64,000 bases of DNA from a virus (Duplodnaviria > Caudoviricetes). Within the stretch, counting starts at the first letter, position 1; every line of letters starts with the position of its first letter. Below are positions 1 through 64,000 of this stretch, one piece after another. The notes beneath the pieces were generated by a model. That model did not search any database. It had not been told where the DNA came from and saw only the letters and a list, made by a program, of their open reading frames with translations. The position numbers and the translations under genes were made by a program. Location: positions 64,001 to 128,000 of the IMG/VR virus record IMGVR_UViG_2974506496_000001; one strand, 5' to 3'.

Positions 1-1
1 C

Positions 2-964
2 TTTAACATCCAGAAGTGTGTTGGTGGTAAAGTGTTTGACATGCAGCGCTGCGCTCAGTCGTTTATCACTAATGGCTGGATCGAGCACTGTGATGATCCA
101 GGCGACCTGTCTAATGGTCAATGGACGGTAAATGGCCTGAGTATCGAAGATTGTAAGAAACCATTAAAGGCCTCTTACGCTCGCTTTATTGAGATCCAGC
201 GTAACCTGCAGTCCGGGTCACGAATCGACTACTCCATTGACCCAGAGCTCGAAGAGTGGCTGAGTGAATGGGAACGCGGTCGTCTGGATATCGCCAACCA
301 CGGCATCTTCATCGACGGTACCTTAGAGCCGGGTACGATCATGTCTCGCAACAAGCTGAGCAACAGCAGCGACAAAGCGAAATGGTTCCGGGTCGGTACC
401 TGGTACAGCCCATCTGAAGGCGACTCCATTGACATCAACCTGGTTGGTACTGGTAACTTCCTGTCGGTCGCACCAAAGCTTGATGATATCGATGGTGTGC
501 GTCAAGGTGGCGGTAACACCCTGATCCGTGTGCAGTTGAAGAAAGACTCCGTAGGTGCGACCTTAGAACCACATGGTTCAAGTCCCCTGCAAGCGGCGAA
601 GATTGCCAAAGTCGGTGCCGGTAAGTTTGTGATCTACGCCCAGCTGAAACCGTATACCCGTAATGTGATCCCGGTGATTGTTGCAACCGGTGCCACGCAC
701 TACGAAGCCGGTGTCTCTTATTACTTCCGTCCGGCGATTGCCTCGATGAGTGATGAAGAGATCGCAGCAGTGCCGGATGCGGTGGTGATTGCTGAACAGT
801 GGTCGCTCGGTCAACTGGCCGGTGTGGGCGCCACTAACGAAGGTAACCTGATGCTGAAGAGTAAGATCGTTAACGATCACTTGCAGGTACAGGTCATGGT
901 TAGCCAAGCACAATGGGCGAAACCAGAACTTCGTTATATCGAGCTGAAGAAAGAAGCCAAGTAA
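2..964 (+). CDS. amsF: AmsF/WceF-like exopolysaccharide-modifying protein, tailspike-like (5' end outside window)
   Basis: Frame open from base 2 (FNIQKCVGGKVFDMQRC...). Segments NGWIEH..PGDLSNGQW...LSIEDCK.PL, NLQSGS.ID, EWLS.WERG, GSSP and GLAGVGA.NEG.L match the AmsF C-terminal half as I recall it. Confidence 0.8.
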   Translation, partial: FNIQKCVGGKVFDMQRCAQSFITNGWIEHCDDPGDLSNGQWTVNGLSIEDCKKPLKASYARFIEIQRNLQSGSRIDYSIDPELEEWLSEWERGRLDIANHGIFIDGTLEPGTIMSRNKLSNSSDKAKWFRVGTWYSPSEGDSIDINLVGTGNFLSVAPKLDDIDGVRQGGGNTLIRVQLKKDSVGATLEPHGSSPLQAAKIAKVGAGKFVIYAQLKPYTRNVIPVIVATGATHYEAGVSYYFRPAIASMSDEEIAAVPDAVVIAEQWSLGQLAGVGATNEGNLMLKSKIVNDHLQVQVMVSQAQWAKPELRYIELKKEAK

Positions 965-989
965 GGCAAGCGCGTTATACCGCTAACTG

Positions 990-1019
990 GAGGAGGGGAT
1001 TCCCCTCCTCTTTATGCCG
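990..1019 (+). terminator. Hairpin followed by TTTATGCCG
   Basis: GAGGAGGGG-ATT-CCCCTCCTC then TTTATGCCG, after amsF stop. Confidence 0.75.
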
Positions 1020-1036
1020 CCCTAGATTTTACCAGA

Positions 1037-1055
1037 CCTATATTACCCTTGTGAT
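1037..1055 (+). promoter_or_regulatory. Putative phage (early) promoter CCTAYATTAC-N4-GTGAT
   Basis: CCTATATTAC CCTT GTGAT; contains the phiKZ early-promoter core TATATTAC; motif recurs 9 times, nearly always intergenic. Confidence 0.7.
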
Positions 1056-1138
1056 CTCTGTAGAAATAAACGGAATCACCCAGTCTTATAACCCGCTGAC
1101 CAAACCGAGTGTCGGCTAAACAAAGAAGAGGAAATACC

Positions 1139-1840
1139 ATGACTACCCGTAAGATTGCCCGCTTAGACAAACTCGCTAAATTTGTAAACGACAATTTTGA
1201 TCGCGATTACAACCTACCCTTTGCGATCGAGATCGAACAGCATGAAGATAAGTGGCACGGTGTTCGATACAGCCTCAACCTGACTCAGCCAGAGTGTGAC
1301 GGCAGTCCTGTAAAAACGTTATTCCGTTCGAAGATGTTACCGGCTGAATTCGTTGGTGATCGGTTTACACGGCTAGAAGGCAGTGTGGCCGGAATGGCAT
1401 CTGGGATTGAACTCCTGGGACAAGTTGCCTGGTACTGGATGTTATCAGGGGTAAACGGCAGTGATCGCGAATTGGGCGTGCAGGTAGCGTCGATGGCCTG
1501 GGATGCCTGGACACTGGCAACCGCCATATTTGATGGCTCTAAAGCCCGTGATCTCTTCGAGCGTGACGATTTCCTTTGCCCTGGCGTAACACTGAATCAG
1601 CACGTCCTGTGCGAAAAGTTTGTCAGCATTGACCGCGAAGTATGGCTAAAGCGTCGCACTAAACTGCTCGATAATGCGGTGGTTATTGAAAGTCGTTGGA
1701 CCTTCGTAAAACAATATATCGGGGCAGGCGGTCTGGGTCATGAAGAGAAACACACTGTCGCCGAGGTTACCAAACGCAGGCAAGCACCGGCGCCTTTTGA
1801 AATTATCTTTAAGGCCAAATCGTCTCCTTTTAATCCATGA
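1139..1840 (+). CDS. Hypothetical protein
   Basis: Long ORF; GAGG RBS before ATG 1139. Confidence 0.75.
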   Translation: MTTRKIARLDKLAKFVNDNFDRDYNLPFAIEIEQHEDKWHGVRYSLNLTQPECDGSPVKTLFRSKMLPAEFVGDRFTRLEGSVAGMASGIELLGQVAWYWMLSGVNGSDRELGVQVASMAWDAWTLATAIFDGSKARDLFERDDFLCPGVTLNQHVLCEKFVSIDREVWLKRRTKLLDNAVVIESRWTFVKQYIGAGGLGHEEKHTVAEVTKRRQAPAPFEIIFKAKSSPFNP

Positions 1841-1902
1841 GAATGAGGAGGGGGTTTCGACCTCCTCCATTATTGCTATTTTAAGTTGCAGAAAATCTAA
1901 CG

Positions 1903-1921
1903 CCTACATTACTAATGGGAT
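1903..1921 (+). promoter_or_regulatory. Putative phage promoter
   Basis: CCTACATTAC TAAT GGGAT. Confidence 0.65.
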
Positions 1922-1957
1922 AGGCCTGATCAACAATTCTAATTAAGGGAATTTGTA

Positions 1958-2428
1958 ATGAGTGAAATCACGTTTAAAGACGCGCGGTATTATGACCTGA
2001 TTACCAAAGAACAATTGCAACCTGGACACACCATCCTGCTGAGCCTCAAAGGTCAACCAGCGGGTGTCATGACCCCAGCAGTACAGTGGGCTAAAGACAA
2101 CCTGGAAAACACGGTCGTGGTGTACGGCACGGTTGACGATCTGCAATCAATCCGTAAAGAGATCAGTACTTGCGATCAACCGGTAGCTGTGGTCCTTACC
2201 GGCGGCTACCACGCAACGTATGAACTTACTCACTGGGCACGGGAAAACAACGTAGTGGTGTTCCTGGCTTCAGATACCAATGCACCGCGTCCACGTTATG
2301 CGATACTGCTCGGTACCTGTCTGATCCAGCTGACTTATGATCATACTGGTCGAGTGAGTTCTGCTACCGCCATCCGTAATCAAGCAACCGCATCAGGCTG
2401 GGTGATCGACTTCACCGCTGACGCATAA
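1958..2428 (+). CDS. Hypothetical protein
   Basis: 156 aa ORF with AAGGGA RBS. Confidence 0.7.
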   Translation: MSEITFKDARYYDLITKEQLQPGHTILLSLKGQPAGVMTPAVQWAKDNLENTVVVYGTVDDLQSIRKEISTCDQPVAVVLTGGYHATYELTHWARENNVVVFLASDTNAPRPRYAILLGTCLIQLTYDHTGRVSSATAIRNQATASGWVIDFTADA

Positions 2429-2467
2429 TCCTTTATTCATCCAATTAATTTAACCTGAGGTAATATC

Positions 2468-3073
2468 ATGCAACTTCATCAATACGTCGCCCTCTTACTC
2501 GGTGTGGGTTTAATCACGATCATTCTCGTTATGCTGGTCGGCTGGCTCGTGCTTGAGAACCAACGCAAATACGCTGCATTCCAACGGGTGCGTTACGAAA
2601 ATATGCTGCGCTATCGCCTGACCGATTTCAGCAACCAGGTGACAGCAGATCTCTCGGCCATGTTCCTGCGCTATTTACTCTCCCCGCGGGTTGGTGGTAC
2701 TGAGCGGGTGAGTGTAGAGGCAATAGCCGGTACCGTCCAGGGTATGCTGCAAGCGATCGCTGCTCACCACAACCATGAGTTTAAAAGCTCAGAGGTCGGT
2801 GATACGTTACTGGGTCTGTTGATTAAAGAGGTCTCTTATGAAACACAGAGCGACCGCATCATCTTTACCTTGACACGTCCAGGTGCCACGAACCTCACTT
2901 ATACCCTGACACACCCCGAAGCGTACGGTTCGATGCTCTGCTGTGAGCTGGAAGACTATCGCATGCGTCTGCGTGACCGCGCAACCCTGCAGATCAAGCG
3001 TGAGCTCGATCAGGCACCGCAAACGTATAAAGCCGCCTTCCCTAACTCGGAGCGGATTAATACCACTGCGTAA
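2468..3073 (+). CDS. Hypothetical protein with N-terminal membrane anchor
   Basis: Hydrophobic aa 7-29; GAGG RBS. Confidence 0.7.
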   Translation: MQLHQYVALLLGVGLITIILVMLVGWLVLENQRKYAAFQRVRYENMLRYRLTDFSNQVTADLSAMFLRYLLSPRVGGTERVSVEAIAGTVQGMLQAIAAHHNHEFKSSEVGDTLLGLLIKEVSYETQSDRIIFTLTRPGATNLTYTLTHPEAYGSMLCCELEDYRMRLRDRATLQIKRELDQAPQTYKAAFPNSERINTTA

Positions 3074-3172
3074 TAAATGGGAGGCTTTGCCTCCCTTTAT
3101 TTTTTGTCATTGTAGTAAATGTGTACAACTTAACTAAATCATTTAGTAAACGTAAAAAGGAAAGTCAACATC

Positions 3173-3469
3173 ATGTCAAACGAAGCCATTCTGAAAGCCC
3201 TGGAAACCATTGCCACTACATACCCAAAAGTTGAGGTGGTGTCGATTGGTGGGATTATCGCCTGCTTCGGCACGATGAAAGATGGAAAGGTAGAAACCAC
3301 GGTGTTTGGCAATCTGCCCGAGTTCACTGTCGCCAATGTGAAGAAGCTTTACAACGCGAAGTGGTCACAACGTCAATTGGGTTATATGTACGGTACATCA
3401 CAGGCCCAGATCGCTAACTTCATGAAGAACCGTGAGGTTAACGTTCCCAATACGGTAAAAGGTTATTAG
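3173..3469 (+). CDS. Small protein with C-terminal helix-turn-helix-like motif
   Basis: WSQRQLGYMYGTSQAQIANF. Confidence 0.6.
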   Translation: MSNEAILKALETIATTYPKVEVVSIGGIIACFGTMKDGKVETTVFGNLPEFTVANVKKLYNAKWSQRQLGYMYGTSQAQIANFMKNREVNVPNTVKGY

Positions 3470-3470
3470 C

Positions 3471-3761
3471 ATGAAATGGTACGAACGACTGGTCGAGAGC
3501 ACGGTGCTGCGGTTTATGGCAACCTTCCTCTTAGCCTGCTTGTGGTCCCTGCTCCTTTTAAGCCAATGCTCGTTAGCGCTCGATCTCACCTTAAGCGTGA
3601 TCTCTCTGGTGATCGTGTATAACCTGCGGGATTTCTTAAAGGACTTGCACCACGGTGTTTCAACCCGTCATGACTTTGCAGGGTGGTTTGTGCTGAACGC
3701 TGCTGGCATGGCACTGCTCTCGGCAATCATTAACGCCCTGTTCATCTTACATAGACTCTAG
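3471..3761 (+). CDS. Small multi-pass membrane protein
   Basis: Three hydrophobic segments in 96 aa. Confidence 0.6.
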   Translation: MKWYERLVESTVLRFMATFLLACLWSLLLLSQCSLALDLTLSVISLVIVYNLRDFLKDLHHGVSTRHDFAGWFVLNAAGMALLSAIINALFILHRL

Positions 3762-3769
3762 GAGCTCTC

Positions 3770-4351
3770 ATGTCAAAGAAACTCGATACCCGTAAAAGTA
3801 TGTTCCTGGCCTTGGTGTTACGCCACCGTCCCGAAGAGATCGGAATTACCCTGGATGAGAACGGCTGGGCCAAAGTCAGCGAAGTGATCACCGGGTTTAC
3901 CTTTACCGGGCGTGGGCTCTCATTACCTGAGCTTGAGATCATCGTTGAGACGGATGAGAAGAAGCGTTACCAGCTCTCTGACGATAAGTGCTATATCCGG
4001 GCCGTGCAGGGGCATTCTCACGAGAGCGTGATGAACATGCAGCTGGAAGTGGCGACACCGCCAAAGTACTTGTATCACGGCACCCAACAGATCTCCTGTG
4101 AATCGATCGAGCGACAAGGGATCTTGCGCCTTAAACGTTTATATGTCCACCTAACGGATGACATCGAAGCGGCTTGGCGCGCAGCAACTCGTAAACGAAC
4201 AGCCGGTGCAGTCTACCGAATCGACACCGAGAAGATGACGCGGATGGGCCATGTGTTCTATCGCGCTGAGAACGGGGTCTGGCTGGCGAAGCGCATTCCT
4301 TTCTCAGTCATTGAGATGGTTGATGCACATGACGAAGAAACAAGTACCTGA
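3770..4351 (+). CDS. kptA: RNA 2'-phosphotransferase (KptA/Tpt1)
   Basis: LRHRPEEIG, KKRY, IRAVQGHS, LYHGT, RLYVHL, NGVWL motifs. Confidence 0.92.
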   Translation: MSKKLDTRKSMFLALVLRHRPEEIGITLDENGWAKVSEVITGFTFTGRGLSLPELEIIVETDEKKRYQLSDDKCYIRAVQGHSHESVMNMQLEVATPPKYLYHGTQQISCESIERQGILRLKRLYVHLTDDIEAAWRAATRKRTAGAVYRIDTEKMTRMGHVFYRAENGVWLAKRIPFSVIEMVDAHDEETST

Positions 4352-4613
4352 GTGGTGGCACGTCCCCATGTTACCCATTGGGTTCATGATGATTTGGGTA
4401 GGATATGTAATAGGTGGGCAGTTCCTCAGTTTCTGGGGGTGTATCTGTGTCACGTTGATTTGTGGTGGGGTTTCGTACCAGCACTGCATGCGCTCAACCA
4501 AGTATCGCAAAAATTCCGTAAGCTGGTTTATCTGTTGGAATGCTTACGGTATCATCGCGTGTTTGGGTATTGGGTTTATGGTAGCGGCAATTTATCTAGG
4601 CGGAGTCAAATAA
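4329..4613 (+). CDS. Small membrane protein
   Basis: Three hydrophobic stretches; start chosen within ORF 4251..4613. Confidence 0.55.
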   Translation: MTKKQVPEWWHVPMLPIGFMMIWVGYVIGGQFLSFWGCICVTLICGGVSYQHCMRSTKYRKNSVSWFICWNAYGIIACLGIGFMVAAIYLGGVK

Positions 4614-4886
4614 GTGAAAAGTAAAACAGGCAGTAAGTTAACACGCACGTTGTTGTTTTGTTTTGGTGCTTACATCACGGGGATGTTTGCCTTGATGATG
4701 ATCCTGTCATCACAAAGCACTGCAGGCATCACTGCAGGGAACTATGACAAAATGAGCGTGGATGACTCGCCTGAGTTTATTTTAACAGATCGCAGTAATG
4801 GATGTAGATACGTCTATGACTCGGTTACCAAAACAGCCCACACTGCAACAGGCTTCGATTACTGCCTGTCGCTAAGGAAAGAATAA
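4614..4886 (+). CDS. Hypothetical protein with signal/TM helix
   Basis: Hydrophobic N-terminus, two Cys in soluble part. Confidence 0.6.
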   Translation: MKSKTGSKLTRTLLFCFGAYITGMFALMMILSSQSTAGITAGNYDKMSVDDSPEFILTDRSNGCRYVYDSVTKTAHTATGFDYCLSLRKE

Positions 4887-4892
4887 TGGTTC

Positions 4893-5186
4893 GTGCTTAT
4901 CGACACTCTGAGCTGCTACGATGGCCGCATCCCGCGGCCTGCACCCGGAGTTCGTTCTATGTCTATTGCAGTCAACCGTCATCACGCTAAACGTTTAAAG
5001 GCCAAACGTAAACATTACTGGAACGTCGGCGGGAAACGCCAGAACAACAAGGCGGTGGGAATTATCTTCCATACCCCGTGCAAATGCAGCTGCACTATGT
5101 GCGGTAACCAACGCAAGCATTGGGGTCGCCCGATCCAGGAAGTGAAACAAGCGGCCCGTTTTAGTGATACGGTCACTGACATTTAA
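4893..5186 (+). CDS. Small basic protein with Cys-rich zinc-binding-like motif
   Basis: HTPCKCSCTMCGNQRK; Arg/Lys rich; true start may be the internal Met (MSIAV). Confidence 0.6.
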   Translation: MLIDTLSCYDGRIPRPAPGVRSMSIAVNRHHAKRLKAKRKHYWNVGGKRQNNKAVGIIFHTPCKCSCTMCGNQRKHWGRPIQEVKQAARFSDTVTDI

Positions 5187-5234
5187 CCATGCAAGGGGGG
5201 TTGTTGGCTCCCCTTCTTTATTTGAGGAATCCGC

Positions 5235-5600
5235 ATGAAACGCGGCTACCCATCAGGCCAACCGATTGAAGTCGAAGTCGGTGGAGTCATGTACCAATTT
5301 AACCCCCTTGAAAACATGCTGGCTGATCTGCGTGCCAATAAGTTGATCATCGTGTGTTGTAGTAATAAGAAGCGCGCCATTACCGATATCTGGATGTGCG
5401 ATGCCGAGATCGACTACTCGACGCAGTCACGCATGGAACACATCCTGGTCAGTGATCGTTGCAAGCAGTTCACCAAAGACTACGCCTTAACGCGAGTAGT
5501 GGATGTTGATAGCCGGTCATTGACGATAGCCGGTCCAGATAAAAAGATGCTGTCGATGGTGATTATGGGGGATACCCTCTACGCCGTTAAGCCAAGTTAA
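5235..5600 (+). CDS. Hypothetical protein
   Basis: ORF with GAGGA RBS. Confidence 0.7.
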   Translation: MKRGYPSGQPIEVEVGGVMYQFNPLENMLADLRANKLIIVCCSNKKRAITDIWMCDAEIDYSTQSRMEHILVSDRCKQFTKDYALTRVVDVDSRSLTIAGPDKKMLSMVIMGDTLYAVKPS

Positions 5601-5623
5601 CAGAACAGCGGTTGGGTGCCTCT

Positions 5624-5725
5624 ATGAACAATGTTTGGCTTTTAGTAATGGCCCTTATTTATACAGCAGGGCTTATTGCCGCATGTGTGGTTGCACGCAT
5701 GGCAGTCTTTCATCATGTGATCTAA
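5624..5725 (+). CDS. 33-aa hydrophobic micro-protein (not in ORF track)
   Basis: MNNVWLLVMALIYTAGLIAACVVARMAVFHHVI fills the gap between neighbouring genes. Confidence 0.45.
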   Translation: MNNVWLLVMALIYTAGLIAACVVARMAVFHHVI

Positions 5726-5734
5726 AGGGCAATT

Positions 5735-6013
5735 ATGAGTAAAGGTACTTTGAAAGGCCTTGGTGTGGTGTTGGCGTGTCTTGTGATTGGCGTATTGCTG
5801 TTTGTTTTTGCAACCGCTGTTCAAGCTGCCGATACACCCGTTAACCCCCACTGTGTTGCCATTACTAACGACAGTACAATTACCACCCAGTGTGACGACG
5901 GTACCGTGGTCATTACCAACACCGCAACCTCGACGGTGATGGTGTGTCATGTAAGTAAAGAAACAAAAGGTCTTCCGCAATGCGTGAAAGACCGGGTTGT
6001 CATTTCTAATTAA
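5735..6013 (+). CDS. Exported small Cys-containing protein
   Basis: Signal-peptide-like N-terminus (AVQA), four Cys in mature part. Confidence 0.6.
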
Positions 6014-6036
6014 CGTTATTCTTCGGAGCTACACAC

Positions 6037-7170
6037 ATGCAGTACAGTACCTTTAATACCACTAAAAACGATCAGATGGCTGAACCGATGTTCCTGGGTC
6101 AGTCGGTTAACGTCTCACGTTATGATCAGCAGAAGTACCCCGCGTTCGAAAAGCTGATTGAGAAACAACTTTCATTCTTCTGGCGCCCTGAAGAGGTGGA
6201 TGTTTCGCAAGACCGTATCGACTTCCAGGGGTTACCGGATCATGAGAAACACATCTTCGTGTCTAACCTGAAATACCAAACCCTGCTGGACTCGATTCAG
6301 GGTCGTAGTCCGAACGTGGCCCTGCTGCCGATCTGTTCTATCCCGGAACTCGAAACCTGGATTGAAACCTGGGCGTTCTCTGAAACGATCCACTCGCGCT
6401 CATACACCCACATCATCCGTAATATCTTTACTGACCCCTCCATCGTGTTTGATGACATCGTGACCAACGAACACATCAAAGCGCGTGCTGAGTCCGTCAC
6501 GGAGTATTACGACCAGCTGATTGAAATGACCATGTACCTCAACTTACTGGGTGAAGGTACTCATGTAATCAATGGTAAGAAAGTCGTGGTGTCGATGCGT
6601 GCTATCAAGCGTCTGGTCTACCTGTGCATCGTGTCAGTCAACGTGCTGGAAGCCATCCGCTTCTATGTCTCCTTTGCCTGCTCGTTTGCCTTTGCTGAAC
6701 GCGAGCTGATGGAAGGCAACGCCAAGATCATTAAACTGATCGCCCGTGATGAAGCCCTGCATCTGACCGGCACCCAGCACATGATCATGTTAATGAAGTC
6801 CGGTGCTGACGATGCTGAGATGGCGGAAATCGTTAAAGAGTGTGAAGCAGAAACATACGCACTCTTTAAGGACGCTGCAGAGCAGGAGAAAGACTGGGCG
6901 AACTATCTGTTCCAGGATGGGTCGATGATCGGTCTGAACAAAGAGATCGTGTGTCAGTACATCGAATACATCACCAACATCCGTATTCGCGCCATCGGTT
7001 ACGATGACATCTACGCCGGTGTCAAAGCTAACCCTATCCCGTGGATCAACTCCTGGCTGGTTTCTGACAACGTGCAACAAGCCCCTCAAGAGTCAGAGAT
7101 TACCTCGTATTTAGTAGGTCAGATCGACTCAACTGTCGATGCAGATGCGTTTGATAACTTCGAACTTTAA
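6037..7170 (+). CDS. nrdB: Ribonucleotide reductase class Ia beta subunit
   Basis: [46 protein letters not shown]; closely E. coli-like. Confidence 0.97.
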
Positions 7171-7227
7171 TACGTGATCAGCTTCACTCACGTAGAGGGC
7201 TGATCGCTAGCCCTTTATGGAGAGTGT

Positions 7228-8061
7228 ATGTCTGAGATAAAAGATAACCCGGATAACTGGAAAGTGATTCCGGGTTACTCACGTTATGAGATCAACGAAG
7301 TCGGCGTTGTAAGAAAGATACATAACAAGAAGGTGATGAAACAATGGCTGCGTGGTAATTATACCGCCACTGCTATCACTTCTGATAATAAGTCAACTAG
7401 TAGAATAGAATCTATTCATATTTTACTGTGCCTTACATTTATTGGTCCAAAGCCCTTACCTGAACCTGGGCACAAACTTGTTACCGCTAACCACAAGGAC
7501 GGTAACAAACTTAACAATGTGAGGTCTAATGTAGAATGGTTATCCAATTCTGGTAATATTCTGCATGCTTACAAGAACCGGCTAAATAAATCATCACAGC
7601 ACCTGCGTCTAACCAATGTGGTCTCTGGTGAAGTTGTCGACCTGCATTCTTACCGCGAATTATCCAAATGGATGGGTAATCCTAACCTGCGCGGAAGAAT
7701 GGAGTATCTGAAGTATCGTAACAAGCTTTATCAAGGCCAGTGGCGAATAGAACTTCTTGGCGAATCAGAGAAGTCTTCAGGGTCTCGTACCAGTAAACAA
7801 GTATGCGTAATGGATGTGGCTAAACGACTTGGATTGAGGGGTGGTGAGTTTGATACTTTCATCTTTAATTCCATGCATGATGCTGCAGCGGCATTAGGCG
7901 TAAGTCGCAAAGGTATTGGTCGGTCGATTAGTACCAAAGGACGCCATGTTGTAAATGGGTACGCTATATCGCTATCATTTGACGATATGACTAATATCAC
8001 TTATGACAAAGCGTATGTGGAGATTAGTCTTAAATGGGCGAAACTCAGGGGTAAGAAGTAA
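7228..8061 (+). mobile_element. Free-standing HNH homing endonuclease (NUMOD4-HNH-NUMOD1-like)
   Basis: WKVIPGYSRYEINEVG (NUMOD4); NHKDGNKLNN..SNVEW...SGNILHA (HNH); FNSMHDAAAALGVS; visibly AT-richer than flanks. Confidence 0.9.
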
Positions 8062-8129
8062 GTTCTTATCTGGTCGGTCAGATCGACTCGAAAGTGGACG
8101 CCAACGATTTCGACGATTTCCAACTGTAA
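8055..8129 (+). pseudogene. nrdB: Orphan duplicate of the nrdB 3' end ([24 protein letters not shown])
   Basis: 24 codons plus TAA, colinear with 7096..7170; in-frame TAA at 8052 upstream and no start codon. Confidence 0.9.
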
Positions 8130-8136
8130 CTGCTAG

Positions 8137-8160
8137 GCACCCATGCTTCGGTGTGGGTGC
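8137..8160 (+). terminator. UUCG-tetraloop hairpin after the nrdB relic
   Basis: GCACCCATGC-TTCG-GTGTGGGTGC. Confidence 0.55.
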
Positions 8161-8177
8161 TGTATAAAGGAGGATGT

Positions 8178-8774
8178 ATGGATGTAGGGCAACGCAATGT
8201 CCAGATCTCAGATCAGTATGAGATTATCGGCATGGCGGGCGTAAACTACCTGCCTTTAAAGAAGTCTTCCTCCGATACATACCGCGTGGTGTTGTGTCGG
8301 TTGGATGGGTTAGGGCGTGACAACACTAACTTGCATTATGACATCGATGATGCCTTCACTGACCACTACCGCTTTATCACCCAGCAACTCCCCTTTGCCG
8401 AATTTGATGGCAGGGATCGTGTCACCACACTCATGCAGAACTGGCAAGGCAAAGCAACCACCGAGATCATTGACAACATCTTTAGTTCAATTGATCCCGA
8501 CGCAGGCGCCTTTACGCTAGAAAGCATCAGTGTGGAAAACGGTTACCTTTATGGCGAGGTCAGATTAGCCAATAGCATTGTGGGAACGAATCTCTCCATG
8601 ATGCTGAACCATCCACGTCCCGATCAGGCGGCCATGATCTTTGGTGTTCGCTACCTGTCGGTCAATACCCGGCTTGACGGACTGCAATATGCTGATGTCA
8701 AGAAGATCTGTGCGTATGACGTGAATATCGTCAGCGAAACTGAATTAACCCAACGTCGTAACGGCGTGAAATAA
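8178..8774 (+). CDS. Hypothetical protein
   Basis: AAGGAGG RBS before ATG 8178. Confidence 0.7.
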   Translation: MDVGQRNVQISDQYEIIGMAGVNYLPLKKSSSDTYRVVLCRLDGLGRDNTNLHYDIDDAFTDHYRFITQQLPFAEFDGRDRVTTLMQNWQGKATTEIIDNIFSSIDPDAGAFTLESISVENGYLYGEVRLANSIVGTNLSMMLNHPRPDQAAMIFGVRYLSVNTRLDGLQYADVKKICAYDVNIVSETELTQRRNGVK

Positions 8775-8808
8775 TGAACCGTTTAAAAGGTGCTGTGAGA
8801 ACCTATAA

Positions 8809-9426
8809 ATGAAAAGAACAAAAAATATAAAGCTTGATCGTTTTCGTAAGGCATGGAAATTTAAGAAGGTTACGCTGGCATTGATGGTGGTAACCGGATC
8901 GTTTTACCTGGTGGCGTGCGATGAGCCGCGTGATCAGCAAGTGCAGATGTATCAGAATGCGGATGACTGTAGTCGAGCTCGCCCGCAAGACAAGCAGCGC
9001 TGTTCTGATGCGTACAATAACGCTCTGCGTGAATCTGAACGTACCGCCCCGCGTTACGGATCGAAAGGAGATTGTGATGCCGAGTTTGGCTCTGACAATT
9101 GCTACCAATCCACGGCTCATAGCCCGACCTGGATGTCGTATATGGGCGGATACATGTACGGGCGCAACGGGAGTTACGCACAGCCGTTGTATTCCTCACG
9201 GGTAACGTCAAGTCCTGCCTATCACCGCTACGTCGATGCTGGCGGACGTAACTACGGCAGTGCTATCTCTGGACGCTCGATTAATACCACACGCAGCGCG
9301 TTAGCGCCCAAGCCTGTAGTCACTTCAACCATTACCCGTGGCGGGTTCGGTGCAAGCGTGGCACACATGAGTAGTTCTCATTCTTCGTCCAGTCACAGCA
9401 GTGGCGGACATTCATCTGGCGGTTAA
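8809..9426 (+). CDS. ygiB: DUF1190/YgiB (UPF0441)-like protein
   Basis: MKRTKNI...FRK, LVAC, AYNNAL.E..RTAPRY, DC.AEFG, AQPLYSS, TITRGGFG, Ser-rich tail. Confidence 0.85.
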   Translation: MKRTKNIKLDRFRKAWKFKKVTLALMVVTGSFYLVACDEPRDQQVQMYQNADDCSRARPQDKQRCSDAYNNALRESERTAPRYGSKGDCDAEFGSDNCYQSTAHSPTWMSYMGGYMYGRNGSYAQPLYSSRVTSSPAYHRYVDAGGRNYGSAISGRSINTTRSALAPKPVVTSTITRGGFGASVAHMSSSHSSSSHSSGGHSSGG

Positions 9427-9435
9427 GGAACAGTA

Positions 9436-9957
9436 ATGCAAATCCCCGGTATGCCAACTTCATTTGAAGAGCTGTGCAGTATCATTGTTAAACTCGGGTT
9501 AGTTGATGCCTCGGTTGAAAAGACCACTGAGCTTTTGTGGCAGTCTGTCGAAGACCACGGCTACACCCATCGGTGGGACGACCCAGATCAAGAGATGACG
9601 TCAACAGAACGTTGGTTCAACCGCGCAGAAGAGTTGAAAATGACGTTCCATGGTGATGTTGTCGCCATGCTGGTTGATTGGTCTATTATGACGGGTCGTA
9701 TGGCTCAGTACCATAATGACATTGATTATCAGCAATATTATCGCAACTGGTTGGCTTCGCAGATCAGTGTTAAGCTACAACTCGATGAGGAAGGCGTCAC
9801 CGAAACGACCTTACATCCACCAACCTATCGCTATCTTCAAGGTGGCAAGATCTTTGTCATCAATGCAGCCACTTCTGGTAACGGTGGTGGCATCAACTAT
9901 TACACCATGTCATTAGAGGAGTATGTGAAGTACATTAAAACGCAACCGGCTATTTAA
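9436..9957 (+). CDS. Hypothetical protein
   Basis: 173 aa ORF with AAGGA RBS. Confidence 0.7.
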   Translation: MQIPGMPTSFEELCSIIVKLGLVDASVEKTTELLWQSVEDHGYTHRWDDPDQEMTSTERWFNRAEELKMTFHGDVVAMLVDWSIMTGRMAQYHNDIDYQQYYRNWLASQISVKLQLDEEGVTETTLHPPTYRYLQGGKIFVINAATSGNGGGINYYTMSLEEYVKYIKTQPAI

Positions 9958-9990
9958 TGTAAGAGCCCGCTATCAGTAGGAGAGTTACGT

Positions 9991-10293
9991 ATGGCGAACA
10001 AAAGTGTTATCGGCGTGATCAAATACAGTCGGGTGGACAACAAAGACACCTGGACCGTCTACCAGCACGGTAAACACGTTGAGCTTTTCCAGAAAGCTTT
10101 CCAGCATCCCATCGAGGCGTTTAAGCTTCGGGATATTTCCAAAGTAGGTCGGCCTGAAGTCAGTCATGCCTCGGGCCATTATCCGATCGTTGATAACCCC
10201 AGTATCCGCGTCTTCTACGAAGATGGCAGTATCGGTGTGGGTGCGGGTGCGTTAATCAACATCATGTTGCAACAGTATCAATTAACGGAGTGA
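9991..10293 (+). CDS. Hypothetical protein upstream of HigA-like gene
   Basis: AGGAG RBS, 100 aa. Confidence 0.65.
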   Translation: MANKSVIGVIKYSRVDNKDTWTVYQHGKHVELFQKAFQHPIEAFKLRDISKVGRPEVSHASGHYPIVDNPSIRVFYEDGSIGVGAGALINIMLQQYQLTE

Positions 10294-10297
10294 CATC

Positions 10298-10588
10298 ATG
10301 GGTAAAGTCAAAGAGATTTTGTATGGTCGCCGCGGTAGCACGGCCGGTGAGATTCTTAAGTTAGAATACATGGAGCCGTTAAACCTCACCGTCGATGAAA
10401 CAGCAAAGAAACTGAAAGTTGCAAAGTCTACCATCAGCCGGATTATTAATGGCCGTTGCCGCTTGAGCAAGCCCCTTGCCACCAAACTTGCCAAAGCGTT
10501 CGCCACTACGCCGGAATACTGGATGAACTTTGCTGACAACTGCACCAACCCCTATCCAAACTTGCGGGCCAAGGGCTGGTACAGATGA
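10298..10588 (+). CDS. higA: HigA-family XRE HTH antitoxin/regulator
   Basis: GEILKLEYMEPLNLT...AKKLKV..STISRIING...LAKAFATTPEYWMN. Confidence 0.8.
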   Translation: MGKVKEILYGRRGSTAGEILKLEYMEPLNLTVDETAKKLKVAKSTISRIINGRCRLSKPLATKLAKAFATTPEYWMNFADNCTNPYPNLRAKGWYR

Positions 10589-10806
10589 ACATCGCCGAAC
10601 CCATCTATGAGGTGGAAGTCGGCAAAACGTATCTGTCACCTTCGGGCTTGCCATTCGAAGTGTTGTTCTTAGCCGCGCATGGTCAGGACTGCACGGTGCC
10701 GATGGTGGTATACCGCAACCTCACCCCGACGTACGACAAACCTGCAGGGCAGATCTGGACCACATCGGAGTCACTCTTTCTAACGCAATTCCGCGTGCCT
10801 GCGTGA
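10585..10806 (+). CDS. DUF1653-like small protein
   Basis: Y...SG..FEV...A.H......MVVYRNL....IW.....F pattern. Confidence 0.6.
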   Translation: MNIAEPIYEVEVGKTYLSPSGLPFEVLFLAAHGQDCTVPMVVYRNLTPTYDKPAGQIWTTSESLFLTQFRVPA

Positions 10807-10850
10807 TGCTATGGCGGTAACTGACCGTCCATCACTACAGAGGCAAGCGC

Positions 10851-11156
10851 ATGTCTACGAACGAGAACTTTCATGTATCCGATCAGGCGATTATCGATGC
10901 CATCCTGGAATACACCCGTAACGGGAAAGAACCAGCTGTAGTCAAGTACGACCCCGATGGCCCTGAAGCAGAACGCATGAGTCAGGAACATCGGATTGTC
11001 ACCTGGTTTCAAGACATCCGTACCATTGTTGACGCGGTATGTCAACGTCCAGGTTTCTCCGGGCTTAACGTGCTGAAGATCGCAACCCGTGCTATGGAAC
11101 AGGATATCATAGCACAGTCAGCGGGACCGGCATCGCCTATTAACCCTGAACTGTAG
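10851..11156 (+). CDS. Hypothetical protein
   Basis: ORF with GAGG RBS. Confidence 0.65.
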   Translation: MSTNENFHVSDQAIIDAILEYTRNGKEPAVVKYDPDGPEAERMSQEHRIVTWFQDIRTIVDAVCQRPGFSGLNVLKIATRAMEQDIIAQSAGPASPINPEL

Positions 11157-11177
11157 AAAATAAGAAGACTTTCACAC

Positions 11178-11435
11178 ATGCAATTAAAAGAACTGCTTAC
11201 CTGCATTCGCCCTGGTGACGTTATCACCAATACCGCCTGGCCACAGGGACGGACCTTTACCGTCTCAACGGAGTTCATGAAGTTTCATACCGGTCGTGGT
11301 ACGGATGTTCATGAACGCAATTCATGTCCAGATGGTGCGTGGCACGGTTGGTCGGTGGCAAACAAATATGCCACTGTCCTTAACCGTCGTGCAGTAGCGC
11401 AATCCCACAACCCGATCAAAGAGGACGTTTCATGA
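11178..11435 (+). CDS. Hypothetical protein
   Basis: ORF in operon, ATGA overlap with next gene. Confidence 0.6.
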   Translation: MQLKELLTCIRPGDVITNTAWPQGRTFTVSTEFMKFHTGRGTDVHERNSCPDGAWHGWSVANKYATVLNRRAVAQSHNPIKEDVS

Positions 11436-11833
11436 TTACCATTACGGACATGCACGATGAAGAAGGGTTCACTGACGAAAAGAAAGATGCGTTAGTGAAG
11501 CTTCTGCCAGAAGACAACAACGGTCTTGCACACACCTATCGTTTTACTGATGGTGCTGAAGAGAACCCGTTTGAAGGCTTCCTGATCATCGGCGCACCAA
11601 CGCTGGTTTATCACTTTATCCGCACCGGTAAGAATGACGCGGGTGAAGAGGAAGAGACCTATCTGGGCCAATACGTCCCAACGGTCGATGGTGGTGTAAT
11701 GCCAGAGAACGGTCTGGGGCAGAACCTGAGCGACAACGTGGGTACTCGCGTGGCAGAGTTCGAATCTGTTATCCGTAGCTTCCACCGTAAAGTGCTCGAG
11801 CGTCTGGGTCAGCCAGTCCCTGGCGCACGGTAA
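11432..11833 (+). CDS. Hypothetical protein (paralog of 12850..13248)
   Basis: Shared Y.F.DG, F.GFL.I..P.L.Y..R and PEN motifs. Confidence 0.7.
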   Translation: MITITDMHDEEGFTDEKKDALVKLLPEDNNGLAHTYRFTDGAEENPFEGFLIIGAPTLVYHFIRTGKNDAGEEEETYLGQYVPTVDGGVMPENGLGQNLSDNVGTRVAEFESVIRSFHRKVLERLGQPVPGAR

Positions 11834-11839
11834 GATGAC

Positions 11840-11869
11840 ACCCGGGGGTTCTCCCCGGGTTTTATGCCG
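11840..11869 (+). terminator. Hairpin + TTTATGCCG
   Basis: ACCCGGGG..CCCCGGGT TTTATGCCG. Confidence 0.7.
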
Positions 11870-11939
11870 TCTTTTTATTTTTTGTTACAGATTACATAGA
11901 TGGTACTTATTATACACCACTACTGAAAAGGAATACATC

Positions 11940-12845
11940 ATGTCTGAGCAAGCCGCTGTAAAACCGAAGAATTATACCAACCTGACTGTCACCATCGCCG
12001 GCAATGATCCGGTTGCTGCCACTGCTGTTGCCAGTGTGTTATCCACGTACCTGAACGAAAAGGGTCTGGCCGGTCGCCGTCTGGGTGAGAATGCTATCGC
12101 TCCTGACTTCGCCGTGCAATCTGTTGAAGGCCTGGCTGCTGACCAGAACAACAGTGTAAACGTTTCTGTTGACACCCTGACTATGGAATCCCTGCAGGGC
12201 AGAACGCAGGTTTGGGATTGGCCAACCTGGGGTGACAGCGAACAACCCTGGACCGCGCTGGTCGGTGACGAACTGCGTAACCTCTGGTCAACGTTATCCG
12301 GTGTGCAGAAACGCGCTATCTATAAAAGCCTGGCTGCACTGAACATCGTGGTGGAAGACGATGAGATGACTGAAGAGAAAGCACAGGAGATCATCAACAA
12401 CTCCGAAGTTTATGTTGATCTGCGTGATGTGCGTAACGACGGCAGTTATAACCGTGTGCTGATTGACGGCGCTGCGACCATTGAAGAACTCGACGCCATC
12501 AAGTTCATCTTCCAGACCGCGCGTGAAGGCAACCCGGTCACCCACGAAGACATCACACTGCAACAGCAGCAGGATGCCAGCAACGGCGCGCATGCAGCAC
12601 CTGAATTACCGGATGGTCGTGAGACACCAGAGCTGCCGGACACTCTCGAACCGCTGGCCAGTCCGGAATACAACCCGGAAGATTTAGAGCCGGGTACAGG
12701 CATTCCCGCGGTAAACCCAACCGACCCTTCGCTGGCACCACAAACCAAACAGCAGGCTGTGTCGTTTGACAACAGCGATAAAGCTACCCTGGCTGCTGCA
12801 CCTACTTCAGGAACCGTCCGTCCATCCGACGACATGGGAGACTAA
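11940..12845 (+). CDS. Acidic hypothetical protein with Pro/Glu-rich disordered tail
   Basis: AAGGA RBS before ATG 11940; PELPD repeated. Confidence 0.75.
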   Translation: MSEQAAVKPKNYTNLTVTIAGNDPVAATAVASVLSTYLNEKGLAGRRLGENAIAPDFAVQSVEGLAADQNNSVNVSVDTLTMESLQGRTQVWDWPTWGDSEQPWTALVGDELRNLWSTLSGVQKRAIYKSLAALNIVVEDDEMTEEKAQEIINNSEVYVDLRDVRNDGSYNRVLIDGAATIEELDAIKFIFQTAREGNPVTHEDITLQQQQDASNGAHAAPELPDGRETPELPDTLEPLASPEYNPEDLEPGTGIPAVNPTDPSLAPQTKQQAVSFDNSDKATLAAAPTSGTVRPSDDMGD

Positions 12846-12849
12846 GTCA

Positions 12850-13248
12850 ATGCTACCGAAGTCTGAACCAATCTCCATCTTCAGCGTCTCGAGTGTTCAA
12901 CTGACCGAAACGTCAGAAGCGCACTTTCGTAAAGAGCTGAACGAGGCAGATGCCATTCACTCTGTCTACGCCTTTAAAGATGGCTCGCAATTCGGTGCCC
13001 GCTTTAATGGCTTTCTGGTGATCACCGGCCCTATCCTGGCGTACCAGTTATTCCGGGGCAGTGAACTGGAGTCGTCTGAGTTCGTCGGCACCTTTATGTA
13101 CGGTGAAGGCGGGGAAGCGATCATCCCAGAGAACGTTAAAACGGTGTTCAGTCAATATGACCGTAACCGAGTGACCCAGTTTAAGGCATTAGCCCAAGCA
13201 CTGCACTCAGCGGTCACTGACCACATCAAAGGGGTACGGCGTGACTGA
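12850..13248 (+). CDS. Hypothetical protein (paralog of 11432..11833)
   Basis: GGGAG RBS before ATG 12850. Confidence 0.7.
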   Translation: MLPKSEPISIFSVSSVQLTETSEAHFRKELNEADAIHSVYAFKDGSQFGARFNGFLVITGPILAYQLFRGSELESSEFVGTFMYGEGGEAIIPENVKTVFSQYDRNRVTQFKALAQALHSAVTDHIKGVRRD

Positions 13249-13945
13249 CATCACTTCAACACCAGAAGTAGCGACGGCCCTGCCGGCGTTTAAAGGGGTG
13301 TTGGGTGAACAGGTAAAAGGCTTCGGAGCAAGCCAGCTCACCGGCTGGCATATTGTGGTCGCTGATCCGACTGACCTGCCAAAGGGGGTGCAAGAAGGCC
13401 TCAGTGCTTTGGTGGGTCGCTCCAGCATCTTTACCTATCTCGGTGCCCGCTGGGTATTTGACGGCATCGGCACCGGTTACCTGCAACGCACCCGTATGGT
13501 CATTGACCCTGACACGGTTAACATCGAACAGATTGAAGACCGGTCTGCTCAACACGGTATCGTCCGGGGAAGTGAAGATCGTCGAGAGTGGAACCTGGGT
13601 AACTGGGTCGCACACCTCGGGGGTCGCATCAACCGGGATAGCTACCTGGAGTTCGGTAGTCTGTATGCATTAGATCAGATGATCAATCAGATGCATAAAT
13701 TGATGTTTCGCACCAAAGATGATGAGCTGAAGATTCACATCGTGGGCGGGTCACCTGATGATCAAAAAGTTATTGCCCTGCTGATTGGCGGTGTCTTGGA
13801 CGACTACGATGTCACCCCGAGCACCAGTCTTGGTAAACTCATTGAAGAGGCATCAGTTAATCCCCCTTCAATGGATAGCCTGAATGACACAGCGGATCAT
13901 TCGTTGCGTCTTAAAATTGAAATTAATATCGTGCCTCGTAACTGA
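13241..13945 (+). CDS. Hypothetical protein
   Basis: 234 aa ORF in operon. Confidence 0.7.
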   Translation: MTDITSTPEVATALPAFKGVLGEQVKGFGASQLTGWHIVVADPTDLPKGVQEGLSALVGRSSIFTYLGARWVFDGIGTGYLQRTRMVIDPDTVNIEQIEDRSAQHGIVRGSEDRREWNLGNWVAHLGGRINRDSYLEFGSLYALDQMINQMHKLMFRTKDDELKIHIVGGSPDDQKVIALLIGGVLDDYDVTPSTSLGKLIEEASVNPPSMDSLNDTADHSLRLKIEINIVPRN

Positions 13946-13974
13946 GGCCTTATTTCTCGTCGAAGGAAAAAGAG

Positions 13975-14622
13975 ATGGCTGACATTAACTATTACGAACT
14001 GATTCGCAACTGGGGTAAAGCCCGTAACATCATCGGTGGTGGCTCTACCCCGATCGATCAGTTCATCAAAGGCACTACGGAAGCGGCAGAGCTTTGGGCC
14101 AATGTGTTGGGTAAAGAACCCGCTAAGCTGAAAGATGACATCGGCGATACGCTGGTCTGTCTGACACAGTCTTACGGCATTGCTGGTAGTGTGGTAATTG
14201 AAGACGCAGCATCGCATGCTGACCAGTACCTGGCATCACTACGTAAAGATTACGAAGCCTACGGCGAATGGGCGCTGAAACGCTTTGCCCTGAAAGTGCT
14301 GCGCAGCATGTCTGACATCTCAACGCAGATTGAACACGCCCAGTTCGAAGCTGACCGCCATTGCCCGGACCGTCTGTCTGATGAAACTGCAGAGCTGGTA
14401 GCCGTCCTGACGGTGATTGCAGAGAACCAGGGCTGGACGCTGGAAGAGTGTCTGGAAGAAGCGTACAACGACATCAAAGACCGTAAAGGTGTAATGTTCA
14501 ACGGTGGCTTCGTAAAAGAAGCGAGCCTGTCAGTTGAGCGCGCACAAGAGATGCTGGCCTCGGGCACCGTCGGTGGCGTGGGTGCGGAATACCTGAACGG
14601 TTATATCAGCGCAAACAGCTAA
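13975..14622 (+). CDS. MazG-like NTP pyrophosphohydrolase
   Basis: WG..RNI, E.AEL, DDIGD.LV, CLEEAYNDIKDRKG.M.NG.FVKE. Confidence 0.85.
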   Translation: MADINYYELIRNWGKARNIIGGGSTPIDQFIKGTTEAAELWANVLGKEPAKLKDDIGDTLVCLTQSYGIAGSVVIEDAASHADQYLASLRKDYEAYGEWALKRFALKVLRSMSDISTQIEHAQFEADRHCPDRLSDETAELVAVLTVIAENQGWTLEECLEEAYNDIKDRKGVMFNGGFVKEASLSVERAQEMLASGTVGGVGAEYLNGYISANS

Positions 14623-14639
14623 CTGTAAATAAAGCTAAA

Positions 14640-14658
14640 CCTACATTACCTAAGGGAT
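14640..14658 (+). promoter_or_regulatory. Putative phage promoter, overlapped by a hairpin+TTTATGCC element (14653..14682)
   Basis: CCTACATTAC CTAA GGGAT. Confidence 0.6.
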
Positions 14659-14703
14659 AGTGAAAGCTATCCCTTTTATGCCAATTATAATTGAGGATTC
14701 AAA

Positions 14704-15084
14704 ATGAAACAGGTTGCTGCTAACGTAAATGTTCTTTCTGTTGATTATCGTTTCGGTGCTAAACAGATGGAGACCTATGCCAAGTTTATTACTGATGCGT
14801 TAACGGCGGGTCAGAAAGTCTTTATCTATGCGGATAAAGAAGCGCGGGCGAAAGTAAATGAACTCTTCCCTAAAGTCCTCGGCCAGGAGGTGATGGAGAA
14901 GGTACTTGTTCGTGCGTACCCTATTAGTGAACTGACTGCGGTTAACGTCGGGCGGGGGATGTCCAACATGTCGGCTATCTTCATCAGCGAAACCGGGCGT
15001 TATACCGATCTGATCACGAAAACGTTTTCAGTCGTCACCGGTCATGACGCACTGATTGTTGAATGCAGCGAAGTGGTGGCGTGA
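14704..15084 (+). CDS. Hypothetical protein
   Basis: GAGGA RBS, 126 aa. Confidence 0.7.
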   Translation: MKQVAANVNVLSVDYRFGAKQMETYAKFITDALTAGQKVFIYADKEARAKVNELFPKVLGQEVMEKVLVRAYPISELTAVNVGRGMSNMSAIFISETGRYTDLITKTFSVVTGHDALIVECSEVVA

Positions 15085-15434
15085 TGTCAAAGGCTAAAGC
15101 AGTCTGGGATGACCTCTCATACACCCTGCTCATTCTGGGCGCGTGGCTTCTGTATATTGTCTTTGTTGGCTGGTGCGCTTATTTCTTCCCAGAGAAAACT
15201 ATCATCAAGAACGATGAGGATTTGCTGGCGTACCAGGAAGGCGATGGGCGTTTCAATCGGTTTGTTAACGAAGCATTAGAAACGGTGATTGCTGACACGG
15301 AATGTTTATACCCCATCACAATCACTAAACGCGGGCATTGGTTCTTTGCCGCAGATATGTTTACTGTTCAGAATGCCAAATGCATAAGTCAGGTTGGTCT
15401 CAATAATAACGTGACGACTACCCCGATCATTTAA
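15063..15434 (+). CDS. Hypothetical membrane-anchored protein
   Basis: TM helix; real start probably ATG 15084. Confidence 0.6.
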   Translation: MQRSGGVMSKAKAVWDDLSYTLLILGAWLLYIVFVGWCAYFFPEKTIIKNDEDLLAYQEGDGRFNRFVNEALETVIADTECLYPITITKRGHWFFAADMFTVQNAKCISQVGLNNNVTTTPII

Positions 15435-15476
15435 CCCTCAAGGGAGGTAATTCCTCCCTATCACTCATTAACCTAC

Positions 15477-15908
15477 TTGTGGAGATTTGCCATGACAACG
15501 TCGCGTACTGACTTGATTACTAGCCGGATCAAAGAAGCATTAAATGGGGTCCGGGTACAAACCAGTGAGCTGTATCATGAATCGACTGATGTCGCATCGT
15601 TCGGTGCGGTAAAAACGGTGATGTTCTTTTGGAATGTAGCTGACAATGATTTAACTGCTGAGATGGTTGAGCGTGAAATCCTGGTCCGACTACAGACCGA
15701 GAACATTTACGTGGCCTTTCACAAAACCCGCCGGCGTGAAGGGGAGCGCTTAATCGCGGCCAGCATTGCCTGTAATCCGAATAACCCGAATTACACCTAC
15801 GGCAACCTGCGGGGCTTCACCCAGATGTGGCTACAGAAAAGCTTTGGGGCAACGAAAGAACGTCTGCAGCAAAAGCAACGTGACAGCAATTTGTTTATTC
15901 GTCGTTAA
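15477..15908 (+). CDS. Hypothetical protein
   Basis: ORF with GGAG RBS before internal Met. Confidence 0.65.
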   Translation: MWRFAMTTSRTDLITSRIKEALNGVRVQTSELYHESTDVASFGAVKTVMFFWNVADNDLTAEMVEREILVRLQTENIYVAFHKTRRREGERLIAASIACNPNNPNYTYGNLRGFTQMWLQKSFGATKERLQQKQRDSNLFIRR

Positions 15909-15919
15909 TTAAGGAACGC

Positions 15920-16648
15920 GTGATGGATATTGATAATAAAAAGATCTTGGGGTTGGTGTTGAATGACTTCGTGGACATGTACATGCTACAGCTCAACAAC
16001 AAGAACCGTGATGTCTGCATCAACGAGTTAAACTCGGGGCTGTGTGGTGTAGCGGCCATGTGCGTTGGGAATGTCATGCGTGAGCGCTACGGAGCAACTG
16101 ACATCGACTGGGAGTCACACTGTTTGCACATGTGGTTGGTATTGGATGGCAAACGCTACGACACCCTTTATCCGGAAGGTTATGACGTACCGGTGGTAGA
16201 TGCCTGGTTACTGAAAGAGCAGAAATACAACAGCCATGTCATGGCCGGAGAAAGTGTCATCGATATTGAAGATAACAGTGGTTATGTAGCGGGCGGTTGG
16301 TGGGATTGTCTCTATCTCATCAAAGGCTGGTATGAACGTTACGGTATGACGCCTCCTGCTTACGTTAAACGCATGATGACTAACTTACGCGGTAATCATC
16401 TCCATCGCCGAGAGCGTCGTGCAGCGCGCCGTTACCAGCTCGTGTTGAAAGCCCCACTTCCCTCCTTTACCGATGAAGTGCGCACCAACACCGTATTGCC
16501 GATGACCCACTATTGGCACGGTGAGTTCGAAGGTAGCCAAGAGCGTGTTCTGGCACGTAAGCCGGGCATGCCGTCCGTGAAGACCTATAAAAGCTTATTG
16601 AAGTATTACCGTGAGAAAGGCGTGCCTGTCACGCAGTACTTCTGTTAA
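15920..16648 (+). CDS. Putative Cys-His-Asp (papain/transglutaminase-like) enzyme, paralog A
   Basis: NSGLCGVAA...HMWL..DG..YD..YP.GY. Confidence 0.55.
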   Translation: MMDIDNKKILGLVLNDFVDMYMLQLNNKNRDVCINELNSGLCGVAAMCVGNVMRERYGATDIDWESHCLHMWLVLDGKRYDTLYPEGYDVPVVDAWLLKEQKYNSHVMAGESVIDIEDNSGYVAGGWWDCLYLIKGWYERYGMTPPAYVKRMMTNLRGNHLHRRERRAARRYQLVLKAPLPSFTDEVRTNTVLPMTHYWHGEFEGSQERVLARKPGMPSVKTYKSLLKYYREKGVPVTQYFC

Positions 16649-16677
16649 TCAACCATCTATTAAGAAGGACGCGATTT

Positions 16678-17229
16678 ATGACACTGAAGAGTAATAAACA
16701 ACTGAATGCCGAGACCCCTGAACTGCGTGACTTGGTTATCGTCATTGACGGTTTGAACATCCTGGACTTGAATCTGGCACCAGGGGCCCGTGCGCCGCGT
16801 TATAGCGTTCAACTGTCAGGCGATATGGGATTGACCGCAACCAATAAACGTGCAGTGTATGGTCATGCCGCACAATTGTTAAACGCACTCCTGGAGAGAG
16901 GGTTCTCTGCCCATGCGAACGTGTCACGTGATGATCTGGACAACGACACCGCACGTGCAACTGAAATCATGCAACAGGCGATCACTTTATTGGTTGAAAC
17001 TGGTGAAGATGTTATCGTGCGTTGCCACTCTCTGTCTATTTCAGTCACCACGGTTGATTTCGACTTGACTGAACTGCGTGTCATCAGCGATGAAGCAATG
17101 GCGAAGGTCGAGTTCCTACTGGCACAGCCGGGCGAACCGTCCGAGGCGTTAACTGAGTTGATGACCGGTAAGCGTAAGTATCTCATCCGTGAAGACCTGG
17201 ATGAGGCTGCACCGCAGTCACCAATCTAG
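16678..17229 (+). CDS. Hypothetical protein with DUF1778/TacA-like C-terminal motif
   Basis: VISDEAMAKVEFLLAQPGEPSEALTELM. Confidence 0.55.
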   Translation: MTLKSNKQLNAETPELRDLVIVIDGLNILDLNLAPGARAPRYSVQLSGDMGLTATNKRAVYGHAAQLLNALLERGFSAHANVSRDDLDNDTARATEIMQQAITLLVETGEDVIVRCHSLSISVTTVDFDLTELRVISDEAMAKVEFLLAQPGEPSEALTELMTGKRKYLIREDLDEAAPQSPI

Positions 17230-17399
17230 TAATTAAATACTAGGCAGCGTAATCATATACGTAAAGGGGTCTGGTGAAAGCCATATCCCTTTTGGTTATG
17301 CTGTCTTTTTTTTTTGGTTAAGAAATACTAGCCTTCTCCATTATATGCAATTTACACGATACACTTTTCTATTTACTACATCGGCAAGAGAGATAAGAC

Positions 17400-17543
17400 A
17401 TGAGCGCACCTGAAGAATTTGATATGGACGGCCTGGAATCACTGGATCTGGAAGGCGCTGAGAAAGCGGCAGAAGAGAAAGCAGCCGGCGGTGGCGAAGC
17501 CCTGTCTGATGGCGAAGCAGATTGCGAAGGTTGCAAGATCTAA
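17400..17543 (+). CDS. 47-aa acidic peptide ending in CxxC (NrdA C-terminal tail-like; not in ORF track)
   Basis: MSAPEEFDMDGLESLDLEGAEKAAEEKAAGGGEALSDGEADCEGCKI*; phage-typical codons; fills an otherwise empty gap. Confidence 0.75.
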   Translation: MSAPEEFDMDGLESLDLEGAEKAAEEKAAGGGEALSDGEADCEGCKI

Positions 17544-17569
17544 ATGCTGTGATGTGAATCGGGTCTGAT

Positions 17570-17896
17570 ATGGGATCAGTTAACCGAGGAAACATCACGA
17601 ACATCTATCTTGTCCAACGCAAATCAGAGCCCCGTTACACACCGGATTCATTTATCGCTGTTGCAGCATCGACCGAAGAGGTGCTGATGATTCACCCTAG
17701 CTACTTTCAGGGAAAGAACACACCTGTGAAGTTCGACGAGGCAATGGCCGCCCTCTGGGCGAATGAGTTATCCGATAGTCCAATGGATCATCAATGGGTT
17801 ACCAATAAGAACGAGCTCGAGGTCACCTATCTGGGTGAGGCTGCGATGGAGTTCACCGGCCCCACGATCATTGAGATGTGGTACGGGTACGCCTGA
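17570..17896 (+). CDS. Hypothetical protein
   Basis: Y...DSFIAVA.S.EE...IHP pattern; followed by terminator; start uncertain. Confidence 0.6.
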   Translation: MGSVNRGNITNIYLVQRKSEPRYTPDSFIAVAASTEEVLMIHPSYFQGKNTPVKFDEAMAALWANELSDSPMDHQWVTNKNELEVTYLGEAAMEFTGPTIIEMWYGYA

Positions 17897-17902
17897 TCAT
17901 AC

Positions 17903-17930
17903 GGGGAGGCTTCGGCCTCCCTTTATGCCG
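17903..17930 (+). terminator. Hairpin + TTTATGCCG
   Basis: GGGAGGC-TTCG-GCCTCCC TTTATGCCG. Confidence 0.75.
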
Positions 17931-18036
17931 GTCGTTATCCTATGACTTGTATTTGGCAGGTCTGAGGTGACGTATGTTTAAACGTTTCATGTTCTATCTG
18001 TTCAGTAAGTTATTTGACCATAAAGGGGAGTACACC

Positions 18037-18585
18037 ATGTCCGAAGCAGTGAAAGATCAGCAAAGCAATGATGTTAATGCAACCAACGATGTTGAGGTGC
18101 AGCCAACACCTGCTGAGACCTCTGCACCGGAACTGGCATCTAACGATGTGGTTGCCGCACCGGAAGCCGCAGGCGACGCCCGTCCTGAAGTCCAGGATAC
18201 GGTAGAGTCGACGCCAGTGGTGATTGAACCGGCTGCAGTTGCTGAACCATCCGCACCTGTCGTGGCACCTGCTCCTGTTGTTGTACCTGCGGCTGAGCCA
18301 GCTCCCGCACCTGTAGCACCGACCACCCCGACCGACAGCGATAAGACTGAAGGCGAACCCGATACCAATCGCTTCGACCATCTGGCCAGCACCTTGAAGA
18401 GTTTACTTCAGGTAGCCGGTCATGAGCTCGACGAAGCATTTGACGATGCAGTACCTTTGGCAAAACAGATCGCTTCCAGTGACGAAGAGTTCGGTGACAA
18501 GCTGAAAGGCATCCTTGTGGTTGTCGGCCGTGAATACGGCGAAGCTTTCCATCATTTCTTCAGCTATGCGAAGAAGCACATCTAA
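18037..18585 (+). CDS. Pro/Ala/Val-rich protein with helical C-terminal domain
   Basis: GGGGAG RBS before ATG 18037; PVV.PA repeats. Confidence 0.7.
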   Translation: MSEAVKDQQSNDVNATNDVEVQPTPAETSAPELASNDVVAAPEAAGDARPEVQDTVESTPVVIEPAAVAEPSAPVVAPAPVVVPAAEPAPAPVAPTTPTDSDKTEGEPDTNRFDHLASTLKSLLQVAGHELDEAFDDAVPLAKQIASSDEEFGDKLKGILVVVGREYGEAFHHFFSYAKKHI

Positions 18586-18663
18586 GAAAACAGGGGGCGG
18601 GATTTCCTGCCCCTTTTATGCCGATTATCTTATAACTGACTTACATCATTAAAGGGTTTTACC

Positions 18664-19629
18664 ATGACAGTTATTCAGCACGAGGCTATTGGTTATTGCG
18701 GGCATGCCATGATGGTGCACCAAATGGAAAAAGATCAAGCAACCATTAAGCAATACGCAAAGCAGTTGGAAGGTGCCGGGCTGGAGGCGTTTGATACCCC
18801 TTCGCACAAACTGGTACTGCAGGGCATGTCTGCTCGTTACGGCGATTACATGAAGCTTGGTTCTGGTCAGGAAGGACTGGGAACAATGGTTCTGTTGGGG
18901 GTGGCTATCGGTGGCGGGGTGGCGGCATACAAGAAATTGATGCTGGCGAAAAACTCGCCGATTACAAAAGATATCAGTGATGTATTGAGTAAGGTCACTG
19001 AAACCTATACCCCGAAATGGCTCGAAGGTAAAACCTCGGTTAATAAAGATGTGACTTGCGGAAAACTGAATAAGTTATTCGGCGGGTCTGAGTTGTCAGT
19101 ACTTGATACTGCAGCCATCAAATACGCCACCCAAGCTGAACGTGAAGCAAAAACAGCCGGCGTATATTTGACAGGCGCGTGGGATAAAATAAAACCTCTG
19201 TTAGAGCGGTGGAAGAAAGCTGGTGAAGGGGAGGAGGATGAAGTCATCGAGCTAATGACTGATCTATACCCAGAGCCACCTTACTCTACTATGCCTGCTA
19301 TTCACGCCAATACCCCTGGGGGTAAAGGTGAAAAAGTTAAAGCTCTCTCAGAGGCTGAATATCCTAAAGCAGTTGCATTATTGAAAGCACTCCTGAAAGC
19401 CGCCGAAGAAGTCGACGGGATGTCTTACGATATTGCCAATAACGTTGGCTTTAAAGATCACTGGTACGATGGTATCCCGGCCGATAAACGTGGTGAGGAA
19501 CACGCATTCCAATACGGACACTACCGCTACTACCTTGACCATTGTGGCGTAAAGACATGGAACCAACACGAAACATTGATCAATGCAGCGCGCGGTGTCG
19601 AGGAATGGATCACCAAGTCATTTAAGTAA
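18664..19629 (+). CDS. Probable virion (head) protein
   Basis: N-terminal AGLE and GQE sites fit the S/A/G-x-E prohead-protease motif of phiKZ-like phages; flanked by terminators. Confidence 0.5.
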   Translation: MTVIQHEAIGYCGHAMMVHQMEKDQATIKQYAKQLEGAGLEAFDTPSHKLVLQGMSARYGDYMKLGSGQEGLGTMVLLGVAIGGGVAAYKKLMLAKNSPITKDISDVLSKVTETYTPKWLEGKTSVNKDVTCGKLNKLFGGSELSVLDTAAIKYATQAEREAKTAGVYLTGAWDKIKPLLERWKKAGEGEEDEVIELMTDLYPEPPYSTMPAIHANTPGGKGEKVKALSEAEYPKAVALLKALLKAAEEVDGMSYDIANNVGFKDHWYDGIPADKRGEEHAFQYGHYRYYLDHCGVKTWNQHETLINAARGVEEWITKSFK

Positions 19630-19713
19630 TCGCTACGAGGGGAGGGATAACACCTCCCCTTTTATGCCGGGCGCGGAATCGTATAGGTGCTTTTGCCAAC
19701 GAGGAATCTTATC

Positions 19714-20496
19714 GTGTTTGAAATGCTTTTAGGCGGTAGTCCGAACGGGAACTTGCCATTTGGGCAGTTGTTAGCCAAAACAACAACAGACTTTACAGTT
19801 CCTGCCGGAGTGACCGATATTTCCGGTGTTGCTATCGGTGGTGGTGGTGGTAACTCACGCGGCAATACCATTGGTGGGTCAGGGGGTGATTTACGCTGGC
19901 GTAATCACATTGCCGTTATTCCAGGTGAAGTGCTGTCACTTATTACCGGTGTGGTAACAGCTGCTGGGAAACCGGGCACCTCCAGTAAGATCATCCGTAA
20001 GTCAACCGGCGAAGTATTACTGGTCGCTAAAGGCGGTGACTCCACTGATGTATCAACACCGATCAATGGAGCTGATATAGGTGGCGGGAACGGTGGTGCT
20101 GGCACCAATCCATCAGGTGGTGGTGCTGGCGGGTATACCGGCAATGGTGGTAAAGGTGGTTCAGCTGCCGATGTTGATTCTGGTGGTGGCGGTGGTGGTG
20201 GTTCTTATACCTTCAGCGGAAACAGTTTTGGTTGTGGCGGTGGTGGTGTCTACCCTAACGGTAAAGGCGCTGATGGTGGCGCACCCCCTGTCAATACCGG
20301 CAGTCAGGCGTTTGGTGGTAAAGGGGGTTCTGGTGGTAATCCTGGTCAAAACACGAATGGGGGCTTATACGGCGGCGGCGCTGGCGCACCCATTAGGATA
20401 ACCTTTGCAACAACAGGGACTGCCGGCTGCATCAGACTCATCTGGGGTTCGGGTCGTGCTTTCCCAGCTACGAAGACCGCAGATATTACAGCATAA
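19714..20496 (+). CDS. Glycine-rich putative fibre/virion protein (paralog of 31992..32831)
   Basis: GAGGA RBS then GTG (MFEMLL); TVPAGV.DI..VA.G.GG, GGDLR, IWG.GR.FP. Confidence 0.7.
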   Translation: MFEMLLGGSPNGNLPFGQLLAKTTTDFTVPAGVTDISGVAIGGGGGNSRGNTIGGSGGDLRWRNHIAVIPGEVLSLITGVVTAAGKPGTSSKIIRKSTGEVLLVAKGGDSTDVSTPINGADIGGGNGGAGTNPSGGGAGGYTGNGGKGGSAADVDSGGGGGGGSYTFSGNSFGCGGGGVYPNGKGADGGAPPVNTGSQAFGGKGGSGGNPGQNTNGGLYGGGAGAPIRITFATTGTAGCIRLIWGSGRAFPATKTADITA

Positions 20497-20555
20497 ATGT
20501 TAAGGGATAAATAGGTTATAAATATATGAAACCCTCCCCTCATTGAGATTGAATT

Positions 20556-21134
20556 ATGGCCAAGATGACTTTCTATTACGCTTCGATGAACGCCGGCAAA
20601 TCCACTGCGTGCATTCAAGCGGGTTACAACTATTTAGAACGCGGACTGCGGGCCTTGATGATCAAGCCTGAGGTTGATAACCGCGATGACACAGAGAAGG
20701 TCAGCTCGCGCGTCGGTCTCAGTGCGAAGGCGGTTGTTTTTGACAGTGAGGTTAATCTAACCGAACTGGTATTACACCAGATGAAAACTTCCAAGGTCTC
20801 GGTGGTGCTGGTTGATGAGGCGCAGTTCCTGACACCGGATCAAGTCAAAGAGCTCAGTGACATCGCCGACTTCGAAGACATCCCCGTGGTCTGTTATGGT
20901 TTGCGTACCGATTTCCAAGGTGAACTCTTTCCTGGGTCTGCAGCCTTGATGGCTCGCTCAGATCGCCTTAAAGAACTGATCGGTGTTTGCCACTGTGGCA
21001 AGACAGCTCACTTCGTACTGCGTCGTGATGACAAAGGTCAGGTGGTGAAAGAAGGCGAGCAAATCCTGATTGGCGGGAATGACCGCTATGAAGCAGTGTG
21101 TCGCAAGCACCACCGCGTTGCTATGCTGAGTTAA
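20556..21134 (+). CDS. tdk: Thymidine kinase
   Basis: YASMNAGKST, VDEAQFL, YGLRTDF, CHCG, Y.AVCRKH. Confidence 0.95.
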   Translation: MAKMTFYYASMNAGKSTACIQAGYNYLERGLRALMIKPEVDNRDDTEKVSSRVGLSAKAVVFDSEVNLTELVLHQMKTSKVSVVLVDEAQFLTPDQVKELSDIADFEDIPVVCYGLRTDFQGELFPGSAALMARSDRLKELIGVCHCGKTAHFVLRRDDKGQVVKEGEQILIGGNDRYEAVCRKHHRVAMLS

Positions 21135-21149
21135 GCCTAAGAGGTAGGT

Positions 21150-21866
21150 ATGTTAGAAATGATAATGGCGATGCCAAAGGCGCTGATACCTAAAGCCGGT
21201 CAGCCGCTGATGGGGTTTAACTTTGATCAGGGTAAAAGCATTAGTGCACCGAGTGCAACCGCGTACTCCGGCGGGACGATTGAAACACTTAGCGCCAGTA
21301 ACGCCCTTGCGGGATATGGTCGTAGCTTGCGTTGTAATGGCACTGTCACCAACGTTACCCCGCTGAGCGCATTATCAACCCTCGGGCTGGGTGATTTCAC
21401 TTTAGAGTGTTACGCCTGGATGACCACGATTCCCAGTGCCTATTTCCAGCTCTTCCTGCTCCAGTTCGCTAACGGCAAATACCTCACCATCCGTGTGGGT
21501 GATGGCGGGTACGGCCAGCGCATGCAGGTAGGGATCGATTTAGGCAATGGCGGTAACTACTGCAGTAGCAAGACTGGTCCTTCATTGCGTAACGGCTGGC
21601 ACCATTATGCTTTTGTGCGTAAAGCCGGGAAGTGTCGCTTCTTCATTGATGGGCAGCTTCAGTTACTGGCGCTGGGCACTAGCACCACCTTTAACCTCAC
21701 TGAGTTTAACGGGAACTTTGATCTGTCGGGTAATTTGAGTTCGTTCGCTATTGGTAAAGCCAACTCCGGTGTAGGTGATATGTACATGCCTGAATTCCTC
21801 TTGTCCAATACCGCACGCTATCAAGAAACCTTTACACCACCTCCCGGTCCTATCTACCGCCCGTGA
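21150..21866 (+). CDS. Concanavalin A/LamG-like domain protein, putative fibre
   Basis: GDFTLEC.AW, WHHYAFVRK.G..RFFIDG, ARY..TFTPP. Confidence 0.75.
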   Translation: MLEMIMAMPKALIPKAGQPLMGFNFDQGKSISAPSATAYSGGTIETLSASNALAGYGRSLRCNGTVTNVTPLSALSTLGLGDFTLECYAWMTTIPSAYFQLFLLQFANGKYLTIRVGDGGYGQRMQVGIDLGNGGNYCSSKTGPSLRNGWHHYAFVRKAGKCRFFIDGQLQLLALGTSTTFNLTEFNGNFDLSGNLSSFAIGKANSGVGDMYMPEFLLSNTARYQETFTPPPGPIYRP

Positions 21867-21872
21867 CATTCT

Positions 21873-21900
21873 GCCAGGGTTTGTCCCTGGCTTTATGCCG
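21873..21900 (+). terminator. Hairpin + TTTATGCCG
   Basis: GCCAGGG..CCCTGGC TTTATGCCG. Confidence 0.7.
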
Positions 21901-21916
21901 CCCAAAGTATCTCAGT

Positions 21917-21935
21917 CCTACATTACCCTTGTGTA
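21917..21935 (+). promoter_or_regulatory. Putative phage promoter
   Basis: CCTACATTAC CCTT GTGTA. Confidence 0.65.
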
Positions 21936-21989
21936 GAAAACAACATTGTTAACTTAACCTATAGTGTTTTAGCTGGGAGGTTTCTTAAG

Positions 21990-22352
21990 ATGAATCACTT
22001 ATTATTGGATGTGACCGAGAATGTCACCCCGATCACGCGCCAATTTACCAATACCGATTGGGATGGCATCCTGCGCGATGTTAGCTTGTACATCATGCGC
22101 CTTTACTGTGCCTCCCGAGTACTTGGCGAACATATTCCCCATAACCCTGCGGCGCACTTAAAGGACATTCAGTGGCGCTATGGCTTTGACCCGAATGACG
22201 GGCCGGTCTCGGTAGAGTTTGTGAAACTGTATAAATGCCTGAGTGAGGCCATCGGGCTTTATGTGACACAGACCAACCCCACTAAACTGTTAACCGTAGT
22301 ACGTGTTTCAACGGCTAACAACATTTTTCAACTGCACTTAGGATATGCCTGA
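21990..22352 (+). CDS. Hypothetical protein
   Basis: GGGAGG RBS; stop overlaps hslU start. Confidence 0.7.
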   Translation: MNHLLLDVTENVTPITRQFTNTDWDGILRDVSLYIMRLYCASRVLGEHIPHNPAAHLKDIQWRYGFDPNDGPVSVEFVKLYKCLSEAIGLYVTQTNPTKLLTVVRVSTANNIFQLHLGYA

Positions 22353-24061
22353 TGTCATCATTAACCACCAATGAAGTTGTTGAGCATTTAGACCAGTACG
22401 TAATTGGGCAGGTAAATGCCAAACGGGCGATCGCATTGGCGTATCGTGAACGAAGCTTGAAAGCGGAGAACAGCGGAGAAGGCTGGCGTTATATCACCCC
22501 GTCTAACATCATGATGGTCGGGCCGTCAGGCAGCGGTAAGACGGAACTGGCTAAGCAGTTAGCGGACATGACCAACTCACCTTTTGTGAAGTGCGAGATC
22601 ACCGAGTTCACACAAGTCGGTTACTACGGGCGCGACGTTAAAACCATTCTGACTGATCTGTTGAAAGAAGCCATTCGGATTGCCCCGGAGATCTGGCGGA
22701 AAGAAAACAAACCAAAACTCAGTAAAGCGAACCGTGACCTGTTGGCACTGATGCTCAAAGACCCAGAGACGTTGGATGCCTTTGCTAAAGCACTGAACAT
22801 CACCACTGATAAATGCACTGTGCCGTTTGTGGAAGAGAAGCTCCTCAACGGCACCACCCTGCGTAAGCTCAATGTGCGTTACGGTTGGCGAGCGAATCCT
22901 TTACTGGCGGCCATCGATAAGCGGGCGGATAAACCGGAGAAGGGAGAAGAAGAGCCCCCAATGGAAGATGCGGCGGCGTGGACGCAGTGGTATGTCCGCA
23001 CCAAGATGAACTTTAGCAAGCTCGGGTATTCAGGCACTGAAGACAGTCTGGTGAAAGAAGCTGCCCGCGTGTTAGAAGCGATTCCTATTAAGGATAAGAT
23101 GGAACCGGTGCTGATTGAGGTAATTGGCGAAACCCTTAATGAGAAACGCAAAAAGATCATCGCTGCCCGCGGCGCCAGTCAACCGAAACTGATTCGTCTG
23201 CTGCTGGATGAGAAAGACTACAAAGCCCTGTGCCGTAAGCTACTGGAAACAATGGGTTCCCGACTGTGGATGAAGCTTGACACCATCATCGATATCGGTG
23301 ATGCGCTGAATCAAAGCAAGAACCCACCGCCGGACTTCATTGTTAAACTGGTTGAAGAACGCGGCATTGTCTTCATTGATGAGTTCGACAAGATCTTCCT
23401 CGACAGCCGGGGCGAGAACGTCGGTAACATGGGTGTAGTGCGTGACCTGATGCCTTACCTTGATGGGGTCGTGACTGAAGTCTCTACGGTCAATGAACGT
23501 GAACGGGGTGGTGGGTTATTTGGTGAACGGAACGAGAAGTACATCATCAATACCGCTAATATCCTCTGGATCGCATCAGGTGCGTTTCATCTCGCTAAGG
23601 TGAGTGATGTACCCGCTGAGATCTTAGGACGTCTCCCTGTGCATGTGAAGCTCAATCGCTTGACTGCAGATGATCTGGAAAAGGTACTCATCAAACCCCA
23701 CGGGTCGGTCATTGCTGGCGTGACACTGTTGATGTCAGCTGAAGGGGCTGAGTTCGTTATTGATGCCGCTGCGATTCGTGCTATTGCTGACTTGGCCTAT
23801 GAGTGTAATACCGTTGGTGAGGACACCGGAGCACGTCGTCTGAAAGGCGTCTGTTTCGAGCTGTTCCGCGACATGCTCTATGGCGCATCTAATCTATTAC
23901 CTGACCAAAAGAAAGTGCACTTCACCGCAGAGCAAGTGATGGCTGAGCGTGAACGCATTCTGGCGACTGTTGAGCGCCGTAAAGAAAAACCCAAAGAAAC
24001 CGACCCTGCTCAGCGCTTTGCAAAAGCCATGAAAGAGCTCGGGACTTTGGTTAACAATTAA
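22352..24061 (+). CDS. hslU: HslU/ClpY-like AAA+ ATPase
   Basis: LDQYVIGQ..AKRAIA, GPSGSGKTE, FTQVGYYGRDV, FIDEFDKI, GRLP, GARRL. Confidence 0.9.
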   Translation: MSSLTTNEVVEHLDQYVIGQVNAKRAIALAYRERSLKAENSGEGWRYITPSNIMMVGPSGSGKTELAKQLADMTNSPFVKCEITEFTQVGYYGRDVKTILTDLLKEAIRIAPEIWRKENKPKLSKANRDLLALMLKDPETLDAFAKALNITTDKCTVPFVEEKLLNGTTLRKLNVRYGWRANPLLAAIDKRADKPEKGEEEPPMEDAAAWTQWYVRTKMNFSKLGYSGTEDSLVKEAARVLEAIPIKDKMEPVLIEVIGETLNEKRKKIIAARGASQPKLIRLLLDEKDYKALCRKLLETMGSRLWMKLDTIIDIGDALNQSKNPPPDFIVKLVEERGIVFIDEFDKIFLDSRGENVGNMGVVRDLMPYLDGVVTEVSTVNERERGGGLFGERNEKYIINTANILWIASGAFHLAKVSDVPAEILGRLPVHVKLNRLTADDLEKVLIKPHGSVIAGVTLLMSAEGAEFVIDAAAIRAIADLAYECNTVGEDTGARRLKGVCFELFRDMLYGASNLLPDQKKVHFTAEQVMAERERILATVERRKEKPKETDPAQRFAKAMKELGTLVNN

Positions 24062-24076
24062 CCCTCTGGAGTTGTC

Positions 24077-24616
24077 ATGGACCACAATACCGCTCTTTGT
24101 ACGTTAAACCCGAAAGTCTTGATTCAGAATGAGTTGTATCGCTTCATTCGTCTGTATGCTTTGTTTAATGACTTGGATGTCCACGATGTGAACGCAATAA
24201 CCAAGAAGATCAATTCTGGGGATTGTGGTCTGGCGGCAATTACTGTGCACCACCTGCTAAAGGAAAAGTACAAACTGGATACGGATATCCTGATGTGCCG
24301 TAATCACTGTTGGCTGGCTTATCAGGAAGGTGAATACGATACGGCCTTTCCCGGCGGGTACACGAAACGGGTGGTGGAAGTCTGGGACGGAAGCCCGGAT
24401 GAATCCGTCCACTATTTAACCTTTCAGGAAGCGTGTGATGAATGGATGCCAATGGATGTCAAAGGGGCTTACATTGTAAAAGCCTTCTGCGCCATCACGT
24501 GGACACAGTTTCCCAAAGAGCTTCAGCATTGCTTAGACAATGCGGACGAATATGAGATGCCGGGTATTGCAGCGCAGTACGAGGCGAAATGTAAATTTGT
24601 CACTGACAAGATGTAG
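24077..24616 (+). CDS. Putative Cys-His-Asp enzyme, paralog B
   Basis: NSGDCGLAA...HCWL...G.YD..FP.GY. Confidence 0.55.
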   Translation: MDHNTALCTLNPKVLIQNELYRFIRLYALFNDLDVHDVNAITKKINSGDCGLAAITVHHLLKEKYKLDTDILMCRNHCWLAYQEGEYDTAFPGGYTKRVVEVWDGSPDESVHYLTFQEACDEWMPMDVKGAYIVKAFCAITWTQFPKELQHCLDNADEYEMPGIAAQYEAKCKFVTDKM

Positions 24617-24623
24617 GTGAATT

Positions 24624-25163
24624 ATGTCTGACGTTATCGTTATTCCTCGTTTAAGTGTAGTAAAAGGCGGATCGTATCAGCAGGTCAGTGGTGGTGTGTT
24701 AGCACAACTGCGACTTATCCTTGGTCCGGATATCCGCAACGTTGTGTTGCATGGCGCCCAGCGCAGTCATGCTAAGTTGTTAGTGGATGCCCTGCGGGCT
24801 GAGTACGAGCCCTTTGGTGTGACGCTGCAGTTCAATGCCAAGCCGTTGTACGACACGCTGGATATCAGTTGGCCAGACAGTGATGCGGTGACGATCCTAA
24901 CCCTTCGCCCTGAAGAGTTTGATGTCGAAGCGCCGTTACGTCTGAGCCACGACACCCACATCGTGGTTATCAGCACCAAACCGATCCTGACCACCCAACT
25001 GCTCAATCTCTACGACCATGCCGTTATGAGCGGTGTGCACGTTACACTGTTCACCACTGGGTATGTTCCAGCCGGGATCGTGTTGCTTGAGCCGTTGGAA
25101 GGGTTTGTTTATCAGCCGATGATTGACAACGTTATCAAGACACGGGCGATGGCACACGTGTAA
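24624..25163 (+). CDS. Hypothetical protein
   Basis: 179 aa ORF with AGGTGA RBS. Confidence 0.7.
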   Translation: MSDVIVIPRLSVVKGGSYQQVSGGVLAQLRLILGPDIRNVVLHGAQRSHAKLLVDALRAEYEPFGVTLQFNAKPLYDTLDISWPDSDAVTILTLRPEEFDVEAPLRLSHDTHIVVISTKPILTTQLLNLYDHAVMSGVHVTLFTTGYVPAGIVLLEPLEGFVYQPMIDNVIKTRAMAHV

Positions 25164-25187
25164 TTGGCGACATAATCTGCTGTTTAT

Positions 25188-25607
25188 ATGTTAACCGGCC
25201 TCCTGGTTATTCCGGGAGGCTTTTATAGCAGCATTCATTTTTTATCGAGGTTGGGTATGGTTGGTATTGGCTTATCTATCTGCTTTCGTTTACGTGCAGA
25301 AGAAGTCGACCCTTTCTTGGTGGGGGTGTGTAATTACGATGTCCTGATCACCGAGGAGCGGGTGCCCAGTTTATTGAAAGAGTTGGAGGGGATGTTTAAG
25401 CGGGTGATGTATCGTTACGATCATCAGTGTGATTTCAAACTGGAAGGTAACCTGCTGGAGATCGTGTTGCCGTTTCACCCTAACCCGTTTGAAGGAAAGC
25501 TTGCACCGGCAATCACCGTGCGCATCCCTAAAGATGTGAACTATGCGGTGAATGGATGTATGAAAGAAACCCATGAAGTGTTGTATCCGCTGACCAAAGC
25601 AGCTTAA
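25188..25607 (+). CDS. Hypothetical protein
   Basis: Real start probably internal Met 25257 (GAGG RBS). Confidence 0.6.
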   Translation: MLTGLLVIPGGFYSSIHFLSRLGMVGIGLSICFRLRAEEVDPFLVGVCNYDVLITEERVPSLLKELEGMFKRVMYRYDHQCDFKLEGNLLEIVLPFHPNPFEGKLAPAITVRIPKDVNYAVNGCMKETHEVLYPLTKAA

Positions 25608-25619
25608 AGAATTTATAAA

Positions 25620-25638
25620 CCTACATTACTCTCGTGAT
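25620..25638 (+). promoter_or_regulatory. Putative phage promoter
   Basis: CCTACATTAC TCTC GTGAT. Confidence 0.7.
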
Positions 25639-25666
25639 GTAAGATAATTAACTAAGTGGGTGCATT

Positions 25667-26284
25667 ATGGCCTGGAATGGGTATGTCCTGGAATTCTTGG
25701 GCAATGACCTCGGGAAGTATTACCTGGGAATCAGTAACATCGATGCTAAGCAGCAAGATGAGTTGATGCTTGCAGCATTGCGTGCCGGTGGTCCTGCGCT
25801 ACCAGTAGAGATCCAAACAGCCTATAAACAGATGGCTGAGAAAGAAGTCTTGCTGTTTACCCATGTTCCGTTTAATGCGGAGTATGCGGTTGTGGAAGCC
25901 TGGCAGAATGATCACATTCATGCACAGTCTCTGAAAGCACGTCGGTTTCGATTCTCGAGTCATCGACGAGAGACACTGTTCCAATGTATCAATGCCGAAC
26001 AGATTGTCAGTAAGATAAAGCAATTGCGCAGTCGAGTGACCGTGCAAGCCGGTATCCGTTTTGATGGCTTTTATCATCCACAACTGATGATGACTGACCA
26101 ACAATGGGTGCAGGAGCTGGAGATGCTCAATCAACTGCAATCGCTTTATTATTATCTGGGCGATTTCATTGAGTTCTTTGATGAAGAGTTCAAGGAGTTC
26201 AAAGGCACCGAAAGTGTCAAGGCGTTACCTTACCGCAATCCGTATTTCATCAACTTAGGATTGCAGTTAAGTCAGATGTGTTAA
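25667..26284 (+). CDS. Hypothetical protein
   Basis: 205 aa ORF just after promoter motif. Confidence 0.7.
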   Translation: MAWNGYVLEFLGNDLGKYYLGISNIDAKQQDELMLAALRAGGPALPVEIQTAYKQMAEKEVLLFTHVPFNAEYAVVEAWQNDHIHAQSLKARRFRFSSHRRETLFQCINAEQIVSKIKQLRSRVTVQAGIRFDGFYHPQLMMTDQQWVQELEMLNQLQSLYYYLGDFIEFFDEEFKEFKGTESVKALPYRNPYFINLGLQLSQMC

Positions 26285-26294
26285 CCCTCCTACC

Positions 26295-26966
26295 TTGGCC
26301 TATCATGGCCGCTTACTAAAGCAAAGAGAGATTACCATGAATATCATCAACACTGTATGTGAACTGACCAACATCTCCATCGCCATCAGCATCACCCATG
26401 ATGAGGAGGTGAACTCCACCCTGGTGGCATTGGATATCAACAATGTCCCGTTCTTCAGCTACCAGTGGGGTCAGGTAACCAAAGGTCAGCGTAAAGTCCA
26501 GCTGGGTGCTACAAGCCACGGGCTGAGTGCATTGTATCTGCACCTGCATCACAATGTCATCGACAGCCGTAACACCGACATCGCCCAGTGCTATCTCACC
26601 AACCGGGATGAGATCTTAGCCGTCGTGCGAGACCTGGGTGTGATCTTCAATGGCACTGAGTGGATTGAGAAACTCGATATCTCGCATTACCGTCTGGCAA
26701 TCGAAGAGCAGTTCCCAGGGGAAACCAAAGCAGTGATGGTGCTGACCAGCAAGGGCGATGAACACCGTGCGGCGTACACTTTCACTGCTAACAATTTAGG
26801 TGACCTTATGGGGACCGGGATCAAGCGGGGTGAAACGGTGGTGTTAAGCGGACATAACAGCCGGTTTGTTCACGACTACGCATCCACTGTAGTGCCGCCT
26901 CAGATCAGCGATGTCATCAGCAGTCATGCCGATACATTGAAAGCCCGTTTTCCGGCGTTAGTTTAA
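26295..26966 (+). CDS. Hypothetical protein
   Basis: Real start probably ATG 26337. Confidence 0.7.
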   Translation: MAYHGRLLKQREITMNIINTVCELTNISIAISITHDEEVNSTLVALDINNVPFFSYQWGQVTKGQRKVQLGATSHGLSALYLHLHHNVIDSRNTDIAQCYLTNRDEILAVVRDLGVIFNGTEWIEKLDISHYRLAIEEQFPGETKAVMVLTSKGDEHRAAYTFTANNLGDLMGTGIKRGETVVLSGHNSRFVHDYASTVVPPQISDVISSHADTLKARFPALV

Positions 26967-26999
26967 TCTCCCCTTTTCCTTCTATTTAGAGAAACCGTT

Positions 27000-28640
27000 A
27001 TGCACATTCAAGATATGACCTTCCGCATTCTCGTGGCTACCGATACCGCTGTTTCATCTACCGGGAACGTTTTGTATCTCGTTAATCAAAATGATGAGGT
27101 GGTCATCGAACACTCCATCACCGATGAAACATTAAACGACATCAGTAATGGCGGGGATTACGATAGCGACGAGTTTAAGAAAGCGGCGGCGGCTTATCTG
27201 TATACTTGTTACTTGTATACGCGCGACTACCCTGAAGGTAAAGGTGCGGCAAGCTATGACTTCCATCGCACTGCAGGTATTATTCTGATGCAGTTTGTTG
27301 AAGAAGAAAGTCTTGGTGAATTCGAACCCGATGACTGGAACCTGGCAGAGGTCATGGTCCCTGGGTTACCAGAAAGCACCCGGGCCTTCGTATTCAGTAA
27401 TGACGGCTCTGACATTAACATCCGTATCTATCGTCAAGACCGTGGGTTGGTGAACGATCGTCTGTTCACCTATGGTGATGAAGAGACGGTTCCTTCTATT
27501 GAAGAGATGCTTGCGCAATGGGATGCTGATGTCGCTCCTACCGCCGATCCGGTACAGGAAAACGCAGCCAGCATCTCGTTTGGCGACGTCTCCTTTATTT
27601 ACACCCTGGACATGAGCAAGGAAGGACGCGAGCAACGTAAAGCTATCATGCAGGTGGTAATTGGTGAGCGCCTGGTGGCACAGCAGAAAGTCCATGAGAA
27701 CACCCAACCGCTCATGTATTACATGATGGAAGTGTTCAACATGCTGGCGCTGCGCATGACAGTGGGTCCGGTAGAAGGCATTAATGCTCAAGACCGGGTA
27801 ACCTTACTGACGGCTATCAGCGGGTTTGTGGGCGGGCATTTAGCGATGCCTGATCAGGTGCAAATCGCAGAAGGTATGCAGTACATGCACGAAGGTGCGA
27901 TCAGTGATGAGGTAACCTACATGGTTTCACATCAGTTGATTGCCGACAACCATCTGCGGGCAACCTACCAGTTCAATACCGTGGTCGATGAAACGATGCG
28001 TCGTTCAATCACCATGTGTGATGAAGTGAGCTACCTGGAAAACCCGATGAGTCCACAGGCGTTCTTCACTGCGTATCAGGCAGACCTCAGTCGTGAGCTG
28101 AAACTATCTCGGTTGTTTGACATCGCAATGATTGCGGCCATCGATCGGGGTCAGGGTCTCGGTAAAGATAACGAACTGCTGTACCGTATCAAAGAAGACA
28201 TGAAGTACTTCAAAGAGATGACACTGCATTCACCGGTGATCATGGGACGGAAAACGTATGAGTCGTTACCGAACCCGTTGGTAGATCGCCTGAACATCGT
28301 TATCACTACTGCTCCGACCAACACCTATACCACCCGCTCAGGTGTGGTGTTCGTCAACAGCAAAGAAGAAGCCCTGCTGCACGCGAAGGGTTATCTGGCT
28401 GAACACGGCGGTGATAAGATCTGGATTATCGGGGGTGCGAGTATCTATGCTGCATTCCTGCCAGATGCCAAAGAGATCCACCTGACCACCATCGGTACTG
28501 AACGTGAAGATGCTGATACGTTCTTCCCGGAAGTTGATCTGCGTCAGTTTAACGCTGCACGTCAGTTTGAGGAAGACCAGGTGTTCGAGCGTGAAGGTGA
28601 AACCTTTGGCTACAACCGCGTCATCCTGACCCGTAAGTAA
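27000..28640 (+). CDS. folA: Dihydrofolate reductase fused to a ~370 aa unknown N-terminal region
   Basis: From ~28128: MIAAID...GLGKDNEL..., EDMKYFKEMT, VIMGRKTYESLP, R.NIVIT, IIGGASIY, DADTFFP. Confidence 0.88.
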   Translation: MHIQDMTFRILVATDTAVSSTGNVLYLVNQNDEVVIEHSITDETLNDISNGGDYDSDEFKKAAAAYLYTCYLYTRDYPEGKGAASYDFHRTAGIILMQFVEEESLGEFEPDDWNLAEVMVPGLPESTRAFVFSNDGSDINIRIYRQDRGLVNDRLFTYGDEETVPSIEEMLAQWDADVAPTADPVQENAASISFGDVSFIYTLDMSKEGREQRKAIMQVVIGERLVAQQKVHENTQPLMYYMMEVFNMLALRMTVGPVEGINAQDRVTLLTAISGFVGGHLAMPDQVQIAEGMQYMHEGAISDEVTYMVSHQLIADNHLRATYQFNTVVDETMRRSITMCDEVSYLENPMSPQAFFTAYQADLSRELKLSRLFDIAMIAAIDRGQGLGKDNELLYRIKEDMKYFKEMTLHSPVIMGRKTYESLPNPLVDRLNIVITTAPTNTYTTRSGVVFVNSKEEALLHAKGYLAEHGGDKIWIIGGASIYAAFLPDAKEIHLTTIGTEREDADTFFPEVDLRQFNAARQFEEDQVFEREGETFGYNRVILTRK

Positions 28641-28671
28641 TTTAACCCCCTGGGGAGGCAACTCCCCATTC

Positions 28672-29328
28672 TTGTCTATAAAGGAAACATTTCTCATGGC
28701 GATTGAAAAAGCAGCAGTACCGGCAAACGTAGTCGAGATCACTGGCAAGACCCTGGACCAGGCCCGCGGTGATATCCCGAACGCTATCATGTTACTGGAC
28801 AGCAATACGGTCGATGTGCGCTACACCCCAGCATTCAATAAACTGCCTGCTGATCTGCAACACGTCATCCTGGTTGCACAGATCGGCAACCCAGTAATCT
28901 CATTAGAGCGCCCACTGGATGCGACCGGAAAGGTTGATGCAACCAACCCGAACATGGTGATTGCCGCGGCAGTGCAGCAAGATGGCCAGCCACTGGGGAT
29001 CTATCATCCAGCCTTGATGGGTCGTCTGCGTCAGATTCCAAATGGCTATCTGCTTTATACCCACTATCACACTAACAGCAAAGCAGACTTCTCTTATCCG
29101 GCGTTTGAGAAAGCCTTGGCGGAATATTGCATGCTGGCGTTTGCGTTAGGTACGAAAGAGCAACCGGTGGTAATTAACATGCCCGGTCTGCAATGTGCCA
29201 ATAGCTTCGTCTGGGAAGAGGTCAACGGTGAACGTGTCCCAACACTGAGCCCGCGTCATCTTGAGCGTGTGAAAGAAGTGATTGCTAACACCATGTTCGC
29301 CGGGTCAACTGTTTATCTGGTGTTGTGA
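28672..29328 (+). CDS. Hypothetical protein
   Basis: AAGGA RBS before internal Met (MAIEK). Confidence 0.7.
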   Translation: MSIKETFLMAIEKAAVPANVVEITGKTLDQARGDIPNAIMLLDSNTVDVRYTPAFNKLPADLQHVILVAQIGNPVISLERPLDATGKVDATNPNMVIAAAVQQDGQPLGIYHPALMGRLRQIPNGYLLYTHYHTNSKADFSYPAFEKALAEYCMLAFALGTKEQPVVINMPGLQCANSFVWEEVNGERVPTLSPRHLERVKEVIANTMFAGSTVYLVL

Positions 29329-29519
29329 TGAAAGCGTGTCCGCTCTGTGCTTCATCGGCTAAGACCTACAAATACGCGTTAGTGTTCTGGGGTGTGCGTT
29401 GTACCAGTTGCATGCTGTTCCTCAAAGATATGAACACCTCTGAGGCAGCGGCTATTCGTCAGTGGGATACACGCATTACCCCCGAAGAGAAAGCAGCAAA
29501 GAAACGCAAGAAAGCTTAA
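29325..29519 (+). CDS. Lar-like (restriction alleviation) zinc-ribbon protein
   Basis: KACPLCAS...VRCTSC...AAI.QW..R. Confidence 0.65.
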   Translation: MMKACPLCASSAKTYKYALVFWGVRCTSCMLFLKDMNTSEAAAIRQWDTRITPEEKAAKKRKKA

Positions 29520-29540
29520 CCCCTGGATAAAGGAGTCGTC

Positions 29541-29855
29541 GTGCTGAAAAGAACAGTACTGAGTTTGGTCACCTGCTTTATGCTATCGGGCTGCGGAATG
29601 GCAGAATCCGAAGATGTGCCGGTCAAATCGGTTGAGGGTGTTGTGATCAGCGATGAGGTCTGTCAAGTCGGTCAAAAGTGCGAGGCAGTGATTGCCCGCG
29701 ATCAAACCGCCTGGACATACCAGATTGCAGAAGGGCCTTTTAAGAAAGGCACGGTGCTTTATAAAGCGTGTGCATATCACCGTACACACGAGCGCTGCAG
29801 TTCGGTCTGGTCACCCACTCCCGATCGGTTTATTCCGCCGGAGTCAAAGAACTAA
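29541..29855 (+). CDS. Putative lipoprotein
   Basis: Lipobox LSGC, four further Cys. Confidence 0.65.
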   Translation: MLKRTVLSLVTCFMLSGCGMAESEDVPVKSVEGVVISDEVCQVGQKCEAVIARDQTAWTYQIAEGPFKKGTVLYKACAYHRTHERCSSVWSPTPDRFIPPESKN

Positions 29856-29915
29856 GTTGTAACCACGGCGTGTCATGCGCCGTTTTAATTTAACCCTGCT
29901 GTAAGGTAATTCACC

Positions 29916-31004
29916 ATGAAAGACTCAGAACACCAAGATACTACAATTGATAATGTCTCTCAGTATGCGGGAGAACTGGCGGACCTGATTGAAGAGTTTG
30001 TGGCAGACCGATTTACCTTAATGGATGATGCGGTTCTTGAATCCCTTTATGCCGACTTACCGGATGTCACCTATTTGAAAGGTGTGGTGAAAGGCTTACG
30101 TCGAAACCTGATGCGACAGGCAGCATCGATCAATGTCGAAGACGCATACCCGAAAGTTATGCTGTTTAAAGAACAACCGTTAACCGCTGAGGATATCAAA
30201 GAGATTATCCAGGCCGATTGCCCGGACATGCCGGCGGATGAAGTTACACAAACCGTAACAGAAGTCATGACGGCAACTGATGAAGACGACGATGACGATA
30301 ATAGCGAAGCGCTGCGTCTACGGGAAAGCAACAAACTCGAACATATCCCAAGCCTTGATGAACTCATGCAAGCGGATGGGAAAGGCTGGGGTTCGGTGAG
30401 TGCGGTGATCACACCCCCGCCAGTCATTGAACCTGCTCGTCCTGCAAGACCCTCACGCGCTGAACGCTTTGGTACCTCAAACGTTGAGTTAGCTGAATTA
30501 CTGAGTCAGGCCAAGCCGGGCAGTGTGTTCTCTATTGACACCATTAAATCTGCAAAAGATAAAAACCTGGTGTTGGTGAAATCGCCCGAGACAAAACACT
30601 TTGAACCCCTGCGTCTGTTAGAGCGTTCTGATCCGCAATATTACCAATACATGTGGCCAGCATTATTCGAAGCCCTGGAGGCTGTGTTGAATGACACAAG
30701 CTTAACGGTGAATCGGATGCGTCGTCTGGATGAAGAGATGCTTGCACGCTTTGGTGATACCTTAGCTGCCGCGGTCACGACTATCCTGAGTATTGGTAAT
30801 CACGATCTGTTGATTAAAGAGAACGTCAACTATTTCATGCAGCAGTGTAATGACCGTGGACTGGATATCAAACTCTATATGGGTGCTAAGGTTTATAAGC
30901 AAGGTCGCTGGATTAACACCTGGATCGACGCAACATTACAAACCCCTAAAGGCAAGTTTATCTTTGGTACCCCGGAGGTGGATGTGGTATGGCAAGCGAA
31001 ATGA
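29916..31004 (+). CDS. Acidic hypothetical protein
   Basis: 362 aa ORF with AAGG RBS. Confidence 0.75.
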   Translation: MKDSEHQDTTIDNVSQYAGELADLIEEFVADRFTLMDDAVLESLYADLPDVTYLKGVVKGLRRNLMRQAASINVEDAYPKVMLFKEQPLTAEDIKEIIQADCPDMPADEVTQTVTEVMTATDEDDDDDNSEALRLRESNKLEHIPSLDELMQADGKGWGSVSAVITPPPVIEPARPARPSRAERFGTSNVELAELLSQAKPGSVFSIDTIKSAKDKNLVLVKSPETKHFEPLRLLERSDPQYYQYMWPALFEALEAVLNDTSLTVNRMRRLDEEMLARFGDTLAAAVTTILSIGNHDLLIKENVNYFMQQCNDRGLDIKLYMGAKVYKQGRWINTWIDATLQTPKGKFIFGTPEVDVVWQAK

Positions 31005-31306
31005 TTGAATGGGAAAAGCTCTTTAACTCGCTAAAGGCGATTGAACAAAGCGACCAGGTCTGTGATTTACCGACGCGCAATCTGTCGGTCATGATGGCAC
31101 AGCGGCGCCTCAAGGCTGGATTGCAACGCTCAGTGAAACGGGTGGACGCGATCATGAGCGCACAGGTACAAACCGACGAAGCGTACGATGAACTGATGCA
31201 TCGACTGCAAGTGCTGGCATTGCCTGTCACTGTGACGCGCTTTACCGGTGGGAAGTGGAATCATGGAGTGATCAGAACCAAGAAAGGTACGATCATGTAT
31301 GGTTAG
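30989..31306 (+). CDS. Hypothetical protein
   Basis: Coupled to upstream gene. Confidence 0.6.
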   Translation: MASEMIEWEKLFNSLKAIEQSDQVCDLPTRNLSVMMAQRRLKAGLQRSVKRVDAIMSAQVQTDEAYDELMHRLQVLALPVTVTRFTGGKWNHGVIRTKKGTIMYG

Positions 31307-31619
31307 AAATAACGTTGTCTCTATTTATAAACCGACGTTTCGTAAACGTCTCGCTGTCGACCCGATGGTAGTCATCACCGAGTTGCAGCATGTCTTTACA
31401 GTGATTGAACTGTGTAAAGCATCTAACAAATATGACCATCGTGTGTATGGTAAATTGCTGAAAGATGAGGTACAATTAGTTCGTGACTGTGCAGCGGTGC
31501 TTGTACGACATGTGCAGACACCATCCATCGTGCAGATGTTGCAAACCGCAATTACCCACGAGAAGCCGGTTGAGTTGATTGCAGCCCGACACGGTGAGTT
31601 TTTACAATTGATAAATTAA
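31299..31619 (+). CDS. Hypothetical protein
   Basis: Coupled ORF. Confidence 0.6.
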   Translation: MVRNNVVSIYKPTFRKRLAVDPMVVITELQHVFTVIELCKASNKYDHRVYGKLLKDEVQLVRDCAAVLVRHVQTPSIVQMLQTAITHEKPVELIAARHGEFLQLIN

Positions 31620-31645
31620 CCCCTGAGTATAAGGAAAATAAAAAT

Positions 31646-31936
31646 ATGGCTAAGAAGATTACCGCAGCAGCTTTAGAGAAAGACATCTTTGATCACGAAG
31701 GCATCCGTGTCATCTTCCGTGTACCAACTGGTAAGCGCATTGCTGAACAGAAATACACTGAAGTCTTCACGAATCGTTCGCCAAAGAACTACACGTTAAA
31801 AACCTTACGCGAACGCATTGTCCGTGTGGTGGGTGAGAACATTGAGTTCTCCATCATCACAGGCGGCGGTGAGATCGCAAACGGCAATTACAAGATCGGT
31901 AACTTACGCACCACCTACGAAGTAATCGAAGAGTAA
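31646..31936 (+). CDS. Hypothetical protein
   Basis: AAGGA RBS; ends before bidirectional terminator. Confidence 0.7.
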   Translation: MAKKITAAALEKDIFDHEGIRVIFRVPTGKRIAEQKYTEVFTNRSPKNYTLKTLRERIVRVVGENIEFSIITGGGEIANGNYKIGNLRTTYEVIEE

Positions 31937-31940
31937 TAGA

Positions 31941-31991
31941 CGGCATAAGAGGAGGAGCAAACGCTCCTCCTCTGTTTATGCTGCTTTTTTT
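31941..31991. terminator. Bidirectional terminator with TTATGC motif on both sides
   Basis: CGGCATAA GAGGAGGAGC-AAAC-GCTCCTCCTC TGTTTATGCTGC plus T-run, between convergent genes. Confidence 0.8.
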
Positions 31992-32831
31992 TTATCCTGC
32001 GACCACAGTCTGGTCGGCAGTTAATGCAGAAGGGAAGCTTCGACCTTTACCCCAGATGATACGAATCCCGCCTGTACCTGGCGTGTAACCAGAACCCATC
32101 CCGGCACCACCACCGTATCGTCCACCGGTGCCGCCATTTGCGGCAGTGCCTGCAGACCCGGCTTTACCAAACTGCGTAATTGTACCGCCTGCTCCGGACG
32201 TGCTACCGATTGAGATATCCCCACTGGCACCTTCACCGTAGAGGCCAACACCCCCACCACCGGCGCCATAACGGTTACCGTTATAAGACCAACCAGCACC
32301 CCCACCACCGCCACCTCCTTTACCGGCCTGACCGTCCACTGTAGGACAGCCACCCATTCCGCCATCACCGGAGTAACCACCTGCGCCACCGCCACCGTTA
32401 TTGGTGCCGGCAGTCTGTCCACCCAACCCACCGTTTCCACCACCGAGAAGAGGTAGACTAATGGGGGTACTGGTGCTGGTCGAATCACCACCCCTGGCTA
32501 GCAACAAGACCGTATTGCCCCTTAAGAGTTTACTGTCGTTGCCGGTCATGTCACCAACGACCAGGGTCAGAACTTCACCCGGGGTCACTTTCAAACGGTT
32601 AACATAACGTAGATCACCACCACGCGCACCGATATGAGGTGTACCGGTAAGTCCTTTGCCACCCGAGCCAACAGCCACAGCACAGATATCAAACACACCG
32701 GCAGGTACCGTCCAAGAGGTGGTTCCGCTGGTTGCAAATATCTGCTGACCTACCGCAGTGGTGTCACTATCCGGTAACGGACCTCCCCCGGATACTGGTC
32801 GGTAACTTGAGTTCAGTAACAGTTCAAACAC
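31992..32831 (-). CDS. Glycine-rich putative fibre/virion protein (paralog of 19714..20496)
   Basis: MFELLL start; TVPAGV.DI.AVAVG.GG, GGDLR, IRIIWG.GRSFP. Confidence 0.75.
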   Translation of the reverse strand: MFELLLNSSYRPVSGGGPLPDSDTTAVGQQIFATSGTTSWTVPAGVFDICAVAVGSGGKGLTGTPHIGARGGDLRYVNRLKVTPGEVLTLVVGDMTGNDSKLLRGNTVLLLARGGDSTSTSTPISLPLLGGGNGGLGGQTAGTNNGGGGAGGYSGDGGMGGCPTVDGQAGKGGGGGGGAGWSYNGNRYGAGGGGVGLYGEGASGDISIGSTSGAGGTITQFGKAGSAGTAANGGTGGRYGGGAGMGSGYTPGTGGIRIIWGKGRSFPSALTADQTVVAG

Positions 32832-32840
32832 GGTAACTCC

Positions 32841-34964
32841 TTACCAGCTAAATGCTTTATTGGCACGCGGCATAGTCACTTCCATTGGGATGTCTTCCGT
32901 GACGAGCTCTTGGCTTTCCAGATCGTCTAACCACGCTTCCATTCCTGCCGAGAGGAACTGGTGCTCATGTGCACTTTCTTCAAACGATTCCAACCCTACT
33001 GCTTCAGCGATCTCTTCAACTTCAACGTTCGAACCGTAACGGTCCAAGCCCATCAGTGCATCGACCTGAGACTTCGACCAGGCCATGATGTCTTCTGAGC
33101 GAGTTGAGATGTTCGGCATGGCGCCAGTATCCAATACGAAGTTAAAGATATACACTTCGTCTTCCTGACCAATACGGTGCATACGTGAGACAGCCTGCTC
33201 GTAGTGGTGGAAGCGGAAAGGTTTGTTCAACATCAATCCACAGTTTGCTTCAGTCAGGGGTACGGCTTCTGCCAGTGAGCGGAAGGTGGCGATCCCGGGG
33301 TTAACGTCTTCAGAAGCACGGAACGACTTCACCATCTCAACCAGGTCTTTGTTGGTATCACCGTAAACCACGACGGGTTTATACCCCAGACCCCGACAGA
33401 TCAACGCCATGGTTTCCAACGCGGGCACAAAGTCAGTGAAGATCAGGGTCTTCTTCTTGGCATTGTCAATGTAGGTGCCGAACGGAATCGCCTCAGCAAG
33501 CTCTACGTGACACATGGTGCGTTCTTTACCCAACACCCTACCCAGACACTCCCCTTTGATCTTCAAGTCCACATACTTGATTACAGAGCGGGCATCTTTG
33601 AACGTCTTACGCATGTGGTCCGGGATCACCGGGATGATGCGCTTGAGTTCGTACTCGTTACAATACTGACTCATGTAGGCCATCGAGTAGGGATCAAACC
33701 CCTGGGTGACAAACGTGTTCACATATTGGTTGTAGAGTTTGAAGTCCTCTTTCTCTTTGGGGGAGTGCAAGGTCTTCTCATACCACCCCAGTGCATCGTC
33801 GTAGATTTTCTGGTAGGCCGGCTTGTTGTCGGTATAGAACTTAAACCGCTCTTGAATGAACGCCATCATGATCCGTTGGATGTTATCCAGGGTGTAATGC
33901 GCGCCATTCTTGATCTTGATCTTCACCGTCATCTCGATCGGCTTGGTGGTCATGAACTTTGACTTCGGTACTGAGAAGCTCACAATCCCCAATCGGTTCG
34001 CCAGGATGTCATTAGCTTTGGTGGCGGTCTTGCCCCAGATCTTACGCATCGCTAATTCAACATCATTAGTGAAACCGGGGATCAGGGTACGGAACAACGG
34101 TACAGCTTCAGTGCCCATTGCGGTCAGCGCAGTACCGGAAGCCCAGACGATATCCTGCGACCCTGAGGCCTGGCAGAGTTCCACAAACAGGTTGGTGCGA
34201 ATCGACTCTTTGGTTTTCTGGTTTAAGTTGTGCGACTCATCGAGGATAATCCCGACATTAGGTAGACGCAGCTCTTTCACCATCTTCACCACTTCATCCA
34301 GGCGCTCGTAGTGCGCAACGATCCATTTGGTGCCTTTACGGTATGGTTGGTCATACTCTGCAACCCAGACCGACTCCTCTGTCGTAAGTTCTGTGGTGAT
34401 CGTGCGCTCCCAAACATCGCGTGTGGCTTTCTTGGGGGCAATGACAATCACGTAATCTTTCTTACGACAGAGCATGGTCATGATACTGCAGAGCGTCTTA
34501 CCGGCACCGGGTGCGGCAGAGAGTAAAGCACCGCGCAGACCGTAACGTGGGATCACGGTGTTGTAGTAGTTCAGCCAGTTACGCTGTTCAGGCAGTGGGG
34601 TCTTCTTAACATACTTCAGTTGGCCCAGGTCGATGATATCTTCATACTGCTCCTCGAGGTTGCGCATCCAGGTGTTCTTGCGCAGCAGCTCCAGGATCTT
34701 ACCCAGACCCCGACGATCTGACCAGGTCTTATCGTGCTCGTAGAGTTGCTTTAAGATGTACTCGACTTCGATGGCAAAGAAGCTGTTAAAGCTGATCTTG
34801 TTCTGGGTTACCTCTCGAAAGAGATAGCCAGCAATTTTACTGGTCTTCCAGACCTTGAGGATATCGCGCGTTGCCAGTGGGGCATTAAAGCCAGTGATGG
34901 TAATGATATCGTTTTTCTCTTCGACGTTAATGAACCCTAACGCCCGACGCAGGTAGTCAAACAT
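32841..34964 (-). CDS. Superfamily 2 (SNF2-like) helicase
   Basis: AAPGAGKT, ILDESH, ASGT, QAVSRMHRIGQ. Confidence 0.88.
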   Translation of the reverse strand: MFDYLRRALGFINVEEKNDIITITGFNAPLATRDILKVWKTSKIAGYLFREVTQNKISFNSFFAIEVEYILKQLYEHDKTWSDRRGLGKILELLRKNTWMRNLEEQYEDIIDLGQLKYVKKTPLPEQRNWLNYYNTVIPRYGLRGALLSAAPGAGKTLCSIMTMLCRKKDYVIVIAPKKATRDVWERTITTELTTEESVWVAEYDQPYRKGTKWIVAHYERLDEVVKMVKELRLPNVGIILDESHNLNQKTKESIRTNLFVELCQASGSQDIVWASGTALTAMGTEAVPLFRTLIPGFTNDVELAMRKIWGKTATKANDILANRLGIVSFSVPKSKFMTTKPIEMTVKIKIKNGAHYTLDNIQRIMMAFIQERFKFYTDNKPAYQKIYDDALGWYEKTLHSPKEKEDFKLYNQYVNTFVTQGFDPYSMAYMSQYCNEYELKRIIPVIPDHMRKTFKDARSVIKYVDLKIKGECLGRVLGKERTMCHVELAEAIPFGTYIDNAKKKTLIFTDFVPALETMALICRGLGYKPVVVYGDTNKDLVEMVKSFRASEDVNPGIATFRSLAEAVPLTEANCGLMLNKPFRFHHYEQAVSRMHRIGQEDEVYIFNFVLDTGAMPNISTRSEDIMAWSKSQVDALMGLDRYGSNVEVEEIAEAVGLESFEESAHEHQFLSAGMEAWLDDLESQELVTEDIPMEVTMPRANKAFSW

Positions 34965-35043
34965 AAATGCCCCTTAGGAAAGTTAAATCATACTAATGTG
35001 ATCTATAAAATAACGTGCGATATAGAATCTATATTTTTACATA

Positions 35044-35062
35044 CCTACATTACGGTAGTGAT
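35044..35062 (+). promoter_or_regulatory. Putative phage promoter in divergent region
   Basis: CCTACATTAC GGTA GTGAT. Confidence 0.7.
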
Positions 35063-35169
35063 ATGTTGTACAACATAAAACATATTAGTTGGGTATACTA
35101 AAGTTTTATTAGATCCACTACACTTTCGAATAGTGTTTTAGTATACAACCAACAACTTGGAGGTCCACT

Positions 35170-35241
35170 ATGGATCGTTTAATCATTTTCACCGGGGTAA
35201 TCGTTACATTCGTCATTAGCATTGCAATGACTGTGACGTAA
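35170..35241 (+). CDS. 23-aa hydrophobic micro-protein (not in ORF track)
   Basis: GGAGG RBS; MDRLIIFTGVIVTFVISIAMTVT*. Confidence 0.55.
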   Translation: MDRLIIFTGVIVTFVISIAMTVT

Positions 35242-35257
35242 CACAAAGGAGAGGGTT

Positions 35258-35671
35258 ATGAATCGCCCTACATTGACCGTTCGCGGCATGATCGATGAGC
35301 TATTAGCCGCTGCAAAAGCGCAACACCCAGATATAACTCGACTGGCAATAAAGGTCGCATATATTCAGAATGAAAAAATTAAGTACATTGTGAATATCAC
35401 CACCGCTACAGGAGTGATACCATTCACGGATGAAAGTCAGATGGATGTTATGGGAGTTGTTGAGCATGAGGTGGCAAAGATCACCGAACGCGAACGCAAT
35501 AGACCCAACGTAGGCGAATTAGACATAGCCAGTAACACCACAATAAACCTGTATACGAAGTTTAGGCGCATCTTTGGGCCTCGACCCATTATCACAGTGA
35601 AATTGGGTTATCTTGATCCCGTCACCCCTAACGTCAACAGGGTTACCGTGGAATTAGACTACACTTACTAA
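35258..35671 (+). CDS. Hypothetical protein
   Basis: AAGGAGAGG RBS. Confidence 0.7.
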   Translation: MNRPTLTVRGMIDELLAAAKAQHPDITRLAIKVAYIQNEKIKYIVNITTATGVIPFTDESQMDVMGVVEHEVAKITERERNRPNVGELDIASNTTINLYTKFRRIFGPRPIITVKLGYLDPVTPNVNRVTVELDYTY

Positions 35672-35676
35672 AGGGT

Positions 35677-36261
35677 TTGACAATAATGTTAAACAAAATC
35701 ATTACTGAGAATGTTGGACGCATCTCACTGAAGGTCTGGGATAACTGCGAAGATTATTTGCTTCGCGTTACCCAGGGGATTAAACGTGACATCATGCGGG
35801 AAATCAAAACGCATGGTGGTCGCACGCAATTCCGCGTCACTGTCCGTAACTCTCTCGGCTATAACAAGGCCGAGGGGATCTTTCACGATCTGCAAGTGGT
35901 GGTTACCTGTCTGGCCACTTCCAAAGAACTGAAAGAGACCGTGCGTCTGCCTGTCAGCAAAGACAACCCCCTGGCCATTATCCAGGGCACGTTAATGCAT
36001 GCGGCGATCAAAGCCAACGCAGTGCGCAGCTATACCTCGATGAACTCACGGGCCGATGAAGTCCGTAAGACACTGAAGAGCAACCTGGATGACATGCTGA
36101 AAACGCACTCCACGGTCATCTCAGTGCATCAACACAAATCTGGCCATCCTGAAATTGCTGCGGAATTCATTCAAACTGACGGTCCTTCCATGGCCGCCTT
36201 ATTTGAGAAACTTGCGCAGCACTCCCCATTGGGTGGTCTCTCAACACAACCTTCCATGTAA
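35677..36261 (+). CDS. Hypothetical protein
   Basis: 194 aa ORF. Confidence 0.7.
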   Translation: MTIMLNKIITENVGRISLKVWDNCEDYLLRVTQGIKRDIMREIKTHGGRTQFRVTVRNSLGYNKAEGIFHDLQVVVTCLATSKELKETVRLPVSKDNPLAIIQGTLMHAAIKANAVRSYTSMNSRADEVRKTLKSNLDDMLKTHSTVISVHQHKSGHPEIAAEFIQTDGPSMAALFEKLAQHSPLGGLSTQPSM

Positions 36262-36318
36262 GTTCTCGTAATTGGCTGGGCGGGTGAGTATCACCGCCTG
36301 GCTTTCCAGGAGTCTATT

Positions 36319-36819
36319 ATGAGCGCCTTGCTTACAGAACTCCTCTCTGGACCCGCAATTCCTTTCGGGTTGGTAATTGGTATACTCGTTTGGTTATTGC
36401 ATGTGAAGCTGTCAAACAAATCACATCAGCATGTTTACGATGTGGTCGGTCATCAATTGGTTAATGATATCGAACACCTGTGCCGGGAGCTAGCCAGCCC
36501 ATCGGATCATCGGCGTTACATCAAAACCGATCTTCCACCACAAGGTGATCAGATTAACTACCTGCGTAAGCACATCGAATCGCACCTTAAAGCGCGTGTA
36601 ACTAAATACATCGATGCTGCTTGTTATAACGACAGGACAGCCCGCAGACCACGGGCGAAGTTACACGTCAAGGTGGTTAACCTGGCGCATATGGGGCAGG
36701 GGCTTGAGATAAGTTTTAAACTAGGCCGAGGGATCTTCACCGATCACCGTACCTATTTTAAACCATCCACCTATGCCCATGTCAGTCTCTTCTTTAAAGA
36801 TGAAGTTCTTTCCAAATAA
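36319..36819 (+). CDS. Hypothetical protein with N-terminal TM helix
   Basis: AGGAG RBS; hydrophobic aa 12-27. Confidence 0.7.
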   Translation: MSALLTELLSGPAIPFGLVIGILVWLLHVKLSNKSHQHVYDVVGHQLVNDIEHLCRELASPSDHRRYIKTDLPPQGDQINYLRKHIESHLKARVTKYIDAACYNDRTARRPRAKLHVKVVNLAHMGQGLEISFKLGRGIFTDHRTYFKPSTYAHVSLFFKDEVLSK

Positions 36820-36831
36820 AGGAATCAGTAG

Positions 36832-38148
36832 ATGTCAAGCAAAAAAGCAGCCAAAGTCAATCCAAAGAAACAACACAAACAAGCTGTTGCGCAGCAGACG
36901 CAGCAGGTTAACGGTGACCTGGAATGGGCCCGTGGTATCTTTAGCCATATCGACAGCTATTTTGTTCAGCAGGTGAATAACCTGGTGCACCGTCGTTATA
37001 AAGGCAGCGACAACTATCCGAAACATTTCGGTGCCCGTGTTGAGATCAATGAAAAGCACGGTCGCTACGACATCCTGAAATTCCTGAGCTGGGATGAAGC
37101 CGGTGTGCTGGATGACTTCGGTAACCAGACCGGTGAGTTCGAACTCGGCTATGTGCATTTCCATCGCCTGAAAGAGATCTCGCAGGATGCACACAAAAAC
37201 AACCGTCCGGTGGATATCGGCTGGGCGTATGCACCGCATGTTGATTTCGAACACTCCGTTGATGCAGCCATGAAAGCGGCAGCAAAACATGATCACTTCG
37301 AAGCGGCGGTGCGCGCACATCTGCAAGGCGCACTGGATGTCTATGCGACACTGGTCGATGAACTCAAAGCTGAATACCAGCCTGAGAACGCAGACGGCCA
37401 ATACGTTGGCGTGTGTTTCTACTTCAACCCAGAAACCAACGTATTGGAATACGTGATGCAGAAACACGGCGTAACCGATCTGATCGACGGCAAAGCCTCT
37501 GAGCGTGACTTCCGTGATCTACCGGCTGGCGCAGAAGTTACTGGTCCAATCGTGGTGGATGGCGATACGGACTTCCGTAACTACAACTCCTGCATGCTGC
37601 GTCTGGTCAGTGAAGTGGCACGTTGGGAACGTATCAGTAAACCAAACAAAGAGTGCATGGAAACCGCAGCAACGGATCTGGTTGGTCGCATGATCACCAA
37701 TGCCGAAGCGGCGTTTGAGAAAGCCAAAGAGAAAGCCGCTGCTGAAGGTATCACAGCAGATCTCTCTCTGCGTTACAATGGTCTGCGTGGTCTGCTGGAA
37801 GTGGTCTACAAAGATGAGCTGGGTAATACCGCGCTGGTTGATATCGGTATGGACGCAGCCGCTGTGCTGTTGATCATGACCCGTATCGAACCGGATCTGC
37901 AGATGTACGTCACCCCACGTTTCAATAAAGCCTTTGTTGAGCGTTTCGGTGTAGGTGACCAGCACGTCAAAAATGACAACGGTGATGTGATTGCCACCGA
38001 AGTCCCGGCGCGTGGCCTGACTGCTGACTTCCTCGCTTTTGATGAACTCGCTGTCACTGGTCAGGCGTCACCGGTACAGGAGCTGGATGATGCGTTTGAT
38101 AAAGACGACGAACCGGCTGCTGATGAAAACTACGCCCTGAAGGCGTAA
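36832..38148 (+). CDS. Hypothetical protein
   Basis: 438 aa, AAGGA RBS, terminator after. Confidence 0.8.
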   Translation: MSSKKAAKVNPKKQHKQAVAQQTQQVNGDLEWARGIFSHIDSYFVQQVNNLVHRRYKGSDNYPKHFGARVEINEKHGRYDILKFLSWDEAGVLDDFGNQTGEFELGYVHFHRLKEISQDAHKNNRPVDIGWAYAPHVDFEHSVDAAMKAAAKHDHFEAAVRAHLQGALDVYATLVDELKAEYQPENADGQYVGVCFYFNPETNVLEYVMQKHGVTDLIDGKASERDFRDLPAGAEVTGPIVVDGDTDFRNYNSCMLRLVSEVARWERISKPNKECMETAATDLVGRMITNAEAAFEKAKEKAAAEGITADLSLRYNGLRGLLEVVYKDELGNTALVDIGMDAAAVLLIMTRIEPDLQMYVTPRFNKAFVERFGVGDQHVKNDNGDVIATEVPARGLTADFLAFDELAVTGQASPVQELDDAFDKDDEPAADENYALKA

Positions 38149-38236
38149 GTTCGGTTATGGGGGAGGGCTTAGGCTCTCCCTTTTAACAGTTATCTTTCTT
38201 TTTTATTTGATTTTTTACAATGCAGATTTTTTCAGA

Positions 38237-38255
38237 CCTATATGACGGAAGTGAA
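38237..38255 (+). promoter_or_regulatory. Putative phage promoter (variant)
   Basis: CCTATATGAC GGAA GTGAA. Confidence 0.55.
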
Positions 38256-38309
38256 TAGAGCCAGTAGTCACTGACTCGACAATCTTAATTCACTTACGAG
38301 GTATAGATT

Positions 38310-38747
38310 ATGAAACTGAATAAACTGCGTTATGTTCTTTCTAAGGGATTCATTTCTCTTTGTGCCGACAACATCGAAGCCATGGGCATGGAAAGAGTTA
38401 TCCGTATGGCCGAACGTCGTTACATGTTCGCTAACCCAAAAGCTGACGAAGTCGAAATTGACGAGTCTGATGTTAACCGTGCCCTTAGCATCGCTAAGAA
38501 CAAAGATGCACGCTATGACCGTATTGCTAACCTGTACTCTTGGTTGGCACGTAACATCTCTGGTGTTCGTAACACTGCGGCGTTAAACCGTGATGTAATG
38601 AAAAGCCTGTGGATGAGCTACCGCGGTTATATCACTGCAAACGCTCTGGAAGAACTGTGGGTGGTTACTAAGGTGTATGACAATGGTACTGACCTCGAAG
38701 TTGAGTTCAGTGAAGTTTGTGCCCTGATTGCCAACAGCGAAGTATAA
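38310..38747 (+). CDS. Hypothetical protein
   Basis: GAGG RBS; codon bias suggests high expression. Confidence 0.75.
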   Translation: MKLNKLRYVLSKGFISLCADNIEAMGMERVIRMAERRYMFANPKADEVEIDESDVNRALSIAKNKDARYDRIANLYSWLARNISGVRNTAALNRDVMKSLWMSYRGYITANALEELWVVTKVYDNGTDLEVEFSEVCALIANSEV

Positions 38748-38757
38748 GGAGCACATT

Positions 38758-39243
38758 ATGTCAAACGGGGTAATGTGGATGATGCTAGCGGCCTGTATCG
38801 CTATCGGCTTCAAGATTATCGGTACGGCCTTATCTTCCCCGGCCTCGACCGTTGCAGATCTAAAACGCTGGGCTTCTATTAAGACACCAGATTTCATTGA
38901 TGCGGCTTTCACCGGGGAAACGATGTATTGCATTACTGAGCGTACTGCGAAACGCCATTTGGAACTTTATGGACCAGACGGTATCGTGGGAATGTACAGT
39001 GATGTGTTTGATGAACTTAGACAATGTACCACTATGGACGGGTGGTTAATCGACGGTAGGATTGTCGACAATAAAAACGGAGCAGTACAGATCGCCTTGA
39101 CCATGACCCGCAACGAAGTGGTTCTCAATAAAGCATACGTTGTCCCATACTTGCAAATCCTGCGAGTCACCGACACGTTCTCTCCTGAGATTCTCCGTCG
39201 TTCTGTTCGTGATGTTCAGGTTATTAATGCAAATGTTGTTTGA
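38758..39243 (+). CDS. Hypothetical protein with signal/TM N-terminus
   Basis: AAGGAG RBS before ATG 38758. Confidence 0.7.
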   Translation: MSNGVMWMMLAACIAIGFKIIGTALSSPASTVADLKRWASIKTPDFIDAAFTGETMYCITERTAKRHLELYGPDGIVGMYSDVFDELRQCTTMDGWLIDGRIVDNKNGAVQIALTMTRNEVVLNKAYVVPYLQILRVTDTFSPEILRRSVRDVQVINANVV

Positions 39244-39458
39244 TCCCTCCGAATTTTAGGCCAGGTGCAAACCTGGCCTTTATGCCGGCCTGGGAATGGT
39301 ACCCGTTATGCCACTATCAATTAACCAAAATGTAGAAATGGTAGATTGGCCTAACCAAGGGCCAACTACCTAGCCGTCATACTGCGCTGGGGGTTCGATG
39401 TAACCCCCAGGCAACCCTTATCTATTTAACCTAATTTAACACCAGGGAATTTACTAAA

Positions 39459-39623
39459 ATGGCTTTTATCAAATCACTGTTCCACAAAGCGTCTTCTACT
39501 ACCCCTGTTAACATCAGCGTAATCGAAGCCCAGCTGGAAGAGACCCAACGTATCCTGAACCGTTTAAACAAACATCAGGCATCAGCCGTCCGTGGCGAAC
39601 GTACTCGCCACAATCACCACTGA
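39459..39623 (+). CDS. 54-aa small protein (not in ORF track)
   Basis: MAFIKSLFHKASSTTPVNISVIEAQLEETQRILNRLNKHQASAVRGERTRHNHH*; AGGGA upstream. Confidence 0.5.
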   Translation: MAFIKSLFHKASSTTPVNISVIEAQLEETQRILNRLNKHQASAVRGERTRHNHH

Positions 39624-39669
39624 GTGGTGTGTACGAAAGCAAGAAAAGTGTAGTGCAGAAAATCTCACA

Positions 39670-39688
39670 CCTATATAACCTGGGTGAT
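39670..39688 (+). promoter_or_regulatory. Putative phage promoter (variant)
   Basis: CCTATATAAC CTGG GTGAT. Confidence 0.6.
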
Positions 39689-39748
39689 ATACAGTAGTAA
39701 ATCAATTGCAGTAACCAACTTAACCTAATTGTCTTGTGAGGTATTATC

Positions 39749-40378
39749 ATGTCAAACGTACTCGAACTGAACACAACTCCTTCTAACCCGGCAATGGCTG
39801 AAGCTTTCCGTAAAGCAGCAACCAAGGATCTCTCGCCGGAACTGGGCGGTGATACCTTACAAGCCGAATTAGCGAACATGGAACGTGCAAAAACTGAGCC
39901 TGAATCAAACACTGCACGTCTGGCCAAAACCTTAGCGGGCATGACTTCTTCTGTGAAGGACATGAACGAGACGCTGCACGAAGCAGCAGGAGTGAACACC
40001 ATGCATCACACTGATGGCGCTGATAACATGTTCAGCGAAGTAGAAGAAATGATCGAGCCTGAATTCACTGGCAGTCATGGTCGTGTCAAAGCCATGGCGC
40101 TGCTGTCAGCGGGTTCATTGATTGCGACTACTGCTACTGCTGCGTTATTCACACGTAACAGCAAGACTGTCAAATCAGTCGCAGTAACGGGTCTGTTAAC
40201 CAGCAGCATGCTGATCGGCATGGAAGCGATTCAGGCTAAACGTAATCCGTCTGTGGCGGATCGTCTGGTCATGGGCAAGAAACGTGCCGCCAAGTTACTG
40301 GGCGGTGGTCTGGCAATCGGTGCGGCAACCATGTCAATCGGTTTAACTGTAGGTCGTATCTTTAACTCCGGAGAGTAA
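39749..40378 (+). CDS. Membrane protein, Gly/Ala-rich helices
   Basis: Three C-terminal small-residue hydrophobic helices. Confidence 0.7.
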   Translation: MSNVLELNTTPSNPAMAEAFRKAATKDLSPELGGDTLQAELANMERAKTEPESNTARLAKTLAGMTSSVKDMNETLHEAAGVNTMHHTDGADNMFSEVEEMIEPEFTGSHGRVKAMALLSAGSLIATTATAALFTRNSKTVKSVAVTGLLTSSMLIGMEAIQAKRNPSVADRLVMGKKRAAKLLGGGLAIGAATMSIGLTVGRIFNSGE

Positions 40379-40379
40379 C

Positions 40380-40760
40380 ATGAGCCAGTTATTCGAGAAC
40401 ATCGATGACGTCATCGAACCAGTAGTCGATCTGAATGTGGCGAAACGTACCCTGATGTTAGCATCCGGGGTACGAGCTGTAGCACTGGCAGTGGGTGTCG
40501 GTGTCGGCGCAGCTGCCATGAAGATCAAACCTTCAACTGCGGTGAAAGCCGCAGTGATCCCAGCGGTGATCGAACTCGGTGCAACTTACCTCGGGGTGAG
40601 TCGTGCCAGCGAAGTCGAGATCCTGGATAAAGAAGCAACTGTCAGCAACAAATCACACCTCAACGATGCAGCCGTCAATTTCATTGCCGGTGCCGTTGCC
40701 ATTGTAGGCGGTGCAGTCATTGCCCGTGTACTCAAAGGGCCGGAAACACCGGCTGAATAA
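40380..40760 (+). CDS. Membrane protein, Gly/Ala-rich helices
   Basis: AKRTLM motif, GxxxG helices. Confidence 0.7.
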   Translation: MSQLFENIDDVIEPVVDLNVAKRTLMLASGVRAVALAVGVGVGAAAMKIKPSTAVKAAVIPAVIELGATYLGVSRASEVEILDKEATVSNKSHLNDAAVNFIAGAVAIVGGAVIARVLKGPETPAE

Positions 40761-40775
40761 TCCCAGTAAAGGAAC

Positions 40776-40970
40776 ATGACCATGTTTAACAAAACCTGCG
40801 AACAGAAAGAGCCAGCTTGTGAAGTCACCATCAATCTTAACGTACAGATCGTAGGCATGGCCGTGGGTTGTGTTCTTGCGCAGAGTGAGAACACCATGGT
40901 CAAAGCCGGCGGCGTGGGCTTGGTAGCCGCGTCCTTCCTGGGCATGATTAAGAAACTGTCTAAACTGTAA
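40776..40970 (+). CDS. Small membrane protein
   Basis: AAGGA RBS; two short hydrophobic helices. Confidence 0.55.
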   Translation: MTMFNKTCEQKEPACEVTINLNVQIVGMAVGCVLAQSENTMVKAGGVGLVAASFLGMIKKLSKL

Positions 40971-41036
40971 TTCCTTGTAGTAACCAAACCCAATCAAACT
41001 CACTGTAATTAACCTAACTGTAAAAGAGAGAATATC

Positions 41037-41336
41037 ATGGAAAACATCAACGCATCTGCAATCAACGAAACTGCTAAAACTGCTGGCGCTACTGTTGAAG
41101 GTATCGTAAAAGAAACCATGTTCGCGAAAGTGGCAGAAGCTGTCGAACCAACTGTTGCGAAGAAGATCGCCAAACGCACCCTGATGGCAGGCGGCGTGTT
41201 AGCGCTCTGTGGTCTGGGTTACTTCGGCTACCGTGCACTGAAGAAAACCAAAGCAGTCGTAATCATCACCGAAGGCGATGCAGCTAACGAAACCACCACT
41301 GACACCACCGTGGTAGCAGACGACACTGCTGCGTAA
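41037..41336 (+). CDS. Single-pass membrane protein
   Basis: AKRTLMAGGVLALCGLGYFGY. Confidence 0.7.
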   Translation: MENINASAINETAKTAGATVEGIVKETMFAKVAEAVEPTVAKKIAKRTLMAGGVLALCGLGYFGYRALKKTKAVVIITEGDAANETTTDTTVVADDTAA

Positions 41337-41406
41337 TTTTGTGAGGGCTAGGATATCCTAGCCCTTTCCTTTCTCACTCTTTTTTTTTGTTAAAGTAGGG
41401 ACGCCC

Positions 41407-41877
41407 ATGCATGCAATCACAACCGGTACCGTCGCTATTCTGATCTTCATCACCTTCTTGTTTATTTCAGAATGGCGATTAAAGGTAAGTAAGAACCTTA
41501 TCTTCAAAGAAGTCACCCGAATCGCGTACTCGATTATTCGCTATACCGACGTCAAGCAGATCACCCCGGAGATCTACCTTATTGCGGCTGAACTACAAAA
41601 CCGCATGGTAAAGGTAGGGAACTTCAGCGTGACCGAGAAGGACCGGGAAGTCGCCATGACGATTGCCAAGTACATTTCAATCTTTGGCAACCAGCGGGTG
41701 CGTGATCCGGTTATCCTGTTGCACGTGATCGCCAGACGGCTAAATGAGTTCGATGGGATATCCGCTAAATCGCTGGTCTCCACCAATGGCCGCCTGGAGC
41801 TCGTTATAGGGCGTGATGACGCCACAGACTATGATCGGGTCATCTATCGCTTCAACTCCCCGCAGACGCTCTTCTAG
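41407..41877 (+). CDS. Hypothetical protein with N-terminal TM helix
   Basis: 156 aa ORF. Confidence 0.65.
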   Translation: MHAITTGTVAILIFITFLFISEWRLKVSKNLIFKEVTRIAYSIIRYTDVKQITPEIYLIAAELQNRMVKVGNFSVTEKDREVAMTIAKYISIFGNQRVRDPVILLHVIARRLNEFDGISAKSLVSTNGRLELVIGRDDATDYDRVIYRFNSPQTLF

Positions 41878-41913
41878 GCCGGCATAAGGGGCAGGGTTTC
41901 CCCCGCCCACTTA

Positions 41914-42552
41914 TTAACTGGTTAACCGTGCTTCGTAATCCGCAATGATCGTGCGTAACTGGGCAATGGTGTTGTTGGCTTCCAGCAATTGTGCATGTTC
42001 CGTTGTCCGGCGCTTAATGGCGTTCAAACGGTTCTGCTCGGCCAATCGATATTGCTCAGCCGTCACGGCATTAGTAGAAGGAGCCACCGCAATCGCAATG
42101 GTAGGTTCTATCCCGATCAAATCACTGATCGCTGCTTTAATCACATCTTGTGTTTGTTGCAATTGATCAATGATCGCCGACGGCACTGCACCCAGCGACA
42201 TCGACATGACAATGTACTGATATTGAATTGCCGAGTCATCAGGGAACTGGGTGATGTACGTACTGGGGATGTAGATCGGGGTACGGCCTACCGCGCTTAA
42301 GGTGATGATGTTCGCCGCCACCAATACATCCGCATCCATGTCCGCTTGCTTTAACCCCACCGGGGTATAGACACGCGCCAGAATGTCCACGCCTAAAGCC
42401 TGGAGCTCCTGGAAGGTACGAATGGCTTGCACGGTATAGATCACACCTGGATCAACCCGAGCAAAATCCGTGACGTTGGCCGCACCCATATACGGGGTGG
42501 CGACTTTGAACAACCCCTTCGTTAGAATGGGTGGGGTTAATGACGTTGCCAT
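41914..42552 (-). CDS. Putative virion structural protein
   Basis: AGGAG RBS; C-terminal coiled coil; core-region context. Confidence 0.6.
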   Translation of the reverse strand: MATSLTPPILTKGLFKVATPYMGAANVTDFARVDPGVIYTVQAIRTFQELQALGVDILARVYTPVGLKQADMDADVLVAANIITLSAVGRTPIYIPSTYITQFPDDSAIQYQYIVMSMSLGAVPSAIIDQLQQTQDVIKAAISDLIGIEPTIAIAVAPSTNAVTAEQYRLAEQNRLNAIKRRTTEHAQLLEANNTIAQLRTIIADYEARLTS

Positions 42553-42562
42553 GGACTACTCC

Positions 42563-43924
42563 TTATGTATACAGTGACTCAACATAAGGTTTCGCCACGA
42601 CTAAAAACTTAATGCCATTAACAGACTTCGCTGCACAGATTACACCGTCACGCACCACGCGGGAGATCTCTGATGGCAACTCACTGAACTCCGACATGGT
42701 CTCAGCGGCAATCAGCATCTGTTGCATGGCAAAGATAAACGCCTGGGTGTCTGGCGAGATACGGTCAAACTCCACATCGTCAGACGGTAGTAAGGCATAA
42801 TCCGGGTAGAGCTCTTTCAGCTTGATCTGACCGCCGCGGTTAGTCGGTTTCGCCACGCTGTAGAGTGCCAGGGATTTGTGCAATGCCGGGAAGACCTGCA
42901 GTGACGCTTTGATGTGATCGGCCGGATACCACTTCATTACCTTGGTCGGCATCTCCAGCATTGTTTCATAATCCACAACCGGCGAGTTGGTACCCGTTTC
43001 GGTGGTTTTGTTAGGAATGCTATAGGAGCGCCAGTCAGGTGCAATGACATACTCGATCGGGTTAAAAAGATCAGGGATGACCAACGCCCACTCATCTTCA
43101 CCGAACTTTGAGTTCGCCAGGATATCGGCTTTCAGCAACTCATAGATCGCATCATCGTTGTTACCGTTCTTACCGTAACCGACGATGGTGAAATATCCCG
43201 TCTGCCATTTACTGGTATTCTCTTTGTCGTAGATCTTGAATTCAATATCACGGACAAAGGTCGGCGGATTAATGCCCATGATGGCATTAATGTTCTTGGC
43301 GATATCGCCTTTCGTTACCGAATCGATTGCAGTTTTTGCTGTTGCGTAATCTTCGTGCAACACATCAATTTGGCTCAATGGGACAGGATAGTCAGCAAAG
43401 AGTTCATAGCGCGGGTAGCTCAGCTCGAACGACTCATCAGATAACCAAATCTTGATGGTGTTGTCATCGCTGCCGCTCAGTTTACCTGAGACCCATTCAG
43501 GCGCCCAGTACTTACCGTCAGTGATCATGTCACCGATTGCTAAGTTTTCCCATGACGTATCGAAGTCTGCTTTGATCTGCTGCAGCGCAATCGTCTTGTC
43601 ATTGGTGAAACGACCATCAGCAATACGTACGAGCATCCACGCCTGCAAACTAAGGATTGCCAGACTGTAAGTATTTGCTAATTGGAACGCTACGTTATTC
43701 TCATCAACTGCTGTGAAAACAAGTAGAGCAGTACCTGGTTTATCCGTGTTAGTGTACGTCCCAATATCCCGTGAAAAAGACATTGAGAGTTGCGATATTT
43801 CGCCAATGGGGTTAGTAACACCTTTCTGGTTGTTATTCAGTGACGGATACACCGAAAACCCTAAGATCGTTTTCATAGCTCGCCCTTTACATGGGATGGG
43901 ATTAAGATACATAACATTTAACAC
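42563..43924 (-). CDS. Putative virion structural protein
   Basis: Long ORF, real start probably MKTILGF; core-region context. Confidence 0.6.
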   Translation of the reverse strand: MLNVMYLNPIPCKGRAMKTILGFSVYPSLNNNQKGVTNPIGEISQLSMSFSRDIGTYTNTDKPGTALLVFTAVDENNVAFQLANTYSLAILSLQAWMLVRIADGRFTNDKTIALQQIKADFDTSWENLAIGDMITDGKYWAPEWVSGKLSGSDDNTIKIWLSDESFELSYPRYELFADYPVPLSQIDVLHEDYATAKTAIDSVTKGDIAKNINAIMGINPPTFVRDIEFKIYDKENTSKWQTGYFTIVGYGKNGNNDDAIYELLKADILANSKFGEDEWALVIPDLFNPIEYVIAPDWRSYSIPNKTTETGTNSPVVDYETMLEMPTKVMKWYPADHIKASLQVFPALHKSLALYSVAKPTNRGGQIKLKELYPDYALLPSDDVEFDRISPDTQAFIFAMQQMLIAAETMSEFSELPSEISRVVRDGVICAAKSVNGIKFLVVAKPYVESLYT

Positions 43925-43954
43925 AGTGTACGAGGGCCTGTAGGGAGACGAGAC

Positions 43955-44362
43955 GTGTTGTGGTTAAAGCTATTCTTTTGGAGTCTTCCTTTCATAAAAA
44001 AGCGGTCAAAGACTTTCATGGCCGATGGAGCGACTCGTTATAATGCATCGAAAAAAGCACGGGGTTGGTTCTACGCTATTTCGATGTCATTCTTTCTATT
44101 CCTTGGCATCCTTACCTGGGGCTACCGCCAGTATGACTACCTGTCCAAACAGAACCGTCATATGACTGAAGAGATCTCCCAGCTTAAAGGTCGCATCAAC
44201 ATCTACCCTACTCTTTCTGATACAATTGAACAGAACCGTTTGTTATTGACACAAAACCATGATCTTGCAGAGGAACTCATTAAAACTCGTCAAAACAATA
44301 ACGAGTTATATAAAGAGAACCAAAAACTGCAAAGTCAGCTTGAAAAAGCATTAGGTAAATGA
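43955..44362 (+). CDS. Membrane-anchored coiled-coil protein
   Basis: TM helix followed by heptad-rich C-terminus. Confidence 0.65.
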   Translation: MLWLKLFFWSLPFIKKRSKTFMADGATRYNASKKARGWFYAISMSFFLFLGILTWGYRQYDYLSKQNRHMTEEISQLKGRINIYPTLSDTIEQNRLLLTQNHDLAEELIKTRQNNNELYKENQKLQSQLEKALGK

Positions 44363-44415
44363 TGAACACCCGTTTTGGTAATTTATTACGTAGTTGATCA
44401 ATTATAAGAGAGATA

Positions 44416-45957
44416 TTGTTTATTCGAGGGTGTTTCATGGACAAGTTACCAAGTACCGCACTGCCAAAGGTGTCAATGGTTTTATACACCGATGGCGGTT
44501 GTCGTCAAAACATCGGAGGCTGGGGAATACATGGTTATTCCTGGCTGGTTGAAGACGATGACAAAAAGAAAAAGAAAAAGCCGGCGCGTGACGTCCCGTC
44601 AACGACTGGCTACATTGTAAAAGACGATCCGAAACTCGACAGTCGTGAAGTGGTCAGGCCCCACGAAGTGATTGAAGGGTTCGGTGGGATTTTACCTAAC
44701 ACCACAAATAACGTTGCGGAACTTACGGCAACTATTAATGGTATTGACTTAGCACTGCAGCAGAACACAGAAAAGCTCCTCGTCATCTCCGATTCCAAAT
44801 ATGTCGGCGACAATGCAAAGAACCAATTGCATCGTTGGATGAAAGCCGGCTGGAAGAAAGCGGATGGCGGGGATGTTGCCAACAAAGAGCTGTGGGAAAC
44901 CCTCAGCAGCAAACTTGATGAGCTGAAGTACCGCGGCATCTCGTTTGACATCGAATGGCTGAAAGGGCACGCGGGTCACCGTGGAAATCAGTTCGCTGAC
45001 TACATGGCAACCCGTGGTGTCTTTAAAGGCCGTGTTGGTGACGCTACCCCGTATTATCAGATCCAGGATGCCGGCGAGTACGATAAGTACAAAACTGAAC
45101 GTCCGCGCTTTGTCACGCACTCGCGCTGGTACTTCACGTTACAGACTGAAAAGTTGATGAACAAGAACGAACAGGGCTTGTACGAGTATTGCTTTGGCCA
45201 CCCAAGTAAAGGGGATGCTGATCAGCAGTACTTAGGCAAAGCGTTAGCCGACACCGCCTTTAGCGTGGTGTGGTTGAAAGCACCTGAAGAGTGTTTGGAT
45301 CTGGTTTATTCACGCACCAAAGAGATCGCTACCGACGTTTACGGTAACGCCTTCATTGGTCGCCTGGATAACATTTACAACTCATTCATTCACAAAGAGA
45401 TCATGGACTACGGCGGGTCGTTATTGCAACGTGCGAATAAGTACAACAATGACATCACCAACTGTACCGATGCTCAAGTGGTGCGTGAGTGTAACCCGCC
45501 AGGTATCTCTTACCGGGCACTGTCGAATTTAGGACAGCTTAGTAAGATCCTGAATGAATTTGTCAGCGACAGTTTACCTGCGACAACCAGGGTGGTAGAG
45601 ATTACTGACAAAATCTACCAGACCGTGAAAGGTAAGAAAGAAGATAAGCTGGCATTGCTCGGTTCGATTCGTCAAACCGACAAAGCGCTCAAGTTCGATG
45701 TACCGTGTGATGTACTCGACAAAGCGATCTCCGTCGAAGTTACAGCCACGCTTGGATTGACCTTACCCAACCGTAATACGTTAAACGGTCTTACGGAACT
45801 CAATCCAAAGGTATACCTGTTCTTGACAAAAGAGTCCGACATTGCATTTCGCTACGGATCGATTGTGGTATGCGATGAAGGGTATTGCATCATGGCCAAC
45901 GTATACGCTGACCTGCGTACGCTGTCAAAAAAGGATCTGGAGCGTTGCGGGCAGTAA
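44416..45957 (+). CDS. rnhA: Ribonuclease HI with long C-terminal extension
   Basis: YTDGGC, TNNVAELTA, SDSKYV, WLKGHAGHRGNQFAD. Confidence 0.9.
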   Translation: MFIRGCFMDKLPSTALPKVSMVLYTDGGCRQNIGGWGIHGYSWLVEDDDKKKKKKPARDVPSTTGYIVKDDPKLDSREVVRPHEVIEGFGGILPNTTNNVAELTATINGIDLALQQNTEKLLVISDSKYVGDNAKNQLHRWMKAGWKKADGGDVANKELWETLSSKLDELKYRGISFDIEWLKGHAGHRGNQFADYMATRGVFKGRVGDATPYYQIQDAGEYDKYKTERPRFVTHSRWYFTLQTEKLMNKNEQGLYEYCFGHPSKGDADQQYLGKALADTAFSVVWLKAPEECLDLVYSRTKEIATDVYGNAFIGRLDNIYNSFIHKEIMDYGGSLLQRANKYNNDITNCTDAQVVRECNPPGISYRALSNLGQLSKILNEFVSDSLPATTRVVEITDKIYQTVKGKKEDKLALLGSIRQTDKALKFDVPCDVLDKAISVEVTATLGLTLPNRNTLNGLTELNPKVYLFLTKESDIAFRYGSIVVCDEGYCIMANVYADLRTLSKKDLERCGQ

Positions 45958-45967
45958 AGGGTGACTT

Positions 45968-46324
45968 GTGACCACGTTATTCGCCGGTGCACCAACCAAG
46001 CTTCCGATGATGGACCTGTCTGCGATCATTGATCCAGATAAGGATATCGAGTCTCGGCTTAAACGGAAACTGTTATTAACTTTCGTTTGTCATTGTCGAC
46101 GTCCTCGTGCGAGTGCAGATGAGCTTAACCGCACACATGCGCTATGCGAGGATTCGGCAGACGTTGAGCAGTGTCTTGATTACATCTCGCGCATGGGTCC
46201 TGAGTTCAGTGAAGCTTACGATGGTGTTGATCTTGAATGTGTGATGGATATCATCGGGCGTACGCCTGAATGGCTCCGTTACGGATCTGCTATTGAAATG
46301 TGGACAGACCTCAAGCAGTTGTAG
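45968..46324 (+). CDS. Hypothetical protein
   Basis: ORF ending at bidirectional terminator. Confidence 0.6.
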   Translation: MTTLFAGAPTKLPMMDLSAIIDPDKDIESRLKRKLLLTFVCHCRRPRASADELNRTHALCEDSADVEQCLDYISRMGPEFSEAYDGVDLECVMDIIGRTPEWLRYGSAIEMWTDLKQL

Positions 46325-46373
46325 GGCATAAGAGGAGGGCGTGAGCCCTCCTCTACTTTATGCTGCTTTTTTT
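46325..46373. terminator. Bidirectional terminator with TTATGC motif on both sides
   Basis: GGCATAA GAGGAGGGC-GTGA-GCCCTCCTC TACTTTATGCTGC plus T-run. Confidence 0.8.
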
Positions 46374-47171
46374 TTATTTGACTTCTTTTGCCAACTTCAC
46401 TGCAGTGTTGTTCAGTGCCGTTCCTGTTGAAATGAACAGGGTATGACAAACACTATAGAGATCAGCCGCACGGGCCGTAGACAGCAGCGTCTTCGCCAGG
46501 TTGTCGATATCAGCCTTACTGAGTACCAGTTCGCCAGACTCAATCTGACTGAAGACCAGATCAGACAGTTCCGCCACGCGTTTCACCGCCAGGTTGAAGT
46601 GGTAGATCTGCCCACGCTTTAACATCGCCACGAGCTTATTAAAGTCAGTGTAGACGTTGGTGAATTCCGTCAGGTTCGGGAAACGGGCGGCGAAGCTGAT
46701 ATCAGTGACATCTTTTCCACCCAGCGATTTACCCAACATCGCTTCCACTTTACCCAGGATAGCCTTGTCCACGTTCGGGGCGTACGCCACACTGGCATTA
46801 CCCGCAGAGACACCCGCGAGCCAGGAGTGCAGCTTACTGATGTGGGTCGACTCCAGCATGGTGCAGAAAGCCCGGGCAGTGGCCAGGTTCTCAACCCATT
46901 CCTGATAGCTGACATTCAGACGCGCCGGTTGATAGATCATGCGATCCATGAAGTCGGTGTAGTTGTGAGATGCCAGCGCTTTGGATAACGGGCTGAGGTC
47001 AGCGGTGATCAGATCCTGTGCAGCACCATACGCACGATCACTGAAGAACTTCTTAATACCATCAAAGAAGTTGCGGATGGGGGCAATAATGTTTAATGCT
47101 TCGAGGCCGGCACCGGTTGACTCACGCAGTTCCTGGTAGTCGGCTTCGAGGTTTTCAATGTTGTACGACAT
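46374..47171 (-). CDS. Probable virion (head) protein
   Basis: N-terminal AGLE protease-type site; 265 aa. Confidence 0.55.
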   Translation of the reverse strand: MSYNIENLEADYQELRESTGAGLEALNIIAPIRNFFDGIKKFFSDRAYGAAQDLITADLSPLSKALASHNYTDFMDRMIYQPARLNVSYQEWVENLATARAFCTMLESTHISKLHSWLAGVSAGNASVAYAPNVDKAILGKVEAMLGKSLGGKDVTDISFAARFPNLTEFTNVYTDFNKLVAMLKRGQIYHFNLAVKRVAELSDLVFSQIESGELVLSKADIDNLAKTLLSTARAADLYSVCHTLFISTGTALNNTAVKLAKEVK

Positions 47172-47252
47172 ATGTACTCCGTGAGATAAAAGTAATCTGT
47201 TACATAAGATGACTTATTATGAAGGTATTATTAATTAAAAGGACCGCACACA

Positions 47253-48638
47253 ATGTTGTCATTCGGTGAATTTGTTGAGAAGTCACGCCCTATTCGACCT
47301 TTCTTGAATATCGGCGCGGGCTTTGATATCCCAACCGGTAGCTATCGTTTCGGTAAGCACGGTGAATCTATTCTTAATGGTGGTCTGGCGCCATTCATTG
47401 CGATCGTTGGTAAAGGCAACACCTTTAAAACAGCGATCGGTTGTTTCATGATGACCCGCGTGCTGGAGCGCTACAATAACTCTAACGGTCTCCACTACGA
47501 TACCGAGTGTACGTTCAGTGCCGATCGTCTTACCAGTCTTACCAGTCGTCTGGGTCCGAATGCTGCTGCAGAGTGGCTGGCCAACGAACGTATCTACCTG
47601 ACTGATGACTCCATCATTAAAGGTAACCAGTGGTTTAAGAAATCGGTGCAGGAATACTCCGAAGCGAAGAAGAAAGCCAAAATGGGCACGCTGCCGTTTG
47701 TGGATAAAGATGGGAACTTAATCCCGTATCCATACCCGACAGTCAACTTTGGCGATTCCATGTCTGAGATGAAATTCGACGATCTGGAAAAGAACTACGC
47801 CAAGATGGAAATCGGCCAGGGTGAAATGCAAACGGAAGCCATGCGTGTGTCGAATGCCAAACGCATGTTAATCGAAAAGACCCAGGGTTACGCCAACGCC
47901 GGCGGCATGTATGTCATCATGACAGCGCACTTAGGTAAAGAGCTGAACATGGACGGCAAACCACAAGAGAAGAAAACCACCTTTATGAAACAAGGTGACA
48001 AAATCTCTAAGGTGCCTTCACAGATCCTCTCTCTGCCAAACAACGCCTGGGAGATCTCTACCGGTACGGTGTTGATTGATAAGAACACCAAAGAGTGGAT
48101 GTACCCGAAACAGGGTCGTAATGACGTGGATACCAACGGTAACCCGGACATGATCACTCTGGTGGCGAAGAACCTGCGCGGGAAGAATGGTCCGTCTGGT
48201 GTGCCGTGGGAATTCGTGATGTCACAGTCTGAAGGTCTGCTGCCGTCTCTGACTGAGTTCCATTACATTAAGAACAACGGCCGTTACGGCCTGGGTGGCA
48301 ATGACCGTAATTATTATGTTGAATTGTGCCCAGATATCAAGCTGCAGCGCACCACCGTGCGTGATCGCATCGACGACAACCCTGAGTTACGTCGGGCATT
48401 AGAGATCACCATGGAGATGTGTCAGATGCGTTTCCTGTGGCACACCCGCGATCCAAAGTACAACATGACTCCTCAGGAACTGCGTGAAGGCCTGGAGAAG
48501 AAAGGGTACAAATGGGATCAGTTGCTCAACACCCGTGGGTTCTGGACGTTTGAAGAAGACAACCATCCATTACCATTCTTAAGCACAATGGATCTACTCC
48601 GCATGTATCATGATGAGTATCGCCCATACTGGCTGTAA
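47253..48638 (+). CDS. uvsX: UvsX/RecA-like recombinase
   Basis: GKGNTFKT Walker A, YDTE, DS Walker B, K.LRGK.G; context typical of phiKZ-like phages. Confidence 0.85.
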   Translation: MLSFGEFVEKSRPIRPFLNIGAGFDIPTGSYRFGKHGESILNGGLAPFIAIVGKGNTFKTAIGCFMMTRVLERYNNSNGLHYDTECTFSADRLTSLTSRLGPNAAAEWLANERIYLTDDSIIKGNQWFKKSVQEYSEAKKKAKMGTLPFVDKDGNLIPYPYPTVNFGDSMSEMKFDDLEKNYAKMEIGQGEMQTEAMRVSNAKRMLIEKTQGYANAGGMYVIMTAHLGKELNMDGKPQEKKTTFMKQGDKISKVPSQILSLPNNAWEISTGTVLIDKNTKEWMYPKQGRNDVDTNGNPDMITLVAKNLRGKNGPSGVPWEFVMSQSEGLLPSLTEFHYIKNNGRYGLGGNDRNYYVELCPDIKLQRTTVRDRIDDNPELRRALEITMEMCQMRFLWHTRDPKYNMTPQELREGLEKKGYKWDQLLNTRGFWTFEEDNHPLPFLSTMDLLRMYHDEYRPYWL

Positions 48639-48718
48639 GTGTACCCACTGTGGGAGAGGGTTATCCCTCTCCTTCTTATACCGTCAGTAGAGGGAAATAA
48701 GCTAATAGGAAGCAGTAT

Positions 48719-49138
48719 ATGCTTAACAAAGAAATACGCATTGTCGTTGCGTCGACTAAAGGTTTCAACGACGCAGAGCGTTTAAAACTGACTATTGACG
48801 GCCTCCTGGAAGATATCTATTACCTCAACGAAGGGGTAGGTGATGAGGACGAGGAGTTGATCACTGATGCCAAGATCGTTTTCATCACTAATGGCGAACA
48901 CAAAACAGCGGCTGAGTTGCTGCCTGGCGTGTTGGGTGATCGGAACATCGACATCGAAGTGATCAAGGTTGATTGGTCAAAAGGTAAGAAAGCGTTTTTT
49001 GATAACTGCGCTGTATTGGGTGCGAAGTCGACCCACGGCGTCATTTTTACGGACAGCAAAGATGACGGGATGCAGACACTGCTGAAAGCATGTCTCGATG
49101 CCGGCTCACGCGTTCGTACTTATAGCTCTGCTATTTGA
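48719..49138 (+). CDS. Degenerate SLOG (DUF2493/YspA-like) protein
   Basis: IVVASTKGFND..., DWSKGKKA, GVIFTD; colinear with C-terminal domain of 49629..50510. Confidence 0.55.
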   Translation: MLNKEIRIVVASTKGFNDAERLKLTIDGLLEDIYYLNEGVGDEDEELITDAKIVFITNGEHKTAAELLPGVLGDRNIDIEVIKVDWSKGKKAFFDNCAVLGAKSTHGVIFTDSKDDGMQTLLKACLDAGSRVRTYSSAI

Positions 49139-49599
49139 GAAAGGTAACCCCCATGATAGCCTCAGAAGCTCACGTTAGTATACTTGACGTTAATGTCACC
49201 CACGTTATATGCACAGTTAATTGCGAAGGGCATATGGGTCGTGGCATAGCCTTGTATCTGCGTAAGTGTATTCCGGGGCTATATGAGCGGTATAAACACC
49301 TGTGCAGTTTAGGGATCATCACGGTAGACAAACTCTGGATCTACCCATCACACCCCCGTCAGATTCTCTGCTTTCCAACCAAAGATAAAACCTGGGAAGA
49401 CAGCAAGCTTGAATGGATCGAAGCCAATCTCATAAAGCTTCGTGACAACTACAAAACAAAAGGCATTGTCTCTGTGGCGATGCCTCCTCTTGGATGTGGA
49501 AACGGTAACCTAAAGTGGGATGAGGTGCGGAGCCTCATTTATGCCATCTTGGGTGATTGTGACCTTGAAGTCCACATCTGTTTAGGTAAACCGAAGTGA
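49135..49599 (+). CDS. Macrodomain, DarG/TARG1-like ADP-ribose hydrolase
   Basis: TVNCEGHMGRGIA, FPTK..W..S.LEWI, AMPPLGCGNG.L.W. Confidence 0.88.
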   Translation: MRKVTPMIASEAHVSILDVNVTHVICTVNCEGHMGRGIALYLRKCIPGLYERYKHLCSLGIITVDKLWIYPSHPRQILCFPTKDKTWEDSKLEWIEANLIKLRDNYKTKGIVSVAMPPLGCGNGNLKWDEVRSLIYAILGDCDLEVHICLGKPK

Positions 49600-49628
49600 G
49601 GGAAACACCCTGAATAGGAGCCAGTATT

Positions 49629-50510
49629 ATGTCTGATAACGCACGCGTTTTACCCGATCCACGCGAAGATGGCAAGACGCACATCAACGTCTATAGCCGT
49701 GGCGCTTCCTGGTTAGGACAGCAACTTTCTAATATGTCCTACTACGACTTCGCACATCCACGCTACGGCGTGTTCGCCTCGTTGGAGGGCTTCTGGTATT
49801 GGTTGTCTACGGGCAAGCAACACGAGGAGTTACGGAAGCTTGCCGGGGTCAAAGCGAAAATGACCGGCCGGGAGTTCGAGACGATCCCAAATGAAAACTT
49901 TGAAGAAGAGTTCAAAGAAGCCATGCGTTTGCGTCTGGAGCAACACCCGATCATCGCCAATGCCCTGGCTGAATCGTTACTGCCGTTAAAGCACTACTAT
50001 TGTTACGGTGGGAAAGTGATCGACTTGTATGACCGCCACAAATGGCAAATGGACTTCTACGAGGAGTGGCGTAAAGCCAATGCCCCCGAAGACACCACCT
50101 TGGTATTGTTGATCTCTGGCTCACGTAAAGAGAAAGACTACGACGCCTTTAAGCACATCGTGATGACCTACCTGCAACCGTATATCGACAAGATAAAGGA
50201 CACGTACAAAATCACCCTGCTTTCGGGGCTCGCCTGGGAAGGTCCCGATGACATGGCAATTCGTCTGTGTCGGGAAGAAGGCTTCATGTTGATTGGTCTG
50301 CCGGCTAAGTGGAAAGAGCAAGGCAAAGCCGCGGGCATGATCCGCAATGGTGCCATGGGGCGGTTGTGTAACAAGGCTTTGGTGTTCTGGGATGGCGAGT
50401 CACCGGGGACAAAAGGGATGATTGATTACCTGAAGAAAAATACTATAGACCATCTTGTGTATTTACACGGTAAACATGAACCTGACTGGAAAGCCCCGGA
50501 GACATCATGA
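49629..50510 (+). CDS. NADAR-like domain fused to SLOG (DUF2493-like) domain
   Basis: N-half LSN...F.....FASLEGFW..L; C-half ISGSR, LSGLA.EGPD, GKAAGMIRN..M, FWDGESPGTKGMI. Confidence 0.7.
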   Translation: MSDNARVLPDPREDGKTHINVYSRGASWLGQQLSNMSYYDFAHPRYGVFASLEGFWYWLSTGKQHEELRKLAGVKAKMTGREFETIPNENFEEEFKEAMRLRLEQHPIIANALAESLLPLKHYYCYGGKVIDLYDRHKWQMDFYEEWRKANAPEDTTLVLLISGSRKEKDYDAFKHIVMTYLQPYIDKIKDTYKITLLSGLAWEGPDDMAIRLCREEGFMLIGLPAKWKEQGKAAGMIRNGAMGRLCNKALVFWDGESPGTKGMIDYLKKNTIDHLVYLHGKHEPDWKAPETS

Positions 50511-51181
50511 CCCCAGCACGCGAACAGACCCAGCAATTTGTGATCGAGGCTATTGCTGAGATTCTCCCCGGTTCTAAGAACCGGGATATCTATATCGACT
50601 TCTTCTCGCGGTTGAGCGATGAGGCGTTTGATGCCCTGATGCAGCGGATGGATGAAGACCAGGAGATCTTCCCCTTCTACCATCCGAACTTTACCGGCAC
50701 GGTAATTGATGTTGAACGTGTGATCAAGTTAATTGAAAAGCACGGCGACACCATCATGGAGCAGCTCTGGGATATCGACCCGGAAACCGGACTGCAGTAC
50801 CTGACTCCATTGAAGTATCCGGTGCTGTTACTTCCGCTGCGTATTCAGCAGCAGAAGCTGCAGAAGAAGATGTCGATTCCAAAAGACAACAACCACATCG
50901 ACGATCTGACTAACCAGCCCACCACCGAATCCAAAGGGGCTTCTTTGTCTTACCCGGAAGTGCAGATCATCTATGCCATGGGTGGTGACAAGATTCTGGA
51001 AGAGACCATGAAGGTCCGTGGTGGTGATGAGAAGGCGTTTCGTGATTACAATAACGAAATCATTGCAAGCGGCGGTGTCACCATTGGTGCAATCAGCAGC
51101 AGCAAGACCAAGGTGAAGTCCACCAAAACCGTGCAAGTGATTCTTGAGGCCATGCACCTGAGCAACAACCTGGCCAGTTAA
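50507..51181 (+). CDS. RNA polymerase beta subunit C-terminal part (split phage RNAP, probably virion type)
   Basis: LTNQP...SKG..LSYPE....AMG...LEETM.VRGGD matches the RpoB C-terminal signature. Confidence 0.8.
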   Translation: MTPAREQTQQFVIEAIAEILPGSKNRDIYIDFFSRLSDEAFDALMQRMDEDQEIFPFYHPNFTGTVIDVERVIKLIEKHGDTIMEQLWDIDPETGLQYLTPLKYPVLLLPLRIQQQKLQKKMSIPKDNNHIDDLTNQPTTESKGASLSYPEVQIIYAMGGDKILEETMKVRGGDEKAFRDYNNEIIASGGVTIGAISSSKTKVKSTKTVQVILEAMHLSNNLAS

Positions 51182-51190
51182 GGATGCAAC

Positions 51191-51751
51191 ATGAGTAGCT
51201 TGATAAACAACCTGACCGGTAAAAACAAAGTTGAGTTCAGCCCGATTGATCTTGACAGTGAAGTCGAGCGGGTTGTCTCTGAGTATGTCGGTACATACTT
51301 ACGCAACCGTATCTTTCTGGCAGCACAATCGAAGATACCGGTGAATGAAGACCCAGGGTATCTGCAGATTGTAAACTTCTTGGCGTTGGTGAACATGGAG
51401 TTCAACCATATGCGCATGTGGTCTACGTCCGACATGACCAATACCGTCTGGCCGCAGATCGTTGAAGATGAGTATGTGTTGCGCTTTGTGTTTAAAGGCA
51501 CTACCCATGTCAGTGTGCGGTGCTTTGATGGCGATGTACCCTTTCAGAAACTGGTCGACCATGTGGCCGGTTCTCTAAGCTGCATGTCGCACGGCGGAAA
51601 TGAAATCATCGCAGCAGCGTTAACCCAGGTCCTGCCACGCAATGACGAACTGGTTGAGCTCTTTACCGGTAACCAGTGGTCGTTGTTCATTTATTACCTG
51701 ACGCGCATTAACATCATTGAGATTGTGACCAATTCGGGAGGTAGCGTATAA
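51191..51751 (+). CDS. Hypothetical protein
   Basis: Operon with RNAP gene. Confidence 0.7.
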   Translation: MSSLINNLTGKNKVEFSPIDLDSEVERVVSEYVGTYLRNRIFLAAQSKIPVNEDPGYLQIVNFLALVNMEFNHMRMWSTSDMTNTVWPQIVEDEYVLRFVFKGTTHVSVRCFDGDVPFQKLVDHVAGSLSCMSHGGNEIIAAALTQVLPRNDELVELFTGNQWSLFIYYLTRINIIEIVTNSGGSV

Positions 51752-52479
51752 TGGTGGGCGGAGATCGTATTGGGTGTTACGTCCCCCTGGATGCTTTGTT
51801 GGATACCCGTATCGGGGTCATTGATCAAGTGGCCGGGGAAGTGGGACTGGGGTTGGTTGAGTCGTGGTACCATACTCGTACGGCTGATCGCTTTGACCGA
51901 AAGGGTACTGCGTTAACGCAGGCGGCATATCAGGCAGCCTGGGCCGCCCGCAGTGAAGAGACCTTAAAGCGTACACGCATGACCTTTGTGCCGATGTACC
52001 TGATGAACCTGATCAGTCGCTTTAACACCTCACACGGCATGCCGATCATGGCCGCAACCTACAACATCACGGTGAACACGTATCCGTATCGGTTATCCGA
52101 TGAGCGTAAAGAGCAGCTGCAAAAGATCATCGAAACGTACACGTCGGGCATTGCTGAAATCACCATTGATTACATCAGTCCAGCAGACCTGACTGTCGAG
52201 TACGTGAAGGCGAACTACTCCGTGTGCATCATGTATGAGTTTGATGAGTGGTTGATGTTGCATAAAGACGAGTTCAGCCAGACCCAGATGCCCGGGACCG
52301 TAATCCTGGCACCTAAGTTGTATCTGGCGGATGTGGGGGAAGATGTGATTAAGCGGGCAGAGCAGACCGATGGCTTTGCAGGCCTGAGCCTGGCACTCTG
52401 TGCATTGGTGACAGTGGTGTTCCTGGATGTAAGGTTGTTCTCTTATGTCACAGACACACCACCGAATCTGGATGAGTGA
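51751..52479 (+). CDS. Hypothetical protein
   Basis: LDALLDTRIG N-terminal motif; coupled start. Confidence 0.7.
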   Translation: MVGGDRIGCYVPLDALLDTRIGVIDQVAGEVGLGLVESWYHTRTADRFDRKGTALTQAAYQAAWAARSEETLKRTRMTFVPMYLMNLISRFNTSHGMPIMAATYNITVNTYPYRLSDERKEQLQKIIETYTSGIAEITIDYISPADLTVEYVKANYSVCIMYEFDEWLMLHKDEFSQTQMPGTVILAPKLYLADVGEDVIKRAEQTDGFAGLSLALCALVTVVFLDVRLFSYVTDTPPNLDE

Positions 52480-52959
52480 TTACTTCTTTTCGCCGCCTGG
52501 GTTCATGATATCATCGTACTCGATGTGTTCACTGCCTTGACGGGTCTCACCTGCTTTAAACTCCGGGACCGGTAACTGACTGGCATCCGGGGTTGGAGCA
52601 GGGACGGCGGCAATCGAGGTGTCTGCACCTTCACCACGCAGGGCAAAACCACCGGCAGCCAACACTTGCTTAACTGCACCGATGATAACAGCACCTTGCG
52701 CTTCGTCGTTCTCTTGGGCTTTCTGCTCAAGGTCAAGACGTTGACGGTTAATGATTGATTTGTCGATATCGCCCATCGCGGTCAAGGCGATCTTCAACAT
52801 CTTCGGGTCTTGTCGGGAGGCCTTGATGGGAGCACCGGACTCAGAGTCCTTCTCATCAAGGATATCTTCGACAATCCCTAACCGTCGCATTTGCATACGA
52901 CGCATCAAGGCCGCATCGTCTAATTCATAATCAGCCATGAGGCCTCCAGAATAATTCAC
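52480..52959 (-). CDS. Hypothetical protein
   Basis: GGAGG RBS before internal Met (MADYE). Confidence 0.7.
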   Translation of the reverse strand: MNYSGGLMADYELDDAALMRRMQMRRLGIVEDILDEKDSESGAPIKASRQDPKMLKIALTAMGDIDKSIINRQRLDLEQKAQENDEAQGAVIIGAVKQVLAAGGFALRGEGADTSIAAVPAPTPDASQLPVPEFKAGETRQGSEHIEYDDIMNPGGEKK

Positions 52960-52960
52960 A

Positions 52961-52979
52961 CCTACATTATCTAGGTGAT
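52961..52979 (+). promoter_or_regulatory. Putative phage promoter (variant)
   Basis: CCTACATTAT CTAG GTGAT. Confidence 0.6.
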
Positions 52980-53003
52980 CGTAGTGTATTAAAAGGAATC
53001 GTT

Positions 53004-53534
53004 ATGCGCTTTTTTAAAAAGCTTGCACTCAAACGATGCATGGCGATGTTGCGTGATGCGAAGCACGATACCTTCACCGCGCAAGAAAGCATGAACGTTC
53101 TACATGTGCTTGATACCGTGATTTCCACGGACGGCATCATAAAATATTTCGATGTTCGGGTTTCGCTCTCCATATTGATGGAAACACAACTCCCCAATGC
53201 CATGGCGATGCTGGACTTGATCACCGAAATAAACAAACACATTCAAAAGGATTTGGATGCCACGTTACCGGATCACGGGACACTATTTGCTGAGTTTCGT
53301 GATCTGCGAGTCTTAAGCTTATATGACTGGTTATCTGATAGCGCGGGTCGAGTAGTAGATGCACCACACTTTTACCAACTGTTCATTGATCAGTTGAACC
53401 AATTAATTACCGTTATAGTGAACTGTGAAGACCAGGCAACCCAACAGTATTATCTGCGTAGATTGCAACCGCTCTACAACGAATTACTGGGAACAGTGTA
53501 TGCGGCGTTACACTGCGGAATGCTGAGTCTCTAA
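53004..53534 (+). CDS. Hypothetical protein
   Basis: AAGGA RBS. Confidence 0.7.
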   Translation: MRFFKKLALKRCMAMLRDAKHDTFTAQESMNVLHVLDTVISTDGIIKYFDVRVSLSILMETQLPNAMAMLDLITEINKHIQKDLDATLPDHGTLFAEFRDLRVLSLYDWLSDSAGRVVDAPHFYQLFIDQLNQLITVIVNCEDQATQQYYLRRLQPLYNELLGTVYAALHCGMLSL

Positions 53535-53545
53535 GGAGTTATCAG

Positions 53546-54010
53546 GTGTCTGACAAGAAAAAACCAAGGGATCAATTGACGGAGATGTTAACCGATCCGA
53601 CAAAGCGGTCACGGCAGACCGCGCATCCGTTGGTGAGGCTCTGGCGACAATTCATGGCACGGGAGCTCATCACTCCTTCCAAATGGGGTGCCTTGATTGC
53701 CGAGCACATCACTCGATTGCGACAATACAAAGAAATGGATGTCCAGGCTGTTGGTACCGAACGGGGTAATTTAAAGAAAGCGTTTATTGAAAAGAACACC
53801 ATGTCTTTTTCGGCGTTTCAACGTGGTTTACGTTTCCTGGGTTTTGCCAAGGTCACGATCATCGTCATTGCAGAACGACCTAATGGTGAGAAGGTTGAAG
53901 AGCGTGTCGAGATTGAATTAATTAAGCGTATGTTTACAGCAGGAACACCGCCAGCCACACCGCCGACAGAGAAAGATAAACCCGATTCTGATAAACCGCC
54001 TGAGAAGTAA
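53546..54010 (+). CDS. Hypothetical protein
   Basis: AAGGAG RBS, GTG start. Confidence 0.7.
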   Translation: MSDKKKPRDQLTEMLTDPTKRSRQTAHPLVRLWRQFMARELITPSKWGALIAEHITRLRQYKEMDVQAVGTERGNLKKAFIEKNTMSFSAFQRGLRFLGFAKVTIIVIAERPNGEKVEERVEIELIKRMFTAGTPPATPPTEKDKPDSDKPPEK

Positions 54011-54076
54011 AGACGATACTATAGAAGATGGGACTTCGGTCCCATCGCTATTCCCTTCTTTTTTTTTTGTTGAGGT

Positions 54077-55153
54077 TTGATCATGGCTGGAGTGGATATT
54101 GGGCAATCGATTCAAAACTCGATTAAGGCAGCAGGTTCAGTAACAACCAACGCCGTGAACAAAGTTCAATCAACTTTTGTCGGAGGCGTGAAAGAAGACC
54201 TGGCATTAATCGATGCCAAAGCGAAGTCAGCGGTACAAACCCTGAACTCGTTTAAAGATACCCAGATTGGTGCGATCGATGGCTTTATCAAGAAAGTCTC
54301 TGGGGGTGCGCTCAGCATCTCTGAACTCTCGAGCATCATCGACGTACGCAACGGGATCAGCATTGACTACCAGCGCCTCTATCGTCGACTAGGGGACGCG
54401 GCGGGTTTCCCGATGGATTCAATCATTGGGATGACAGCTGATCTTAAAATGGAAGTGGCGAATCTCCTTGATGCCTATTCCAGCAAGAACTACACCTACC
54501 TGCTTAATAAAGCCGGGGTGAAGATCGGGGTCAATGACTCGAGTTATCAAGCGGCACAGTTGATTGCTGGTGTGATCAGTAAGATGTCCAAGTCGGACTC
54601 TGACTTTAATACCATGGTGGATGAAGCAGCGCAACTGGCGCTGTTAAATGTCATGGTGCGTAATGCGGTGCAGGTCGGACTCTGGTCAGGGATTGATACC
54701 TTACTGGGTCAGTACACTGATAAAGCAGCTGGTATCACCAATCTGGCGACCTGTGCCCAGATCTCGATTCGGGGCGGGGATGTCTTTACCACCAAGTACA
54801 TCATTGACACCGTCGGGATTGCGCGGGTCACTGCACTGAACACGGATTTCCTGACCGACATGTTACGTTACTTTAAGTTCAAGAGTGATGTGACTGCGGA
54901 TCAGTACGCGAACTATCTGGCAACGTTGACTTACTGTTTACAGCAGGCCGAAGCCGATTGGGCGTATATGCAGTTCGGTACAGTGCGGGCATTACGGTTA
55001 AAGCCGTTCACCAATGCGTCAACGGATGCGATCACTCTGTTCCAGCATACTGACGAATACCGTCAGCACGTCATGATTGCCCGGACCTATCCACCTCGTG
55101 ATCTGATGGATTTACTGAAACAGAATTACCCGTACATGGCCGTCGTGCAATAA
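54077..55153 (+). CDS. Putative virion structural protein
   Basis: 358 aa ORF next to tail genes. Confidence 0.55.
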   Translation: MIMAGVDIGQSIQNSIKAAGSVTTNAVNKVQSTFVGGVKEDLALIDAKAKSAVQTLNSFKDTQIGAIDGFIKKVSGGALSISELSSIIDVRNGISIDYQRLYRRLGDAAGFPMDSIIGMTADLKMEVANLLDAYSSKNYTYLLNKAGVKIGVNDSSYQAAQLIAGVISKMSKSDSDFNTMVDEAAQLALLNVMVRNAVQVGLWSGIDTLLGQYTDKAAGITNLATCAQISIRGGDVFTTKYIIDTVGIARVTALNTDFLTDMLRYFKFKSDVTADQYANYLATLTYCLQQAEADWAYMQFGTVRALRLKPFTNASTDAITLFQHTDEYRQHVMIARTYPPRDLMDLLKQNYPYMAVVQ

Positions 55154-55234
55154 CCAACATAAGGAGAGGGCAAACGCCCTCTCCTCTATGTCGTCTTTTT
55201 TTTTGGTTCTAAATTAACTTAAGTGTTACCTTCT

Positions 55235-57223
55235 TCAATTTCTGTAGGTGCCCTCGACAAATGCGCTGATTGCCTGCCCGACCAGCGAGGACGAGAAGGT
55301 TGCAGCCATTTGGGTTGGAGACACCCACTGTTTCACATCGAGCTGGGTCTTGGCTAACACGCGTGCCAGTTTGTCTGAACGGTAGATCTGTTCATTCAAC
55401 CCCATGCCAGACAGCACTGCCAGATAGTCGGAGTAGTTGTTGTCATCGGTCATGAGCTTAGCTGCCGCACGTGCCGGGTTGGTTAAATCACCCGGGTTCA
55501 GTGCAGGGTCGATCGGTGCATGCAACATTGGCGACATATCGGCCACCGAGAACGTCACGTCAATTCCCAGAGGATGTTTGTCTTTGTTCCAGCCCACGTT
55601 ACCCACACCACGTTGAATACTCATTGAGTCGATCATCCCTAAACGGGTTTGTGAGCGACCTTTTGAATACGCTTCGACTAAGAACGGTGAGGTATAGGCC
55701 TGAGCGCCCACAGAACGCGGTAGGACCATGTTTAACAAACAAACCAAGGGAATGATCAGGTTCTGGATGCGTGCCACTGGGTGGCCGTACGGAGAGCGTA
55801 GATTGATGGTGTACGTTTCCCGGGGTAGTGACGCAGTCGAGCCTGTCCAGTGTTGTGGGATCTCAATGTACCCTTGACCCAACATTAGGTTAACAATCCC
55901 ACCAAGACTGGTGCCCGATGCATAACCTTGGACTACCTGCATACTGGAGTCAATCAAGGCATCGATCGGTGCAAAGCCAGTCTTGCCACCGCCAGCCATG
56001 AAGCGAGCATCCTGTGCTGCAGTAGACGCGCCGTTCAGTATCCCGGTTAACTGGTTCTCACCAAACGAACTCTGGAAGGATTCTCCGATCGCGCCGTTAT
56101 GGTTGACCTTGAAACCAATAAAGGAGCCGCCATCACGCAACTCCGATTCCATGTGGTCAAGCACACTGTTAAAGAACCCGGTGGATTTCTCCACATCAGT
56201 GACCGACGCAGCATCACCTGTGGCAGTTGGTGCAGTTACTCCGGTATCACCATCAGCATCCGTGGTGTAGTTCCCCGCCCCTTCCATCCCGGTACCAGAC
56301 GGATCTTTTACCTGACCCAATCCCGAATTGAAGTAGGACTGCAGATACGTGGTCAGATTAGACTCTGGGCTGTCGCCAGCCGGATCGGTCCATTCGTTAC
56401 CGTGTTTGTTAATCGCCCGGATCGCACTGTTACGTTCAGTTACCGAAGAGGACTCGATACGCTGGGCCAATGCTTTCTGCCAACGAATGTGTTTACGGTT
56501 TGCACGGTTAGCAAGATAGAAAAGGTCAACAGAACCATCAGCACGCCACAAACCAGGCAACATGTTCGCAAGCAGTTTACGCTCGTTCGGTGTGTAAGCA
56601 GAGAAGTCAAACGTTTGTTCCTTAGCCTGAGCATGGCGCGTACGGAATGCCGGTGGGATAATCCCCATGTTGATCATGATGGCGTTCAACATATTGGTAC
56701 AGGATTTCCAATAGAGCGGCATTGCGTTCTTGGAGTAATAGAACTTGGATTTCGGAATCCCCATCAACCAGGTAACCGTGGTATAGGTGACCGAGATGGC
56801 CTGCAGTGGCCAGTGCACAATCGCTGACGCCGCTTCGGCAAAGTGGAACAGCCAACCCGGAGCACGTCCGGTACGCGCCAGGTAGGCGGCATTGGCATCA
56901 AACATGTTGGCCAGGAAACTGAAGATCCCGTTGAACTCCGGCACCCCCATACGGAAATAGACCACATCGGCATTGTCATCAATGTTAGCACTATAGTCCG
57001 ACCCCATTCCACCAAACTGATCATTCCACCAACGACTGGCACGAATGTCACAGCTCGGTGACCACTGAGGCGGTGGGTTAATCCAGAAGTTACCACCCGG
57101 GGTTGTGTCTGTGAATTTGTTTCGGGCCTTCTGATATTGCCTACGGTCTTTTAACCCGTCATCAATATTTACACCAGAAAGCATAAATGCCTGTTGTAAA
57201 TAATCATGGTCTTTAATGTTCAT
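55235..57223 (-). CDS. Putative tail/baseplate structural protein
   Basis: 662 aa, directly downstream of the tape-measure-like gene. Confidence 0.6.
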   Translation of the reverse strand: MNIKDHDYLQQAFMLSGVNIDDGLKDRRQYQKARNKFTDTTPGGNFWINPPPQWSPSCDIRASRWWNDQFGGMGSDYSANIDDNADVVYFRMGVPEFNGIFSFLANMFDANAAYLARTGRAPGWLFHFAEAASAIVHWPLQAISVTYTTVTWLMGIPKSKFYYSKNAMPLYWKSCTNMLNAIMINMGIIPPAFRTRHAQAKEQTFDFSAYTPNERKLLANMLPGLWRADGSVDLFYLANRANRKHIRWQKALAQRIESSSVTERNSAIRAINKHGNEWTDPAGDSPESNLTTYLQSYFNSGLGQVKDPSGTGMEGAGNYTTDADGDTGVTAPTATGDAASVTDVEKSTGFFNSVLDHMESELRDGGSFIGFKVNHNGAIGESFQSSFGENQLTGILNGASTAAQDARFMAGGGKTGFAPIDALIDSSMQVVQGYASGTSLGGIVNLMLGQGYIEIPQHWTGSTASLPRETYTINLRSPYGHPVARIQNLIIPLVCLLNMVLPRSVGAQAYTSPFLVEAYSKGRSQTRLGMIDSMSIQRGVGNVGWNKDKHPLGIDVTFSVADMSPMLHAPIDPALNPGDLTNPARAAAKLMTDDNNYSDYLAVLSGMGLNEQIYRSDKLARVLAKTQLDVKQWVSPTQMAATFSSSLVGQAISAFVEGTYRN

Positions 57224-57285
57224 TCACCAACTCCGAATGATTAAGAATAAGAAGGCGGGGCATGACCCCCGCCTGATGTTACTGA

Positions 57286-60200
57286 TTAGCCATTACCGTA
57301 CTTGCGAGCAAAGCTCACCGGTGGTGTACCGGCACCACTGGCAGGTGCTTGCGGTGCCGCCGGTGCAGGTTTGTTCAACATCTGGGTTTGCACCGCAATG
57401 AACTGCTTCATGATCTCAACCAACGAGTTCATGTTATTGTCGATGTTCGCCAGGTGGTCTTTACTGCCAGAGATCGCCGCAGCAGACTCTTTCGGTAAGA
57501 CCGGTACGGGTGCCGGTGCAGGGGTAACTGTCGTGACCTGCGGGGCATTAGGAACCTGCCCTTGGGTCGGTTGCATGCGAGGAGGTGTGTTAAGGGTTGG
57601 GGTGGTTGGTGTTGGCGTAGACGCATCAGCGGCTGCTTGCTTATCGATAGCCGATGCCGTGGAGTCTTTGGCATTCGGTGTCGATGAACCTGCAGAAACG
57701 GCTGCGGCTACACTTGGTCCACTTGTTGACTTCAATGCTGGCGCATCACCCTGGCCCGGAGGTGGTGCTACGGCATTAGCCGCAGATGCACCCGGTGCAG
57801 TCAGCTCAGCTGCCGTCTTCGCGCCCGACAATGCCGGAGTAGAAGGCCCGCTCTGTGCTTGACCGGATGCCAAGGTTTGTGCCTGGTTATCCTCAGCTGC
57901 ATCACCTTGTGGGCCAGCAGACTGATCTTTACCCGAGAGAATGTCATCAAACTTCCCAGTCCCCATTAGATCCGTATACTGTTTGAACAACTGACCACGT
58001 TCAGCTAAACCGTGTGTCCCGCCGTTAACCAATTTGGTAACAGTATTCAGATCCCCTTTCTTCGCAGCTTCCTCAATCCCATTACGCGACTTCCAATACC
58101 ACAGTGCTGACTTCGCAGCCATGGTTGGGTCAGTCGAGAGTTTATCGGGATCGGACACCAGGTCAACGCCAAGGCCTTTACTGGCGGCTGCGTAGTTGGC
58201 TTTACCGGTCAGCTGCATGAAGCCACGTCCACGGTACTTCCAACCATCTCCCGGTTTGTCGTTCCCCATACGACCGCCATAGATCGAGTTGGCAATCGCC
58301 ACTGGACCCGCTGTCGCTAACTGCTGCGCAGCTGCCAGGGTGGGGAAGCGGTTAGGCCAGAGCCTCATCAGAGTCTCTGCTTTATAACGCAGGTTCTCTT
58401 CGAGTTTGCTAAAGCCTCCGGACTCCAGGTGAGTCTGGGCCAAGAGCATGGCGAGTTCTTGTTTATCCGTAATGCCGGACTTCATGGCTTCACGAATCAA
58501 GATACGCGCACCCTCTTCAGCACCTGGACCTAACTTAATCGGCCCAACCTTCCCGGTGTTGTCAATCCCCCCGCCTGCACCTGCCGCACCACCTGCCGCA
58601 CCGCCACCATAGGCTGTCTCGATACGTCCCGTTTCCGGGTTGTATGTTGTTACCTGACGCTGAGAGGTATAGACTTGACCGGTACTCGTCTTCACCTGGT
58701 TGTTCACCATGTTACCGGACGAGTCCTTACGCCAATCTTTCTCAGTAGTGCCATCGGCCCGTTGTTGCACACCGCCTTTTACCGCTTCAGCAGAATACTG
58801 CGCTTGTTTGACTTGTGCCTTCAGGTTATTCAGGTGGTTTTGAACAACAGAGGCATCATCATTAAGTTCACCGGTTGACCACGGCGAGGTCTTAATGGTC
58901 CAAACAGAGATCGCATTCACGCCATCGCTGTATTTGGCATTGGTTATCGCTGTCGCTGCAGCGAACTTCAACTCAGGTGGCATCTTCGGTACAGCAAGCG
59001 TCGGTCGACTGTCTCCGGTCTGGGTATATACCGTGCTGGCAAACGCTAAGTACGCTGGTAAGAAGCGACGAGTAAACCACGGCTCCCATGATTTGTAAGA
59101 CCACTGGTTGGATGGACTCAAACCAAAGCTTGCAGCAACAACCCGGTAGATGTCTGAGGCTTTACCGTCAAACGTCGCACCGTTATCGGCAAACTTGATC
59201 TTGTTCGCCATCACCAGTTCCAACTGCAGGAGTGTCGATACACGATCAACATCCAACGTTGGCAGGCCGTACACTTTCATACGCAGCGCAGTGAGGTCAT
59301 CCATCGCCTGACCGGCTTTAGGCAGCAAACCACCTAAGAGATCCCCGGCACTGACCACAGTACGATCACCGGTAAACCACGACGACTCTTTATGCCCAAC
59401 CGTTTTCAGCTCAGGGATATCGCCATTTGGGTTAATGGCTTTGACCATGTCACTGCTGAGTTCACGACTGGAGGCAACCTTATCCATCCCGGTTGCAAAG
59501 ACCGACGCTGATTTCCCCGTGGTCATCTTCTGAGCTTTGTTGCGCAGACGATCCAGCACATCTTTTACCAGCGCTTCGGTCTGTTTGCGATCGGTTGCAT
59601 TCAGATCCGGGAAGATACGACCAGTAAACATGTACGGGTGATCAGATGACTCATCGAACTGTTGTGCGCGTTTGGCGATCTCGTACTTTGCCGCTTCATC
59701 CGTCGACTTATCCAGATCCATGAAGGCCTGGCTTGGGAGGACTTGTTTCGCCACGGCTTTGTGGGTCAGGTAAACCGGTTTGAAGCGATGCAGGAACCAA
59801 CCCGCGAATTGCTCCACTTGCTCACGGTCATTCGGGTCATCAACAAACAATGAACCGAGTTGGGCGATTGGGGCTTTCGGGTCGAGTGAGGCATAGCCAT
59901 CATCGGTGGTTTTGACATACGGCTCTAACGCGGCTTCCAACTTCAGGATGGCCGAGACATGACTGGAGTCATTATCCGGAACACCATACTGACGTAGACG
60001 CATCTGCTGCAGTAAGCCCGGGTCATTAAACCAGGTGTATAAAGAACGACCGATAGCGCCGCCCCCTAATGCACCAATGGCCCCGCCAGCAATAGCACCG
60101 ATGGCTGTACCAACAACCGGCACAACTGAACCGATAGCGGCACCCATCGCCGCACCACCCAGAATACCACCAACACCGGAGCCAGCTGCTTCTGCCACAC

Positions 60201-63200
60201 CTGCGTTATCACCTGCCTTGTACGAATCCCACGCTTCCAGTGCTGAGACCCCGGCTGTGACAATCCCGCCACCTTTGACCAGTAGCTTCAGGTTACCGGC
60301 AACACCACGACCCAACATACCGCCTGTACGACCAACAATACCTCGGCCGAGACCACGGACACCACGGGCAGCTTTGCCGGCTAAACGACGGATCAATCCA
60401 CCACGTGGACGAGGGCCGCCACCACCGCCACCACCACCGCGGTTACGACGACCACCCCGACGCCTGCGACGCCTGCGACCGCCTTCCTCTTCACCACCCT
60501 CATCATCATCACCGAGCGCATCGCTGAGTTCATCCATGACACCTTTGCCGCCGGAGATAACACTACCGATCCCTTTGACAATATCACCGATCCAACCCAG
60601 CCCTAAGAACTTGGCCAGCCCACCGAGGATACCGAACTCCTTGATACCGGAGACCAGACCAGTAACGGAGGAGAACAACCCTGCCACCAATCCAAACAGT
60701 GTGGTGGGTTTCTCCTTGTCTTTGGCATGGTCATCAGAGTCATGTGCGTGTTGGGCTTCTTCACGTTCTTTCTTCTGTTGAGCACGACGACGAATCAGAT
60801 CAGCAACCGAGTTATTGCGCACCCCATCGTGATCCGGGTCACTGGCGTCTTCCCGTTTCTTATCACGCAACATCCGCCATAAGCCACGAGTCGCTTTGAA
60901 GCCTAATACTGCCGGCATGACAGTAGTCCACTTCGCAACGGTCAAGACGGGACTGTTGATGTTCGGTAAGCTTTTGAAGACTTTACGAATCAACCCAGAT
61001 GACTTGCCTTGGTTACTCATCCGACCCGACAGTTTACGCAACCACCCCTGACGCTCATTCACCGAATCCTTCATAATGTCAGGATCACCGGTCACTTGCG
61101 CAATGGTGGCATCTTTGGTCGCTGTTACGCTATCACGCACAGAGGCCAGGACACCGATGGTTTCACGCAGCAAGGCATTGTTATCAAGCTGGGCCTGTAC
61201 AATCGCTGCCGTCTCTGAGGCACTGCCCGCATCCGGTGCAGTAATCCCTTCAGAAGGTAAGCGAGTGCGTGAAGCCCGATCCGCCGTACCGTCATTGAAC
61301 ACCCCAGAGGAGCGTACGACTTCTGCTTCCTGAGCAATCTCTGAAGCCGCCTCTTCTACAGCCTGACGACCAAAGCGACGTTGCAGTTCGGTGGTGGCAT
61401 TACGCAACGCTTCCTTACCACTGGATGCGGCATTCAACAGCGCTTGTTTCACCGCACTGGTGTCCGGACGAACTGAGTTGATCTTGCCAAACAAGTTACT
61501 GGCACTTTCACCCATGTTACGCAATGAATCACCCAGACCACCACTACCGCCTGCAGCGCCTACCGCACCCGCCCCACCAAAGCCGTTTACTCGATCGCGC
61601 AGACTTTGGCCAAGGCTATTATCCAAACGACGAGCAATACGATTAACAGCAGCCTCCCCATATCGCGCACGAAGCTGCTGAAGCACCACTTGATAATATT
61701 CCGGACTGTTAGCTCGGGCTTGGGAAAGTTGTGCACGGATCTCCTCCTCTTGTTCACGGGTGAGTCGACCCCGCAGGTTGCCCAGACTGTCTGTTACGCC
61801 ACGACGCAGGTTATCCAGCGTCTCACGCCCCATCTCACCGAGTTCTGCTCCAGGGTTAACATTACTGCCCCGTTCATTGGAATCTTCCCCTTCACGATCA
61901 GGACGATAGTTCGGGTTAGCAATGAACTTCTGCATCATCTCCCAGTACATCTCGTGGTTAAAGACATCCTGGCCATTAACCCGTTTGATGACGCCCATGT
62001 CTTTGAGCTGTGCCCGACTACCACTGTTGGCCATGGTATTCAGTGACTGCTCGACATTCGGCATATACTGCGACTGGGCCTGCATAACGTTAGACAGGTT
62101 GTTACGCATCTGTGCCAGTTCGGGTGCATCGCCAATCTGATAATCACCAAAGGCTTTGGCCCGACCGGTTGCTTCCCGAGTGTCGAAACGTTTGTGCAAG
62201 AACTCATTGATCTCCTGCACTGCTTCTTTATTGGCATTGCCCCAGCCACTGGACTTCAAGTAGGTGTTGACGTTGAAGCCATCACCCGCTTCAGCATCCC
62301 GGGCAAAACGCATCGCTAATGCCACACGGGCATTGGGTGAGAGCTCCTGGTCGGGGTCGAGGGTTTCCACCATGGTGTTGAAGGAACCTGCGGCCGAGGA
62401 GAACTCATTGCGATTAAAGATCGACGAACGCAGATCGACGTTCGCCCGCTTCTTGGAAGTGAAGCCACCCTGGATGTGGTTGAAGTGCACTTCCGACACC
62501 GACCCGACATCTGCTTCCAGTTTATTGGCGATCGCCGTTTGCTGGGCCAGTTGTTTAGTCAGTAAGCCTGGAATCACTTCCACCAATGAACGCCGTGACA
62601 TCTGATCCCAAACAGCCGGTTCAGTCAGGTCTTTCACGCCAGGGTTGTGCAACCGAGTACGGTTACCCATGGAGGCCGGCAATTGAAAGAGGGCGTTATT
62701 CAGGAAGGGGTTGACGACGCGCTTTTGTAACCGCGTGTGCCATTTATTCCCCTCGGCATTCGGATCGAAGTTCTCATCAAAAGACTGACGGTTACGTAAC
62801 CAGCCATTGATCAGACCCGGTGCTGCATTTGAGTAATAGCTTAAGTCATGACCCATGCGGTTCAGACCCGGGTTACGCGACAGTGCAGGACGGGCTAAAG
62901 AGGAAAGCATCATCGGCAACATACCGACCAGTCCTTGACCCGCCATCTGTCCGTAGTCACGCGCCCCAAGCGAACGCCCCATCATGCGGGCCTGTTGCGC
63001 GCCCATCATGGCAGCACGGGCGGCAGCAATGCCACCCGAAGCGCGGTGGTTCATATCCTGGCTACGTTGATCCACCATGTTAAAGACGTTGTCAAACAGC
63101 CGGTTACCGAATTGCGAGACCGTACCGCCTAACCCACCCAGTGCACGTTTACGGATCAACTCACGGGCCGAGGCAGAATGGCTCATCTTTTCGAAGTCAG

Positions 63201-63999
63201 TTAAGCCGGTATTTTTCACCAGACTTGACATGGCGTCCAGACTGCGTTTGTAGAAACGTTCTTGCATCTTGCCAATTGACAACTGCAGTTTATACGAACG
63301 GTACTGGAGCTCTAATGACTTGCGCTGGTAGTTGGCAGTGAACTGCTCATTAAAGCCAACGGTACGGGCTGTGAGGCGATGGATGCCTTGCATGAAGGCC
63401 AGACTGTCTGCAGAGACGCTCGCCTGTCTGGTGGCGACTGCGGCGGTCTGTGCCATGCTCTCTTTATGCAGGGCCACGGCCAGCTGACTCGACTGCAGTG
63501 TAGCCTGCTGCATCATGGTAACGTAGTCGTCGTTCTCGTTACCGGTTGAGCCGTCGTCCAGACCGGGATCAGCGGGCTTGGTGCTGGAGACCGAATAATC
63601 GATGTCTTTATTCTCAGCCCAGACTTCAATTTGCTTTAAGACCTTCTCCGGCAATTTCCCACCGTACATCGATAATGCATCGAGGGTTAGGTCTTTGATG
63701 TCATTGACAGAGTTACGGGTATTACTTTTAACTTTATCGTATAGGTCATCTTTGAATCTTGCTGCGCGATCTTTTGCATCAAACGCAGGCGAAAACGATG
63801 CGGGTAACAAAGAGCGAATGATACGCTGAGGAGTACCTTTAGTGAACACTTCCTCTTTGGCACCAGTCCAAAGGCCTGCGGCGAACTCACGAATCGCCCC
63901 GCCTTTACCCTTCTTCTTCGTACTTGCATCGTCACCGAAATCGAAGTCAAAGTCCAGGTCAAGGTCACCCAGATCTTCGTACTCGACTTTGACATTCTC
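57286..63999 (-). CDS. Tape-measure-like virion protein with GH19 peptidoglycan hydrolase domain (5' end outside window)
   Basis: Frame open to the window edge (ENVKVEYEDLGDL...); LAQTHLESG, LEENL.Y, GDGWKYRGRGFMQLTGKANY, VNGG.HGL.ER; Gly-zipper TM segments. Confidence 0.85.
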   Translation of the reverse strand, partial: ENVKVEYEDLGDLDLDFDFDFGDDASTKKKGKGGAIREFAAGLWTGAKEEVFTKGTPQRIIRSLLPASFSPAFDAKDRAARFKDDLYDKVKSNTRNSVNDIKDLTLDALSMYGGKLPEKVLKQIEVWAENKDIDYSVSSTKPADPGLDDGSTGNENDDYVTMMQQATLQSSQLAVALHKESMAQTAAVATRQASVSADSLAFMQGIHRLTARTVGFNEQFTANYQRKSLELQYRSYKLQLSIGKMQERFYKRSLDAMSSLVKNTGLTDFEKMSHSASARELIRKRALGGLGGTVSQFGNRLFDNVFNMVDQRSQDMNHRASGGIAAARAAMMGAQQARMMGRSLGARDYGQMAGQGLVGMLPMMLSSLARPALSRNPGLNRMGHDLSYYSNAAPGLINGWLRNRQSFDENFDPNAEGNKWHTRLQKRVVNPFLNNALFQLPASMGNRTRLHNPGVKDLTEPAVWDQMSRRSLVEVIPGLLTKQLAQQTAIANKLEADVGSVSEVHFNHIQGGFTSKKRANVDLRSSIFNRNEFSSAAGSFNTMVETLDPDQELSPNARVALAMRFARDAEAGDGFNVNTYLKSSGWGNANKEAVQEINEFLHKRFDTREATGRAKAFGDYQIGDAPELAQMRNNLSNVMQAQSQYMPNVEQSLNTMANSGSRAQLKDMGVIKRVNGQDVFNHEMYWEMMQKFIANPNYRPDREGEDSNERGSNVNPGAELGEMGRETLDNLRRGVTDSLGNLRGRLTREQEEEIRAQLSQARANSPEYYQVVLQQLRARYGEAAVNRIARRLDNSLGQSLRDRVNGFGGAGAVGAAGGSGGLGDSLRNMGESASNLFGKINSVRPDTSAVKQALLNAASSGKEALRNATTELQRRFGRQAVEEAASEIAQEAEVVRSSGVFNDGTADRASRTRLPSEGITAPDAGSASETAAIVQAQLDNNALLRETIGVLASVRDSVTATKDATIAQVTGDPDIMKDSVNERQGWLRKLSGRMSNQGKSSGLIRKVFKSLPNINSPVLTVAKWTTVMPAVLGFKATRGLWRMLRDKKREDASDPDHDGVRNNSVADLIRRRAQQKKEREEAQHAHDSDDHAKDKEKPTTLFGLVAGLFSSVTGLVSGIKEFGILGGLAKFLGLGWIGDIVKGIGSVISGGKGVMDELSDALGDDDEGGEEEGGRRRRRRRGGRRNRGGGGGGGGPRPRGGLIRRLAGKAARGVRGLGRGIVGRTGGMLGRGVAGNLKLLVKGGGIVTAGVSALEAWDSYKAGDNAGVAEAAGSGVGGILGGAAMGAAIGSVVPVVGTAIGAIAGGAIGALGGGAIGRSLYTWFNDPGLLQQMRLRQYGVPDNDSSHVSAILKLEAALEPYVKTTDDGYASLDPKAPIAQLGSLFVDDPNDREQVEQFAGWFLHRFKPVYLTHKAVAKQVLPSQAFMDLDKSTDEAAKYEIAKRAQQFDESSDHPYMFTGRIFPDLNATDRKQTEALVKDVLDRLRNKAQKMTTGKSASVFATGMDKVASSRELSSDMVKAINPNGDIPELKTVGHKESSWFTGDRTVVSAGDLLGGLLPKAGQAMDDLTALRMKVYGLPTLDVDRVSTLLQLELVMANKIKFADNGATFDGKASDIYRVVAASFGLSPSNQWSYKSWEPWFTRRFLPAYLAFASTVYTQTGDSRPTLAVPKMPPELKFAAATAITNAKYSDGVNAISVWTIKTSPWSTGELNDDASVVQNHLNNLKAQVKQAQYSAEAVKGGVQQRADGTTEKDWRKDSSGNMVNNQVKTSTGQVYTSQRQVTTYNPETGRIETAYGGGAAGGAAGAGGGIDNTGKVGPIKLGPGAEEGARILIREAMKSGITDKQELAMLLAQTHLESGGFSKLEENLRYKAETLMRLWPNRFPTLAAAQQLATAGPVAIANSIYGGRMGNDKPGDGWKYRGRGFMQLTGKANYAAASKGLGVDLVSDPDKLSTDPTMAAKSALWYWKSRNGIEEAAKKGDLNTVTKLVNGGTHGLAERGQLFKQYTDLMGTGKFDDILSGKDQSAGPQGDAAEDNQAQTLASGQAQSGPSTPALSGAKTAAELTAPGASAANAVAPPPGQGDAPALKSTSGPSVAAAVSAGSSTPNAKDSTASAIDKQAAADASTPTPTTPTLNTPPRMQPTQGQVPNAPQVTTVTPAPAPVPVLPKESAAAISGSKDHLANIDNNMNSLVEIMKQFIAVQTQMLNKPAPAAPQAPASGAGTPPVSFARKYGNG

Positions 64000-64000
64000 G

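Follow-up and report, generated by a model that had tools for sequence, protein, structure and literature searches.

Organisation of the nrdB locus

The window, i.e., the whole stretch of DNA analysed here, was 64,000 nt long and corresponded to positions 64,001-128,000 of the 271-kb virus record IMGVR_UViG_2974506496_000001 (IMG/VR); its close relatives were Erwinia jumbo phages of the genus Agricanvirus. All features described below lie on the plus strand. The gene nrdB (6037..7170), regarded here as a working chimeric gene, encodes a class Ia ribonucleotide reductase small subunit of 377 aa that matched Pfam Ribonuc_red_sm with an E-value of 1e-52 and aligned with its homologues end to end. 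Its last 24 codons plus stop (7096..7170), designated tail' (replacement tail), include the radical-transfer Tyr, located in SYLVGQID, and the NrdA-binding end. Downstream of tail' were 1) an element-borne spacer of 57 nt (7171..7227), conserved in the related loci L007, L009 and L014, 2) a free-standing I-HmuI-like HNH homing endonuclease gene (7228..8061) encoding 277 aa, 3) four element-borne, nrdB-like codons for E V S S (8055..8066), which mark the start of a putative right homology arm, 4) a segment without a start codon (8067..8129), designated the remnant and read as the displaced native nrdB tail, 5) a hairpin with a CUUCGG loop (8136..8161; centroid -18.4 kcal/mol), and 6) the unchanged right flank beginning with a homologue of MadMel gp92 (8178..8774), identified by the MadMel annotation at 99% identity. 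The E V S S codons and the remnant together formed a start-less frame (8055..8129) that repeated the last 24 nrdB codons, was preceded directly by an in-frame TAA (8052-8054) and overlapped the HNH stop codon (8059-8061). A preliminary description of this DNA had placed the nrdB end at 7096..7170 and the start-less second tail, which overlaps the HNH stop and is followed by a UUCG hairpin, at 8055..8129, and all of its coordinates held on recheck.

The upstream and downstream 75-nt copies had the same nucleotide at 50 of 75 positions, and both contained the 14-mer GGTCAGATCGACTC; of the codons that differed, 11 were synonymous and 7 non-synonymous. When the 22-aa tail was scanned without gaps (BLOSUM62) against the 2.6 kb downstream of nrdB at 88 nrdB loci, the window scored 82, whereas the median was 13 and the loci without a duplication all scored 26 or less, indicating that the tail repeat was far beyond chance. 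Locus L086, a candidate duplication with a score of 26, was rejected as a chance match, being inside an unrelated 175-aa ORF without similarity to nrdB. The GC3 values were 64% for the nrdB body (in which 19 of 26 Leu codons were CTG), 58% for the downstream copy, 42% for the upstream tail and 40% for the HNH gene, which bore out the earlier observation that the upstream tail resembles the HNH gene in codon usage while the downstream copy resembles the nrdB body.

Folding of the spacer revealed a strong hairpin (about 7178-7235) with a minimum free energy of -28.5 kcal/mol and a z score of -3.7, none of 200 shuffled sequences folding equally well. In the outer stem, part of the Shine-Dalgarno sequence of the endonuclease gene (GGAGAG, 7219-7224) is base-paired, an arrangement reminiscent of the way in which translation of T4 endonuclease genes is held back (PMC2988022). 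Scans for sigma-70 promoters and terminators gave nothing above the shuffled controls.

Residues 10-121 of the endonuclease matched I-HmuI (PDB 1U3E) in a phmmer search (E 4e-5), and 1U3E was also the sole significant Foldseek match (E 2e-6, prob 1.0) of its AlphaFold model, which had a mean pLDDT of 72. H89, N101 and N110, corresponding to the catalytic His and Asn residues of the HNH motif, were invariant among the 7-8 family members. The Pfam scores of the window protein for HNH_3 and NUMOD4 were 17.4 and 18.7, both below the respective cut-offs of 24.8 and 23.4; precomputed PF13392 matches were available for its relatives P0006, P0009 and P0010. These sequence and model comparisons show that the putative nuclease belongs to the I-HmuI-like HNH type. 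The C-terminal half was predicted to be helix-rich and may bind DNA. No other HNH_3-type gene was found in the genome.

The native nrdB end in sister phages

Over the first 14 kb of the window, phages MadMel, Rebecca, Desertfox and Deimos-Minion showed about 97% identity to it, and none of the four had an endonuclease gene 3' of nrdB. In each of them nrdB ended with ...SKVDANDFDDFQL and a stop codon, followed directly by the same hairpin as that at 8136..8161. In the more distant AH06, which had no endonuclease gene at all, nrdB also ended with DDFQL, stop codon and hairpin. An nrdB ending in the ...FQL tail plus hairpin had been predicted for relatives lacking the HNH gene, as was seen in all of these phages, and among the Agricanvirus-type phages compared none had the ...FEL tail without an endonuclease gene downstream.

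The flanks of the window were 98-99% identical to those of the four sister phages; for MadMel, this identity extended up to position 6013 and was 98.8-99.3% again from 8064. The remnant was identical at 63/63 nt to the working tail of the four sister phages, whereas tail' had just 44/63 nt in common with that of MadMel. Based on these tail and flank identities, the end of the AH06 gene and the GC3 values, the comparison with sister phages shows that nrdB originally ended in the downstream copy and that the upstream tail entered with the endonuclease gene. Remnant identity and tail' composition thus largely support the initial proposal that an endonuclease gene had inserted in nrdB while supplying a recoded 3' end. 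That proposal had, however, taken the entire second copy (8055..8129) as native, which holds for 8067-8129 and fails for 8055-8066: the codons for E V S S differ from gaa att aca tcc (E I T S) at the same place in MadMel, and the nucleotide string of 8055-8066 was also present in enterobacterial-type nrdB. Since these codons are nrdB-like and yet not those of the sister phages, the donor would already have had a right arm, with the crossover at about 8066.

The difference from MadMel was not confined to the tail. The nrdB body differed along its whole length, with breakpoints at 6013/6014 and 8063/8064; its nucleotide identity was 73% to MadMel nrdB and 83.5% to AH06 nrdB, compared with 98-99% in the MadMel flanks. 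It may be that the swap was larger than the tail and the whole nrdB came in with the cassette. Alternatively, since a paralogue of the endonuclease gene (43% identical) lies directly upstream of nrdB in the MadMel group, this paralogue may have replaced the nrdB of that group, in which case the window body would be native. The latter possibility is favoured, because GC3 breaks at the tail and because the nrdB bodies of contig L109 and phage Sureiya, a comparable case described below, are near-identical (96.7%). Sliding identity and identity at fourfold-degenerate sites, both taken relative to AH06 and L009, gave no direction for the swap because of saturation or noise.

Recurrence in other phages and rival readings

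The full layout of tail', spacer, endonuclease gene and remnant was also found in L014, L007/L008, Klebsiella phage N1M2 and contigs L108 and L109, and in every lineage having it the junction was at most two codons from S-S-Y. The junction sequence V-S-S-Y was common to N1M2 and L108, and L109 had L-S-S-Y. Across these layouts the endonucleases were 39-98% identical to that of the window (98% for L014, 86% for L007/L008 and 46% for N1M2, by tblastn, to which 82% for L009 may be added), and those of L108 and L109 were 72% and 64% identical to that of N1M2, respectively. Tail' with the same spacer and endonuclease gene occurred in L014, L007 and L009. In N1M2, L108 and L109, the endonuclease ORF continued in frame into the old tail and used the stop codon of the latter. 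Four loci (L009, L010, L011 and L110) had tail' and the endonuclease gene after nrdB with no remnant; because tail' stands there without it, the incoming tail is, judging from these gene arrangements, sufficient for function.

All endonuclease relatives retrieved by protein search adjoined nrdB, at ten loci on its downstream side. It was also noticed that L007 and the window differed in a patch at about 7000-7700 that has the tail and the endonuclease gene's 5' half at its centre and looks like a conversion tract between variants of the element. No other tail duplication was detected among 80 IMG/VR nrdB loci. Searches with the junction pattern gave no IMG/VR match, and the metagenome matches were only ordinary bacterial-type nrdB genes; four metagenome contig sets yielded no informative joints, and two joints among them, 6986>8055 and 7073>8106, were considered as empty phage alleles and rejected, since they came from bacterial nrdB contigs with a better fit to the remnant than to tail'.

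A second pair of filled and empty sites was provided by metagenomic contig L109 and Serratia phage Yubaba, which were 98.7% identical in the right flank. The L109 remnant was identical to the Yubaba tail at 63/63 nt, whereas its working tail matched at 42/63. The nrdB body of L109 was 92-97% identical to those of Sureiya and Yubaba, with only the tail region replaced.

These data bear on the possibility that the window acquired, by ordinary recombination with a diverged relative, a 2-kb block consisting of nrdB and an intergenic endonuclease gene, the nuclease having no causal part. The left crossover would then be upstream of nrdB, the right junction an illegitimate or microhomologous one within the old tail, and the remnant a by-product. 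Such an exchange would account for a 73%-identical body set between near-identical flanks with sharp breakpoints, and the endonuclease gene is indeed a plain intergenic gene in L009, L010 and L011. However, GC3 falls at tail' rather than where nrdB begins, the element-borne E V S S codons imply a right arm already present in the donor, and the divergent body may instead reflect the replacement of nrdB in the MadMel group. In addition, the same S-S-Y junction was found in at least four lineages having endonucleases as diverse as those above, and in L109 the replacement was confined to the tail region. We consider a passive block exchange unlikely.

Two copies in direct orientation about 960 nt apart, as observed, would also result if the nrdB 3' end had been duplicated locally in tandem, the copies had then diverged in situ and the endonuclease gene had inserted later. 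This history would require that only one copy diverged (63/63 versus 44/63), for which genomes that are 98-99% identical leave no time, and it explains neither the foreign composition of tail' nor the independent occurrence of the same pattern in L109/Yubaba. Moreover, L009, with the tail' haplotype and no duplication, already suggests a donor lineage. The probability of an in-place duplication thus appears to be very small.

Similarly improbable is a group I (or group II) intron carrying the HNH ORF, with splicing from about 7095 to about 8055 that would make the upstream tail part of the intron. Introns with HNH ORFs are known in nrdB of T4-type and Certrevirus phages (PMC2988022, PMC7344957), and nrdB of Sureiya, L109 and L110 was interrupted by another element. 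Nevertheless, no Rfam family, introns included, matched 6800-8400 at E-values up to 10, two chance matches aside, and nrdB is complete with its own stop codon. Tail' is the sole tail in L009, L010, L011 and L110, and its variants differ mainly at synonymous sites while keeping the conserved tail residues. The preliminary description had presented the arrangement as an alternative to intron or intein splicing; this agrees with the missing intron signature, although such an alternative was not previously unknown, having been described for the mobile endonuclease ORFs (mORFs) of fungal mitochondria and for the WHO elements of yeasts (PMC3630166, PMC7282813).

Proposed homing and comparison with known systems

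The locus has a nuclease gene 3' of a full-length nrdB and a displaced native end, and relatives carry empty alleles. A gene-end-replacing homing element of the WHO/mORF type is in our judgement its likely explanation, with cleavage, target site, immunity and mobility that we infer from the comparisons above. The unit would consist of a resistant nrdB 3' end (tail'), the spacer hairpin, the I-HmuI-like HNH gene and a short nrdB-derived right arm. In a mixed infection, the endonuclease would cut or nick empty nrdB alleles within the conserved S-S-Y-L-V-G-Q codons. The break would be repaired from the element-bearing genome, with left-hand homology provided by the nrdB body and right-hand homology by the remnant. 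The recipient would gain a full-length nrdB with the donor tail, followed by the endonuclease gene and then by the tail and terminator hairpin that it had before. Neither RNA nor protein splicing would be necessary, as the stop codon is supplied by the element.

Escape of the filled allele from cleavage would depend on synonymous recoding of the element's own nrdB copy, in which Leu CTG is changed to TTA, or, in a second clade, the codons read CTT GTG GGG/GGC. Examination of the Leu codon revealed TTA in all four tail' alleles (window, L014, L007 and L009) and CTG in native tails and remnants. The string CTG GTN GGT was absent from every element-linked working tail, these having TTA GTA GGT in one clade and CTT GTG GGG or GGC in the other, and was present in native tails and remnants. 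The recoding of the tail, which in the preliminary description destroys the element's own target site, may be an immunity change, with a signature that is not exclusive to element-linked genes, since the IMG/VR nrdB L020 has CTT GTG GGG and no endonuclease gene nearby. The remnant retains TAT CTG GTC GGT CAG ATC GAC, which counts against the mechanism: were the target site wholly inside this string, the phage would cut itself. It is possible that the remnant is protected by the absence of the left half of the site.

No nrdA was detectable in the genome with PF02867 and PF00317, for which the positive controls worked, so the swapped tail would have to dock on the NrdA of the host. The coding string for S-S-Y-L-V-G-Q-I-D was found letter for letter in enterobacterial-type nrdB genes. 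It is conceivable, though we regard it as improbable, that the cassette also cuts the nrdB of the host and of competing phages, with the phage supplying a cut-resistant NrdB for host NrdA. On this improbable reading, the nuclease of N1M2, L108 and L109, ending in the NrdA-binding peptide of NrdB, could be tethered to the host ribonucleotide reductase or interfere with it.

In textbooks, a homing endonuclease resides in an essential gene by way of an intron or an intein. Gene-end replacement adds a third possibility, which has so far been documented for the mitochondria of fungi and the nuclei of yeasts; new here would be the unrelated nuclease family (HNH), the type of host and the target gene, together with recurrence in several jumbo-phage genera. 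The target would be the most conserved stretch of nrdB. A free-standing endonuclease gene of this kind could move between phages having only one conserved gene in common. Homing by gene-end replacement would also explain a local mosaic in which nrdB alleles are 73% identical in genomes that are 98% identical, and it gives a warning for annotation, as small start-less gene ends beside HNH genes would be footprints rather than genes. The natural filled/empty pairs, with the empty site in cultured Erwinia amylovora phages (MadMel group) and in Serratia phage Yubaba, allow direct tests of homing, of whether synonymous recoding makes the target site immune and of what an exchange of the NrdA-binding tail does.

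Several known systems have one or more of these properties. Integrase-type elements such as e14 and phage 21 integrate at the 3' end of E. coli icd and bring a replacement gene end. They resemble the nrdB element in leaving two copies of the gene end, of which the incoming one is recoded and works while the old one is stranded, but they integrate through site-specific recombination by an integrase at attP/attB and not through break-induced homologous repair. I-HmuI of Bacillus phage SPO1 (1U3E), which gave the best match to the window's putative nuclease in both sequence and fold, has a NUMOD4-like region at its N-terminus, an HNH motif and an extended modular part that binds DNA; it is a nickase and is encoded in a group I intron of the DNA polymerase gene. 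T-even phages have free-standing HNH homing endonuclease genes too, in particular MobE, located between nrdA and nrdB with nrdB as its target (PMC2790892, PMC2988022). Such genes are likewise found beside nrdB and are comparable in break-repair mobility, co-conversion of flanking markers and hairpin-tuned expression. The T4-type genes differ in being intergenic, with homology in both neighbouring genes, and the review of T4 mobile elements contains no description of a duplicated gene end. Our literature search, the coverage of which was incomplete, found no description of a duplicated gene end beside a phage homing endonuclease.

Closer parallels are found in fungal mitochondria, where mORF hybrids occur in atp6 of Allomyces macrogynus, in atp6, atp9, cox2 and nad3 of Glomus, in atp9 of Rhizopus and in cox2 of Mortierella (PMC3630166). 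As at the nrdB locus, a foreign C-terminus and an endonuclease ORF have entered the gene in frame, with the native C-terminus displaced to a downstream position (PMC3630166), the native copy being near-identical to that of sister species and the inserted copy divergent; some mORFs share the reading frame of the gene pieces on either side, a situation comparable to that in N1M2, L108 and L109. The differences are that the mORFs are organellar and encode GIY-YIG or LAGLIDADG nucleases, and that in several of them the ORF runs in frame from the inserted C-terminus, whereas the endonuclease gene of the window has its own start after a stop codon and a hairpin.

The WHO elements of Torulaspora and Lachancea (Coughlan et al. 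2020, PMC7282813; Osborne et al. 2026, bioRxiv 10.64898/2026.08.13.744650) have the same unit, in which an endonuclease gene is combined with a resistant version of the 3' part of the essential target gene. In the WHO model, a sensitive allele is cut and repaired from the copy bearing the element, with the fragment 3' of the endonuclease gene as the right arm, so that a full-length gene of chimeric origin and one more stranded fragment result (PMC7282813). [quoted passage not shown] The proteins are of different origin: WHO nucleases are intein-derived LAGLIDADG enzymes with a zinc finger, and membership of the window's I-HmuI-type HNH enzyme in the WHO/HO family was rejected. WHO elements act in the eukaryotic nucleus during meiosis, replace about one third of FBA1 and are clustered, whereas the element described here would act between co-infecting phages, clearly replaces only about 24 codons and is present as a single copy, with a paralogue upstream of nrdB in the sister phages.

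Endonuclease-linked haplotypes of nrdB

Comparison of the window with the sister phages MadMel, Deimos-Minion, Desertfox and Rebecca, in which the endonuclease gene downstream of nrdB is absent, revealed that all four contain an endonuclease paralogue immediately 5′ of nrdB (bp 6028–6864 in MadMel; 43% identical to the window endonuclease). This location is the exact point at which their identity to the window drops (window bp 6013/6014); two alternative endonuclease-linked haplotypes of nrdB are thus present among genomes otherwise 97–99% identical. In L007, a relative with the same gene layout as the window, a local patch of 52–88% identity corresponding to bp 7000–7700 of the window ran from the tail of nrdB into the endonuclease gene, of which it covered the 5′ half, the rest of the locus being 97–100% identical; the patch has the appearance of a conversion tract formed between variants of the element.

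Tail fusions and mid-gene interruptions

In the second endonuclease clade, represented by Klebsiella phage N1M2 (bp 2498–3295) and contigs L108 (bp 3001–3786) and L109 (bp 3001–3699), the endonuclease ORF continued in frame into the displaced tail of NrdB, so that the C-terminus of the predicted nuclease is the peptide that binds NrdA, with its conserved Tyr. An additional mid-gene interruption of nrdB was found in Serratia phage Sureiya (bp 1–1921), L109 (bp 787–2881) and L110 (bp 1555–2948), a contig with an endonuclease gene after nrdB, the interrupting element in Sureiya and L109 being a 660-bp HNH/winged-helix ORF. These interruptions could be introns or split genes. A single nrdB, that of L109, thus contains two different endonuclease insertions.

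An orphan NrdB and the displaced tail

Although NrdB is encoded by the phage genome (271,182 bases; nrdB at bp 6037–7170 of the window), searches of this record, estimated to be 98% complete, with PF02867 and PF00317, positive controls included, detected no NrdA large subunit, so that the phage NrdB, as an orphan, would have to pair with the NrdA of the host. Separately, a 47-aa acidic ORF (bp 17400–17543, plus strand) had a C-terminal end (...DGEADCEGCKI*) resembling the redox-active C-terminal tail of NrdA; no nrdA adjoined it.

The relatives L014 (bp 3807–3902) and L007 (bp 1672–1767) each possessed a putative 31-aa ORF with an ATG start (MGETQGSEVSSY...FQL*) that contained the remnant and corresponded to bp 8034–8129 of the window, where the frame is closed by a TAA (bp 8052–8054); no obvious ribosome-binding site was seen for this ORF. 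The remnant was also cross-mapped by contigs of bacteria with enterobacterial-type nrdB, and its junction string (5′-gaa gtN agt tct tat ctg gtc ggt cag atc gac-3′, within bp 8055–8090) was shared almost letter for letter by enterobacterial-type nrdB from metagenomes (L100–L107).

Follow-up and report, generated by a model that had tools for sequence, protein, structure and literature searches.

A small protein of Erwinia jumbo phages and Enterobacterales chromosomes that ends in a tail of the class Ia ribonucleotide reductase type

The window is a 64,000-nucleotide stretch of the genome of an Agricanvirus-type Erwinia jumbo phage (271 kb; the record is estimated to be 98% complete). The source DNA is 94-99% identical at the nucleotide level to the phages Deimos-Minion, MadMel, Desertfox and Rebecca. 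A mini-gene of 47 codons plus a stop lies on the plus strand at 17400..17543, and its product ends in DCEGCKI, as in the translation originally given. It is preceded by an intrinsic terminator on the same strand (17242..17315), which closes the upstream unit and consists of a 65-nt compound hairpin (17242-17306) followed by ten U. A scan for a simple terminator consensus upstream of the mini-gene found none, but RNA folding shows a strong hairpin with a U-run. Its predicted dG is -32.8 kcal/mol (z -5.57), and none of 200 shuffled sequences was equally stable. The hairpin is kept in Deimos-Minion, AH06, L008 and L009. Between the terminator and the mini-gene is a conserved AT-rich motif, CCATTATATGCAATTTACAC (17338..17357, plus strand), a candidate phage promoter; at this site CATTATATG is invariant across five Agricanvirus-type sequences. 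A search between the terminator and the mini-gene turned up no sigma-70-like site, and the motif may be a promoter for the phages' own RNA polymerase. A weak purine-rich stretch resembling a ribosome binding site, AAGAGAGA (17387..17394, plus strand), can be read 5 nt upstream of the ATG, and its AGAGA is kept in the four closest relatives. Because the terminator hairpin and the conserved AT-rich motif precede it, the mini-gene appears to open its own transcription unit. The terminator and AT-rich spacer of the original prediction are both confirmed.

The ORF is a real gene. It matches phrog_10239 with an E value of 9.3e-30, residues 1-47 aligning to profile positions 1-47 of 47, and the same profile is matched by L016, L018 and the C-terminus of gp034 of phage pEa_SNUABM_5. 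The orthologs in Deimos-Minion (gp112) and AH06 (gp115) are annotated as hypothetical proteins. Pairwise dN/dS among five orthologs is 0.09-0.42, which indicates a protein-coding gene under purifying selection. The ORF has no Pfam match. A phmmer search of the peptide against PDB sequences returned a single chance match (E 9.9), and a search for longer homologs with the 47-residue query, which is insensitive to a seven-residue tail, gave 121 word-sharing candidates and none at E ≤ 10. Neighboring genes in the window serve nucleotide metabolism and encode a MazG-type NTP pyrophosphohydrolase, a thymidine kinase and the ribonucleotide reductase (RNR) small subunit, NrdB.

The protein can be divided into a head and an arm. 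Residues 5-29 (17412..17486, plus strand) comprise an acidic-hydrophobic motif, E-E-F-D-M-D-G-L-E-S-L-D-L, and an A/E/K-rich helix, and are presumed to be the docking part. Residues 30-47 (17487..17540, plus strand) form a flexible acidic tail, GGGEALSDGEADCEGCKI, which contains a pair of cysteines (C42 at 17523-17525 and C45 at 17532-17534, plus strand) and ends in K-I. An AlphaFold2 model calculated from a 34-sequence alignment has helices at residues 9-13 and 17-29 with pLDDT values of 70-78, and residues 30-47 are coil of low confidence. The predicted shape is that of a small head bearing a flexible arm, as would suit a swinging tail. In the alignment of these 34 diverse family members C42, E43, C45, K46 and I47 of the tail are the only invariant residues. 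The head pattern F-D-x-D...L-[DE]-x-A-E is common to phage and bacterial members. The ORF matches neither PF00085 nor PF00462, and its CxxC is in a predicted disordered C-terminus rather than at the start of a helix as in the thioredoxin fold. It had also been suggested that a GLE tripeptide might be a phiKZ-type prohead protease site (S/A/G-x-E) and that the protein might be packaged in the virion. Packaging is unsupported: the tripeptide is not kept (ALG in AH06, ALD in L010, and absent in many members), and the family also occurs in phages of 40-75 kb and in bacterial chromosomes.

The tail was compared with those of class Ia RNR large subunits (NrdA) by scanning IMG/VR DNA for CEGCKI-stop and CExGxCKI-stop and reading back the ORF ended by each match. 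Three classes of protein were recovered. The first are genuine NrdAs of 750-770 residues, including L021 (...RDGAGEEEAEDSCEGCKI; ...NTRDGAGEEEAEDSCEGCKI) and L041. The second are about 40 distinct acidic proteins of 40-86 residues which bear every tail variant seen on the NrdAs. They come from jumbo phages of 210-320 kb, phiKZ-like contigs and phages of 42-50 kb, and end in DCEGCKI, GCESGACKI, CEGGACKI or CEGGGCKI. The third are larger tail-bearing proteins, described below. The mini-protein of the window ends in D-C-E-G-C-K-I, the phage NrdA L021 in SCEGCKI and the host NrdA in GCESGACKI. The E. coli NrdA ends in ...RDGAEDAQDDLVPSIQDDGCESGACKI, in agreement with the ...DDGCESGACKI originally quoted for it, and the Erwinia amylovora NrdA in ...DDGCESGACKI. 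Seven of the small proteins end in GCESGACKI and are identical over these residues to both, and in members of the L057 type the match extends back to RDG, where the NrdA tail starts (e.g. ...MRDGGGEVVDEKDADGCESGACKI). Because the genuine NrdAs L021 and L041 bear it, the CxxC-K-I variant is a natural NrdA ending; phage NrdAs of about 750 residues end in ...SCEGCKI. Judged by sequence, then, the end of the mini-protein is of a genuine class Ia NrdA tail type, and the resemblance to the redox tail of RNR alpha that was first noticed at this locus is real. The protein has the acidic C-terminal arm, predicted to be disordered, the cysteine pair and the K-I of a class Ia NrdA, and it has no ten-stranded catalytic barrel (PF02867) and no PF00317 or ATP-cone domain. 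The possibility that the ORF is itself an NrdA or an exon of a split nrdA was rejected, as there is no NrdA-like sequence anywhere in the genome.

The RNR gene content of the phage is incomplete. nrdB (6037..7170, plus strand; PF00268, E 1e-52; phrog_86) encodes the class Ia beta subunit, is the only RNR subunit gene of the genome, and is 10 kb from the mini-gene. Its product closely resembles E. coli NrdB when compared by eye and retains an alpha-binding C-terminal tail close to that of the host NrdB, which ends in ...GENDFDDFQL. Because this tail is intact, phages that carry only nrdB depend on an active host NrdA. NrdB was detected by mass spectrometry in Deimos-Minion lysate, and the proteomic lists for Deimos-Minion and RAY lysates include NrdB and a MazG-like protein; gp112 is absent from both lists, an absence of little weight for so tiny a protein (PMC6690015). 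Neither PF02867 nor PF00317 has a match across the 271-kb, 98% complete genome, and the remark that nrdB stands in the window with no nrdA beside it was in this respect an understatement. No thioredoxin (PF00085) or glutaredoxin (PF00462) was found in the phage genome. AH06 and Deimos-Minion have the same RNR gene content, and pEa_SNUABM_5 has neither subunit.

The absence of nrdA extends to the other carriers. PF02867 was found in none of 48 other contigs with the mini-protein, including 33 of at least 90% completeness, and in none of five N4-like carriers of the tail as a fusion (0/53 tail-carrying phage contigs overall). The same search found PF02867 in five of five NrdA-bearing contigs used as a positive control, and no mini-protein came from any NrdA-bearing contig that the tail patterns had picked up. 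Any NrdA target must therefore be that of the host, and the idea of a tail-less phage NrdA as partner is refuted. The mutual exclusion of mini-gene and nrdA is only suggestive, because the carriers fall into about 15 lineages and are set against no base rate for nrdA in comparable phages.

Only five of the 33 complete carriers have nrdB, and four of these belong to one lineage (G007, G008, G010 and G011); the other 28 have neither nrdB nor a glutaredoxin gene. Two lineages, the Agricanvirus type and that of G007, G008, G010 and G011, combine nrdB and the mini-gene with the lack of nrdA. The latter lineage also encodes a glutaredoxin, whose gene adjoins the mini-gene in all four genomes, and so carries the beta subunit, a reductant and the tail, and lacks only the catalytic body. 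In L019 the glutaredoxin stop codon is followed after 2 nt by the start of the mini-gene; in L018 the mini-gene is 450 nt upstream of the glutaredoxin gene. This gene content, with nrdB-only phages and an adjacent glutaredoxin in one lineage, supports a link between the mini-protein and the RNR system.

The glutaredoxins of L019 (6997-7251) and L018 (1144-1419) are clearly related when compared by eye. Their active sites are CVFC and the classical CPYC, respectively, and their order relative to the mini-gene is reversed. The CVFC site is like that of T4 NrdC. The nrdB of two related jumbo phages is interrupted, with open frames of about 250 and 148 residues lying 0.3-1 kb apart (G007:C1:5894-7090 and G010:C1:75890-77781), probably because of an intron or a homing-endonuclease insertion.

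The encoding of such a tail as a separate small protein is widely conserved. A profile built from 34 small members matched 64 clusters at 50% identity (E ≤ 1e-3; 1.84 billion representatives), and the module is always C-terminal. The family is found in about 15 phage lineages. In small temperate-type phages of 42-50 kb the mini-gene lies among early or accessory genes. The larger tail-bearing proteins recovered by the scan include Acb4-family proteins (PF13876, the family of N4 gp49 and Sf6 gp66) of N4-like and other phages, proteins of 146-360 residues without a family, and gp034 of Rivsvirus pEa_SNUABM_5, which is hyperacidic and 208 residues long. The Acb4-family proteins end in DDCEGCKI, CEGGGCKI or CEGGACKI. 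These fusions are at L034:1164-1517 and L098:1781-2200, and also in L025, L029, L037, L039, L040, L043, L080, L089, L102 and L105. The tail on Acb4 proteins goes unmentioned in the paper that describes Acb4 (10.1101/2024.12.30.630793). A protein of 228 residues, P0076, has a cpYpsA-SLOG domain, the family head D-D-F-D-L-D-N-L and a degenerate end, GCDGGACTI, and is a second case of a nucleotide-binding domain fused to the module. A mini-protein ending in CEGGACKI (L109-L111), from a phiKZ-like jumbo phage, occurs in 272 collection blocks and is very widespread; its gene is a few kb from those for thymidylate synthase, a NADAR-domain protein and dCTP deaminase.

Homologs are also present in bacterial chromosomes, a point that the original prediction had missed: the host itself encodes a homologous mini-protein. 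A DNA pattern scan over one genome per bacterial species gave 100 stretches. About 60 of these are a conserved chromosomal ORF encoding 43-44 residues; the others are short ORFs due to chance, with no NrdA among them. The chromosomal ORF has the pattern M-x-DD-[IM]-F-[ED]-F-D-I-D-A-x-L-E-x-A-E...DCEGCKI and is found in Erwinia (including E. amylovora), Pantoea, Mixta, Serratia, Rahnella, Ewingella, Rouxiella, Hafnia, Budvicia, Sodalis and others. BLASTP aligns the phage protein with the E. amylovora copy over 42 residues at 55% identity (E 5e-8), and comparison of the phage and bacterial profiles gives an hhalign probability of 97.9% (E 4.9e-13); the homology therefore spans both the head and the tail. 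The phage protein has the features of this unnamed Enterobacterales microprotein: a length of 40-50 residues, F-x-F-D-I-D or F-D-x-D, an A-E...K-K-A helix, an acidic linker and DCEGCKI. A sample of 301 genomes of the order as defined by GTDB gave four matches, a figure of little meaning in so broad an order. The chromosomal copies are named only "hypothetical protein" in the sources, and no Pfam or NCBIfam model covers them. The literature search found no description of free RNR-tail microproteins. As far as the literature shows, the family is unnamed and small enough to have escaped Pfam, NCBIfam and any description. One bacterial protein of 93 residues (P0068) reads past ...DCEGCKI into a hydrophobic extension, owing to a lost stop codon or to an assembly or annotation artifact.

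The chromosomal mini-genes stand alone in ordinary housekeeping contexts that differ between bacterial families. The order is yedI-[gene]-dgcQ in Erwinia and Pantoea, ylaC-[gene] in Serratia and glpM-[gene]-dcuB in Budvicia. None of the contexts inspected is a prophage or a defense island, and none has adjoining nrd, trx or grx genes. The host chromosome keeps the homolog as a core gene. In E. coli K-12 a blastn search with the Erwinia gene finds no match, and the sole protein with a CE..CKI end is NrdA. YodC, which occupies the syntenic yedI-dgcQ slot in E. coli, was considered as a homolog and rejected, as it is unrelated. The E. amylovora genome with the microprotein also encodes an NrdE ending in GCVSCSL and an NrdA that has a CESGACKI tail of its own. 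Because this NrdA keeps its own tail, the microprotein is an addition to the enzyme tail and not a replacement for it.

When the regions upstream of 55 bacterial copies were searched for NrdR boxes, a good palindrome, CCACTATATGTAGTGA, at -106, proved to be confined to the Hafnia/Ewingella/Rahnella clade (L186:3160-3175 on the minus strand; likewise placed in L129, L141, L162, L200, L208 and L211); it was not found in Erwinia. It is a single box in an intergenic region shared with the divergent yccJ. As a single box in one clade, absent in Erwinia, it was set aside as evidence of a link to RNR.

These features suggest that the mini-protein most likely plugs into the DNA-precursor enzyme system of the host. 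De novo synthesis of DNA precursors proceeds through RNR alone, and kinetic work in E. coli suggests that re-reduction of its active site via the alpha tail limits turnover. The two ideas of the original prediction that are still live are re-reduction of the host NrdA in trans and a decoy for thioredoxin or glutaredoxin. We hold with about even confidence that the protein is a diffusible copy of the alpha tail, reducible by glutaredoxin or thioredoxin, which acts on the host class Ia NrdA in a supporting role. The acidic-hydrophobic motif and helix of the N-terminal part would presumably dock, and the disordered 18-residue acidic arm of the C-terminal part would present, at its C-x-x-C-K-I end, a dithiol that imitates the class Ia RNR alpha redox tail. 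Glutaredoxin and thioredoxin are the established reductants of the NrdA tail (PMC4078304). Host glutaredoxin or thioredoxin, neither of which the phage encodes, would reduce the cysteine pair, and the reduced arm could then exchange either with the disulfide in the host NrdA active site or with that enzyme's own tail. The host alpha subunit, on which the phage must rely since it brings only NrdB, would thereby gain additional capacity for re-reduction, and the expected outcome would be sustained dNTP synthesis during replication of the 271-kb genome. That the pair is reduced, that the protein contacts NrdA and that the effect is stimulation rather than inhibition are all conjectured from sequence and gene content; a supporting role is favored because nrdB-only phages need an active host NrdA.

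Several observations do not sit easily with a supporting tail. The host NrdA has its own tail and does not obviously need another, the 28 complete carriers mentioned above have neither nrdB nor a glutaredoxin gene, and in pEa_SNUABM_5, with no RNR genes, the module is on a 208-residue hyperacidic protein. The bacterial homologs show no linkage to nrd, trx or grx, and the Acb4 fusions and the degenerate tail on the cpYpsA-SLOG protein point toward counter-defense. The absence of nrdA from the carriers would be expected equally of an inhibitor, which would be incompatible with an NrdA of the phage's own.

An inhibitor or decoy is possible but unlikely. By a logic like that of Sml1, the peptide would occupy the entrance to the NrdA active site or the place where NrdA's own tail docks, or soak up reduced glutaredoxin or thioredoxin, so that host RNR would be throttled or reducing power redirected. 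Yeast Sml1, a small disordered protein that competes with the CX2C tail of R1, is a precedent. The mimicry is exact, reaching nine of nine residues of the host NrdA end, and carriers never have an NrdA of their own, as expected if the peptide poisons NrdA; most have no RNR gene of any kind. Yet the pairing of the mini-gene with nrdB in two lineages, in one of them also with an adjoining glutaredoxin gene, would make little sense if the host NrdA were shut down. A constitutive RNR poison would also be costly for the hosts that conserve the homolog as a core gene, and a dithiol peptide is a sink only if it is continually oxidised.

We think it quite unlikely that the arm is a portable counter-defense or other host-manipulation module, unrelated to dNTP supply and aimed at a different host protein that would recognize the NrdA-like C-terminus or its dithiol. 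We know of no defense system that involves an NrdA-type tail. The chromosomal homologs are in housekeeping contexts and not in defense islands or prophages, and the adjacency to glutaredoxin genes and the co-occurrence with nrdB point to RNR redox chemistry. What does suggest such a module is the company that the tail keeps: the identical tail type is fused to the Acb4-family sponge proteins of N4-like phages, a cpYpsA-SLOG protein bears the N-terminal motif with a degenerate tail, and the gene lies among early or accessory genes in temperate-type phages of 42-50 kb. Acb4 sequesters CBASS signals (bioRxiv 10.1101/2024.12.30.630793), and sponge proteins are often fused to other counter-defense modules (bioRxiv 10.1101/2025.07.12.664507).

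A broader reading, which we regard as rather doubtful, is that the family is a hitherto unrecognized, detachable accessory part of the Enterobacterales class Ia RNR that phages have captured repeatedly. It would be a two-headed adaptor whose NrdB-like head docks on NrdA and whose arm delivers electrons. The head D-F-D-x-x-x-L (DDIFEFDI in bacteria) might be likened, speculatively, to the alpha-binding C-terminus of NrdB (...NDFDDFQL in E. amylovora, ...DDLSNFQL in E. coli). Such a head would dock in the groove of NrdA that takes the beta tail, and the C-terminal arm would bring electrons from glutaredoxin or thioredoxin to the active site. NrdA-less phages would in this way overdrive the host catalytic subunit, sometimes with an NrdB and a glutaredoxin of their own, and the Acb4 and SLOG fusions would tether sponge proteins to the same hub. 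The likeness of the head to NrdB or SSB C-termini was kept as a speculative lead only and not counted as evidence, since the motif is of low complexity, its register is ambiguous and, being internal, it has no free carboxylate.

It is very improbable that the protein binds metal or is a generic acidic, DNA-mimic-like peptide, its CxxC end having come to resemble NrdA by convergence only. The protein is strongly acidic, the pEa_SNUABM_5 form is hyperacidic, and two terminal cysteines could bind Zn, Fe or Cu upon dimerisation. However, CEGCKI, CESGACKI, CEGGACKI and CEGGGCKI each occur on genuine NrdAs, together with the K-I and the preceding acidic run, and some members match the NrdA tail from RDG on; convergence on all of these is unlikely. 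Finally, a decaying remnant of the 3' end of a lost phage nrdA, or a spurious ORF, is scarcely credible: it would account for the homology of the tail to the NrdA end and for the missing nrdA, but the dN/dS values, the terminator-bounded unit 10 kb from nrdB, the conservation in bacterial core genomes as well as about 15 phage lineages, and the invariant N-terminal motif foreign to NrdA exclude it.

A tail encoded separately as a microprotein would add a new level at which RNR is controlled or supplied, and a gene of only 144 bp would give phages a new route to exploit host nucleotide metabolism. Carriers of the family include plant-associated and clinical Enterobacterales, in which the gene is chromosomal, and many unrelated phages without the RNR large subunit.

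Among known systems, the tail of class Ia RNR alpha (C754 and C759 in E. coli NrdA, ...DDGCESGACKI) shares with the mini-protein an acidic flexible arm, a CxxC or CxxxxC and a K-I end. The mini-protein differs in being an arm without the catalytic body, in having an F-D-x-D motif and helix foreign to NrdA, and in being encoded in phage genomes that lack nrdA, or in Erwinia whose NrdA has its own tail. In the split class II RNR of Pseudomonas aeruginosa, NrdJa/NrdJb, the cysteine-bearing C-terminal part works as a separate polypeptide. NrdJb, however, makes up a large part of the enzyme, and its gene adjoins that of NrdJa, whereas the mini-protein is only an arm of about 20 residues on an unrelated head of 25 residues with no enzyme gene nearby. 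The eukaryotic RNR regulators Sml1, Spd1 and Hug1 are small and disordered, and Sml1 interferes with the CX2C tail of R1. The mini-protein is likewise small and largely disordered and would also act on the large subunit, but the eukaryotic proteins are inhibitors, have no redox cysteine pair and are unrelated to it in sequence. Some poxviruses encode only the small RNR subunit, which pairs with the host large subunit. Facklamia ignava has an NrdB fused to glutaredoxin (PMC6187632). Both are accessory RNR parts that help a resident alpha subunit, as the mini-protein may be, but in neither is the alpha tail supplied as a separate gene. None of the NrdA tail, NrdJa/NrdJb, the Sml1-type proteins and the small-subunit viruses is a free tail protein of 40-50 residues. 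The chromosomal microprotein of 43-44 residues (M-x-DD-I-F-E-F-D-I-D...DCEGCKI) differs from the phage protein in being a stand-alone bacterial gene in varied contexts, absent from E. coli K-12; it has the same architecture and the same DCEGCKI end.
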